The notes under the pieces were generated by a model. The model had not been told where the DNA came from, did not search any database, and was given only the letters and a program-made list of their open reading frames with translations. From contig CAJFCJ010000019.1 in the NCBI GenBank assembly GCA_904063045.1, forward strand, positions 1,689,700-1,753,699: a DNA stretch of 64,000 nt. The letters are read 5' to 3'. This document shows, piece by piece, positions 1 through 64,000 of the stretch. The DNA comes from Dimorphilus gyrociliatus. Its lineage: Eukaryota; Animalia; Annelida. Within the stretch, counting starts at the first letter, position 1. Every line of letters starts with the position of its first letter. Both the position numbers and the translations under genes were made by a program.

Positions 1-1170
1 CCCATTTACCAGTGCTAGGTCTTCCTGTTCCCCAGCTTCCAGTTCCCCAGTCACCAGTGCTGGGTCTTCCTGTTCCCCAACTTCCAGTTCCCCATTTACC
101 AGTGCTAGGTCTTCCTGTTCCCCAGCTTCCAGTTCCCCAATCACCAGTGCTAGGTCTTCCTGTTTCCCAACTTCCAGTTCCCCATTTACCAGTGCTAGGT
201 CTTCCTGTTCCCCAGCTTCCAGTTCCCCAATCACCAGTGCTAGGTCGTCCTGTTCCCCAGCTTCCAGTTCCCCAATCACCAGTGCTAGGTCGTCCTGTTC
301 CCCAGCTTCCAGTTCCCCATTTTCCTGTACTGGGCTTTCCAGTTCCCCATTTACCAGTGCTAGGTCTTCCTGTTCCCCAGCTTCCAGTTCCCCAGTCACC
401 AGTGCTAGGTCTTCCTGTTCCCCAACTTCCAGTTCCCCAATCACCAGTGCTAGGTCGTCCTGTTCCCCAGCTTCCAGTTCCCCATTTTCCTGTACTGGGC
501 TTTCCAGTTCCCCATTTACCAGTGCTAGGTCTTCCTGTTCCCCAGCTTCCAGTTCCCCAGTCACCAGTGCTAGGTCGTCCTGTTCCCCAACTTCCAGTTC
601 CCCATTTACCAGTGCTAGGTCTTCCTGTTCCCCAACTTCCAGTTCCCCATTTTCCTGTACTGGGCTTTCCGGTTCCCCAATAACCAGTGCCAGATCTTCC
701 TGTTCCATATCTTCCAGTTCCCCATCTTCCTGTTCCCCATTTGCCAGTTCCATATTTTCCAGTTCCCCATCTACCTGTTCCCTGTTTGCCAGTTCCCCAC
801 TGGCAAACACATGGTCCACTAGTTCCCCAATCGCCTGTTCCCCAATCTCCTGTTCCCCAATCACTTGTTCCCCAATCACCTGTTCCCCAATCACCTGTTC
901 CCCAATCGCTTGTTCCCCAATCGCCTGTTCCCCAGTCACTAGTTCCCCAATCACCAGTTCCCCAATCACCAGTTCCCCAATCGCTTGTTCCCCAATCGCC
1001 TGTTCCCCAATCACCTGTTCCCCAATCACCTGTTCCCCAATCACTAGTTCCCCAATCACTAGTTCCCCAATCACCAGTTCCCCAGTCACTAGTTCCCCAA
1101 TCACCAGTTCCCCAATCACCAGTTCCCCAATTGCCAGTTCCCCAATCGCCAGTTCCCCAATCACTTGTTC
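1..1170. repeat. Coding tandem repeat with a 15-nt unit (ccagttccccaatca-like) and 45-nt and 165-nt higher-order periods
   Basis: Directly visible. The variant tttcctgtac recurs at 321, 486 and 651, exactly 165 nt apart. Confidence 0.95.
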
Positions 1171-1422
1171 CCCAACCATTTGTTCCGCGACCGCCTGTTG
1201 CCCATCCAGGTTGGTCGCTTTCACATGTAGGAATTGACGAATTCCAATATTCCCACCAAACCCAAGGTGGATAATCTACTGAAATTTCTGAAAGAAAGTT
1301 AAATGATTAAAACATTAAAAAGTTTTTTGATTCTTACTTCTTGATTCTGCATAGCTTTGAAGAAGAACAAGTAGCACAAGGAGACGGAGCAACATTGTGC
1401 TTGTCAGCCCTTGAATGTTCAT
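1..1422 (-). CDS. Putative secreted Trp-Gly-Thr pentapeptide-repeat protein (3' end runs off the window)
   Basis: Exon 1 has ATG at 1422 or 1395 and reads MLLRLLVLLVLLQSYAESR (signal-peptide-like). A 50-nt GT-AG intron (1337-1288, gtaaga...ctttcag) joins in phase 1 to exon 2, which reads KISVDYPPWVWWEYWNSSIPTCESDQPGWATGGRGTNG, then (WGT[G/S]D)n, GPCVCQ, and (WGTG[K/R/S]/PSTG[K/D])n, with no stop down to base 1. Confidence 0.75.
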
Positions 1423-2369
1423 AACCAAATAAAATATGACGACAAATAATTCTTATATCAATGTTCTCAATATTAACAATATTGATTGAAATTGAGAAAT
1501 TCTTTAATATATAGTTTAAATCAGAATGTATTAGATATTATTGTCAGGAAAACATATCAGGTCATATTAATTATTTTAGTGAATGTCATTCTTTAGTTAA
1601 AAGTTAATGAGTAGAATTGGTAAGTAGTGTACTTCTAATTACAAATAAAAAATAGAAGTTTTTTGCTTTTTCAATAGTTTCTTTAAAAGCTTAGTGGAGC
1701 CATCTATTGTACTTTATTTTTTTCTCTTCGCTGAATGGTCACTTGCCAAGTTATTTGCATTAAAATTTTCAATGTAAACAAATGGTCTCCTGTTTTCTCA
1801 GTAATGGAAGTGTAATTTGGCAAAAAGTCCATAGTAGATTAATTATATGAAATAAAATTTTAGTTTAGCAAACTAATTAAGTGTTTTTCTAAATTAGGTT
1901 TGCCGTAAAAAGATAAATATATTTGTAATAAGCTGAGGCCGGCAAAGTTAATTTGCATATGCGCAACAATACATATTTTGATCTTAATTCGTTTCTCTTA
2001 ATATTCGCTTGTAAGCGTTATAAAAAGTCTTTTTGTTGATTAACATCAACGTATACCATCATATTTCTTCAGAATTATTAAAAAACACATCTAAATAGTC
2101 CGCTCTTGGAGTTTATCGACAAAGAACTACTTTTGTTTCGTGGCTCAGTAACCAACTTCCGTTTCCGTTCCTGGTTACGCTTTCAGGGCTTGGGCCATTG
2201 ATGATTTCGATATATTAGCATAGGTCTGAATAGTATCAAAAACAGTTTATTCAGATATAAAACAAGACAAGTTCAACATGTTTGGCCTAGGTTAGTGAAG
2301 ATGACAAGGATCAATACAGTTTATTGTAATATGACGGCTAGTTTGGCGTTTTATTTTACAGAATAAGTT

Positions 2370-3608
2370 ATGTCTTTGAACGATCAACGATCGTCCACTC
2401 CACCTCTGCCGGCCAAGCGTGAATTGTTGAGGATTAGCGCTCAAGTTATGCGACGAGAGGACGCGACAAACCTATGGAAACCTCTTGGCGGAACGAACAT
2501 GTGCTCCGTCGCAATAAAACCGACTTCAAGCTATGAATATGTCATAATTGGGGAGGTTGAAGGAAAAATGGTGCTTCGCTGTCCTATTCGCAAAGATCTG
2601 CAATACTGTAAACCTATGCCTACATTTCATCATTGGTGCTCAGAGAAACAACGCTTCGGTTTAACATTTCAAAGTGTTACCGACGCTGTAGCGTTCGATA
2701 AATGTTTATCAGGGGCGATAGACAAGCTTATAGATGGTAAGTGTTGTTTTAATCTATTATTCTACTATATATCAACGCCTTTTCTTTCTATCTTACCTAT
2801 TTCTTTACTCGGACGTCTTTGGTAAGTAATACCTTGAAGAGTACCTACTCTTCGACTAATCTTTCCACTAGTTCATATATCTATTATGAATTTGTCTTCA
2901 TGTTCTAGATAAACTTCCGACAGACACAGACGATGGCGAAGTCTTCGTAGCTGTAGAACTCCCTTTAGGTCCTTATAAAAAGGAATCTCCTGCAAAGAGT
3001 GCTCCCTCTCGTCTTGCTTCACCTTTAAGTGATTGTCCTATTTCAAGTTCAGCTTCTCACTTGGAGAGGATACATTACGTCCGTAGAACCCCACCACCAC
3101 AGCCATCACCGAAAGGAACACATGCTCTATCTTTTGAGATGACTGAATATTCTTACGTCCATCTTGCACCTTCCTCGTGCAAATCAACGACTATTGACGC
3201 TTCCAGACGAAAATTAACTATACAATTAGATGGTAAAAATGCAGTCCGATGTACATATTGCAAAGAGTATTTTAATCCTAACAATAATACCCCTTGTCGT
3301 CGATATCCGGAGCCAAAATGTATTAGACAAGCAACATGTCTATGCTGTGCCGATTGTCTGGTAAGGGTATATTTGTTACGTTCTATTGTTTTCAATTCAC
3401 CTTTACTCATATTTACTCCATTCAGATATGTCGTCTAAAAGTAGTCGGATGGAAAAAGTGGTGTTTAATAACAGTACTAGCGTTCTTTCTACCTTGCATT
3501 TGCTGTTACCCTATCTTATCACTTTCATACCGTTGTTCTATGTGTTCACGGAAAATGCACAAACCTTCAAATCTACTATCAAGTAAGGCAGAATTCGCGG
3601 AGGATTAA
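2370..3608 (+). CDS. SPRED: Sprouty-related EVH1 domain protein (exons 2370-2736, 2909-3360, 3426-3608)
   Basis: N-terminal EVH1 with SPRED-type motifs (CPIRKDLQYCKPMPTFHHW, FGLTFQS..DA.AFD). C-terminal Cys-rich SPR domain (RCTYCKEYF, CLCCADC, LPCICCYP). GT-AG introns keep the frame. Confidence 0.9.
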
Positions 3609-4044
3609 TTACGCTGATGGCCCAACGATCTAATTATATAACTGATACTACCAGGAGTTCTTTTTCCGTTTTTGGTGCTCTCGTTCAAGGTTACTTCAAA
3701 AAGAAACTTAACCGCTCCTGCAGCACGTTCGTTTCAGGTAAACGGCTTATTGCAAACTGTCTTTTTCTTATAGGCTTTAGAAAAAATTCAGAATTGATTC
3801 GGTAACTTTTTTCGCATAAATATACAGTATATACATTTAAACTGCCATATTTTTTATTTTAAAATAATTTTAGTAGTCATTTTTGAGATTATTTAATGAA
3901 AATTGTAGCGCTGATGAAGCGAACTTTACCTCTTTAAACAATAATCAGTATATTAACCCTAAAACATAAACACAATAGTTAATGAAATTAAATAGAATTT
4001 CTTTCTTTATTCATTTATACATTCAATAATTTGCAAGAAAGTTT

Positions 4045-5796
4045 CTAAGACAATTCTTTATGACCCTTTTTTTCGAAATATTTAGGCTTATACTTCGAGA
4101 ATTTCCTATAAAAAAATTAATAAAACATTAAGTCAAGAGCAGTTGTAACTTGTAATATAAATATTATATTTAAACTTACTTGATACGCTTCCGAGGTTCA
4201 ATTATGTTCCTTTTGCAAAAACTATTATATCGATCCTTTAGCAAATCACCTTCAGGCTAAGTATTTAAATTTTACATAAGTAATAATTTCAAAAAGTGTA
4301 AATTTTCCCTAAATACTAACTTTTAACCTCCTCAAATTACTTTCCAATTCGTTACTTAGCTTCAATTCCACACTAGGTTCTTCATATCTGAATACAAGTA
4401 GTTTTATAACAAAAATTTTAAATGAGTGAGTGTTATTTTATAATTTTACTTTATAGATCCTAATTTTTTCGTTCTATTTTTTTTACTTTCGCTCATTTTC
4501 GCCTTCAGGCGTTTTCTCATAACTGAGGCCATTTTATGTTGATGGAGCTCTTCCTTAATTTGTTTCAGCCTTAAGGAATAGAAAGAAAAAAAAATAGATA
4601 ATTATTTGTTATTGGTTAATACAAACGTAAATACAACCTATAAATATCGTGGTTCTTTATTTTCTTTATTTTTTCTAATTTTTGAACTTTTTCCTGTAGT
4701 TTCCTCGCTTTTTCCTTCTTTCTTTGCTTTTCCGTTTTTTTATCTTCTCTACTAATAGTTGCTCTATGCGTAACTTGAACATCATCACTTTCATCACCGG
4801 AATCATCTTCCGCATCCTCATTATCAATAATGCCTCCGGACATTTCCTTGAGATATTCCTCTTCTGAAATAGGTGTCTTCGGGAACTTAGCATTCAGGGA
4901 ATTATAAATCTTTTGTTGTTCCTTTAATTTTTTCTTTTCGATTTCGGTTGCTCTTTTTAGCAATTCTTGGTGATCTTCAAATGTTGGATTATAAGAAGCA
5001 CCTGGATGTGGAGCTGTTATCGCTTCGATTTCAGACGGCTTTTTGTGATAAGTTTTTGGAGTTTTGACTCTCTTGGTTCTAGTAACTTTTAAGAAATGTT
5101 CATCGGGACTATTCATATCGTTATTTCCTGGAATTTTATAGCAGTTTGATTTTAGTCTTTTTTAGACTGTTTTAATGACAAAATCACTAACCGTCTTCTG
5201 CATCATTCCATATATCCTTAGAATTTCTTTGACGATTTACCTTCCGTTTTACAGGAACAGATTTAACAGTAGTTTTCTGTTAATATATCAACGTAAGTGA
5301 AATGAATAAAGTCATTTAAAAATATCTTATCTTACCGCAGTTTTCACTTTACTTGTTTTATTAGTTTTTTTCTGCGATCTAAAAAATTTTAAAATTAGAC
5401 ATGTTATATTTTAACTGAAAGATTAAACCTTTTAATCTGAGCAGCTTGATGATCAGGCAGCAAACCAGAAAAACACTTTAAAGGCTTGTTTGCATTGCGT
5501 TTTGAAGGTTTTAATTCAGCATTTGAATCACCCGGTTTTTTATCTATAAAAAACAATTCTTCGTTCTTTTTCTCTCTCGCTAAACCACTGGAATGAATAA
5601 AAACGTGCAAAACGTGCTTGTTTGAGCGATAATAGGGAGAATTACTAAACAGTTAAAGAACATACCCAGTTCTCTTTTGTAATGCCTCATCTTCAAGAAA
5701 TTCCTCAATTTCAGATATATTGACCTTTCTCCATGACTTTTTTTTGTTTTTGCTTAACTTTTTTCTTTTAGTCTTCTTCTCAAGTGTTGTATTCAT
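4045..5796 (-). CDS. NOP53: Ribosome biogenesis protein NOP53/GLTSCR2, multi-exon
   Basis: Starts MNTTLEKKTKRKKLSKNKKKSWRKVNISEIEEFLEDEALQKRTG. Contains APHPGASYNPTFEDHQELL and the C-terminal PEGDLLKDRYNSFCKRNIIEPR. Stop TAG at 4047-4045. Confidence 0.9.
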
Positions 5797-8700
5797 CTTG
5801 TTATTTTTCTTTTTTCAAAAAAAACTGGTAAATATCGTGAGTGTTGCTACAAAATTTTGTAGGACACTTACCCCCTCTATCGTGGTACGATATGTCCCAA
5901 TTGAAAGACGTAAATTAGTCGTTTTATGTGATTAAATATTCAGCTTTTTTTAAATAAATTATCTAATAATGTCATTTTTTAATATTTTGCCTATAAAAAG
6001 TTTAGATTACTAGAAAAATAGCAAATGATTAAAATTATGTAGATTATTGAAAAGTTTGAATATTTTTGATTGTAGAATATTTAAAAAAGTATTATCTTTT
6101 TTATTAATAAGAGATTTATGCTATAATTAATTTATGTGGAAAAAACTAGCGTTGTTATTTATAACTTCTAAGTTTGCCCGTAGCAAAAGCAAACCAAGAA
6201 ATTGTAATTAACGTTCTTCTCGGACCTCATGTTGCCTTCGATCATTAATAATACGCTAGATGCTTTTCGATGATTGACTTTATAACAAATTGTATTTTAC
6301 TGTTATTTTTACATCTTTAAAAATGCTTTCTAATTAAAAAAGCAAATTACTGATCACGAAAAGGAACTAGAAGGATTTAACAATTACTGACCTTTGTTGA
6401 AAATGATGTATGTATTGATAGTATATAAAAAAAGAGTTTTAAAAACTGATCGTTTCGAATCTTCTTTACATAAACTGTTGATTATTTAAAAGAGAGATTT
6501 TTATGTTGCCAGATATCAATAAAAAGTAGAATTTAATATAAATACATAAAAAATCCACTTGTTTGTCATTGAACACTGTATACAGTATAATAAGGAGACG
6601 AGAATTGAACAATATACCTAGTTCTTTCAATTTGAAAAAGTTTCTAGTTCATTGAATTATAGAATTATTCAATATCATTTGGTTTGAGATAGAAACTTTT
6701 AAAAGAGAATAGAGGGGAATCAGACATTTGAAATAAAATCAAGTTTTATATTTCCTGTGAGAGTCAGCTTGAATAAATCTTTTCTCTTTATGGAATATCT
6801 AATGAATTGTTTATTTGTTATATCGGCCTCTTGTAGTTTTGTGAATAAAAATTTACAGCATATTATTTTTTCATTTAAGTTTGTAGGTTGGCTACAAAAA
6901 CTTGTTAGAAATTCAGGTTATCGATAGATTCTACTAAGGCAAATTGTTTACAATAAACTTTTAACTACAAGTTACGTATTAGTATTTTTTTCTACCATTT
7001 ATAAGAATACTGCATAAAACTTATCAGATAACATTCAGAATGTTATAGTGTAGAACTCTTGATAATCATCTTTTCGAATTGCCCTCCGGGAAAGAACAAT
7101 CAGAAATTTGAAGTTTTTTTGAGTGTGTAGATGTTAGATAAACATAGCTAAAATTTCAAAATTAACCAACTATGCTGGCGAATGCTAAAGTAAAGTAGGA
7201 GTGAGAGATTAGGGCGTTTTTTTTTCCATGGGCAAAGTGATGGAGACAGAGACAGACAGTCAAAGAAACGGAGAGAGAAAGGAATCTAATGATCATTTTA
7301 ATTATTCTTAGTTTAGTAAAATTATTTTTGCCATTCGTAAAATTTTTAAAAGAACGTTTAATCTTCTATTTTATTGTTAGAATTAGAAAATAATTGTAAA
7401 AGTAACGAAAACGAAAATTAATTGTCTACTTTCATATTAATAATGGAAATTTGTCTAAAAAAATGTCTTTTTGTATTTCTTTTTTTATTTCGAGAATCAA
7501 TAACTTTCATTAATATAAAAATTCAATTGGAATTTATATTACTTGTTAAAAATGCCCGCTTATTGTAAAAGAAATAAATATCGCTTATACGGCTTTAATC
7601 AATTATAATAGCCTTTAGGAATAATTACTTCACAATTAATTTTAGTTATTACTGTTTTTTGAATAGCAATTCATATTTTTTCGCCTTGAATATGTTGACT
7701 GATTTAATGTTGGGGCTGTTTTTTCTTTAAAAAATAAATCACTACGTCTTCCAGATACAATTATTTCGAATAAATTATGTAAAACGTGCTAGATTGCACT
7801 TCCAGAAGTCAGTGGTGATTGAGGATCTAAATACGGGACTGAGATTAAACATACTGCAAAATAAATGGTAGTGTAGGTTATGTACATACTGAATGGATTG
7901 CTCAAGAAATTGAGAAGTTTCTAAGCTACTCATAATCAAAATAGAGAACGAGATGATAATCTCTTTGAAAGGAGGATCCTCTTACAATATACATTTCAAT
8001 ATCGGATTGAGGACATACAAAATTCTTAAGACTAGAAAGATAGAATTCACATTGTAATCTATCATTTGTAGAAAGCTTCATCATATATTTCAATTCAAGA
8101 CTATTGCCTGTTAAGTAGAAACGCTAATCCTTAATACGAATAAATTGATCCTTTCAATTTATTAATTATATCGAAAAGAAGTGATTTTAATAATTCTGGC
8201 AGTTCATTCGCTTTAAACTTTTGTAAGCGTCAGAGACTATTTATCCAAGCCATTTGAGATACGAGCTATCTTCGAAACAAGAATGAATGTTTGTACGCTT
8301 TTAATGTATAGTATGTGATATTATCTGTCACATACGATGACGCTTACTTATCTTTGCTAAGCTCTTTCAATGAGAGCAAATGCTTTAAAACTATCTAGTT
8401 CCTCTCCATCGTGCTTCACTCTTTTTATCTCTCTTTTTGTTGACAAAGTGATTCGCAGATTTATTTTTACGCTATTAGAAACGCTCGAATAGCGGTCTGG
8501 CGTTCAAATGGATAGCACAATTCCTTAATTGATGGCAAGAAAGAGGTACTTTACGATAAGCTGTAGATAAGCGCTTATAACATAGACCCTAGAGTACCCT
8601 CAACGTACCAACCAAGTCTAGTTGATCGGTCACTCTTTTCCATGGTTGTCTTAGTACTCACTCATCTACTTTGCTCTTGTCTTATCACCATTGGCAACAG

Positions 8701-8951
8701 TTATCGACCAATCTGTTATCCTCTTAATGTCTCTGCTAATGAGGTGTTCTTTTAAGAGTAATCCTCAAATGTCACATACAAAAAACTTTTCCAGATAGTC
8801 CAAATATATTACAAATATTGTTTTCTTTAAAGAAATTAGTCAAAAAAATAGAAATTTAGAATTTTATTAAATATTTCCACTATTTTCAACACAAAATATC
8901 CGCACCCTGTTAAAATTATGGTACTTTTAAGGTATTAGAGTTTCTTTTAAG

Positions 8952-10214
<1,263 letters not shown>

Positions 10215-10251
10215 ATAGACAAAAAGAACACGAGGTTTGTCGAGTAAATGT

Positions 10252-10259
10252 TATCGATA
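10252..10259. promoter_or_regulatory. DRE-like palindrome TATCGATA just upstream of RPIA
   Basis: Exact TATCGATA about 40 nt upstream of the first RPIA ATG, with near-matches around 10455-10480. DRE is a known housekeeping promoter element in Drosophila; function here is inferred. Confidence 0.35.
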
Positions 10260-13200
10260 TCGGTGGTTCTATTTTTTCTGTATCGGTTAGCAAGAAAATA
10301 GTTTTATATCTAATTATTATGTTCCCTATGAACGTGTAAAGCAACAAGGCTTAAAAAATAATAGTTGTATTACTAATTAGCGGTAGAATTAAAATTAGTT
10401 TAAGTAAATAAGAAGTAACTGCAGTTAACAGTGCATATATGAATAGAATCGAGTAGTATATCGATTCATTATCGATGTCTATCGAAGCGACACATAGTGA
10501 GATAGTTTTAGTCATGTGACAAAGATGGAAGCGGGAATTATGAAATTCTGATATTTAAACATAAAACCCTACACTAAGTCGTTGTAGGCGTGTACACCTG
10601 AAAGTATCTAAGCTTTTTCAAATTGATATCAGAAACTGCGTAAAACGTTATAAGTGCTTGTACAACAATACTTTAAATAACGTAGGAAAGATAAATCTGC
10701 TAAGACTTTCTGTTGTATAAAACATAAAAACACAGCATAAAAGGGTAGCTTATACAAAACAACATTATTTTAGGAAAAAAGTACTTAAAAAATATCTAAG
10801 AAGTAAAATCTATCTCCAAGATAAGAAATACTTAACAGTCAACAACAAAAAAACAATGCCGTACTCTTCAATTCTCATTTCAAAGAGTGCACTAATAAAA
10901 ATAATTATGGAATGTTTACGTTCTATTTTTACTTGCTTTCGTAGTTTTAATTAATAATTTCTCCTTTCTCAGTCGGGAGCAGACGTTCTCTTTTAAATTA
11001 ACGTTAAAATTTTAATGTCAATCATCGATGCTTTATGATATTTTCGTTTTGGTAGAGAATTATCATTGTTAATATAACTTAGAATAAGATTTTTGGTTGA
11101 AAAATTGGTTAGGAAATGAAAAATAGATGTGCTTTGTATGTGCTTGATTAGTTAGGTGTCGGCTAAGGGCTAGGAGGAATGAAAGAGGGAGGAATATTTT
11201 AGTTTGGTATAAAATCAGGAATGTTTCTTATGTCATCATTATTCAGCTTTCAGATACCACAATGAGAGAATAAGTTAAGAAGCTTTTAAATTGCAAAAGT
11301 CCTATAAAAAGGCTTGCTTTTTTCCATAAATAAGTCAGTTTTTACAACAGATTTATTAAACGAGAAGAGAGAATACTGATTTATAAATGATACAGATTCT
11401 TTTAGCCCTTCTTCTTTAAGATGTTAAAACCTCAGCAGCTATAAAAATTCCCGTCAATTAAGCTAAATTTTGCAAAAGGTTGGTATTAAGTAGAAAAGGA
11501 GTTAGTAGAGGAAATAGACAGAGCAGAAGAGAAGGTTGAAGGGTGGTGACTTTTTATTAAAGTAATTAAAAACAAAAGTATGGATATACTTATGCATTAA
11601 TCAAAAAGTCTGACGAATGCATTCATTTGGGATTAAAATACCGGAACCCATTTAGAAAAGCATACTTCCTGTAAGTAAAGGTACACTTAATGCCTTTTTT
11701 TCAAAAATTATTGCTGACTATACAATCATTTGATCGTTATGGATATTTATAACCTAAATAAAAGAAAGAAATTATCTCTAATCCATGTTTGGTTTATTCA
11801 GATTGAAATTAAAAGGAACATAGGATCGATTGAAGAGAGATTATTTATTCATGAATCATAGAAAAACTTTTACGTAATATTTATCATTTGTCTATTAATA
11901 GTTTGCTATATAAAATCTTTGCTTAATAGTTAATCAGAATGAGAATATACTTTAGTAAGAAAATTTCCGTTAATTTTCAAATTGAAGGAAATGGGATGGA
12001 ATGATAAAAATGTACTTTCTATGAATAATCAGTCACGTACACTTTAAGATTTGAGAAGGTTTAGAGTACTATTCGCTTGTCAGGAGAGACATTTTTAATA
12101 TTCTCCGAACAAAATCATGTTTTCTTGTGAAGGATAGAAAGTACGCTGTCTGTCAAATAAGGACATTGGCAAACTGAGCAGATCTTGTAATTGGCTGTGG
12201 TGTATTGGTAGAATAACAAATACAGAATCCAGGTTATAATCGTTTGAGTATCACCATTTCATCATATTCCAAATACGAAGGGAAAATTTTGTTTATTCTG
12301 TAACTCTAGAAGGAGATTTATAGCCCTTTTCCTCTCCTTTCAACGTTAACCGGTTGTCTGTCTTATATAGCATTCCCGCTTTCTCAGTTAGACACAGAAA
12401 ACTGGATAATAAATTAGGCATAGCGTCTTGCTCTTTTTTTTTTATTATATCATATAATTTTGAACTAATTATCTCTATTATTTATATAAAATAGATTAAT
12501 CTTACTATTACTATGTGCCATACGAAGTATAATCTGTCATATTACTTTAGGCTCCTATCACTTTCAAAATATTTTATTATCTTATGAGCTTTATAAGCAT
12601 ATTCTCGGTCTAATTAAGTTTGAAATCGATAATAAACGTTCCATCAACCATGCTATTGTCGTCTCGGAAATTGAACTTCTTTCGTTAAAAATTTCTACTC
12701 TTCTTGGCAAATCCTTATATTGGAGAGACATTAACACTATACACAATTAGACGCTGATTAGCTGAAATGGTGGTTGGCATAGGCGACAGATAGGCAAAGA
12801 GAAAAGGAGACAAGGGAGATGAAGAGGGAATGTAAGAATGAGAAAAGGGTAGGAGAGACGAAGAGTAGAATATATAAGGCGCTTACTGGTCTTGTATTAC
12901 TATATTTCCTAATAAATCAAATTCGATATGCTAATATATTGAATTTAATTTTCTATTTACTGCATTGTTTGTATCGTGTGATAAGGGAAATATTTTATAA
13001 ACAACTCTAAACTAGACCATCTTATTGGTTAATAATTAACGATTGTTTCTAAAGAACAGCTTATATTGAAAGCGATAATATTAATTTGATGGAATAATTG
13101 CATTTTTATTGCCCCATTTTAAGCTAGATAATCAATTATGTACAAATGATTGGTCTAAACACTACACGATCCCCAAGGATGGCACCGATTCTTTAAAGTA

Positions 13201-13798
13201 AACTTAGTGATCCATAAGGTGTTTAGACAACAGATCCAAATTTTCAGCCGCGCCATCTATCGACTCCGGATAACGAGGCAAACTCTATTTAGAGAATACT
13301 TGGAAAAAATATTTCGATCTAATTAAAGGATACAAAGTAATACTATTCTAATCTTATGACGTAAAATTAATCATTGATCACAATATATTATCAACATATT
13401 TAAATATGAATAAAGGATTTTTAGAATTTAATTATGCAACTATAAACAAAGTATTTAATATCTTGTTTACAATAGAAAAATATTTATAGATTATTACATT
13501 TTCCCTTGTTTATTATTTAAAAAAGAGGTATTTCTAATAACTATAAAAAAAGAGAAAATTCAAAGAAATAAAAGACAAGAGCATTTGAAAGCATATTATT
13601 TACATCGTAGACTAATAGAATCTTTTGCCTGCCCTTTCATTTAGTATAATGCGTTAGGTAAAGTATGACATTCATACTTCTTGGAAAGGTTAAAGCATTA
13701 CCAACTCATTTAAACCTGGACTATCAAATACAAGTATTCGTTTATTTTGGTTTTATTATTAAATTAGCTACTATTGTCTTTTTTGATTCTCGTTATTT

Positions 13799-15173
13799 TT
13801 ATAAGTCAACAGGACTATTACGAGAACTATGATAAATGAGAGAATACAGTTTTCTTAAATCAAACATAGCTAAACCGCATACTGCTGATGTTAGGATACA
13901 GGCGGCAACGGCCAAAGCATACGCCCACCATAACTGAAGATCTGTTTTTGTGCTCGACCAAACTGAGAACGATACGACACCCGTACAAACTAGCAGAGCT
14001 GAGAGTTCGACGAAAGCGGGAAAAAGATGAAGATAATGAAGATAGAATAAAAAAAAAGCAATCAATTAAACGGGTTGCAATTTAGAAATTGACTGTAAAC
14101 AAACCGGATAAGAATGACAGAATGCAGAGTAGTACCTTGCACCTAACATCCCTTTCGAAGCCGGGTACGCAGAGGTAGAATAGTAAAACAAACTCACTGG
14201 CAGCCATTAAAGTTGTTGCGACGGTTAGAGTCAATTCCCCAACTAGTAAAAAGCCTTAAAAAAAATTCAATCATTAATCATTGGCTAATCGAAGCGAAGA
14301 ATAAGCGATGCGGAACAAATGCGTCGTAAACCGATGGTTGTACTTAATGCGTTTTAGTATCTCTCTTAGGATTTTACATGTAATTTACATAAATTCTTCT
14401 AATCGCTTTATTGTACTTTTCAACGATTCCCTTGAGTTGCATGAAGAAAGTGCAAGGTCGGACTGTAATAATAATAAACTCGAAGGCTATGCGATATCTC
14501 TCTTCCGCACCGCCAAAGAAAGGAATGTCCCTTCCATTCCATAAATATTCTAAGAATATTGAATAGGTAAACTTGTATAATTAGTGAATATTGGGTGAAT
14601 AAGCTGTTTCCTTAAAGATAATCGCACCTGTGTCTATCGTTCTTTTTTCTCGTAGAGCAAGAAAATCTTCGATTAGTGTTTATATTACTAATTCGATTAG
14701 TCTCCTCTCAGGCGTATAACATCTGTGGGTAAACCTAATTAGTATTCTAAGTTGTGGTCTCGGAGGGAGACAGATATTTCAAGTCTTAGCTATTCGCGCT
14801 CGTTTCTTGCATCTTATCTTCAAGTCTAGAACTTTTGCACGGAGAGGCAAGCAAGGAATGGGGGCTAACGAAAAACGGAAAAAAACAGAATGCAGATGTT
14901 CTCTCATCTCAATTCGCTATGTCGATTATTTAACAGGCGCGCTATCTGTAACATTTTTTTGGCAAACTTACCGAAGTTGGTATCCTCGAAAATCGAAGTA
15001 CATACAATTCGTTGATTGCCTTGACAAATTCTCCATAGGCCGCCATATCCGGAATGCTTTCGCCACCAATAAGGTGCGCTTAAACTAGTCAACTGAACTA
15101 GAAGAGATACTGGCAAAAGACCAACTAGTGAATACGCATAGACGCTGTGGTTTTCGTCAGCTGACAGGGCCAT
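13799..15173 (-). CDS. Claudin/PMP22/EMP-superfamily four-transmembrane protein (exons 15173-14972, 14254-14105, 13998-13799)
   Basis: TM1 is followed by the signature W...GLWRIC...C. Exon 2 (GFLLVGELTLTVATTLMAASEFVLLFYLC...KVLLCILSFLS) gives TM2 and the start of TM3. Exon 3 (ALLVCTGVVSF...WWAYALAVAACILTSAVCGL) gives TM3 and TM4. All junctions are phase-1 GT-AG. Confidence 0.85.
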
Positions 15174-15574
15174 GTTGCGTAATGATCAATAGAGGTAATC
15201 CCGAACACCAGGTGCCAAAGGCGAGGCTGTCTTAAGTTTCGCTAATTTACAGATAATACGTCTTCCTGCTGTTAAACTTTATAGACTTATCGACTAGACG
15301 TTTAATTATCGGGAATAGAGCAGATCTGATTTAATCAAAATATCGACGTCACATTACAAGTTTTATTTCGTTAACGGTTGCACAGTTAACAGCTAAATGA
15401 TGTAGTAACTCCTTTCGCGATCTTACTTCATCGCCACCTACATTCATTTTTTTTTACGATAAGAGACGCATAGAAAACAAAATTACAACGTTTCTTGCAT
15501 GTATTTGGAACAAAAAAACTGTTGTTCTTGTAATAATATTTTATTTAACGTCGACGGTAAAAAGTATATACAAA

Positions 15575-16687
15575 CTATAAATCTTCATCATCTGAGGCGT
15601 CTGATTCTTGAATGGCTTCCTGTATAATAAAAATTATATTGATAATGTTTATAAATATAATAAAATAATTTATTTTTGACCTTAGCATATTTTTCGGATT
15701 CAGTGAAGACAATGCTTGGGACACGTTGGTGTTTATCATTCGACTCAGCTCCAACCCAAGATAGTTCCAGTTCAAAATTTTTATCTTTTACCTCGTCGTG
15801 TACAATATATATACTAAAAAACAAAACACAACATTCGTAAGTATCAAATTTTTCTTTGAAGAGATTAAAAAGAGAAATTGAAAACAAACATTTTAGCAAC
15901 TTCCTTTATCAATTCCTTCATGGTCATATCTTTTACTTTCAATTTTTCCATTTCAGTTTTTGCGTTTTGCTTGGCTTTTCCGATTGCAGCTCCCCAATAT
16001 CCCTATTAAATTTTTCAATATTTTGTATAATTTTTAGACCGAAAATTATTGTTCTTATTATTAGAGTGATTTCTAAGTGAAATTTTACTAACGTTGTATA
16101 CGCCGGAAGGATCAATACAATATAGCTCTGGACCATCTTGGCCAACACCGCCGAGAAGAACACCACAACCAAAAGGTCGAACTGAGCTGTATAAGGTATA
16201 GGCATGCATATACATGGCCAATCTATCTGCTAGGTAGGGAATAGGAATTGGTACAGAATAGTTTGCTCGGTAGTTTGCTGCTTCATCTCTAGCAGTTTCA
16301 ACCAAGTGTCTAGCATCTGCCAATAGTCCTGCTACAGCAATTCCTACGTGCGAATCAATTGAGAAAATTCTCTGATTTGAAGTTGATTCATAGAGTTTGG
16401 AAACAACAAGTTTTTCAACAGCAAACACAACGCCGTCCTTTGCTTTCAAAGCTACCGCTGTTCCACTATTTTCTACAGCCTTCTGTGCGTACTCCACTTG
16501 AAATACACGACCATCGGGTGAGAATTGAGACGCCGATAAGTCGTACTGTAAAAAGAGGCATATTATCGCTCAGATGACTTTCAGATTGTTCAATAAATGA
16601 TATTTTCGATTGATTTTTACAAAGAGACAATCAGAATCTAATTTTATTTTAACAATAAATACATACACCGGTTCCGATGGAGCTCAT
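15575..16687 (-). CDS. PSMA3: Proteasome 20S subunit alpha type-3 (alpha7)
   Basis: MSSIGTG|[49 protein letters not shown] and the acidic tail [10 protein letters not shown]. Confidence 0.97.
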
Positions 16688-16901
16688 ATTTAAGGAGTTC
16701 AGAAATATTTATCAAAATTTGAGAGTTTTTGTAAAATCGAATCGCGATCTGGGATTCTCAACGATGTTGTCCAAACACGATATGGGCGATAATACGTTGT
16801 ACTTCCGATTTTGTGTTTCCGTCACTTGCAAATAATAATAAGTGCTCTGCAAGAAAAAAAAATCATTGATTTTGACGATTGCAGCTGCGTCAATTTCGGA
16901 A
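16688..16901. promoter_or_regulatory. Probable bidirectional promoter between PSMA3 and DCTN1
   Basis: The divergent start codons are only about 215 nt apart. Confidence 0.6.
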
Positions 16902-19900
16902 ATGGCTGATTCAAAGTTAAAAGTTGGATGCAGAGTACAGATAACAGGGAAGGATGTTGTAGGAACGGTTGCTTTTATCGGTGCAACTCTATTCAGTAGC
17001 GGTAAATGGGTAGGAGTGATTCTTGACGAGGCAAAGGGTAAAAACAATGGGACCGTTCAAGGAAAACAATACTTTTCATGCGAAGAAAACCATGGAATGT
17101 TCATAAGACCTACACAGTTAGTTGTGATTGACGATAGTGGTCAAACAACGCCAACTTCCTCAAAATTGCCTCTACCTGGGAGCACGATTAAAAGAACATC
17201 GATTTCAAAATCGGCTTCCAGAGAAAGATTATCTAAAGGAGCTTCACCCAGTGAAACTCCTAAAAAACCTTCTCCAGAGGCTCCTCGTAAGTTTTATTTT
17301 CCTCTTTGCTCTTAAAAAAGCTGTTTAAGTCTAAAGGCAGCTTTATATTTATTTTTTCTTTTGACACTGGCAATTGATCTAATCAATAACGATCATGCAC
17401 ATTATTTAGCTGCAAAGAGCTTCGTTGAAGATGTAAAGAAAGAATTAGCTGCAAAAGAAAATCAGGACACGATTAGAGCTTTAACTGAGTCTGTGGCTAA
17501 AATATCAGCGCTTGAAACCGAAATTACAACTTTAAAAAAGGATAAAGAGGATGTAGATGAAAAGCTAGAGGTGCTCAAGGCAAAACGTTCGGAAGATAGG
17601 CAAAAACTGAAGGAATTCGATAAAATAAAACTTCGTGTAGAACAACTCGAAGAGTATAAACACTCGGCTCAAGAAAAGAGCGCTCAGCAACAAAGAAGTC
17701 TCTTAGAAGCCAAGAACGAATTGAAGGATGTTCAAGAACAATTCGAAAGGTAATCAGTTTTAATAATTATACATGTATAAAAAAGAGTCCGTTATAAATT
17801 ATTAATAGATATAAGGAGGAAATGCAAGATGCTGCCGAAACGATAGAAATGGCCACTTTAGATAAGGAAATGGCTGAAGAGAAGATAGATAGTTTACAAC
17901 AAGAATTATCAGCCACAAAAGAGAAATACGAAGAAACTGCCCTGGATTTACAAATTTTAAAAGAAGAATTAGAGAATTCATCTGAATCCGCTGGTCAAAC
18001 TTATCAAATGAAGCAATTAGAACAACAGAACGAAAGATTAAAGGCCGCCTTAGTTAAGCTTAGAGATTTAGATATTTATAACAAACAAGAGATTAATAAA
18101 TATCAAAAAACATATGATAAGCAAAATAATGAAATATCACATTTAAGAAAAGAAAAAGAAACTCTACAGGGCGAAATTAAGGTAGTTTTATTTTTTGTAT
18201 ATAAATGAATTAATAGAACAATATTTTCCCCGTAAAGAATTTAAATGAGGCGTCAATTGAAATGTCGGAGCAAATAGACGCAGCTCTTGGCGCTGAAGAA
18301 ATGGTTGAAAAATTGACAAGGAAAAATTTAGAGTTGGAGGAACGGATACAGCAATTAGAACAGGAGCAGGAAGATTTAGAGACTTTACATCAAATGAACG
18401 AAGAGTTGCAGGAAAATTCGAGAGAAACAGAGTTAGAATTACGAGAGGCTAATGATTTACTTCGAGCTAAGTTAACAGAATCGATAAGAAGATTAGAATT
18501 AAATCAAGACTCTATTTCTGATTACGAAAGAACTATAACGAAGTTTAGAGATCTGGTTGCCCAGTTGCAAGAGGAGATACGCTCTCTGAAAGAAAATACA
18601 GAAAATGTTCTAGAAAAGAGAGAAACTCCAACAATTGATTTTCACGCAAAGCAAACTGAAATGAAAAATTTCAGTCAAATTATCGATTTTAATTTACTAA
18701 ACATTCAATGCAAACAATCGGCAAAGAATATCAACTATTTACTTTCATTTCTACCAGATTCATTGAAAAGGAGCGGTTGTGAAATTGATGCTATAAAATT
18801 AGTTCTCTTGGTATCGTCAATGATACAAAAAACAGATTTCCTCCTTAATCAGGTTAATCATTATTTCCACAATTATTTAACTTATATTATTTATATAAAT
18901 TAATGTATTTAAAGATTCGACAAAAATGGAAAATACCAGATGAAATTAATCAAGAAGATGTATTAAAAAATCAGACTAGCGATCAATATAGTTATATATC
19001 TTTTCTTCAATTTCAATTATGCAGCTTAAAATATTTATTGCAAAAATACGAAGATGCCTTAAATTCTTGTTCGGATTCACTACTACTTAAAGTTTGCAGT
19101 TTGCTACCAGAAATAAAACCGCACGAGAAATGTATTGATTTATTACTTGATTTGCTTAAGAAAGATCTTTTAGACGAAACGGTCAATTTAGAAGGACTTC
19201 AAAAAGCTGTTAATTATTTAAAACATTTATACTCGGTTCATTTAGCTGAAGAATTTGTCGATCCAGTCTATTTAGCACAAAATTCTATTGCTGCTTTGGT
19301 AGCTGGTTCAAATAGCTTAAAAATTGATACAACAAGAATGAAATATTGTCTATTGGCCGAAGATTCAAACAGCGAAGTATAATATTTAATATAAATTCAT
19401 AAATGATTATAGAATATAGCATTTTCTTCTTATCCCTTATAGATAAATATTCTTTTAAAGGATACAGAAAATTTTGTTGTTTGTTTAATATCTGAATTGA
19501 AAAAGATAAAAAGAAGAGATGAACCTTTACAATATCAGAAAAATTTATTTATGGAGGTTGAAGATTGTTTAAATAAATTGGCTATAGCTATAAAAAGTCT
19601 TAGGCATTCATCGGTTTCAGTTTTAAGGCAAGCTGATTTATTAAGTGAAAAAATTGGTATGAATTCTGCAAAGATGACTGAATTATTGAACGAAGCTGCT
19701 GAAAAATTTTTTGACGTTCTAACCGTCTCACCATTTGAAGCGATTAGACAAAATTTTGAAGAGATTTTAGAAGTATAATTATTTTTATTTTATATTTTTA
19801 TTTAAAAAAACAATCAATTACAATTTTATTATTTCGAAATAGGTTGTTAAGACTTTCACTAATGCAATTGAAGAAGGAAAACTGGAGGCGGCCGAAAGAG

Positions 19901-20847
19901 TTGTTCAAAAAACTGAAAAACCTATATTGGTTAGATCGCATGCAGTTCGCGTTCAATTGGCTGACACTGAAGGTGTTAAAGCTAAATTAGAAGATAAGGA
20001 TGAAGCGTTAAAAGAAGTAAAACAACAACTTAGAATAAAAATAGAGGAAATCTCTGAAAATAATGTTAGGATAAGTCTTCTGGAGAAGAAGGTTGAAAGC
20101 GCTTCCAGAGAGGCGGATGATCGTGCGGATAAGTTGCAATTAAAGGTTGATGAAATGACAATGAAAATGAGACAAAAAGAAAAAGAGTTTGAGGAGACGG
20201 TAGATGCTTTACAGGCTGATACGGATGCCTTGGAACAGGAAAAAATCGAATTAAAAGATCGTTTAAAGGCGCTTTCACGTAAAACACTTTTGGAGGGTTT
20301 GGCTAGACAGCCGTCAACAGCACAAAGTCAAGCATCAGTAAGAGAGAATCCGCTTTTGGTTGAGAAAGTTAACTCCATAAGCTCTGCTTTGAAAGTAGAG
20401 CAATCAAAGAATTTGCGTCTTACCAGTAAAAATATGATAAATACTTTAAAATCATTACCACAGTTAAATGTTCCTAAAGTTCACCAAACAACTGAAGTGA
20501 AAGAGGTTGAAAGGAAAGTAAAGAGCTTAGTCGCTGAAATTTATCACGAAGCTTGTACACCAAAAATTGGTGCGAAAGATAAATGGAATGAATTGGAGAA
20601 GCAATTAATTAAAACGAAGAGTGAAGTTGAAAGCTTAATAGCCGAAAGGCACTCCGTTGGTCATGTCTCAACTAATACAAAAGCATTTTCAAGTCCAGAT
20701 CTAAATAAAGTTTTAACGGAGAAGATAAACGAGAAAGAAGTCATTGTTGGTGTAATAAAAATACCTAAGAAGGGTTGCAAAGATATCATCAAATTACCAG
20801 TTAATGAGAGAAAGCTGGAACGAATTCATGGCGCTTTAGTTAGATAA
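16902..20847 (+). CDS. DCTN1: Dynactin subunit 1 (p150Glued), multi-exon
   Basis: N-terminal CAP-Gly ([25 protein letters not shown]), Ser/Pro/basic linker, and coiled coils with [13 protein letters not shown] and [17 protein letters not shown]. Confidence 0.96.
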
Positions 20848-21152
20848 TTTTTTGAAAGAATAACTTATTTTTTTCGAATATATGCACACTCTATATGGCA
20901 TATATTATATGACTTTTTGGGGTCTTTTTCTTCATTATGGCAAAATATACATGTTTATTTATTTTCGAATTATTCCATGGTGACGATATGTTCCCTATAA
21001 GCTACTCCCTCCCTTATCTTATACTTTAGTGCTAAAAAATTAGTTATAATTAAAGACAAAAAAGTGATATATTCGACAAGAAAATGTTGCAATTCTCTAT
21101 TAAGAATCTTCGACTAACTATGAACTAACTTTAATGAAGGTGCAATCATTAA

Positions 21153-24100
21153 TTAAACCTGAAAATAGTTCGAAAGAAGCACATTATTTTTCGAATTGTA
21201 TAATGTAGCGTAGGGAAATTTGATCTGAATCCGGGATGATGTACTCATTATCATTATAAGTGAAATATTTCTGGCGGTCAAAGACATTTTCGTGGTCGGC
21301 TTGATTTCCAAGTCGAAGTTTTACCCCTGTAAAAATGTTTGTGACGATTAAAATACGATACAAAAAGCACTGAGAAATAGATCAAATCATACCTGAAGAT
21401 AATCTTATGTCGTGAGCCATGTCGGGTGCTCTTAAGCTTAAGGCAAGCAGTGAATCGCAGTCTTTTGGCAGTTTTTCAGCATATCCCGTGTTGGTTATAG
21501 TAAAATGATTACCAATGGCTGCTTCACAGACAAACATGTAATTATAGGGTGACTTTTCGTTGAAGTTATGACAATATTGGTAACTCTTCTGGAAAGAGTC
21601 TGCCAGATAAACCCCCTAAAAAAAAGCATAGCAAATATTTATCAATTTTATACATATTGATTATTTTTATAAATACCTTGCCAAATCTTGCTCCAGTTGT
21701 ATCACTTGAAGGTGGTGCTACTAAAAGACCTCTGGATAGAATACCAAGTAAATTAATAGTTCGAGTTCCGTGGAACAACAAATAGTGATTTCCAACATCC
21801 TTTCTAACGGACTCTTCTCCAGGACGTAGTATAGCGAACACGTTAGCTATTTTAGCTATTTGAAACATATTATATAACCAAACAATTTTTATGTAAATTA
21901 ATAAAAATTTACTTGATAGTCCTTCACTTTTAGTCATCTTCAGTAAAAATTGTGTAATTCTATCGTTTTCATCTAGAACCTTTATCTTACAATTAATAGA
22001 TTTGTAGACATAATCAATAGGATTAATAGCTGTTTCAAAAAAAAAAATATATATATATATATACTGTATACGTATTCAAATTAGTTCTATTATACTAACT
22101 TTCACTCCTGGATTCTGCTCCTACTAAAACCTTTGTAGATAGTTCAATATCCAAAAGATCGCGTAATCTACCCTCCTCTTTCAAAAGTAAATTCTTTTGT
22201 TCTAGCGGACTAATAGCTTCGCATGAATAGCCAGTTAAGGGGACGAGATGAAAATATTCATTTGATAGGTTAAAAATCTGAAAGGAAAATGAGAAAATAT
22301 TCAATAAACATTTTCAAGTAACAAAAAGGCTTTTATATACGAACTTTAACCATAACTTCCTCCATTTCGTCAACCTTTGGCGTTGATTCCGACTTTAATC
22401 TAGTTAATTTTTCAACTATCGGATATAATTGATTAATTATATCTAGAGCTTTCACTAATGTTTCTTTTTCAATATGTCCAAATGCTAAGAGATTTCTATC
22501 AACTTTATGTGACTGTAAAGATTTCTTTATACAGCTGATGTCCATCTACAATGTGATAAAAGAAAGAGAATTGAATAGATACATCCATTAACATATTTGA
22601 ATAAAATAAAATAGCTTACGCAATCTAATAGGAAAGACTGTAATGGTTTACTTAGTAATGAATCCTTGGTTGATTTTAATTTAAGATTAATATCATTGTT
22701 TTTTCTACCATTCACTTTTCTATCTTGATTTCTAATTAGACGATATTTACCAGGTTTTTTTTCAAATTCATCACTATTCCATATGTTGCTAGTTTTCGAT
22801 TTAAATATACTTTTGAATTCGGCAACTGCCGCTTCTTTTGAATTGAAAGGTGTCATTTGATGTTGACCTACATCACCAATTCTACCCCACCTTGTCAACA
22901 ATATAAATAACTCAGCGGATTGATTATGAACAACTTGCATTTTATAGAAATTATATAAGCCACAGCGAGCTATTTTTAAATCGATTTTTGTTAATAGAAC
23001 ATCGAAATATCTATCTAATTCTTCGTCTTTAACAACATATGAGGTGGCTGATGGTAATTTCAATACTGAATCGAGTTTAGGTTTAGTATCTTCTTCCTCG
23101 ATATCTCCACCAATGACCTTATCTTTAAGAGACTCAAAATCTGCATCAACATCAATATCAGGTAATTTCTCATTAATATTTTCATAAGTTTCCAATCTAC
23201 ATTCAGTAAAAGTAATTTCTCTTGTATCATTTTTCACCAATTTTAAAACTTTGAATGCTTTATATAAGCTTTCAGCTTTCGCTCTGATAATTATATCGAA
23301 TGGCGTTTGGCCAGCAGAATTCTTTACATCAAATTTTACACCTGCCGTCTTTAAAGTCATCAACATTTGTACGCTATCGTAAGTTGGATGATTATCCCAA
23401 GGTTTAGCAAGGAAATGAGCGACGCTATTGCCATCTTTGTCCACCTGATTGACGTTTACCCTGAGTTTCTGGTAAGTATCAGTCACGTAAGCGGTAAAAA
23501 TGTCTGCATAAATAAAAATGTTTAGTTGTTTACTTAATTAAACTATTTGAAAACCCAAATTTACCGGTTTTAGAATATTTCGGCCACGGGATTACAAAAT
23601 TTTCTTGTGTTCCTAATTCAGCGTATGGATCAACTTCGATATCTGACTCTTCTTCTTTCTCATCTTCATCTTCATCTTCATCTGAATGAACAATGGGCGC
23701 TATCTTATCGAGTTTTCGTTTTTTACGACCCAGCTGAAAGGTTCTTGAATGTTTCTTCTTCAATTCAATCTTTTCAGATTTCGCCGTTGTCAACTTGTTT
23801 ATATTCACACGTACAGGTCCGTAAAGGGTCAACTGTGGTTGGTGAATATTATAACTGGTTCGGAAAAGAAAATTGACCATTCCAAAGTTATTATAATTGA
23901 CGGCATGCATAAGTGGAGTTCTTCCTTTTGAATCGCTAACGTTTAGATCAACTTTAGCTTCTGTAATGAGAAATGTTACTAAATCAGCATTGTTAGTTAG
24001 GATGCCGAAAATCAATGGAGTTATAACAAAAGGATACTCCTTAAAAATCTTGTATCTGCTTCTCTGACTACTCATACCATTTTCATCATAGCCATATAAT

Positions 24101-27100
24101 CTAGGAATGTCAGGATAGGAAAAAGTAGTATTGAAATCGGCTTTATGTTTAATAAGATTTCTCAAAGCTGATACTGGACAACTATTAGTTTGACTCGAAG
24201 AAAATATAATTGTGCTGACGAGAGTCCTATTAAATTTATCCTTTTGATTGACGAGCCTTTGTAATTTGTATTTAGTTATTAGATGATCCAAAAGTTTGTT
24301 ATTCCTATTTATTGCGCAATAGTGAAGACAGGTACAGCCGTTATTATCTTTAGCATCGACGACAATTCCCTTTTTTATAAAAGCATCAGCAACTCTTATA
24401 TATAAGTCTTCTTCATAGTCTACAGCCTCTTGCGCTAAATAGTGTAATAGAGTTTTGTTGTCAGCCGATTTGTCCAAGATATTTACTTCTTTCTTTTTGT
24501 GTAATATAGTTAATATAAATCTAAATGATGAAGCTTTACAAGCGTCAACTAGTGCATTGAAATAAGTTATTTTAAATTTCGAGAATAAATCCATCATTAA
24601 GTATGCAACGCCTGACAAATGCTTTTGAAGAATCGTTTGAAATATTGAAACTGTGCATTTGGTATCTTCTTCAACATCGGGTTGTTTTAATGGCTTCCAA
24701 ATAAGATACTGCTTTTTGTCCTTCTTCTCTTCCTTTTCCAAATCCATCTTATCTTCTATGCAATTATATTCTCTACCAATATAATTAAACGGAATAGTAA
24801 TATCGGCGTTCTTTTGAAGTAGCGTAATTAGACAACTCTCGTGATCGAATGTTGCTGCATAGCCTAATGGTGAATTTCCAAAGTTATCCATTTTATTAAT
24901 GTCACATGACCTTTCAATAAGATGCATACAAGACACTGTAGCGCCTCGTATTGCTGCCCTATGAAGTGGAGTTTGCCCATTTTTATCACAAACATCAATT
25001 TTCTTGTTTCCCATTGAAGAAGTTAAAAGTGATAATAATTCAATAGGATCAACTGTTTCAGATTGTTCACTGTCATTTATATTTATGAAAGCATAATGCA
25101 ATGGTAGACGATCTTTTGAATCCTTTGCAAAAATGTCAGCTCCGCTGTCTATCAATATTTCCTCTATTTCTGTTGAGATATCAACCAAACCACTATTAGC
25201 TAAACAAGCAATATGTAGAGGGGTTTGGCCCAGTTTATTTGGTTTAGCAACCGATGCGCCGAAATTAAGCAAAGCTTTTGTCATTTCAATTTTAGGTTCA
25301 GCATCCAAAGGCGCTTTTGTCGCTAAATGTAAAGGAGTTTCATTCAATTTTCCGGTAGAAATGTTAGGATCAGCTCCATTGTGTAAAAGTTCTTTAACAA
25401 CCTCTATTTGGCCAGTTTCGACAGCTTTTGATAGTACTGTCCTTTTATCATCCTGTTTATGTTGGGATACATCGTTAACATCGGCTCCAGCATCAATTAA
25501 CATTATCGCTTGTTTCTCCCATTCATTATGAATTGTCCAATATAACACTGATCTACCTTCATGATGACGTTTGTTAACATTCGATTTATGATCCAAAAGC
25601 ATTTGCAATGCTGGAAAATGTGTACTTTCATTGTTAACTTTATCTACCAATTCTGACCGACAATTAAGAAGGAAATCCAGTGCACAATAACTTTCTAAAT
25701 TTAAAATCAAAAGAAAATTTAGTTAATTCTTTAACAAGAATGGCAAATATATTTATACCATAAGTTGTTGAATCATTATGAGAGTGGCGGTTAAACGCAG
25801 TGAATCTTGCTCGACGATTGCCACCAAAGGCACTTTCTTCATTATCTTTTTCGCTTATTTTTATCACTTGAGCATTTACGTCACTTTTACAAATTTTAAT
25901 TAAATCATTTATAAATCTTCTAGCATCTCGTAAAATACTCTGTTTTTCCCGATCAGCGCTCTAAATTGGAAGTGTAATACTATTAGATTTTTCAGCTGAT
26001 AAGGAATATTTATATACTAACAGTTAATACTTTGTCTTCCTTATGAGGTACAGGTGTTGTTTTAAGTTTTTTAGCTGTTTTAGCTTTCTTCTTAGGTTGA
26101 GGTGCGTCCTCGCTGTCAGTGTAATCCTCATCATCATCAGCATCATCATCGCAACTATCTTCATCCCCATCCTCATCATCTTCATCTCCGCCACAGCCGA
26201 ATGATGATTTATCTTCTATAATTCCCTAAAAATATATATATTAGTATAATGATATAAGTCACTAAAAATTATATACTGCAATATACTTACATTCCACGTA
26301 GAATAAGTTTTACACGCCAATAGCAATGGAGTTTCACCCGCCTTATTAACTGATAAAGCCATTTTCTTCAATGGACTATTTTCACCCTGATTTTCTTTCT
26401 TTTGAGCCAAGATAGTTATAAATTCAGACATTTTCCTCTTTATACACAGTTCAGCCATTAAATGTAACGCAGTTTGACCATCTTGATTAGGTGTACTTGA
26501 AATTGAACCACTTTTCTCCAATAGTAAACGTGCTAAATCTCTATTACCATTCTCAATAGCTAAAGTTAAAGGTGTCTTTTTATCAGAATTTTCACCACTT
26601 GTATCAGCTCCATTATCTATTAATAATCTAGCAATTTTAACGCTTGCTTCTAAAGCCTCATCAGCTGCTTTTGTATTATAACGACCAAAAGATGCTATAC
26701 TATTTTGGGCCAAATAGTGTAATGGAGAATTCTTCATATTATCCAGAATTGTAACGTCCGCTTTTTTCTCTTCAACAAGATAAACCATTTGGTCGTATAA
26801 ATCTTCACTTAAACTTGAACTTGACGCTATTGATACTAGAGTCATTCCTTTATCGTTTTTAATGTTTATATCAACCCCAACATCATCAATAAGGTAGTTT
26901 GCCAAAGAAATATGACCTTTTAGGAAAGCAACAGCTAAAGGCGTTAGTTTCCAATCGTTATTTACGTCTGGTTTTGCTCCAGCTTCCAATAGCATTTTGG
27001 CAATAAAATACCATCCGTAAGCTGCTGCATAATGCAAACAAGAATTACCGCTGGAATCAGCAGAATTTGGATTTGCTCCATTTCTCAGTAACAGAGAAAC

Positions 27101-30100
27101 AATTGTCGAATGACCACACATGATAGCATGGTGAAGAGCAGTTTTCTTTCGCCTATCTTTTGTTTCTATAAAGTGGCCCCTACTCATTAACTCTTCAACG
27201 CAAGCTAAATGTCCTCTTCTGGCGGCGATCATCATGGGTGTTACTTTATCAGCTGAGGCAGATATCCCTTTATTAAAATCTCCGCCTTTGTCGAGCAATA
27301 TTTTAAGAATATCCTTTAAAAAATATATTTGTTCATAAATATCCAATGAAAAAAACTAATATAAAAATGTATTACCCTCTGGCCAAAATGACATGCCATA
27401 TGAACAGAAGTCATAGAGAATAGTGGTTTTCTAGCTTTCATAATTGGTCTATTTATGCCGGCTAATCCAAATTTGTTAAACTTCTTTCTGCCATCTTCCT
27501 CTTCATCCTCATCCGATTCTTCTGAACCTTTAGTTTCAGCATAGTTTATGAGAGCTTCAACTACTTCTTTTCTACCAAGAGAGGTAGCTATCATCAATGG
27601 TATCATTCCATGGCAGTTTTCCTCATCGGGACTTGAACCCCTATAGACGAGTGTGATTAATAATTCAATTAGTATTGGAAACCAATAATTAATATATACC
27701 TGTTTAGGAGAAGCTCTATAGGTCCTGGCCCTTCACAGGCGGCAGCATAGTGAATAGGTCTAGTACTTCTATCATCTGTTTTTAAAATGTCATTAATTAA
27801 CATGTATAGGAAAATTCTTTCAGTTTTACATACCAGTTATGTTAATATCTGGAAGAACACTCAAAAGTTTCTTAAGATAAACAGGATTAGGATTAATACA
27901 GGCACAATGGATTGGTGTTATCTATTATCAATGAAAAACAATAAATTAGACAATAGTATAATGTCACAATGCAGTATAGACAGTATAGTCAATTCTCAAT
28001 ATTTTACCTTATGGTTGTTCCAAGGTCGCTTTTTAGCGGAAACTTCTCTAAATGTTTTTAAGTTCTCTTTTCCATCAAACGCTAGTACTTGATAATGAAG
28101 AAAATTGAATAATCCTTCATTATCTTTCATAATATCTTGTAATAATTCAGCGGCAAGTTTCCTGTGACCTCTGGAAACAGCGTCGTAGACGCAATCCAAA
28201 ATAAAATGTGTCTAAAATGTTTCGTTTATTTATTCAATTGTTAAAATTTTAATTGTAACAAACATTTATATTTCATACTTACTTCATATTTCTCTCCTAG
28301 AGAATGCAGTAGTTTAACGATAAAATCCTTAGATTTGCCTAAACTAACAGCTACTTTAACATAACTATGAGCAGAGTATAGGCGGTGATTATCAAAAGTA
28401 AAATCGTAGGCGAAGGGTGAAGTAACGCTATCCTTTATTTCAATAAATTTGTTTTAAATCTAGTCGTAAATTTATTTAAGAAAAGTATAATACCTTTATC
28501 AAAGCCTGATTTCCTTCTTTACTTCCCCTACTAATAGATAGCTCCCTAATGAAGGGAGTACCTCCAAGAGAGTAGCTATTATACTTTCCAGTTTCTTGAG
28601 TAGGGATAAGACATTTTGGTCTATTTGCCCTTGTTAGTTTATTTGTCCATTCTTTTTTGCAGTCTTTGCCAAGAATATTAATAATCTTAAAATTTTCCTT
28701 CTTTATTGCATATGTTAGTGGATTATCCTCGTTATAATATCCTCTAGGTGGGAGTGCTGTGGTTATTCCCTTTTCGTCTTTCAATAGCTTCTGAAGCATT
28801 GGAACATCTTCTAAAATAACAGCCCTAGTAACTAGCAGTGACTTCAACTGAGGAGATCCTTCAATTGGCAGACTTTCCCTATTCAAAAAGCATGTAGTAT
28901 TGCGAAATAAAATTAAAAAAAGTTGATTTATACCTGCTTTCGAATGTAAGATCCTTTGTGATTAGAGGAATATCGTTATTTTTTTTCAATTTAAGATTGG
29001 GATTAGCTTTAATAGCTTTCTTTAGATCCTCTTTTGCCTTCTTTTCTCTTTCTTTTTGGGAAAGAGTCTTCTTGAGCTTCGGCTTCTTAGGAGTTTTCAC
29101 CTTGGCATTCGTCGACTCTCTTTTTCGTTTATTGCTTCTTGGTGTTTTCTTCTTTTTAACAACTTTATCATCAAATCCATCTTCATCTTTATCTTCGTCC
29201 TCATTTTCTCCATCCATGTCTGCGTCATTTTCTTCATTGTCATCCATTAATTCATCATTTTCATCGTCAGAAGATTCTAAATAATTTAATAATAATTGTA
29301 TGTGATTTGACAGAACAGAATAAATAATAAGGGAAAAAAGGAAGGAAGCCAACCTTCCGATGCAGATAATCCAGCAATAGATTTTTCAAGAAGATGATCA
29401 ATTTTTCTTTTCCGCTCTTTTGTCAATAGCCATTTATTCTCACCGTCTACCGTGGTTCTCTATTTATACCAAAAAGAAATATAAATATTTATTTGAAGCC
29501 GACGTGAAAAAGAGTACACCTAGTTCTTAATTCTATTGTGTTAGTTTACCTTTAGTTTTACGGAGCACAATATACTGTCTTTAGTAGTTTTATCGGCATA
29601 ACTTCTTTTATAGTGCGATTTAGTATCGTCTTCTTCCGCAAACCATTGTAGAGGAAATTTATTGGTACTTTCATAAATATCAGAAAGAGTTTTACAGAGA
29701 AAGAAGTCGTCTATGTAAATAAGATAATGTCAATATAACCTATTTAAACTGGTGTATAACAAGCTTATACGCTCACCTTCTTCATTTCTTATAGCCAATA
29801 CAGTGAACTTTTCATAAAGAATGTCCTTTCTCGCTTTACTTTTAGATGATGCAGCTCTGGGCGTGTACTCTATTTCAAATACTTTGGTCGGTACTCTCTT
29901 TCTTTTCATCTTGACCGACGATGGAGATTTGCGCAATGGTGTTTTTGGTGAACTATTGTTAGTTGTTTTCGACGGAGATTTACTAAGTTGCGATCGCTGA
30001 CTTTGTGTTCTCTACAATTTCATTTAAACAATAAAAAAATTAAGAAATATAACATTGTTTTTAGGCCCAAAAAGAACCCGTATGACTATTGAAATGTACA

Positions 30101-30110
30101 GAGTAGTCAT
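21153..30110 (-). CDS. Ankyrin-repeat + WGR + PARP regulatory + PARP catalytic protein (PME-5/tank-1-like architecture); first exon uncertain
   Basis: Many ankyrin repeats (TPMMIAARRGH, TALHHA, TPLHLA, TPLHRAA). WGR domain (FYKMQV...LLTRWGRIG). Catalytic motifs LLFHGTR, RFGK|GVYLADSFQKS and NDNEYII. Stop at 21155-21153. The start at 30110 is tentative; the exon starting at 30011 is better supported. Confidence 0.88.
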
Positions 30111-30500
30111 GGTGACTTCACAGACCGGCATTGCTCACAAAGTGATAAGCGAGATAAAATATTACTATGTAAACTTTATTTTTTGTATATTAAGTGATTC
30201 TAGAGTGTACAGAACGAAATACCTTTAGAGATGCTTTTGAAGAAGAAGATTTCTTTAAAGATGGCCTCATATCGATTGTTCTTAAGAAAAAAAAATTATT
30301 TGTATTCCTATTAAACTGCAAATTTATAACCAATCAACAGTTTACGAATGTTCACCTGCAAGAAAGAAGTAAAACTTCCTCAACTTACTAACGATTCACT
30401 ACGATGTGAGTATGATACGCTAAATAACTCGTTTATATTACTCAATTACTATTTTATACTGCTTGCAAAATACAATCTAGGACAAGCCGATACACGTCTC

Positions 30501-30508
30501 TGACGTCA
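30501..30508. promoter_or_regulatory. CRE palindrome TGACGTCA upstream of the ankyrin-PARP gene
   Basis: Exact consensus in a relatively GC-rich patch, with a CACGTG E-box near 30608. Function is inferred. Confidence 0.3.
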
Positions 30509-31125
30509 CGAAATGCTGAATTGCCCATTTGCAAATCCAACCTCTCTGGACACGTCCATATTGCAATATGCAAACCGTTCGGTGATCGGTTCGGTCGCTG
30601 CAATAATCACGTGTCTGTAATAGGCCTGAGCATGATTATAATAAATTATGCCTCTAACTGGCATTGCATAAACCAATTGCTATTGAGTTTCTAACAAACA
30701 GGAATTTTCTTTTGGTTATAATTCAAATATTTATTAACATCATAAAAATATCTCTGTACCATAAATAAAATGAACAGAAAAAAGACTGTAAACGTAAATG
30801 TAAAAAAAATATGAAAAGATGAAAAAAAAAGAAACTTGAATATAATTGGCACAGAGAAAGAGCGAAAAAAGAGCTTAAATAGTACATACTTAATATAGTG
30901 TATATTATTAGTACATATATTGTGTATATATGTGCTGTGTATAAATTCTTAAATTATATCTAGCAAATCAATTTCATATTTGTTACCAATTCTTTCAATT
31001 TTCCCCTTTTTTTTTTTAATTAATAAATTTTGGCATTCTTGCATTTCTTCTTCTTTCACTTATTATTATAAAATATGCCTTTCTGTACATAAAAGATAAA
31101 TTAACTAATCGAATAATCAATTTAT

Positions 31126-34100
31126 CTAGGATTTATCGTGTTTCTTCTTTTTGAATATGCTTCCGAATGGGAAACGCTTTTTCTCTTTTGTGGACTGTTT
31201 ACTTCCCCTTCTTTCTAGTGTTAGGGACGATAATTCCTCGCTTTCAGTTGAACCATCTGATTTGGGTGTTATTGGCAGAGTATGCGAACGGGGATCTGAG
31301 TCTCCATTACTGTAATTCCTTCTGCTAGAACCAGTTGATAATCCTCCTGTCGGATCTATTGAATATCAAGAAAAGCATAATTAAAAAAATGAATATGACA
31401 TTTGTACCTTATACGATAAGACATACAGATATATATATTTTTATATAATGTAATACAGTATCTATACTGCATATAGTAATCTATATTCTGTATAAAGCTC
31501 TAAGAAGGTGTCGTGGAATTCAAGGTTGAAAAAATAGAAATATTATAGAATATGTGTGAAAACAATGAAATAAGAAAATATGTGATAAACCTATTGGTTA
31601 TTTCGTTAAAAAAAAGACCACTCTTTGAGAAATTTAAAATATGATACACCACACAACTAAAGCTTTTCACCGCAAAATCTCCTCACCCGTATCACTTTCA
31701 ACATCATCATTATCATCATTATCATCATCATCACTTTCTTCCTTACATGATGATGCATTCTCGTCTGAAGGTAGAATTAAACTACTAATTTAAATATCTT
31801 AAAAGTTAAAATTAAAATATTTTTGCTATAGGTTCTTTGAAAGTAATAAGTTTTTTGTAGAAAACCTAATAAACAAGCAGCAAAAAAATTTTTGAAAGAT
31901 ATACAAAATTTCCCAAAAGACTAAAAAATTTATCCTAGTGTTCATACGTAAATTTTCTTACCAGAGATCCTGTTATCAACTGGAGTTTTAACTCCTGGAG
32001 AGGGTGGGAACGGGTTACCAGGTTCAACAAATGGATTGTTTGCTTGAGCAAACGGATTTGTATGATCTGGAGGTATAGGAGGTGCTGGCGATTTTGTCGA
32101 TGATGCGTTTGAAGAGCATGGACTTTGAGGTGGAGCTGGACTCGTTGGTGCTTCAGTGTTATCTTGCAATTGTTTAGATGGTTCTAGAGCTGTTTTAAAA
32201 AAGAATATTAAGATTAATTATTATACATGTAATTATCCATCGCTAATTGGGTAAATAGCGAGGTATTTTACGACAAATCAAAATCAAGTTAAGCGTGTTG
32301 GTATTTTATTAATTATAGTTCAATATTTTATCCTGCCCACCAAAGCTAGAGCATAAAATAAAATACAAAAGTTTTTTCACTTATTAAACTCTTTTGTTTC
32401 TCTCCATAGAGAGAAAAAAAGCTATATTCTTTGTTATATTTAGGTTTTCTTCATCTGTAACCTGAGTTTTGTTGGGTTAGTATAGCGAGCAGTGCGCTTT
32501 AGAGTAAATGGGAAAAAAATACAACATTTTGTAATAGAGTGATAAAAGGTTTGAATAACTTTAGAAAAAGTGCTCTAAACATGTAATACAATAAGGTGTG
32601 TATTATAGATTTTTTATTCTTAATGGTTTTTTGACGACTAACCAAACGGGAAAACACAAGAAAGAGCTAAGTGTTAGAGAAGCTAAAAGAGATAAGAGAT
32701 TTTGCAAAAAATACATCTGATTAACAACACACGACCATCTTACCAAATAATAATCGATTGTCGGAACATTGCTCTTGTTCTGTTAACGTAAGTTTAAAAG
32801 GAGCTAAAGTTAGTAATTAAACTACTGTAGTATATGAACACAATTCATAAGTATTTAGAATAATATATATAGTATACAGTATATTAATTATTAATGAAAG
32901 GAGATATTTGAAGGCGTTGCGCGCTTTGCTATTTTTAATAGTGCTATTCTGTCTTACCTGCTCTAAGGGATAAGGCTCTATTCCATTCCAAGCAGTCATT
33001 CTGAGAATCAAAAGCCAGCAGAAATTCAGAACCGTCTTTAACTTTTATTCTCAAGACATGCTTTTTCTTCGTGTAGTCTCTTGCTGCTTCAATTTTGGCT
33101 GAGTAAATATTTATCGGAGGGATATTAGCTATCGTTTCAGCACAAGCTGTCTCATCTTTAAAGAAAGCAAGCAAATGTCCACATAAAACTGTATAGTGAA
33201 GTTTCCAATTCCGGACGGCAGCTTTCTTTCCGCCGATTTGTAATTCCATTTTTCGCTCAACGTAACCCCTTATATCGGCCGGAGGTAATTCAGGAGCTTC
33301 TATATAAAAAAAAGAAATAATATTCATTTTAATTGATTGTTAAATTGAAATAAGTTTCAACCTTTCAGCGAATGGCGGCGAGTTCTCAACGATAACGTTC
33401 TCTTGATATTTCTTGCTTTCTTCGGTTTAGCCTGGGGTTGATCAGCAGCCCATTGCTCACTTACTCGTAAACCTCTTTCTGGCTTACCAAGGCTGTCTGC
33501 TCTTGTTACCTGTAATTTCAAACATGTAAAACTGATAAATTGAATATTTGTTACTTTATTCAAACCTTGTTGGCGTTCAAATCAGATGGAGCAGGAAGCG
33601 GAGTTCCAATTACCCTTTCGGTGGTTTGTGTGATGACTGGTGTTTGAATTGCCTCGTTAGTTGTTGGTGTTTGATCATATCTTCTCTGTGGTATTCCCTC
33701 GTTTTCTCTTTCCTATATTATTGAAAGGCAATTAAAAAAAGAAAATTTGGATCAGCACAAAAATCAGTTAAAAATGCACATCAAAATCGACAATGTATGA
33801 AAATCAACATATTTCCAGCATATGAAAAAAATCCCAACCATTCAAAATCAACTCGATTTATACACAACAAATAAAACAATTAATGTTTTGGTCTATGTGA
33901 AAACTACCGTGTTGTCATCGCTGTAATTAACATCAACGACAGCGATTTTGTTAATAGGAGAAATAGATGCTCTTGGTGAAATAGCTATATCACTTTTCCT
34001 TCTAGCCTGGAAGATTATGTCAAGTAGATATTTTCACACAAAAATAGAAATAGATAAACATTCGAGACAACTAGATGACTTTCTTTAGTTTCAATAAATA

Positions 34101-37100
34101 CTTTGGGTTACTTACTTGCATTAGTCTTCTTTGCTCCTTCATTCTAACATCTTGTTTCTTATCATCTTCCAGCTTTTTAGCTGCAGTGCTCTTTTCCTTT
34201 TCAATTCTTTCTTCTTCTGTTTTTTCAATCAGGGTAGGCCTCTTAATCTTACTAAACTTTTCACCATAAGCCTCAGCTGCTTGAGAGAAGTCTTCATGAG
34301 CTCGGAGGGCTTCTTCTATTCTTTCAATAGATTTAATATCATCAAGATCTCCCTCGGTCAAAGCTGTTTCTCTGTAAGCCAGCCAAGCTTCCAGTGAATC
34401 CATATCTCGGAATAACTCTAAGAGATCTCTACTCTGTTCATACAAAGACTGACGTCTATTCCATTCATCTAAAACTCTCTTATAATGGGCATCTAATTTG
34501 TTCATTTTTTCTGATATAACATTGGATAAGAAGTGTCCTTGAATCAGGAGATCTTTTCCTCTATTCATAAACTTCAAAATTAAACGTTCACGCGCATCAA
34601 TAGCAGCCCTATGATGCCTATGACGTTCCAAGAGAGCATCAGCACTTGCGAGGTCTTTTGCAAGCTCATCAGTCGACATTATTGCTTCCATTTCTCCTAA
34701 CCAAGCTCTTAATTCTCTATAGTCATCCAAATATAGTTGAACATTTTCTGCTTGTAACAATTTTTTTCTTCTCTCTTTTGCACAACTTAACAACGCGTTC
34801 CAAGCAGTCAATAAACTTTCATGTTTAGCCTTAACTACTTCTTGGGCATCAGATAAAAGCTCTTTTCTCAAAGTACTGGCTCTGTCTGATATATCTTCAA
34901 CTCTCTTTGTTAAGGCAGACAGATCTTGTTGAAGGGTGGAGAGTTTACTTAATAGATCTTGAACACTTAAAAGATCAGTTCCGTAGTCGGTACTCGATGC
35001 TGAAACTTCTTTTTCACCAATCCATTCCAGAGCATCATCAGCGTCTCTAACGAAAGCATGTACTTTCCAAGCATCAATAAGAGTTTCTCTTCTGGCGCTA
35101 GTCTGATCGTTAAGCTGAGTCCATAATTGATTGACATGTTCGCACATTTCATCAGTCTTCGCCTTATACGATGGTTCATCCTTTGAAAGGCTCTTAGCCA
35201 TAGTGTTAACATTTGTAATACGCTCCTCGCCACTTTCAAGATCTCTGTTGAAAGCATCATGACGTTGTTGTAACAATTCAACATGTTCCAAGTCATCACC
35301 ACAGTCAGTTGATGAAGCAACAGCAATACGCTCAGTTAGCCAACTCTCTACTTCAGTTATTTCTCTCTCAAGTTCTAATAACCTCTTATGGTTCGTTAGT
35401 CGAATTCTGCGGGTCATACAGGCTTGTTGCAATTCAGAATACTCTTTTTCAACCTCTTTAAATTGTTTCTCAGTTTCTTCTGGTTTACAGAGACTATTTT
35501 CGGCCAACTGGGACTTAAATGCCGACAACTCAGCAATAGTTGTATTTTGAAAATTATCAATATCAATTTCAATTGCTTCATGTCTTTTTAATAAGGCTTG
35601 AACAGCATCCTCATCTTTAGCGTTCTCTTCAGAATCAACAAAATGACGCTTTTCAGCAATCCACGACTTTGCCTCCTCTATTTCACTGAAGAACCTTTGA
35701 ACTTCAACGCAAATCTTTAAGAATTCTTTTCTTGTTTTGGCAGTTTCCTTTAAACTTATAAAATATTCGTGAAGAGCTGTTAGTTGACTATTTACATCTT
35801 TTGAAGCATAATGTTTTTTGTCAACCATTTGATAGGCTTGTTCGTCAACACCCTTAAGTAGAGCTTCATGAGCCATTATTTCATTTTCTACAGCAACATG
35901 TTTACGTAACATACTCTCTGCTTGATTTAGCGAGTTAGGAGCTTCCTCAGATGAGACTATTTTTTTTCTATCACTAATCCAACGCTCTTCCTCACTCACA
36001 TCTCTTAACCAAGAGTAGAATAGAAGAGCATCGTGTAAGTTATCTGAACGTATTTGATAAGGTTCAGAGAGCGCATCATACCGTTCCTTCAAGGCATTGG
36101 TTCTCTTAGTGAGATCTTCAGCACACCAATAATGACTCTTTCCATTAGCGCTATCGCACAATTCTTTAACTTTCTCGCTATACGACTGAATATCTAAATC
36201 TAATTGTTGGTGTCGTTTCAATAAGGAATTTGCACTTGTAACGTCTCTTCCATGTTCTTCCGAAGCTAATTGATTTTCAACATCATCAATCCATGCATCA
36301 ACGTCATCACATTGTCTTTGCAGATGGAGGGAGTCGCACGCTTGCTCTAAACGTTCTCTTTTTTGTTTGCTGGCTTCTTCAAGGTTGTGAAAGTCCTTTT
36401 TAAGTTCTTCAACTCGTTCAGTTAGCAAATCATAGTTATAGTGGTTAGTTTGTTGATTAACATCATATTCTATATCTAAGACCCTTTGTTTGTTAGCTCT
36501 AAGTTCAGCTTCAAAAGCTGCGTGTTTTTTAAGCTTAGATTGTAGATTAGCACCATCCCTGTCCACTTCATCTTTGGCAATTGTCATTTTTTCTTTTATC
36601 CAAACCTCAATATCGTACATATTTCGAACAAACTGCTCGTAAATTAATGCTTTTTCTAATTTATCTTTTCTGGAGAGGCACAGCTCCTTGACTCGATCAA
36701 ATCTTTTGAGTACGCCTTCTTTTCTTGCAACTACTTGATCATGGGCGTAATGTGTCTCTTTGAGAATTGCATCAGCAAGTTGTTCAACAGAGGCAATTTT
36801 GTCCTTTTGAGCGTGAAGAGTTTGAGAAAATGCTTCGTGTTTCTTTATAAGGGTCTGAACAGACGACACACTATTTCCAAGATCCTGATTGGCCAAAAAT
36901 CCTTCTTTTTCTGCTAACCAAGCATCAGCTTGATCAGCATATTCTTGAACAATGCAAAAGTCTAAACATTGAGCATAAAGGGCTTTTCTTTCGTTCCAAC
37001 TGCTGTCAAGATTTGACCAACTCTTCTCAACATTTTCCAAAGCATTTCCAACGTCAGTGATACTTTTCTTGTCAACAACGTCCAAAAGCTCTCTGCCTCG

Positions 37101-40100
37101 ACGAACTAACGAATCATGATGAGATTGACGAGCATCAATCTCAGATCTTCTATCACCGTGTGAGGCAATAAGCTGCTCAGCTAGAATAGCCGTAGTTGCC
37201 ATCTCAGGTGTTTCAACCTTGTGTTGTAAGTTGTTACACCAGCTAGAATGTTCCTTTGCTTCTGCTAAGTATCTATGCAAGTCGTACGATTTAGACAAAT
37301 TCGTTCTTCTTTCGACAACTGCATTATCTAATTTGTTCCATAACTCATTAGCACCAGCAATTTCAGATTGCAATTTTTCAACGTGTTCCGGATACTTCTT
37401 TGCCAAATTCTCAGCTTCTTCTTCCAAATTCAACAGCTTGTCTTTAATTACAGTCATATCTTTTTCAATGTCGTCTTGCTTCCGTTGCAGACTTTCAACG
37501 GTAGCAACGTCTCGTCCCAAATCGTTGACGGATACGGCAAGGAGCTGTGCAATAAAAAAATGAAATCTGGTTATGATATTTATGTATAAATTGTATGATA
37601 AAATTAAATAATCTATATCAATTGAACAAACAAAAAAAGCGATTCATTTTTTTTCCGCCTGAAAAAAGTTGATTAGAATCTATTGCAATAAAAATGATTA
37701 TAATTTAATCAGCTAAATTTTATTAATCAATACAATAAGCCAAACCTCAGATTGATCTGTATCCAAATGCTCTGTACTTGCATTTGGATCACTCCATTGT
37801 GATAACATAATCTACAGATTGATATGAAATTCAGATAAAGAAAAAGTTTTTTCGTGCAATAAATATTCTTATGATAAAAAGGGCCTTTAATAAAAATGAT
37901 ATTAACCTTGTCATTAAGCCTTTCTTTGATATCATCTACATCTCTGTTGAAAATATGAACTTCTAAAGCTGCATCCAATTCTTTTTCATATTTTTTGAGA
38001 CCTTCATCAACATTATGATACCGTTCAACAACAGAATTTCTCCGTTCGTTAATGGCATTGTGATCGTGTCTGCCTTGTTGAATCAACTGTTCAACGAGTT
38101 TATTTAAAGCGTCAACTCTTTCTTCGTCAACGGCAAAGCTTGATTCAGGTTCTCTTAATCGTTTTTTAAGTTTTAAACAGTGTTCATAATCTTTTCCAAG
38201 ATCATGAGCTGCAATAAGGGTCTCTTTAGCTCTACACCATGTTTCAATTGCATCAGCTTCTTCTGTAACTTTTAGAATATCTTTTGCTTCTTCCAATCCT
38301 CGTCCCCTTGATGCAGTTGCTTTAACAAGATCATTCCATTGCGTTACTAAAGCATTTACTCTTTGCTGAACACTAGAAGCATCTGGGTGTTTTCTTCTTA
38401 TTAAAGTGTTTCCATTTTCAGCCAAGGACTGAACCCTCGGTTCATTGGCTAAAATTTCTGCTTCGAAAGCTTGATGTCTTTGCAATTTTTTCATTTTTTC
38501 CCTTAAGTCGGATATATTAGCAAATGATTCGCTCTTCGTAACCGTCTCTAGTCTGTAATCAAGCCAGCTCTCGATTTCAGCGGCGTCTCGTAGGAATTTT
38601 GCATGTAAAACACCCAATTCAAGAGCTTGCATCCGGGCTTTTGACGATTCCTTAACATTTTCACGTCTATCTCTGATTCTGGCGAGTTCGTCTGTTACTT
38701 CATCAGTTTTACCTTGTGATTCTGGCGAATCAAGAACTTTCTTAGCAGCATTTTCAAGAGCAACCATCTTAGCGTCTTGAGATGCCAGTAAATTTTCAAA
38801 AGCTTCGTGTTTCTTAACTAAAGTCTCAGCTTGTTCCACAGTTTGGCCAACATCAGTGGATGATAGTAAAGCTTCTTGAGAAGCTGAGATAGCATCGAGT
38901 TGTTGTACATCACGTTTGAAAACTTGATTATCATGTAAGTATTGTAATTTTTCATTTCTGACTTTTGATAGATCACAAATGTTTGTATATAATTCACAAA
39001 AATTGGAGACTTTCTCCTTGATATCTTTGCTACATTCGTGCTGGTCATTTATCATTTTGTTAGCAGCCTTTTCAAGTTTATCAAAGTCATCCTTTTTAGA
39101 ATCTATCTCTGAATTCAGTGTAGCATGTTCATTCAAAAGTTCCTTTGCAGCAGCAACATTTCTTGCAACTGGTTCATTCTCCATTTGCTTTTCAACTCCT
39201 TTTGCCCAGATTTGAAAATCTCTGGCATTTGCAAGAAAACGACAGTATTCCAAGGCCTGTGCAAGTTTCTCTTTTCGGTCTTCAGCAGCTTTCTTTAAAA
39301 TTTCCCAGTTTTCTAAAACAATTGCCTGCTGTTCAGCCATATTTTGGGCATTTCCGCCTGGAAATTTTTCTTGTAAACGTTTACTGTCATCTATTACCAT
39401 CTGAACATGCGTGTCTAAAGCAACTAACTCAGTTTCAAATGCATCATGCTGTTTTATATAGTGAAGAGTAGCAGCCATGTCTCGGCCTGTTTCCAAATCA
39501 CTGATATCAGAATATTTCTCATTGATTCTGGACAAAGCCTCTTCAACATCTCTGTTAAATCGGTGGATTTCTGCGGCTCCTTGGAGTTTGGCCTCTCGTA
39601 TTTCTAATTGGTCCTGTAGCGCTTGCCATGAGTCATCAACACTCTTTTGTTTTTCAGTAATTGTGTCAGAATGAGGGGATCCATTATCAACAAGTTCTTG
39701 AGCCAACATTTTAACAGCTTCATATCGAGGGGCTCCAGCATCAACATTTTGTTGAAGCTGTCTAAATCGGTCCAAAACTCTAAGGCAGTGTTCATAATCG
39801 GTACCATAATCTTCACCATCTGCTTGGTTCAGTTGCTCATTAATCCAATCAAGAATTTCATCAGCTTCTCTGTTATAGTGATGCAATTTCTTCATTTCGT
39901 CTAATTGCATATGTCTTTCTCTGCAAAGACTTCTTACAGTTTCGGCCATTTCATCAAGTTCTTGTTCTTTGTCTCCTATTGACGCCATGCCCGGTTCAGA
40001 CATTTGACGTTTCAATTTGGAGGCATCTTTATGAAGATTATCTATAGCTTGACAATAGCCATCCAATTCTTCTTCAAGGGCCTTATGCTTAGTTAGCAGC

Positions 40101-43100
40101 TTGTTTGAGGCCTCTTCATCTCTTCCGTAATCAGGATTGGCGGCCAAGTCTTTTTTCTCTTTTAACCAATTTCCTGCTTCAGCAGCATTATTTTGCCATT
40201 CTTCTCTCTTCGTTGCTGTTTCGACAAGTTCTTTCCTGTCATGTGTTGAGTTCTTTAGTTTATTCCATTCATTCATAACATTGTTCGATTTCGCTTCAAT
40301 TTCAGTTGATTTGGGATGATTGTCCTTAACTAAGACTGTCCCCGTTTCAATCACTTTTTCTAGATGAGGCTGGTGTGCTAACATTTCAGATTCAAGAGCA
40401 ATCTGCTTTTGTTGAGCTTTTTGCACTTCCACTAAACTCTTACCAAAGTCTCTTGAAGTTGCCAGTGGTTTATGTTCCTCAATCCATTGCAATTCGCCAT
40501 CAGCGTCAAACAAAAACTGATAAAAGGCCAAAGATTCCTCAAGTTTCATTCGTCTTTCTGCCATTGGAACTTGAAGTGCATCGAATCGTTTATTAAAGTT
40601 TTCAACATCTTTAAGAATGGTAGCAGCATCAAAATGCCCCGCTTCGGCTAGCTCTCTTCCCTGAGTGGCAATTTCTCTTAATTTTACGGCTGCAACTTCC
40701 ATATCGTGTTCAAGACCATGATGTTGTTGTAGTAAATCTCTAACACTTCTTAAATCTTGCCCGATATCGTCATTAGCAATGAGACGCTCCATTCGCTCTA
40801 ACTGACCCAAAGCGTCTTCCAAAGCTTGATTAAATAATTGCTGCTGTGCAGCTTGGCGTAGTTTTGTTCCTTTATCATCTATGGCTAGTTCTAGATTTCT
40901 CCATTTATCAATTACATCATCCATTCGTTCATTGACGTCCTTCTTACAGGAAGGTTTTCTTTTGACAATTTTTTTAGCTGTATCTTCTAAATTTGTTAGT
41001 TGTGAAGCATTAGCTTTCACTTCAGCCTCCACTGCCGCGTGTCTTTGAACTTTTGGAAGGAGATTTTTCAACTCTCTCCATGAGTCGTCTTTGGCAACAA
41101 CTTCCTTCTCGCCTATCCATTCACATAGCTCATCAGCGGCCCTGACCCATTCAAAGTATTCGAGGGAAGCTTCTAGTTGCTCTCTTCGGTTGGCACATTT
41201 GTCACTGACGCGAGCGCGTCCAGCTAGTAAATTATCTCTTCTTTCCTTTATGGCTTCAGCATCTGGATGACCTTCTGCTATTAATTTGTCAGCTATTTTG
41301 GCAACTTCGTTGGCTTTTTCGTTTTGAGCATTTAAGATTTCTTCAAATTCTTTGTGACGTTTGAGTAAAGCCTCAACAGATGCAACATCGTGACCCAAGT
41401 CATTAAATTCAAGGAAAGCTTCGTTTGCGGCAGTCAAAGATTCTATTTGATCAGCGTCTTTATTCAGCATTTGCAAAGCAAGGGCATCTCGTAAGTCCTT
41501 ATCTTTTGCTTCCCATGCTTCACGAAGATTGGCTAATTCTTCTTCCATTCTGGCTAGTTCCTCTCTTACTCCTGGAGCGTCGGGTCGTTCAGCTAAAATT
41601 GCTTGAGCTCGCAATCTTGCTTTCTCAACTTTATCAGCATAGGCATCAATTTCTGCTTTAGTATCGGCATGCTCTTTCAACATAGCCTCTGCATCTGCTG
41701 CGTCTCTAGGCTTTCGGTGATCGTTCAACTTGGTATGAATATCACTTGCGCTTTGGTCAGCCTCTTTGATGGCATCTGTTAACAACTGATCCTGAGCAGA
41801 TTCCTCCAGAACATTCCATTTTCTATTTAACTTGTCTTGCAATTCTCTCCATGGCCCCATTACCGACTGCTCTTTGGCATTTATCCAATCTTTCTCATCA
41901 GGATAGGCCGATCTTACAGATTCAGCTAATAATTGCATTTTATCAATTCTATCAGCCAGTGGTCCGGTTTCGGATTGCAGTTGTTGATGTTTTCTTTTCA
42001 ATGTTTCAAGAGACTTAGCATCATGGACTGTGCTTGGATCCATAGCATCCAAAGTGGACAATTTCTCCTTCAGCCACTCTTTTAATTCGTCACAAGTGTT
42101 ACCTAATAGCTCCAGACTAGATGCACCTTTTAGAGTTTTCTCTTTTTGTAATTTAAGCGAATTAAGTCTTTCCCATCTTAAAAAAATTGCTGTTTAATAT
42201 TTGTTTTAAAGAGAATGTTAACTGATTTACCTTTCATTGATTTTGCTTCGTCTCGAATCAATCTCACGAGCTAAAGAATGCTCTTTCGAAAGCATGGTGT
42301 CTGCCATTGTGTTTATACTGTCAAGAGTAGGTTTATTGGCAGCCATGTCGGTTATAAGAGCTTCAAATTTCATTTTAGCTTCAATAACTTTTTCTGATAA
42401 TTGCTCCTTTATTGCCAAAATTCTTTCTTTATCTGTCAACCATTTTTCAAAAGAGTCACACTCAGCACTAAATCTATAGTACAAGGCGGTATCCTCCAAC
42501 ATTCTTCGTCGTCTTCTTCCTGACGAGCATAGGCGATCGTAAGCAGAGTTAATACTTTTCTGACGAAGATCAACGTTCTCTTTGTCAAAGTGCAAATTTC
42601 CTTGAGATCGTTTCGAAGGTGTTCGTCTCAATGGTTTCACTTTTTTATGAACTTCTTTTCTCATTTCAGTTTTGGTGACAATTTGAGGAACTTTCTTCAT
42701 TACCGGCTTTTTTACTTTTCTGATAACTACCTTATCGCTTGTAACTTGAAGTCTATTTCTTGGAAAGTAACCACTTGAACCATCGATCGCACGGACATTC
42801 CACCAATCGTCGTTAGATTGGTCTAAGACCAAAACTGTATCATTTTTCTTTACAACAAGCTCATCTTTCGAATAACCGTATAGAGCAATAGCCTGCGGTA
42901 TTCTTCTCTCTTCTTCAACAACCTCTATTACTTCTTTTTCAACCATTTCTTCAACTTCGACAAGTTCAGGAACTTCAATAATTTCTTCTTCGACTTCTAC
43001 GTCATTTGCTTCAGTTATGCTCGAATATTTTGCTCGTTTATCAGGTGTACTGGCAGGGTCGTACGAGTGCTGGTTGGCCGCTTTTGTCATGAAAGCAGCT

Positions 43101-46059
43101 AAACAATTCAATCTCTCAATATCATCGGAGTAAGATTTGATCTCCTCCTCGAATCTTGCATGACGTTGTAATAATGATTTAGCACCAGCTTCATCTTTTC
43201 CATAATCGGTCGATTCAACTAAGGGTTCGATTGATCTTATCCAAGATTCTGCTTCATTGGCATCAGCATAATATTGATGACTTTCTAAGGCGTCCTCCAG
43301 TAGAGTACGTCTCGCCTTAACTAATTCTTTCAGAGTTCTCCATGTATTTTTCACCTCTCTCACTCTAGAATTAATTTCTGTGGAGCCTCTGTGGTTGCTT
43401 CGAGTTAACTCCTCTGCTACGGAATATAAATGTTCTTGGGCTCTTGGCTCCCTAGCTTGAATTTCTTTTTCATTCAATTCAAGTTTATTGATTAACCGAG
43501 TACATGCAGTTAAATCCATCCCAACGTCTCGGGATCTCATTGTTTGACATTTCTCAACCAGCCATACCTCCTCTTCTTCACAGTCTTGAAGAAATTGGAA
43601 GTATCTTCTGGCGCTTTCTAACGCTTTGCGTCGTTCAGTTGTTAAAATTTGCGTATTTTCAACTTCACGGGAGAGGGCTTCCAAACGTTTCTTAAGTAAA
43701 TTAGCCTCGTGTGTGACCTGTCGTATTATCGACTGCCCTCTCTTGTTAAGTGCTTTTGACCTACTTGAAATAGTGTCTAATTGAGCCTCGGAGAGCGCGT
43801 GTTTTTGTAATAAATCTTCTACAGCTACTAGGTGCCGTCCAGTATTTGTATTTTTTACAGAATTATGCACTTCTTCTAACTCAGAAAAGAGATTGTCTAT
43901 CTCTCTTAACATGGCTAACAACTCGTTAAGAGAAGATAATCCTTTTTGCTTTCTGTCAAGAGCATCTTGAAGTTGCTGCCAATTGTTTAATATTTCTTCC
44001 GTTCTATCATTTATCTCATTCTTTTTATAATAATTTTCTTTTTTCAATTCATTGCACATAACTTTCAAAGCTTCAAATCTATCCTTTCTAGCTGAGATAT
44101 CAGCAGCAACAGCTTGATGTCGTTTAACAGCTCCTTCAATATGCGTCGTTGTTTCTTGTTGAGGTGTAAGGTCAGTTATGACACCAGCCATGTCCGATAA
44201 CCAAGATTCTCTTAGAGAGGCTTTCTTGTCATATCTTATGGCGAGTTGCTCTAATCTTTGCTGTCTAATTAATTCTTCTCTCATAGCTTTCTCACGAGCA
44301 TGTTCTGCTTTGTCTAACAAATTCCAAGCACTTTCAATATCGTTTATCATCTTTCCTTCAGGAGGAACATATTGCCTTCGACCTGAAGCTTTTAGCTTGG
44401 CTTGAACATTAAAGTAGTGGGCCTCCAGCTTTCCTCTCTCTTCATATTTCATAGGCTTTTCAACCGTTCTGTACTGCTTAAAACGAGCCATTTCTTGTTG
44501 TATACCATCAAGGGAATTGGGAAAAGTATGATCAGATAGTTGTTCAATTTTTTCTCTTATCCATTCTAGTAAATTACTAACGTAAGTCTCATAACTGTCT
44601 TCCATCGTCTCCATTGCCATAAGATCCTGCATGATCTTAGCAATACGTTTACCGCCAGTTTGTTCAGATTTCATTTTTGCAAAGAAGTGGTAATAGGCCG
44701 CAACGTAAGTCATAACAGATTTCTCATCAGGCATTCTGACATCGACATCTTCAGCATCCAGTAATCTTGCTATGCCTAGTTGATTTTCAGCTGTATCGAA
44801 GGCATTGTTTAAATTGCCCATATGATCTTGAGGACTGAGTCTTTCATAATTGATAAGATCTGGTCTATGACGATGAATGAGAGCGTTGAAGCCCAAACCA
44901 TTTCTCCAGGAAGAGGTGAAATTTTCGATTTTAACACCTGGATAGCCGTCCGTTTTCCTTTGACACCATAGTAATAAAGCATCCTTAGCCGATTTTTTTT
45001 CACTGTTTTCATCATCTTCATCCTATAGATGGCGTTAGAAGTAATTAAATTTCAACTGAACTAAGAGACTATAAATATTTTGCACTTACCAGTTCAATTT
45101 CAATATCCTGGATTTGAAAACGTAAAATGATTGTCCATATAAGGCCTAGAATTAAGCTGGATTTACCATCTACTATGTCCTCGGCTCCAATATTTTCCCA
45201 ATAAACCTATATAATAAAAGAGCATGTTGACAGTTATCATTCATTGATAACTTAATTATTTAAAAGAGAAAAAAAATTGACTATTTTCTTGTAATATTGA
45301 ACGCAATGTGCCCTGAATACCACGCATATTATTAACGTGATTCATTCCGGACGCGTTTTGAACACAAATTATGAAATACTTTTCCAGTGGCCTAAGGGTT
45401 TTAAATATTTCACACAAGGTTAGTACAACATAAAACAGGCCACTATATGACTTTCCTAGTACGATTCATAAAAAATTTTTATCAAATATAAAGAATTATT
45501 CGAATGAAAAACAAAAAAAAAACAATAATGAATCAAAAACAGTGTCACAAATGATAAAAACGTCCATTGCCGATAACCATTTAAAGTAAATTATAATAAA
45601 AACGCTTCAAGCGTTGCCATAAGTTATTTAATTTCGATTATTGATTTTCTACCTCAAAAATAAACGCTTATTTCAACAGCTGTTTTAAAGCTTATCGACT
45701 TCAAACATGAAGAGTCGACGACGACGATTTTTAACAACTATCTCTATTTGTATAAATATTACATTTGTTACAAAATATGTTATATTAAGGTTGAGAGAGA
45801 TATAATAATAAAAAAAAAGAAACAAAGGCGGCTCTATTGCAATAATTATATCACATTTTCTGTTGGATAAGTGCGGTTATAAAATCACTTTATCAATCTA
45901 CACATTTATGGCACATGGTGAACAATTCTCTGTTCAAACGGTATGAAAGATGTAAAATAAAAAAACAGAGTGTTTAAATTTGAATGATATTACTTTATAA
46001 TCCAAGGTTTGGAAAAACGTTTTTACGCTTGGATAGACTATTGAATTTTTATGAAAGAG

Positions 46060-46090
<31 letters not shown>

Positions 46091-47365
46091 AGTATTGAAT
46101 GATACCGTGACTTATCAAGTCGTCATGTCTTGTAGTTTTTTTTTAATAACAACCATAAATTTATCAAAACTTATTATGTACGTGGAATAAATCTTTTTTA
46201 AGCAAGTCTATCGTTTTTAGCGTATGCTTATTGAATTTTGAACTTACCTTGGAACGTAAGTATTCGAGGCACCTGTTGACATTTTCAATTTTTTGAACAC
46301 GTAAAACTCCCTTATTCGGACGACCCAAATTATCACCAGAAATAATTTCCAGAAGCCTCAATAATAATTTACCGTCAGCCAAGTCGGTAAAGAGATCGTT
46401 TACATGTAAACCAGCCTGTAAACAGTATATTTTCAGCATGACTATTACAACGAGCAAATTATACGTTTGCACAACTAATAGGCATTAATCAGTTGCGTAC
46501 CGTAATAATTATTATTCGATTTGTTTACGTATAAATTTTAAATGACTTATAGGGAAAAAAGCCGAGAGGGAAGAATTAGAGTATGCACCTATATTAATAC
46601 CTTTGATAGATTGTAACTGTTATGGTTCTATAAAAAAAGGAATCAAAAACGTTAAAGTATTAATGAAATAAGCTGAAATCACCATCGGAAAACAATAAAG
46701 CGTGCCATAATTAGCCGGTAAAAAAGGTTAGTGAAAGAGAAACTTGCAAGTGTAGCGAATTTAGAAACATCGTGTTTTGCATGCGCTCTCACTTTATCCA
46801 AAAAAGAGTTACACCATTTCGTAAATGTCTTTTTCTGAATTTCGATACGTTCGGCTTTCAAAACTTCTATTCTACTCTTCTCAAATTTAGCAGTTGCGGA
46901 TGGGCTTTCGCTACTTCGATATGAGTTGAACTTTTGTTCACGTTCCTCACTATATCGACTTCGACTAGGTGACGTAACATCCCTGAACCTGGAAGAATTG
47001 ACAGGTTCTGGTAAATAGCCTCCCGTATACTCGGTAAATTTCGGTTTATGATCTCTGGGAGATAAGCCCGCACCATCTGTTGAATGGGATCCATCAAACG
47101 ATGTGTTAGGAGAGTGGGCTGGGACGCGTTTTTCTCTTGGCCGTATAGCTGCATTCATACCTGCGTCAAGCGAGGTATGCCTAGGTTGATTTTCCCTTAT
47201 TCGATTCATCGGGTCAATGGAAACTGATGCCCTTTGTTGTTCGGTTTTTATTCTGGGCGCTGTAACGGGGGGTGTCTGAAAAGAGGAGCGAGTCCTCGGT
47301 ACTGTTGGCGGTTGATATCTTCCAGGTGAATATCCATCGTTATCCTGCCGTTGTCTGTACGACAT
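31126..47365 (-). CDS. SPTBN5: Beta-heavy spectrin (karst/sma-1/SPTBN5 type)
   Basis: Tandem CH domains ([38 protein letters not shown]), a long run of spectrin repeats, an internal SH3 (ALYGY...DWWNV...GYFP) typical of beta-H, a PH domain (32999-33300) and the tail [18 protein letters not shown]. Confidence 0.95.
46067..46090. repeat. (CT)12 microsatellite in a beta-H spectrin intron
   Basis: Directly visible. Confidence 0.9.
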
Positions 47366-48975
47366 CTCCCTTTAAAGTTCCGAGTTGATTACTACTGTAA
47401 AATGAAAAAGAAAAAAAAAACGTAACAAATATAAATAATGTAGATATTTATTGGAGTAAAAAAAAAAGCACTATCAATCCTTTATCAAAGAAAATATGTA
47501 AATTAATTACAATAAATCATAGTAAATATACCTTATTCTAGCAATTGCAATGTATATATAACAATTGAAAAATTTAGTTTATTTTATAAAAAGACAATTT
47601 TAAAGGACGAAGGGGAAAAAAATTAGGTTGGTTACTTTCAACATTCAACCAAAAAAAGACAAGTTTAAAACAAATATTTAAAGTATGCAACATATTCAAA
47701 GTCTATTGATCGAACAAAAAAGTTATCTTGCCGAATTTATTAGTTACAATGCGAAAATTTTTCATGATAAAAATATTAATGAGGACCAGAATAGAGAAAC
47801 AAACAAAACTTGGTAGTTATTAAGAATTAGTTTATTAATAGACCTTAATAAGACAGCTGATAAATGCTTACCACTTTTAGATAAGTCAAGATCAATTAAC
47901 TTTTGAAGCTGAATATTTTACATACGTTCATATATGCCTACAACGAGTACAGGTAAATAAAAACTATCAATAGTTTGGAACAAAATCGAATAATATTGAT
48001 TGACGCTCACTGAGCTTCCTTTATTCGAAGCTCAATCTAAATGCTGTTTCCCCGAGTGGAGATATTTAAGAACAGTTTTTTTCTTGTTGTCTAACTAACT
48101 GTCTAACGGTAAGTTTAAACCAACTTGTATACAGCTATCTATTTTATCTTTCATATGCGTATGGTTTGTATATAAGGACTGTAAAAAAAAAAACACTATC
48201 CGTATTGAGTACAAGATGCGTCTAATGTACAGCAGACATGGGAAATATAACCCCTTCAACAGACCGTTCTCAGTTCGAATGAATCATCCAACATCGACAG
48301 AAGTCCATATATAGAAAAATTATTAGTAGTTAATTCACTATTAATAATTTCCGTCTCGACTGCCGTGCAGTACAAGTTTCCGGTACGACAGTTATGTAAA
48401 TAGATTAGAATAGGACGGATTTTTTTTTAACAATATTATAAAAAAAACGATTCACGTGAAGAATTCTACTCATAGTCCTATCTTCTTATTTAAAGGTGTA
48501 CTATGCAAAGAATTTTATGGCTCATAATGAATAGGGAGAATTCAGAGAGTTTTTTTCGAACTAAATAAAAGATTTCATGTTTCCTTTCAAATACTTTCAC
48601 ACTGACGTTGACCTACTCAAGCCAAAACAAAAAAGTTCAATTAAAACTGTTAAGCTCAAAACAAACAAATTCAAACTACCTTACTTGTAATCAAATCCTG
48701 TATTTTTACCAACCGTATATTGATAACAGAAAAAAAACCGGGCTATAGCGATAAAGACAGAATAATATAGAACACGCCCTCTACGAAAAAAACCCGGGTC
48801 CGAAATTGGTAAAACCACTAAATTTTAGGGTAAAATCAATAAGAAAACTTACTGTTAAATCGTAAAAAGTTTTTTGCTTGAGTTGTCACAACGTATCCAC
48901 TTCTTGAAAATTCTTATGAGATTATCGTATTTTTTTTACGTTTGAATCTTTCTGTTCAAGCAGCGACAGTTTCAT

Positions 48976-49059
48976 AAGATGGCCGCTTTTTTTGGCCGTC
49001 TGCTATTTCTCATTTGAGCCAACACTGCCCTCTATCGTAGGTTTAAGTGTTGCCATCTT
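48976..49059. promoter_or_regulatory. Two oppositely oriented YY1-like motifs, possibly in the beta-H spectrin promoter
   Basis: AAGATGGCCGC at 48976-48986 and GCCATCTT at 49052-49059. A splice acceptor near 47396 just upstream of the spectrin ATG implies a non-coding 5' exon somewhere in this interval. Confidence 0.3.
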
Positions 49060-49471
49060 ACGACGCACCTAGCATTTTACCTTTTAAGGTCAGTCAGTGT
49101 AAAATAGTAATAAGACCCGAACCAGTTTCTTTCTTTATTTAAGAGGTAATTTGATAAGCATCAGTATGTTACACTTATAATCTTTAAGTAAACAACCACG
49201 TGTTATTCTTAAATATAGACAGCCTAAAATTGATGACAAATGTACACATTTACATATTAAATATAACTTAAAGGATACATTTTGTTTTCCTCTACACCAG
49301 AAGTTTTTTGTTAGACAAAAACCTAAGAATTCAAACTATCGTCCTGTCAATTAAATCTAAAAAAAACTTAACGAAAATACTATAAATAATTAAAGATAAC
49401 TTTATTATGAATATTTGAAAATATCAATAAACTATAGAATCACTTAGGGAAAATTATGACTAGAATAAATT

Positions 49472-52400
49472 TCATCTCCAGGTATTGGATAATAAGCTAA
49501 CAAAATAAAAGTACTCGTTTGAATTGTCACGAGATAATTGCTGAGAATTTGTAGGAAGATAATCTTGTAAGATATTTAAATATCCTTTTCCAATTACCAC
49601 TACAGCTTCATTTTCTTTTAACGGTAGTAAAGGCAGAACACATTTTATCGGATTTTCACCTAATGTCTTTATGATACTAATATTTCTTAAAGTATTTTTT
49701 TCGGATATTAGGAGTTTCCCATCCATTAAACCTATATATAAATAGTTGCCGACTGCTGTCAAACATGAGACTGCTGAATCATTTCCAGCTGTTTTTTCTA
49801 TATCGAGACTGCAACTAATAATCTTTTTATGCAAATCCCACCTATAAACAAACTTTGCCGAGGATAAACATGTCCAAATGCCATCTGGAGATGATGATGC
49901 TATTAACTTAATGTTCTCCTTAGAATCGTGTCGGAATGTTTGCGCACCAGATTTATCTCTTAAACTCCATACGCTCATTTTACCTTCAGAATGACCGCAG
50001 AATAAATGTGAATGTTGTTGCTCATCAATTAATACGTTCATTTTCAAAATTTGTCTTCCGCTCCCAGTGCATCGAGAGCGAATAGGTGAAAATTTTGCGC
50101 TACTCAATCTCTCCGAGATGTCGGAGGTGCACACGAAAATTCGACCAGAGTCAAATACGAGGTAAACGGCTTTTTCAACAGAATCATGAACGATTGTAGA
50201 ACAGAATTGAGAATCGTCAGGTGTAAAAGAGTAGACTTTTTCATGAGTGACTTGACAATATATATCAATAACACCTGTTTTAAATGCTATCCATACATCT
50301 GTTTCAGTGGTACACATCGAGACAGGTTGACTGTCAACAGACCAATGCTAACAAAATATAAAGACGTTGTTATGTCTTTTTTGTTTGAACAATAAATATA
50401 AGATCTTACCCTTAACCCATAGCATTCATGGCCTTCGTAGGTAACTACAGTCACTTCCCAATCATTAGTTTCTGTTAAATTTGACATCCATATTTGCGAT
50501 ATGTCATCACTTTCTCCTGTTAAAATATTATTGATACTTATTAGATTTTTAATTGGGAACAAAAAGAAAATTGTTTTACCATAGCTATCTATCTTTTGAA
50601 CTTGAGTGACACTGATAAAACCAATGTCATTACATTTAGGAAACTTTACAACGTTTCTGACGTGTGAAAATTCTGATGAATCGGCAATATCAACAATATT
50701 TTTGGCTGAAGGTCTGTCGGTTGGATCTTGACTCCAACACAGAGCCATTAAGTCCAGTAAGTAAGTTGGATATATTAAATCAGCTGGTGATAAACTTGGT
50801 CTACCCCCAGACAATATGTGACCTTTTAGATTTGCTGATATTAACTCAGAATTTCCATCTAAGAAAGGTTGCTTCAAAGCAATTAGTTCATATAGAAACA
50901 TGCCAAAAGAAAAACAGTCGACTTTTTCCGTATAGGATTCTTCTCCGTTATGTCTTATTATTTCTGGAGCAATAAATGGGGGAGTTCCCGCCAAGCCTTT
51001 TGTTCCTGATGCAAGAATAGCTCTACTTACACCATAATCAGCCAATTTCACATGAACAGGACAGATCAAGGTTTGTGGATCAGGTATAGACCAAACTAGA
51101 ACATTCTCTGATTTTAAATCGCGATAAATTATCTGGCAGGAATGTAAATACTGTAAAGCAGATGCAGTTTGAGTGATTATTCTCTTTATAACATGGACAG
51201 GTAAGCGACATCCAGCTCGTTTGAATAATTGTAGAATGTTGTTCAGTGAACCTCTTGGTGCTAAACTTAGACAAAGGCATAGAGGACGCACAGCAATTCC
51301 GATTAAAGGAACAATATTATTGTGACGAAGACTCAATAAAATACTCAATTCTTTCCTTGCGTTTAAATATGCATCACAAGCACATTTTATGGGCTCCTTT
51401 GTCCATCTGGCCTTTTCCATCTGTTAAATGAAAAAAGGTGTTGCAAAAATAACTGTTCAGCTATATTTAACAACTGTATTACTTCATATTGGCGTCTAAT
51501 ACTCTTTGACACATTTGGTCCTGGATCAACAGGTTGCAACATCTTCATGGCCACATCAGCTTGTTTATGACTCTTCTGTTAAAGAGAGACAAAAAATAGC
51601 ACTTAAAATTAATATTTAATGCACGAAAGATTAACGAGATTAAACAAACCTTATCAAAAACTTTTCCTGAGTATACAGCTCCGAATGCACCCCTACCGAG
51701 AAATTCTTCTCGAACCATTTGATCGTGATCGATCCTATTTTCATTGGGGACATCTTGAAATACCTATGGATATACAGTACTTAGCATTTTCTATTTAATA
51801 AAATGAAATTTCCCCTATTTTTGTTAGTAAAATATAAAAAGCAGCAGAAAATATAAAAGAAATTCAGAGAGAAAAATGATCAGATTTCAGATTAACTAAA
51901 AAAAGGCTATGTACCACATCAGATGCGACATGCTCCGATTGAACGTATCCATCATTAGAAGCAACAAAAGTTGGTCCCAGATTGCCATGCTGTGGGCAGT
52001 AAACAATTCGATCGTGTTGAGAGGCATGCACGCAGTGCTCAAATAAATGCGCATATACGCTTCGTTTGTGCTCTTCGCGCCGTAAGCCACCTCGCCACCT
52101 GATTGAATAAGTTTTTTGTTTCTAATATTAGCAACATTTACAAATTCTACTATAAGATATTTATATATAATTTATATTATATTATCTTTCTATTGTTTAC
52201 AAACTATAAGAATTGTTAATAAACCACTAAACAAGTTATATATGCTAAGTATAGATACATTTTATGTTAATTATTATCCTCCTTAATCTAAATTATTTAA
52301 ACTAGGCAAACTATTTAGCTGATTTTTTATCTCTTCTAAGATCTAAATAATAAATATTGTAAACATAACACCTCAATTAATCCTACCATCCGAATAAAAA

Positions 52401-55400
52401 AATAATTACGTTTGAGAGAGAGAGAATAGAAGCGAAGCGAATCATTAAAGATAATAGGAAATGTAAGCAATAAAAAAATTTTCTCCATAAAAGAAAATTC
52501 CTACCAAATCATATGTGGATAATTGACAGCCTTCATTGCTTCCTACTAGTTTTAATAGACCGTGAAAGGGGCATTCGGTCTCTTTAAAACCGAAGTTAAT
52601 CATAACAATTGCTTGCTCTATTGTATGAGCATATAAGTAGCGCTTTTGCGTATCTAACTGGCTGAAAATTGTATTATTATCTTTCAAAATTGAGTGAATA
52701 TATCATATATTTATTTATATATATTATTAAAAGTTAATATACATACCCCAGATATTCAGCTGCCTTGTTATATGTATTAGAAACTCTACTAACTCCAGTT
52801 TTTACTACTGATTGAACCCACTCCGCACTTCCTATTGCTGGTGCCGATCCTACTATGGGTTCTACTATATCGTCCAAATACATATCGCTCATAGGATCAT
52901 AGCTAGCGGCTAGTTTCCTTTGTTGATCTTTTGTTTGAATAAAGATGGGTCGACTGCTGACATGACCTTGGGATGTTGTTAAAAGTTGCCAACAGTCCTT
53001 TGCGTCAGCTTCGCGCTGCTGATGGACTTGTTGAAGAATACATCTTGGACAAGGTATAAGGCGCGTAATCAGGTACATTCCTTGGGTATTTTGAACTAAT
53101 CTTGAACCTAAGTCAGGGTACCAATCTTCTAATAAAGTATCTAAATGATCGACTAGTTTTGCCAATAGTGATGAAACAGCCTGAGAATCTGGATAAAGAA
53201 AACCATAAACGTCTTCGTCTAATTCCTCTCTTTCAAATGATGGACTCTGTATAGGAGATCGTTTTGTTCCAATTTTGAGACACTCGTTAGGAATGAAAAC
53301 TTCTAATATTGAACTAGTGGATAAGTCAACTGGCCGCCATTCAACATCGGAATCAGGATGAATAAGCAAATGACAGCGTCTATAATCGCACAGTGTCGTC
53401 GATTCGGATGTAACTTCTTTAACTCTAGCAACAGCCACTCCATAATAGTAAATTTCTATACCGGTTTGCCAACATTTCCATTCAGGAGATCTAAGAGATC
53501 CGTTTTCAGAACAGCTGAGTCTTTTAATAATATCATCCTCAAGAGTTTGAGGATATATACTTTGAATAACTGAATAGAAACTAGAATCAGCTAACAGCCT
53601 AGTAATTAATCTTGGCCAAAACCCGCTTGGGAAATAAGACATCAAGTATAATCGACAAATAGCCATTACCGGATTTTCATTTGTAAATACTTGAAGGGTA
53701 TCAGATTTGCTGGCTGCTTCAGTGGATTCAACTGATTCGGCTGAACTTTTTGACACATTATCAACTTCTTCTCGCGGCTTTTTGTAAAAAGTTGAATTAC
53801 CGCAATAGTATGGAGATTCTGGTAGGACATAGCCAGCTTGTTGCGATGGTTCAACTATTCTTGCTTTCTGTTCGGAACCTCCCTTTATAGGAATCTAATG
53901 AGAGAGAATCAGAAGATTAAATAAAATCAATAAAGGATATATAATAAATAATTAATATACTCTGATATCGGTAAATGGTAAATCGCACTGAACATCTTTC
54001 TCCTTAGGCAATAGAGATGGAATAAGAAGATTGTTGTCATCCCATAGAAGTGCAACTTCAAATTTACTTAATAAGTCCATAACATACACTTTAATATCTT
54101 GTGGTTTAAAAGCTGAGTTTTTAAATAACACTTGAATATCAGATATTTTCATAACTCCGCATTTAGATAATCTATTAATTTCTCTCACTGTTACTATATT
54201 TGCCAAAACATCACATAGCCATTGAGGATCCAAAAAGTATATATTTTGGAGGTTAGCATCATCATAATGCAATATTACGCCTATTTTAATTAAAGAAAGC
54301 AAAGTATTTTTGAATTGAAGTATTTCCAATAAAAAAGAATTTATTCTTACCATTTTCATGAAGAAACTGAGTAGCTTGATTTAATTCAGAAAGATCGTCA
54401 AAAGATTTCTTCTTTTGTTCATTTAATTTTTGCATAACTAACGGACTGTGGAAAAATAGAAAAATATGAATAAACTCATAATAAAGACTTCATTTTTATC
54501 AATACAAACTGATATTGATCAGCATGCAATACTGGATCTAAGCCTTCATTCTTTCTATCTTGAGCAATAGCATGAACAGCATCTTGTAAATGCAGATAGC
54601 TTGCTGGAATCTTTTGTTCAATTAACCGAACACCCTTTGAACCAGGAACCCTCTCTTCTGTTACAATTCTCCAAATTAAATTGTACAACTCATCCATACT
54701 TTTTTTATGTTTTCTACAAGCCACAACTTCTACCCTACCCAAAACTCTGGGTAGGCCATATTTTTCTTGCTCTACAACATCAACATATCGTTTATGGATA
54801 TCTTCTCGGAGAGCTTCTAAAATTATCTTTGATCTTCTTGTGTCATGTTGTTGCATAAATTTATCCAAATGAGTTCCGACAATAATAACTGGTGAATTAG
54901 GTGCTCGCGCCTGATAATATTTTAATAAATATTGGTAATTTAGCATATTTAAGTTTAAAATTACCTGTATGTTGACAAGCCATTGATTTAGATCATTAAT
55001 GCCTTGTTCACCATCAGTTACTTTCCATATAACTAAATATAGTGATCTTTTCGTGAGGAAATACTGATGTGTAGCATAATATTCTTGCTATTTTTAAATC
55101 AAAATGAATATACTAAGTATTAAACAAATTGGAAATGCGTGTTAACCTGGCCACCAAAATCCCATGTTGATAGCACTATTGAAGTACCATTCTTGGAAAA
55201 AGTTAGTTGTCCAATATCTATACCAACAGTTGATAAATTTTCTCCCTTAAAGCTTTTAGCATCTGTCATTCCCATTCTCTCTTGCCAACTCTAAAATTAA
55301 AATAATTCATATTTGAAGTGTAAAGTTAAATTAATAGAACCGAAGCGTCACATTATAACCATAATTCAATGGAGAAAATCAGATATTAGATTGTAAATTT

Positions 55401-58400
55401 AAGAACTCGCTTAACATTAATTATCGCTCAAATAAAGAAAATCATTAATGTATACAAAAAAAAGCAATAAAAGCTCCTAAAGAAAGCAGGGTTTTGGTTA
55501 ATTTAACTCCAACAACTTTATCCAATTACTACACTCTTGGTTCAAATAAATTTTACAATATAAATATATGCACATCATATATTTATAGTTTCTTACCCTT
55601 CTTGGACTTGGTGAATCCCTTACATAAAACTGAATACAAACGTAAGAAAATAAATATTTAACAAAAGTATTAATAATTTATTAACGTTGTAGTCTACTTA
55701 AATATTTTATATACTCTTAATTGAAGATATAATGAAAAAATATGGAGATAAATTTAAATTTACCGTGCTTTGACGAGACGAATATTTTCCATAATATCTC
55801 AGCTGACTTAATAGAGAAGTTTTACCTATACCCTGCGTTCCAACAAACATTAACTTCATTCGGTTGTATAGAGTTGCTCTGAAAGATTGAAAACAATTAT
55901 TTATAATTTTCTATTACGTTTAGTTTTAAAGCAGTGCACAAAAGAACTTACTCCTCTTTTATTGACTTCAAATAAGATAAAATCGCTACAGTTCTCGCCT
56001 TATCTCCTAGTGTTGAAAAAAGAGTTTTTTGAACTGGACAGTCATCAAGCTCCAAGCACCACAAACGCCTTAATAAGCCTAACTCTGGAGGCAACTGTAA
56101 AATATATTTTTTAACTTCATAATTTAATTCAAAACGAAGTGTTACCTCTTTGATATTGTTTTTTGATAGTTTTAATTCGCTTAAACCAAGATGATAAGAT
56201 AGTTCCGCAGGAACAAATTCCAAACAATTGTTTGTCAGGTCGAGAAATGAAAGTGATGGATAAAGCATGTTCTCGCTAGCCTTTAAGCTGGGTGATTTTA
56301 TCTGCAGAATATATATTTAAGTAGTAGAAATATTCAGTAGCTTATTTATATCAGATTGATACCTGTTTAAGTATGTGGGAAGAATTTGAAGAGGATAAAA
56401 CTCCTTCCTTCAAAAGTGTAATCCTTTTAAGCTTATTACCAGATAATCGTAAAAGTTTAAGTCTTTCCAATTGTTCATGAGTGCGATGTAGACAGATTCT
56501 ATTTCGGCGTAATGGAGATTTCATTGGAGTATTATTTAACTTTAGACGGCCTATATTCGGACTGAAACATCTATCCTCTTCAGCTTCCTCACACTGCCCA
56601 TCGATGATCGAGTCATCTATATGGTTGTTGTCTAGATTTAACTCACGTAAACAGGCCGGATATCGATGGAGAGGTCCTATTTCGGTCAACTTATTATTTG
56701 ACATATTTAGCTTGCAAAGATGGGGTGCTAAGCAAGGAAGACAGTACGGTATAGAAACAAAATCATTTTGTGACAAGTCTAAATTGGTCAAATGCAGTGT
56801 TGAATCATCAGTGTCAAATATGGGATTTCTGACTCTAACTTTTGAACCCCAAAAACTAATCGATGTTAACATTTCTTCGCAATAGGATTTTCTCTTCTTT
56901 ACTTCCTCAATCGTATCGACTAGCTGAGGACAGTCGTTGTCACTTAAGGACGACAGAGAAGCTCTGTTTGTTTCTCTTTCGAACGGTAAATTTTTAAGTC
57001 TATTTGACGATGCAACCAAATCTTCTAATTTTGGAGCTAACCACATGGAAAATGGTAAGGACTCAAGGCAGTTCCCACTAACATTCATTCTCTTTATATT
57101 AGGTAATGTAAATAGATGGGATGGTAAAGACTTTAAAGAATTTTTACTTAAATCCAAATCTTCTAACAATAAACAATCGTAAGAAATAGTTGCTTCAGGT
57201 AAAGAGACCAGACTATTATTTGATAAATGTAGTACTTTTAATGATTGCAATCTGAAAAGGCACAAAGGTAGGAAAGAGAGTTTATTAGATGACAAGTCCA
57301 CTCGAGTAATGGTTGCTAAGGTAGCAGAATCTCTTACTAAACCTTGATTATGTCTTTTAGCACAAGTAGCAAACCAGCTTGATTGCAACCAATTCAAACC
57401 TAATTTGTGCCAATTAATTGCAACGGGGTGAACGATTTGCTTTGAACTTCTATTTTGTTCTGTATCAGGCGATAAAAGTTCATGATAAGAATCCAACATT
57501 GTTCGCTTGCTCAATCGCAGCTCACGATCTATATGCGAAAATTGTATGACTAGAATACTGAGAGCATTTCTGCACGGAAGGTCGTCTATAACTTCTTGAT
57601 TGATAGACGGAAGAGACGATTGCATAGCTGCGATTGCTTTCCTTAAGACTTCATTGTGTTCATCTGTAGCTCCGTACTCCAGCAGCAATTCCATTAAATC
57701 GACGTTCATATTATTGAACGCTTGCATAAGCGGGGGGTTACCTCCGTCTTTTGTTGTTGATGTACAGGGGGAGATTCCATTTTCTAACAGACATTTAATA
57801 ATATCATATTCTGCTGATTGTTTCAACGCTAATAAAACTATATTGGAATCCTTGTCGACGGGGCAAAAAATCTCATCTTCATCGCCTAGTTGTTGTACAT
57901 TAAAATTGAAAAGAGCTTTGACACAACCCAAGTTATTGTTCATTACAGCCAAATGTAGTGGAGTGTAGCCAGTTGAAGTTAAAGAATTTACATTGAAAGC
58001 ATGGGTATACTTGTATGATTTAAATTTTTGTACAGATAATAATTCAGAAGGGTAATCATAATACAGTAGCTTCTCCAAAGTCTCAGTATTTCCTTCATAA
58101 CAAGCAATATGTATCGGTAAGAAACCATCAGAGGTAGTTGTGAGAACAAGCTTAGGAAATTTGGATAAAACTAAATCTAATATTTGCATATTCGGCGTAG
58201 TTTGACAAGCGATATGAAGTGCAGTGATATGTGTATTCGGATGAAATGAAAAGTCGCCTCCCCATTTAATAAGCTGTTCAACGAATGAGAAGTCTGAGAT
58301 GTCGCAATACTTATGTAAGAAACTATAAGTTCTTTCATCATTTAATGGCCTATTAATTATGTCCGCAACCCGATCAGGGCTCAAACGATAAGCCAGCAGT

Positions 58401-59298
58401 TTACATGTTTCTAAATCACCATCTTGAATTTCTTTAAATAATTCTAAATAGAAAAAAAGACAGAAATTTATACAATTAATTATTTACAAAAAAAAACATT
58501 ATAATACTATACTATACAACTAACCGTCTTCAAGCATTCTTTCCTCTTGCTTTTTAGCCTCTGTATAATTTTTTAATATATATTTACATTAATATCAATA
58601 AACAGCCCGCAGATATTTAAGTTTGCAACAATAAATTTATAATACAGTATATAATAGAATATAATTAAATAATATTAAAATTGTTTTTTTTACGCCGCAC
58701 ACTAAACAATATAAATATGAAAAAGACATAAATATATTAAACATACCTATATTTTTGGTTAGAATGTCCACAGTATCAACATTTTTGGCTTCTGTCGCTA
58801 ATTCTAAAGCTGTTTTACCTCTACCTTCTACAGTTTTCGGATCAGCTTCAAATCTTAATAATAACTCAACAAAATCCTTTTTGTCCTTTTCTGCAGCGCA
58901 ATGTAGAGGTGTCTTAAGGGATAGAAAGTATTACACTTAATTGAACTGGCAGTAATAAAATATATACCATATGTTGGGAATATTCCCCGCTAGCAATGTT
59001 TGGGTCAGCTGAAAGAAGAGAAAACCATTATTTTAATAATTAGTGATATGGTAGAAATAGAAAAATACAAACCACCAGCCTGAAGAAGCATATAGGCAAT
59101 TTCTAAATTGTTGTTACTGACAGCTATATGTAGAGCCGTTCTTCCATATGAGTCTTGTTCATTTATATACTCTTCCTGATTTTCTAATGTTAAAAGGCTC
59201 TCGAGCAATTCTACATTATTATATAAAGTTGCTTGAAACATTAGATCAGCCGTACTGTTGTCTTCAGCGACATACTCTCCGTTTCCTCTGTTTGCCAT
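49472..59298 (-). CDS. LRRK1: LRRK1-type ROCO kinase (ANK-LRR-ROC-COR-kinase-WD40)
   Basis: Ankyrin repeats (YGRTALHIAV), LRRs, ROC (MFVGTQGIGKTS, STVGIDI, WDFGGQ, IIVGTHLD), COR (SYFPSGFWPRLITRLL) and kinase (GRGAFG, VAMK, YRDLKSENVL, DYG, APE), followed by a beta-propeller-like tail. An N-terminal ANK start and the alpha-C insert match LRRK1/Lrrk/lrk-1. Confidence 0.93.
51915..52098 (-). CDS. LRRK alternative exon B (184 nt, phase 2 to 0)
   Basis: caatcag|g...gatgtg|gtacat; reads (G)WRGGLRREEHKRSVYAHLFEHCVHASQHDRIVYCPQHGNLGPTFVASNDGYVQSEHVASDV. Confidence 0.75.
52505..52661 (-). CDS. LRRK alternative exon A (157 nt, phase 2 to 0)
   Basis: ttttcag|c...gatttg|gtagga; reads (G)QLDTQKRYLYAHTIEQAIVMINFGFKETECPFHGLLKLVGSNEGCQLSTYDL. 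Confidence 0.75.
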
Positions 59299-59625
59299 TG
59301 ATTATTTGCGCAGCTGATGTACTACAATCGAATTAAACATCCAAAGCTTTTCATTAAAGTTTTATATTATGGAAATCGTAATTTTAACATTATTTTCTTG
59401 ATGTAGTGTTTTAGTATCAACTTTACGTAATCCATCCGTTCATCGTTATAATTATATTCTCGAATCGAAATAGTAAAAATGACAACAAATAGTTCTCAAA
59501 TGGTAAAACATTCATAGAGGGCCGAAAACCGGTAAAAGTATACAGACTGGAGCGTTAAATTTCTGATTTACATCGAAAAGGAAAATTAAAGGACAGTCTG
59601 GACGTTTATAACCTCCGGAATTGAA
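59299..59625. promoter_or_regulatory. Probable bidirectional promoter between LRRK and RPRD1B
   Basis: The divergent start codons are about 330 nt apart. Confidence 0.55.
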
Positions 59626-61062
59626 ATGTCAACTTTCCAAGAAGGAACTTTATTGAAGAAACTGATAGATTTAAATGAAACTCAGCAGAGCATTCAGACT
59701 TTATCATTATGGGTTATCCATCACCGTAAACACTCAAAGGAAATCGTACAAATTTGGATAAGAGAATTACAAAAAGGTTCATTTAATACTGCTATAATAA
59801 TTTATTTAATAATCGACAATATTTTTTGTCTCTATTAGCCAAAGTTCAGCGTAAACTTATCTTTCTCTACCTAGCTAATGATATTGTTCAAAATTCCAAA
59901 AAAAAAGCACCTGAACTTAATAAAGACTTTAGGGACGTTATGCAAACCGCTTATAAACATACTATGAGGTTTGTGTAGACTTATTTATTTACCAATTATC
60001 AATTATACCCTAATTAAACAGGTCTAAGCCGGACGATAAAACCAAAAATGCTATGAATAGATTACTAGACATATGGAAGGAGAGAGGAGTATTCGAAGAA
60101 AGATTTATTATACAATTAAAACGAGTTATGAATCCAGGTAGTTAAAATATATATACTAAGATCATAAATTACATCGATAAATTAATTTTACATATTCTAT
60201 TTCAATACAAAGATAAATCAGATAGCGCTGAGCCAACAGTTGCTCCTAGTGAGTAGACATAGTATATAATTTTTAACAAAATATATTCCATTTAATTCTA
60301 TTATAGAGAAAACAGTTGAAACCGAAGCTCCTGTAACTAAAAAATCAAGATTAGAACGTTTCGAAGATCTGAAAGAAGAGTTCACATCAAATGATACAAT
60401 TGAACCACCAACCGTTTGTTTCTATTTAATATTTAGTCTTTTTCTAATTCATTAATAATTTACTTGGTCCCTATAGTGTGAAGAACTTGTTAAATCATTA
60501 AAAAATTTAGAAAATTCCGCCTCCGGTGACGAAGTAGTTAGAAATGAAATTGCAGCTTTACCGTCCGAAATATCCGATAGTGATTATTTGAACAAGATTA
60601 AAGGTAGTAGAATTATATCAGTTTTGTAAAATTATCCCAATTGAAATTATTAAATTTACTTTCTTTCAAATAGATAAAAGAGAAGCAAGAAAATTGAAAA
60701 AACAAGTCGAAGACGCTGTGAAGTTGATATCAGATTATAATGGTCGTCTAGAAGATGAAATAGCAGAGAGAAAAAAAGTGAATATTACAAAATTCTTATT
60801 GCGTAATAATTTATAACTGCTTCTTTTTCAGACTTCTCTTTTAATAAAAAGTTTCATAAGCAAACAAAAAGAACAACTAACTGAGGCAACTAAAAAATTA
60901 GATGAACAAGAAAAAAGGCTAAGTCATGTAGATGTTGTTCGTAAAGAACTTAAGGAGCACATAGAAAATTTGCCTGATATATCAAGGTTACCTAGTGACG
61001 ATTCTCCATTACCTTCAGCAGGAGATTTATTTAATGCTAAAAAGGAGCTTGGTCTCGAATAG
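59626..61062 (+). CDS. RPRD1B: Regulation of nuclear pre-mRNA domain-containing protein 1 (CID domain), multi-exon
   Basis: MSTFQEGTLLKKLIDLNETQQSIQTLSLWVIHHRKH, LIFLYLANDIVQNSKKK and the C-terminal hallmark PLPSAGDLF. Stop at 61060-61062. Confidence 0.93.
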
Positions 61063-61973
61063 CATTAATAATTAATAAATAATTATATCGTTTGCCTCTG
61101 TTTGTTTATATTTTTTCAAAGAAATTACCATGTTATAAATATATCCCGAAAAACCTTTTTTGTATAGTCAATATACCATGTAATAACTTTACTGTATATA
61201 AACAGAAGGTAAAAAGAGGACACTCTTATAACAAGTAAGCTTTAGGAAATCTTAACTGTTCATAAATATATTTTTCAAAGCAAACAGAAAAAAGCAATTA
61301 TTAAGTTTGTCAAAAAAGTTTGATGTAATAGAAACTAAAAGGTAACTCTATATTTTATGAACTATAGCTAACTGTGAAATACTAAATTGTTTGTAAAAAG
61401 ATAACTAAACTATCTAAATCTTTTAATTTTTGTATTTTTTTTCCTTTGTATTATATTGTTAGTTCTGTTAATTAAAGGCTTGGTAAATACTTTGCTTGAA
61501 CACACGTCTAAATTGATGTATGCATATGAATAACCATAATAATAAAAGCAACAATAAGAGTCATGTGATAAAGTAATTTCCTAAATTTTTTTCAAGTTCA
61601 TAGAAAGAAGATAACTAATTAATCAAGTTTTTTCTATTTTATTACTTCTGGAATAAAAGAAAACACCGATGAATCTCAAAATTCATGATATTTAAGGTTT
61701 TCAACCATTTTTTTGCAATGCTTTTTGAAATAAGTTAAAAGTGACAATTCGATTTCTTTTTCGTTTAAATATACTTTCCAAAGCAACAAAACGAAAGAAA
61801 TAGACAAAAGCACAAATTACTAAGCGTAAAAGTAGATAAATTTACAAAAAGGAAAATAATGAAAATGTAATAACGAAGCTTTGAAATTTTTTTTTCGGAT
61901 GGATTGAATTGAATTGATCTAAATTCAAACAAAATAGAAGGATCACAAAAAAAAACAAAGAGTTTCTAAAAGT

Positions 61974-64000
61974 TTAGGAGGAGCCACTAGCTGTATTTTT
62001 AACCATACTCCAAACTTGTGCTGTAATGATATAAAGATATAAATTTATAATCGTTAAATTTTAATGTAATAGATGGCATACATATAGCTTTAGAAGTAGT
62101 TTCTTGGACAAGTTTGCCTGCCACTTCTGATGTTTTCCAAGTTCTATAAAAATATTAAATAAACAAATTATATTTCGTTAAAAATAAGAGAAGTATATAA
62201 TTACTGAGATAATTTGTCTTTTGCACCCTTAACAAATTCAGGGAAATACGACTGCCCGTGATTCAAATGTCTAAGAGTTGAAATAATGGATATTATATTT
62301 TGAGGGAAATATTAATAAACAGCATACTCGGGATTAATATGTAAAAGTATTGTTCTGGGATGATTTTGCCATATTTTAAAGTTATTTGTGAGTTGCCAGG
62401 CTTTTACAAAAGATATGTTAAAATCGTCCATCGTAGATGCATCTAAATAAAGAATCTATATATAGTAAAAAAAGAATTGTTGATTACAAGTTACCATTGT
62501 TTACTGCTACAGCGGCTAACGACAACAAATACATTTTAAATTGATGTCTTAGCCAATCTTCACTTCCTTGCCAATCTAAACAAATAAATAAGATAATTAT
62601 ACTACTTTTCTATTTTATGGGAAATTATAAAAAGAAAAACAAGAAAACCTCTTTCAAATTGCTGAAAAGATGAATTTTCTCTTGTAATTCTTAAGATCAT
62701 ATCCACAAACTTTTTATCGGCACTTGTTGGTTGAGTAAGTTTCTCTAGCTCCTTGTTAGTAAATTTTAATTCCACTTTGTCATTCTTTATCTAAATAAAT
62801 CAAGTGTAAAGTTTAATATAAAGAAAGAAATTGATTAGATCGATAGGATTATCGATTGAAAAGCTTTACGTACTTCGACAAGAGCATCATAATGCTTTGT
62901 ATCCATTTTGAACACTTGATTAGTAGCACCGGCCCAATAGCACTTTGTTGTAGAACTTTTAAGAGTTTCCAGGTTGTGTAGAGAGCAATATGGAAAACAG
63001 AGTCGATTTTCGGAAAAAATTTTTAAAGGGAAGCCAAATTTACTAAAGTGTAAATTTTCAGCTGCTTGATCGTCATTTAACTGAGGACATTTATCATTTT
63101 CCAACCAATTTGACATAATTGCAGAATTAACATAGGATAGGGAATATTTTGCAGTATTTTCAAATATTTCAGAATCAGTAATAACTTGTTGACTAGATTC
63201 CTTGAAAGTATCTGACGAAATTTCACATATTTCATCATCTTTAGGTTTATCGTTAGGAATGTTTGAATCGATTTGATTTTCTTGAGATTCTGTTGACTCC
63301 GAAGAAGATTTTAAGATGATTTCTACAATTTCATCCCTTCGATCAGTTTCTTCTTCTATAGTTGTTTTTTTGTTTTTGTCGTAATTAGCTGCATCAGCAA
63401 GACCTTCCTCAAGAATTCCTATCACATAATATACAATTAGATTCAGTAACGTTTAGACTGAAATGCGAAGAAAATTACCTGGAACAAGAGACAAAATACA
63501 TAAAATATCACTGCAGAGACGATTACTCTCAATATTCGAAAAAAATAAAACTCTTTTTTCAATAAGCAACAGCTTGAATAATTGAATAATAAAAAATTTA
63601 TAATTATGAACCAGTTGGATGCAATTAAGTTCTAAAAAAAGAAAGATGTCACTTATAAAATATGGGTGAGAAATTGTCTTAATATATATACCTTGAAAGG
63701 GACTAGCATTATTTAGAGAGCTTCCAGAAAGTCCCATATTTACTTGATTATAGATAGTTTTAAGCCAATGAGTTGTTGAAAAGTTTTCATCAGCTATTTG
63801 TAACTCTTGAAAGTAAGCTTCCGTTAAAGGTTGTAAACATAGACGTATATGGCCAAATAAAGGCTTAATAAGTAGGGAAATAGAAAACAGAGTTAACCAC
63901 TGATACAAAATTTAAACAATATATATCTTATATATAAACCTTTGTGCTTAGGACACAGACTCCTTTAAGTACAGTATTCCTTGTGAACTTTTGCAGTTTG
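61974..64000 (-). CDS. AVL9: Late secretory pathway protein AVL9 homolog (DENN-related); 5' part lies beyond the window
   Basis: LFKLLLIEKRVLFF...LSLVPG, FGFPLKIF...CFPYCSL...AGATN, and DWQGSEDWLRHQFKMYL match AVL9 motifs. Inferred stop at 61976-61974. Confidence 0.85.

Follow-up and report, generated by a model that had tools for sequence, protein, structure and literature searches.

The first 1,422 nt of the window, a 64,000-nt stretch of the Dimorphilus gyrociliatus genome, hold exons 1 and 2 of a minus-strand gene, the remaining 3.4 kb of which lies beyond the window edge (Table 1). The complete model (G000:C19:1686292-1691121) has 11 exons totaling 4113 nt and encodes 1371 residues; each of its ten introns, 50-158 nt in length, is bounded by GT..AG, and the exon phases sum to 1371 codons. 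From the N terminus, the product consists of a signal peptide, a Trp-rich head, 148 pentapeptides, a WAP module, a thyroglobulin type-1 (TY-1) module of four-Cys form, an unassigned 8-Cys module, a Kunitz module, a second 8-Cys module, a second TY-1 module, a Cys-free module of ~110 residues, an acidic stalk, a single hydrophobic helix of 26 residues, and a short C-terminal tail (~35 residues). A list of open reading frames in the window shows the plus-strand Pro-rich frames alone because the true frame leaves the window edge. The sequence-only reading of this DNA had taken those frames for the shadow of a hidden minus-strand gene, a view upheld by spliced RNA contigs with minus-strand polarity from intron 2 onward.

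Table 1. Features of the minus-strand gene within the window
Feature	Positions	Strand	Details
Exon 1, start codon and predicted signal peptide	1338..1422	-	28 codons + 1 nt; by sequence
Intron 1 (predicted)	1288..1337	-	50 nt, GTAAGA..TTTCAG, phase 1; by sequence
Exon 2 head, 27 non-repeat residues	1205..1287	-	Trp-rich (YPPWVWWEYW), one N-x-S sequon, one Cys
Repeat units 1-26, acidic block	815..1204	-	mostly WGT[G/S]D, net -21, 25 Trp
Unit 27, CxC unit PCVCQ, in register	800..814	-	
Units 28-36, basic block, W/Y alternating	665..799	-	[W/Y]GTG[K/R], net +8
Units 37-80, central block	1..664	-	15-residue super-repeat PSTG[D/K] WGTGS WGTGR; extends outside window to unit 114

Exon 2 contains no Met, and its open frame (804 residues in full, 797 from the phase 1 acceptor at 1287) closes seven codons upstream of that acceptor, so that an upstream start exon is required. 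The candidate exon 1 opens with an ATG at 1422, followed by a second in-frame ATG at 1395, and encodes a 28-residue leader with the core LLRLLVLLVLL and a predicted end at QSYA/ESR, which places Ser and Ala at the -3 and -1 positions. The intron that would connect it to exon 2 matches the RNA-proven intron 2 in size (50 nt each). The signal-peptide exon (1422-1338) and the short GT..AG intron proposed earlier are borne out at this level, with the 1338/1287 junction, and hence the signal peptide, read from genomic sequence only. Exon 2 also begins with the short Trp/Cys head that had been described, and the early stop beyond the window that had been named as an argument against the gene does not occur, the frame remaining open for 797 codons. 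At the other end of this exon, a 98-nt intron 2 is ruled out by RNA joints that put the donor 48 nt further on, leaving an intron of 50 nt and adding 16 residues that end in KHKFAH.

The gene is transcribed, and its splicing follows the model from intron 2 to the 3' end. RNA-derived contigs confirm eight of the ten introns (2, 3, and 5-10) with minus-strand polarity; those of run X5 skip these introns precisely at the modeled sites, which appear as CT..AC on the plus strand. Exon 6 is connected with the end of the repeat exon in a single 1046-nt X5 contig. The WAP exon is joined to the final 83 nt of the repeat exon, and the joints of exons 10-11 are likewise RNA-proven. X1, an independent coral metatranscriptome, contains the 2134/2203 joint and has a loose end at 992 that continues into exon 9. 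Run X5 additionally contains a fraction of 0.69 of the words sampled from the 6-kb locus, a share that would be unreachable without much of the 2.3-kb repeat exon. The contigs revise one central element of the sequence-only reading, that of a free secreted repeat protein, in that they join the repeat exon to the WAP, TY-1, and Kunitz exons and on to a transmembrane (TM) helix. We infer that the product, which carries well-described domains, is synthesized in type I membrane topology.

The pentapeptide array comprises 148 units, or 740 residues, without an indel. The earlier count of more than 75 units agrees with the 80 present in the window, and the nearly invariant Thr and prevalent Trp noted there hold for the array as a whole. 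Position 1 is occupied by Trp in 98 units, Pro in 32, and Tyr in 14; position 2 by Gly (112) or Ser (30); position 3 by Thr in 146 of 148; position 4 by Gly (135) or Ser (10); and position 5 by Arg (49), Asp (35), Lys (29), or Ser (24). The sole units without Thr are PCVCQ and PCICP, a pair of CxC units in register with the rest. Beyond unit 114, the array continues through a basic W/Y block, the second CxC unit (PCICP), and another basic block to the exon end at G000:C19:1688641. Charge is partitioned along the chain: the acidic N-terminal block lacks any basic residue and is followed by ~600 net-basic residues (about +63 in total). Tandem Repeats Finder scores the array at 500-1800 with a basic period of 15 nt, which accounts for 25.5 copies in the acidic block, and superimposed longer periods of 45, 165 (95% matches), and 300 nt. 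No residue is rarer in proteins than Trp, yet 98 of them recur here at a fixed five-residue spacing across 740 residues of one exon.

Read in the minus-strand frame, the units vary at third codon positions. The Thr codons have entropies of 0.06, 0.10, and 0.99 at positions 1, 2, and 3, Thr and Gly codons diverge mainly in their third letter, and the units of the acidic block differ at synonymous sites and in Gly/Ser alone. This distribution of changes points to selection on the protein.

Pfam gives no family for a 765-aa repeat piece at E<=1, a word search with the 797-aa open frame yields 218 candidates and none at E<=0.01, and the best ESM Atlas scores (0.80 and 0.77) are below the meaningful level. 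HMMER comparison with 1.84 billion representative proteins produces 2143 matches at E<=0.001; in the best 150 of these, W-[GS]-T-[GS] never occurs more than once per protein, and they were set aside as unrelated Gly/Thr low-complexity pentapeptides (GTGDD, GTGRL, GTARH) that match in composition. A search of the animal's own genome with the repeat recovers itself and shadow frames of two mucin-like genes, with no paralogue of the array, and the gene's own product is absent from both protein collections searched. In the literature, pentapeptide strings give chance matches only, and the sole match for Trp-rich adhesive repeats is the fungal adhesin BAD-1, the motif of which, WxxWxxW, is different (PMC3708853). 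Several known motifs can also be ruled out. C-mannosylation requires WxxW, but the array spacing is WxxxxW, and RTX-type calcium turns (GGxGxD) do not fit the motif. GW182-type Ago-hook repeats share many WG dipeptides in a Gly/Ser/Thr/Asp-rich context, but they are cytosolic or nuclear, whereas the array follows a predicted signal peptide and is continuous with disulfide- and sequon-rich extracellular modules. The earlier remark that the family was not recognized stands for the repeat, which has no Pfam family, but not for the chain, which carries WAP, TY-1, and Kunitz domains.

All of these domains score above the curated Pfam cut-offs. The Kunitz module (PF00014) scores 56.8 bits against a curated cut-off of 21 (E 2.5e-15), the two TY-1 copies (PF00086) score 43.5 and 39.6 bits against 20.6 (E 2.1e-11 and 3.6e-10), and the WAP exon, with six Cys inside, scores 28.8 bits against 20.8 (PF00095, E 1.5e-6, profile positions 2-39 of 41). 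The closest sequence relatives in the PDB are the annelid inhibitor SmCI (9.7e-18) and then HAI-1 (3.1e-16); the 8-Cys module has no PDB sequence match at E<=10. A word search with the Kunitz/8-Cys/TY exon found nothing, a result of little weight given that the candidates were only proteins of 126-400 aa. EpCAM/Trop2 was considered and rejected, as no EpCAM N- or C-domain profile accompanies TY-1 and Pfam reports only Kunitz and TY-1 in exons 5-10 (E<=1). Read by eye against BPTI numbering, Cys14 and Cys38 of the Kunitz module are presumably both replaced and P1 is taken to be Thr, a departure from the six Cys and the basic or otherwise suited P1 residue associated with serine-protease inhibition. 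The Kunitz fold is probably kept. Inhibitory activity of the cassette is uncertain, however, both because of these Kunitz substitutions and because the first TY-1 copy has lost a Cys pair, retaining four Cys in place of six.

Hydropathy is consistent with the topology of a transmembrane mucin, in which a signal peptide is combined with one TM helix and a short cytoplasmic tail: the Kyte-Doolittle 19-residue maximum is 2.02 in the leader and 3.04 in the TM segment of exon 10, directly after which stands RKSSGAK. The ectodomain contains 12 N-x-S/T sequons and 42 Cys; the tail has neither. Paralogous type I genes lie on two other contigs, C15 (~904-910 kb) and C4 (~1393-1401 kb), and encode membrane-anchored proteins with WAP, antistasin, TY, and Kunitz modules that share the 8-Cys module (E 1.7e-7 and 2.7e-4). 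The C terminus of the C15 gene follows the same order as the minus-strand gene (Kunitz, 8-Cys, TY, juxtamembrane region, TM helix), and the TM helix and cytoplasmic tail are conserved among the paralogues. Neither paralogue, in contrast, has a W-G-T-G-x array; C4 has a classical Thr/Pro-rich stalk in its place. C15 has short W/G/K-rich linkers ahead of its WAP module and within a TY module.

On balance, the evidence leans modestly toward a cell-surface coat protein, in which a charge-blocked, flexible, probably glycosylated brush is mounted on a protease-inhibitor base. The repeat would lie at the outer end of a protein anchored in type I orientation and would form a flexible Gly-rich brush up to ~250 nm long; that the brush is glycosylated is a guess, albeit one we regard as probable within this scheme. 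Regularly spaced Trp/Tyr and Arg/Lys residues could engage in cation-pi contacts, the acidic tip could pair with the basic bodies of neighboring chains, and CxC disulfides could knit the molecules into a surface coat, such as a glycocalyx or a layer to which cuticle or mucus is anchored. Beneath it, the inhibitor modules would shield the highly trypsin-sensitive polymer and the cell surface against proteases. More speculatively, and with low confidence, the array might be a surface-grafted extracellular 'sticker-and-spacer' polyampholyte, locked by its CxC units, that self-assembles into a gel- or coacervate-like coat or serves as a Trp ladder gripping cuticle or mucus polysaccharide; in this view it may have expanded from short W/G/K-rich linkers like those of C15.

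Elements of this design are familiar from other systems. Like the minus-strand gene, transmembrane mucins of the MUC1/MUC13 type encode a signal peptide and then a very long tandem repeat in which Thr recurs at regular intervals; a G-S-[IV]-[IV]-V motif lies close to the membrane, and one TM helix leads into a short cytoplasmic tail. They differ in that the array is rich in Gly and Trp and an inhibitor cassette intervenes between repeat and membrane. The array is not a classical mucin domain, which is dominated by Pro, Thr, and Ser: Gly (34.1%) and Trp (13.2%) dominate here, alongside 19.7% Thr, 8.8% Ser, and 4.5% Pro (S+T+P 33%). HAI-1 and HAI-2 (SPINT1/2) are likewise type I membrane proteins with extracellular Kunitz modules, but the minus-strand gene has a single, atypical Kunitz module and no MANSC or LDLa domain, and adds WAP, TY-1, and 8-Cys modules as well as the 740-aa repeat. 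Several types of inhibitor module are also combined in one chain in the WAP + Kunitz compound inhibitors eppin, WFIKKN, and papilin. These proteins and SmCI, a tri-Kunitz inhibitor from the annelid Sabellastarte, differ in being secreted, soluble, and without a low-complexity polymer. The array itself shares a five-residue period, high Gly content, and a spaced aromatic or hydrophobic residue with elastin (VPGVG), flagelliform silk (GPGGX), and squid-beak proteins (GHGxY), all of which are elastic or coacervating; it has no sequence relation to these materials, and they are not membrane-anchored.

A rather unlikely alternative to a resident coat protein is a shed structural material, with the membrane form as a precursor and the ectodomain released by a sheddase or through a cut in the juxtamembrane module to enter an adhesive, egg-cocoon, mucus, or cuticle matrix. 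The Cys-free juxtamembrane module is spread across four short exons. Its exon 9 stretch RGSIIVHYEV places GSIIV at the SEA self-cleavage position (motif G/S-V-V-V), where 13 SEA domains of the same genome carry GS[IV]I, and under the coat reading, too, the motif suggests SEA-type cleavage and shedding. A local SEA profile built from those 13 domains gives collinear matches in exon 7 (positions 6-15), exon 8 (43-57), and exon 9 (63-81), but the single-exon scores of 1.5-4.1 bits are not significant, a control exon having reached 2.5 bits. Pfam finds no SEA match (PF01390) on single exons, a six-frame SEA family search of the genome returns 27 other sites and not this locus, the equivalent region of the C15 paralogue has no SEA match, and BLASTP of exon 9 against the C15 juxtamembrane ORF gives none; an SEA identity of the module has no statistical support. 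The charge blocks and aromatics do resemble coacervating adhesive proteins, and word depth in X5 is high (~2000-3000 versus 249 for a neighboring gene's contig), although depth of this type cannot rank genes. The TM helix and tail kept by the paralogues argue instead for a role at the membrane. The adhesive, cocoon, or cuticle roles raised in the sequence-only reading would require shedding of the ectodomain or action at the cell surface.

Far less probable is the beta-solenoid of that reading, a regular fold with a Thr ladder such as an ice- or mineral-binding surface. The strict five-residue period over 740 residues and the nearly invariant Thr would suit it, but Pfam detects neither pentapeptide-repeat families (PF00805 and relatives, consensus A(D/N)LXX with a central Leu/Phe) nor any other at E<=1, stacked strands are disfavored by the high Gly content (two of every five positions) and by the Pro that recurs every third unit in the central block, and an odd period alternates Thr between both faces of an extended strand. 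AlphaFold2 run on the single repeat sequence predicts no secondary structure (pLDDT 42.8), which says nothing either way about the fold because a Kunitz-containing control exon likewise scored only 34.4. A polyprotein precursor cleaved after every Lys or Arg into small W-G-T-G-type peptides is more improbable still: 78 of 148 units end in Lys or Arg, but the sites are monobasic, with no dibasic pair, the acidic block offers none, and a Cys-rich inhibitor cassette and a TM anchor follow the repeat on the same chain, unlike in known precursors. That there is no minus-strand gene at all, but a satellite that is open in one frame by chance or real plus-strand Pro-rich ORFs, might be entertained from the <=1 stop in three of six array frames and the plus-strand-only ORF list, yet it is refuted by the minus-strand splicing of the array to downstream exons; the phase continuity into Pfam domains and the synonymous variation in the minus frame also speak against it.

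As the paralogues show, this compact annelid genome has a small family of membrane-anchored compound inhibitors. If the array of the minus-strand member is only a fast-evolving spacer, the locus still provides a complete, RNA-supported model of a gene missed by ORF tracks. If it instead forms a charge-blocked cation-pi network grafted to the surface, the protein would be a rare instance of such a polymer with a protease-inhibitor base of its own, and this natural design would be of interest to studies of bioadhesion and condensates.

The repeat gene starts at an ATG at window position 1422 on the minus strand, with a further in-frame ATG at 1395 in the minus-strand translation of window 1-2400, and its hydrophobic leader terminates in QSYA/ESR. 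Intron 1, of 50 nt, extends from a GTAAGA donor at window 1337 to a TTTCAG acceptor ending at 1288; the exon 2 frame then continues from 1287 through a 27-residue Trp-rich head and into pentapeptides up to the window edge. Placed by splice sites and context, the junction at window 1338/1287 is probably correct because those sites are canonical, because intron 1 has the size of intron 2, and because exon 2 lacks a Met and its frame is closed 7 codons upstream of the acceptor. The DNA and its translation thus bear out the sequence-only reading, which had proposed a hidden minus-strand gene with a signal-peptide exon, a 50-nt intron, a Trp-rich head and a pentapeptide run. As it also stated, the ORF listing of the window contains solely plus-strand Pro-rich shadow ORFs at the array; the listing misses the gene because the true frame exits the window. 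With adjacent DNA included, exon 2 stays open for 797 codons, and the early stop that might have lain just beyond the edge is therefore absent. About 950 nt upstream of the gene start, a 151-codon plus-strand ORF (window 2370-2825), WH1/EVH1-like by eye, lies in divergent orientation.

RNA-derived contigs provide splice joints for the 3' exons. In a run search, X5, a run of unrecorded kind, contained 0.69 of the sampled words of the locus, a share that probably requires a large part of the 2.3-kb repeat exon to be present in the run; four metatranscriptomes contained small shares. Contig mapping covered positions 300-3050 of L003 (the fetched stretch G000:C19:1685701-1691700), comprising the 3' exons and the final 110 nt of the repeat exon; window position p corresponds to L003 position p+3999, the window itself being G000:C19:1689700-1753699. 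In X5 contigs eight stretches are missing, each CT..AC on the plus strand and so GT..AG on the minus strand, with joints at L003 675/739, 993/1152, 1235/1309, 1372/1428, 1518/1577, 2134/2203, 2687/2750 and 2890/2941, seven of them identical to sequence-modelled splice sites. The last of these joints sets intron 2 at 50 nt (L003 2891-2940) and rules out a 98-nt alternative; the repeat exon is therefore 16 residues longer and closes with a linker rich in Cys, His and Lys. Intron 4 falls inside an AT repeat, and the flanking contig pieces agree with it with three letters to spare. A single 1046-nt X5 contig spans exon 6 into the repeat exon, which places the repeat and the inhibitor cassette on one mRNA. 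A coral metatranscriptome of a separate study, run X1, also contains joint 2134/2203, and its loose end past L003 992 has the same letters as 1151-1162, where exon 9 ends. Spliced transcripts in this coral sample, mapped over L003 788-2367, are at least 99% identical to the gene and differ from it by T>C at two sites, L003 993 and 2093; this worm, or else a strain very close to it, apparently lives in that sample.

The resulting model has 11 exons, a CDS of 4113 nt and a product of 1371 residues. Introns 1 to 10 measure 50, 50, 62, 77, 68, 58, 55, 73, 158 and 63 nt, GT..AG throughout, and the module-bearing exons 2 to 7 share a phase 1 start. The published Dimorphilus gyrociliatus genome is 73.8 Mb in ~350 scaffolds, and its median intron length is 66 bp (PMC7854359); the assembly used here, G000, comprises 77.9 Mb in 349 contigs. 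Short same-strand exons downstream of the repeat exon have Cys-rich translations. The last large exon encodes an acidic stalk followed by a hydrophobic helix of 26 residues (Kyte-Doolittle 19-residue maximum 3.04) and basic residues, and the terminal exon adds 27 more residues before a TGA stop. The ectodomain has 42 Cys along with 12-13 N-x-S/T sequons; neither occurs in the tail. Converging on the 3' end is a multi-exon WD40-like gene on the plus strand (G000:C19:1682180-1685920, which is 2480-6220 of stretch L002); a 4798-nt X5 contig from it stops at L003 466, ~130 nt from the stop codon of the repeat gene, so the two 3' ends almost touch.

Exons of the repeat gene, locations of its 8-Cys modules, and charge blocks of its pentapeptide array
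Feature	Location	Strand	Character	Net charge
Exon 1	C19:1691037-1691121	-		
Exon 2	C19:1688641-1690986	-		
Exon 3	C19:1688450-1688590	-		
Exon 4	C19:1688145-1688387	-		
Exon 5	C19:1687903-1688067	-		
Exon 6	C19:1687277-1687834	-		
Exon 7	C19:1687128-1687218	-		
Exon 8	C19:1687009-1687072	-		
Exon 9	C19:1686852-1686935	-		
Exon 10	C19:1686439-1686693	-		
Exon 11	C19:1686295-1686375	-		
8-Cys modules	L003 2204-2365 and 1788-1952	-	also several copies in L037, L038	
Array block	units 1-26		acidic	-21
Array block	unit 27		CxC	0
Array block	units 28-36		basic	+8
Array block	units 37-114		15-residue super-repeat PSTG[D/K] WGTGS WGTGR	+29
Array block	units 115-130		basic, W/Y alternation	+15
Array block	unit 131		CxC	0
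Array block	units 132-148		basic	+11

The array consists of 148 units (740 residues) with no indels, and even the two CxC units (PCVCQ and PCICP) are exactly five residues long and in register. Thr occupies position 3 in 146 of the 148 units and Gly position 4 in 135 and position 2 in 112, while position 1 holds 98 Trp, 32 Pro and 14 Tyr; G makes up 34% of the array, T 20% and W 13%. Entropy at the first two positions of the Thr codon is 0.06 and 0.10 (near-invariant), versus 0.99 at the free third position, and differences within the acidic block are all synonymous or Gly/Ser, a pattern consistent with the minus-strand protein being under purifying selection. The tandem periodicity recognized earlier is recovered by Tandem Repeats Finder as arrays at 15, 45, 165 and 300 nt; the higher-order copies of 165 nt are 95% identical, evidence that the array has also expanded recently.

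That the array falls outside any recognizable family, as first suggested, holds across several searches. A Pfam scan of the 765-aa repeat piece yielded no family, a protein word search no relative, and a search of its own genome only the gene itself and shadow frames of two unrelated mucin-like genes. A full HMMER search returned 2143 low-complexity matches, the best 150 of which are further Gly/Thr pentapeptide repeats that lack a periodic Trp and contain at most one W-[GS]-T-[GS] unit per protein. The gene's own product is absent from both protein collections searched, and these public sets therefore seem to lack the repeat exon; ESM Atlas and literature searches on the repeat added nothing. 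The shadow-frame matches came from two secreted-looking genes (L009, G000:C126:6655-9996, minus 1401-2363; L011, G000:C14:61907-65353, minus 552-2534) that combine EGF-like or furin-like Cys-rich parts with long TTEVP / PTPTT mucin-type repeats.

Downstream of the array, Pfam scans run one exon at a time identify WAP (E 1.5e-6), two thyroglobulin type-1 (TY-1; 2.1e-11 and 3.6e-10) and Kunitz (2.5e-15) modules above curated cut-offs. The first TY module has four Cys. Among solved structures, the Kunitz module is closest to SmCI, from the annelid Sabellastarte, and to human HAI-1. Set against BPTI numbering, it has no Cys14-Cys38 pair, and its P1 residue is Thr. Two mutually related modules of eight Cys (E 0.002) have no match in Pfam or PDB sequence searches and recur in two further genes of the assembly, on C4 and C15. 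Each is ~50 residues long with a core of roughly C-x3-P-x-A-x-C-x2-[ND]-P-C-x2-C-x3-F ... C, adjoins TY-1 or Kunitz modules in every copy, and may be an undescribed small disulfide domain. The plus-strand C4 paralogue (L037, G000:C4:1393001-1402000) has repeated 8-Cys, TY-1 and Kunitz modules, followed by a classical Thr/Pro-rich mucin-like stalk (~L037 6912-7109) and a TM helix (~7730-7915). The large plus-strand C15 paralogue (~1990-8390 of L038, G000:C15:902001-912000) encodes antistasin (7.3e-8), WAP (2.2e-7), TY-1, Kunitz and 8-Cys modules, and ends as the repeat gene does: a Kunitz, an 8-Cys and a TY module, then a module that lacks Cys and bears a G-S-I motif, a stalk and a TM helix. 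Short W/G/K/R-rich low-complexity linkers precede a WAP module and interrupt a TY-1 module in the C15 gene; very tentatively, such linkers might have seeded the array.

The juxtamembrane module may be SEA-like. The exon 9 translation, VVRGSIIVHYEV, recalls a SEA self-cleavage site, at which GS[IV]I is intact in most of 13 SEA domains fetched from the assembly. Pfam SEA has no match at the repeat locus in exon scans or a genome-wide search, a local SEA profile gives weak collinear matches on exons 7, 8 and 9 (1.5-4.1 bits; control exon 2.5 bits), and no SEA match was found in the equivalent juxtamembrane ORF of the C15 paralogue; the assignment is unproven. The assembly holds 27 SEA sites, many of them domains in single exons; eight exceed the Pfam cut-off alone and a ninth (C5) only with its neighbours in frame. 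This set comprises candidate self-cleaving surface proteins.

Read from the N-terminus, the protein runs through a leader, a long repeat and folded modules to a juxtamembrane module, a single TM helix and a short tail. Of the secreted structural protein first envisaged, the leader and periodic repeat stand; Pfam, hydropathy and RNA joints add a membrane anchor and a WAP/TY/Kunitz cassette that such a protein did not include. Transmembrane mucins share this layout, with a very long, regular-Thr N-terminal repeat, but the repeat composition here is unlike that of any of them. For function, we infer a protein that coats the cell surface in the manner of transmembrane mucins. With aromatics spaced regularly by Gly, many Arg/Lys, an acidic tip and a pair of CxC units, the chains could adhere to one another or to polysaccharide, forming a surface layer. 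Trypsin-like enzymes would readily digest a flexible polymer in which a Lys or Arg recurs every 5 to 15 residues, a vulnerability that would make functional sense of the basal inhibitor cassette. The main rival to a coat protein is that the ectodomain is shed and used as glue, cocoon or cuticle material.

The earlier suggestion of a beta-solenoid, possibly ice-binding, fares worse. The sequence argues against it in four ways: Gly fills two positions out of five, each third unit of the central block has a Pro, the period is odd, and no pentapeptide-repeat profile matches. AlphaFold2 run without an alignment gave a pLDDT of 42.8 for the head and acidic block versus 34.4 for the exon holding the bona fide Kunitz domain, and is therefore uninformative on disorder or solenoid. 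A peptide precursor is likewise unlikely, and the spliced contigs refute a non-coding satellite. The product of the repeat gene is best described as a compound inhibitor anchored in the membrane, or as a mucin-like coat protein, bearing an orphan Trp-Gly-Thr pentapeptide polymer, and would be of greater interest if that polymer proved to be a self-assembling surface material.
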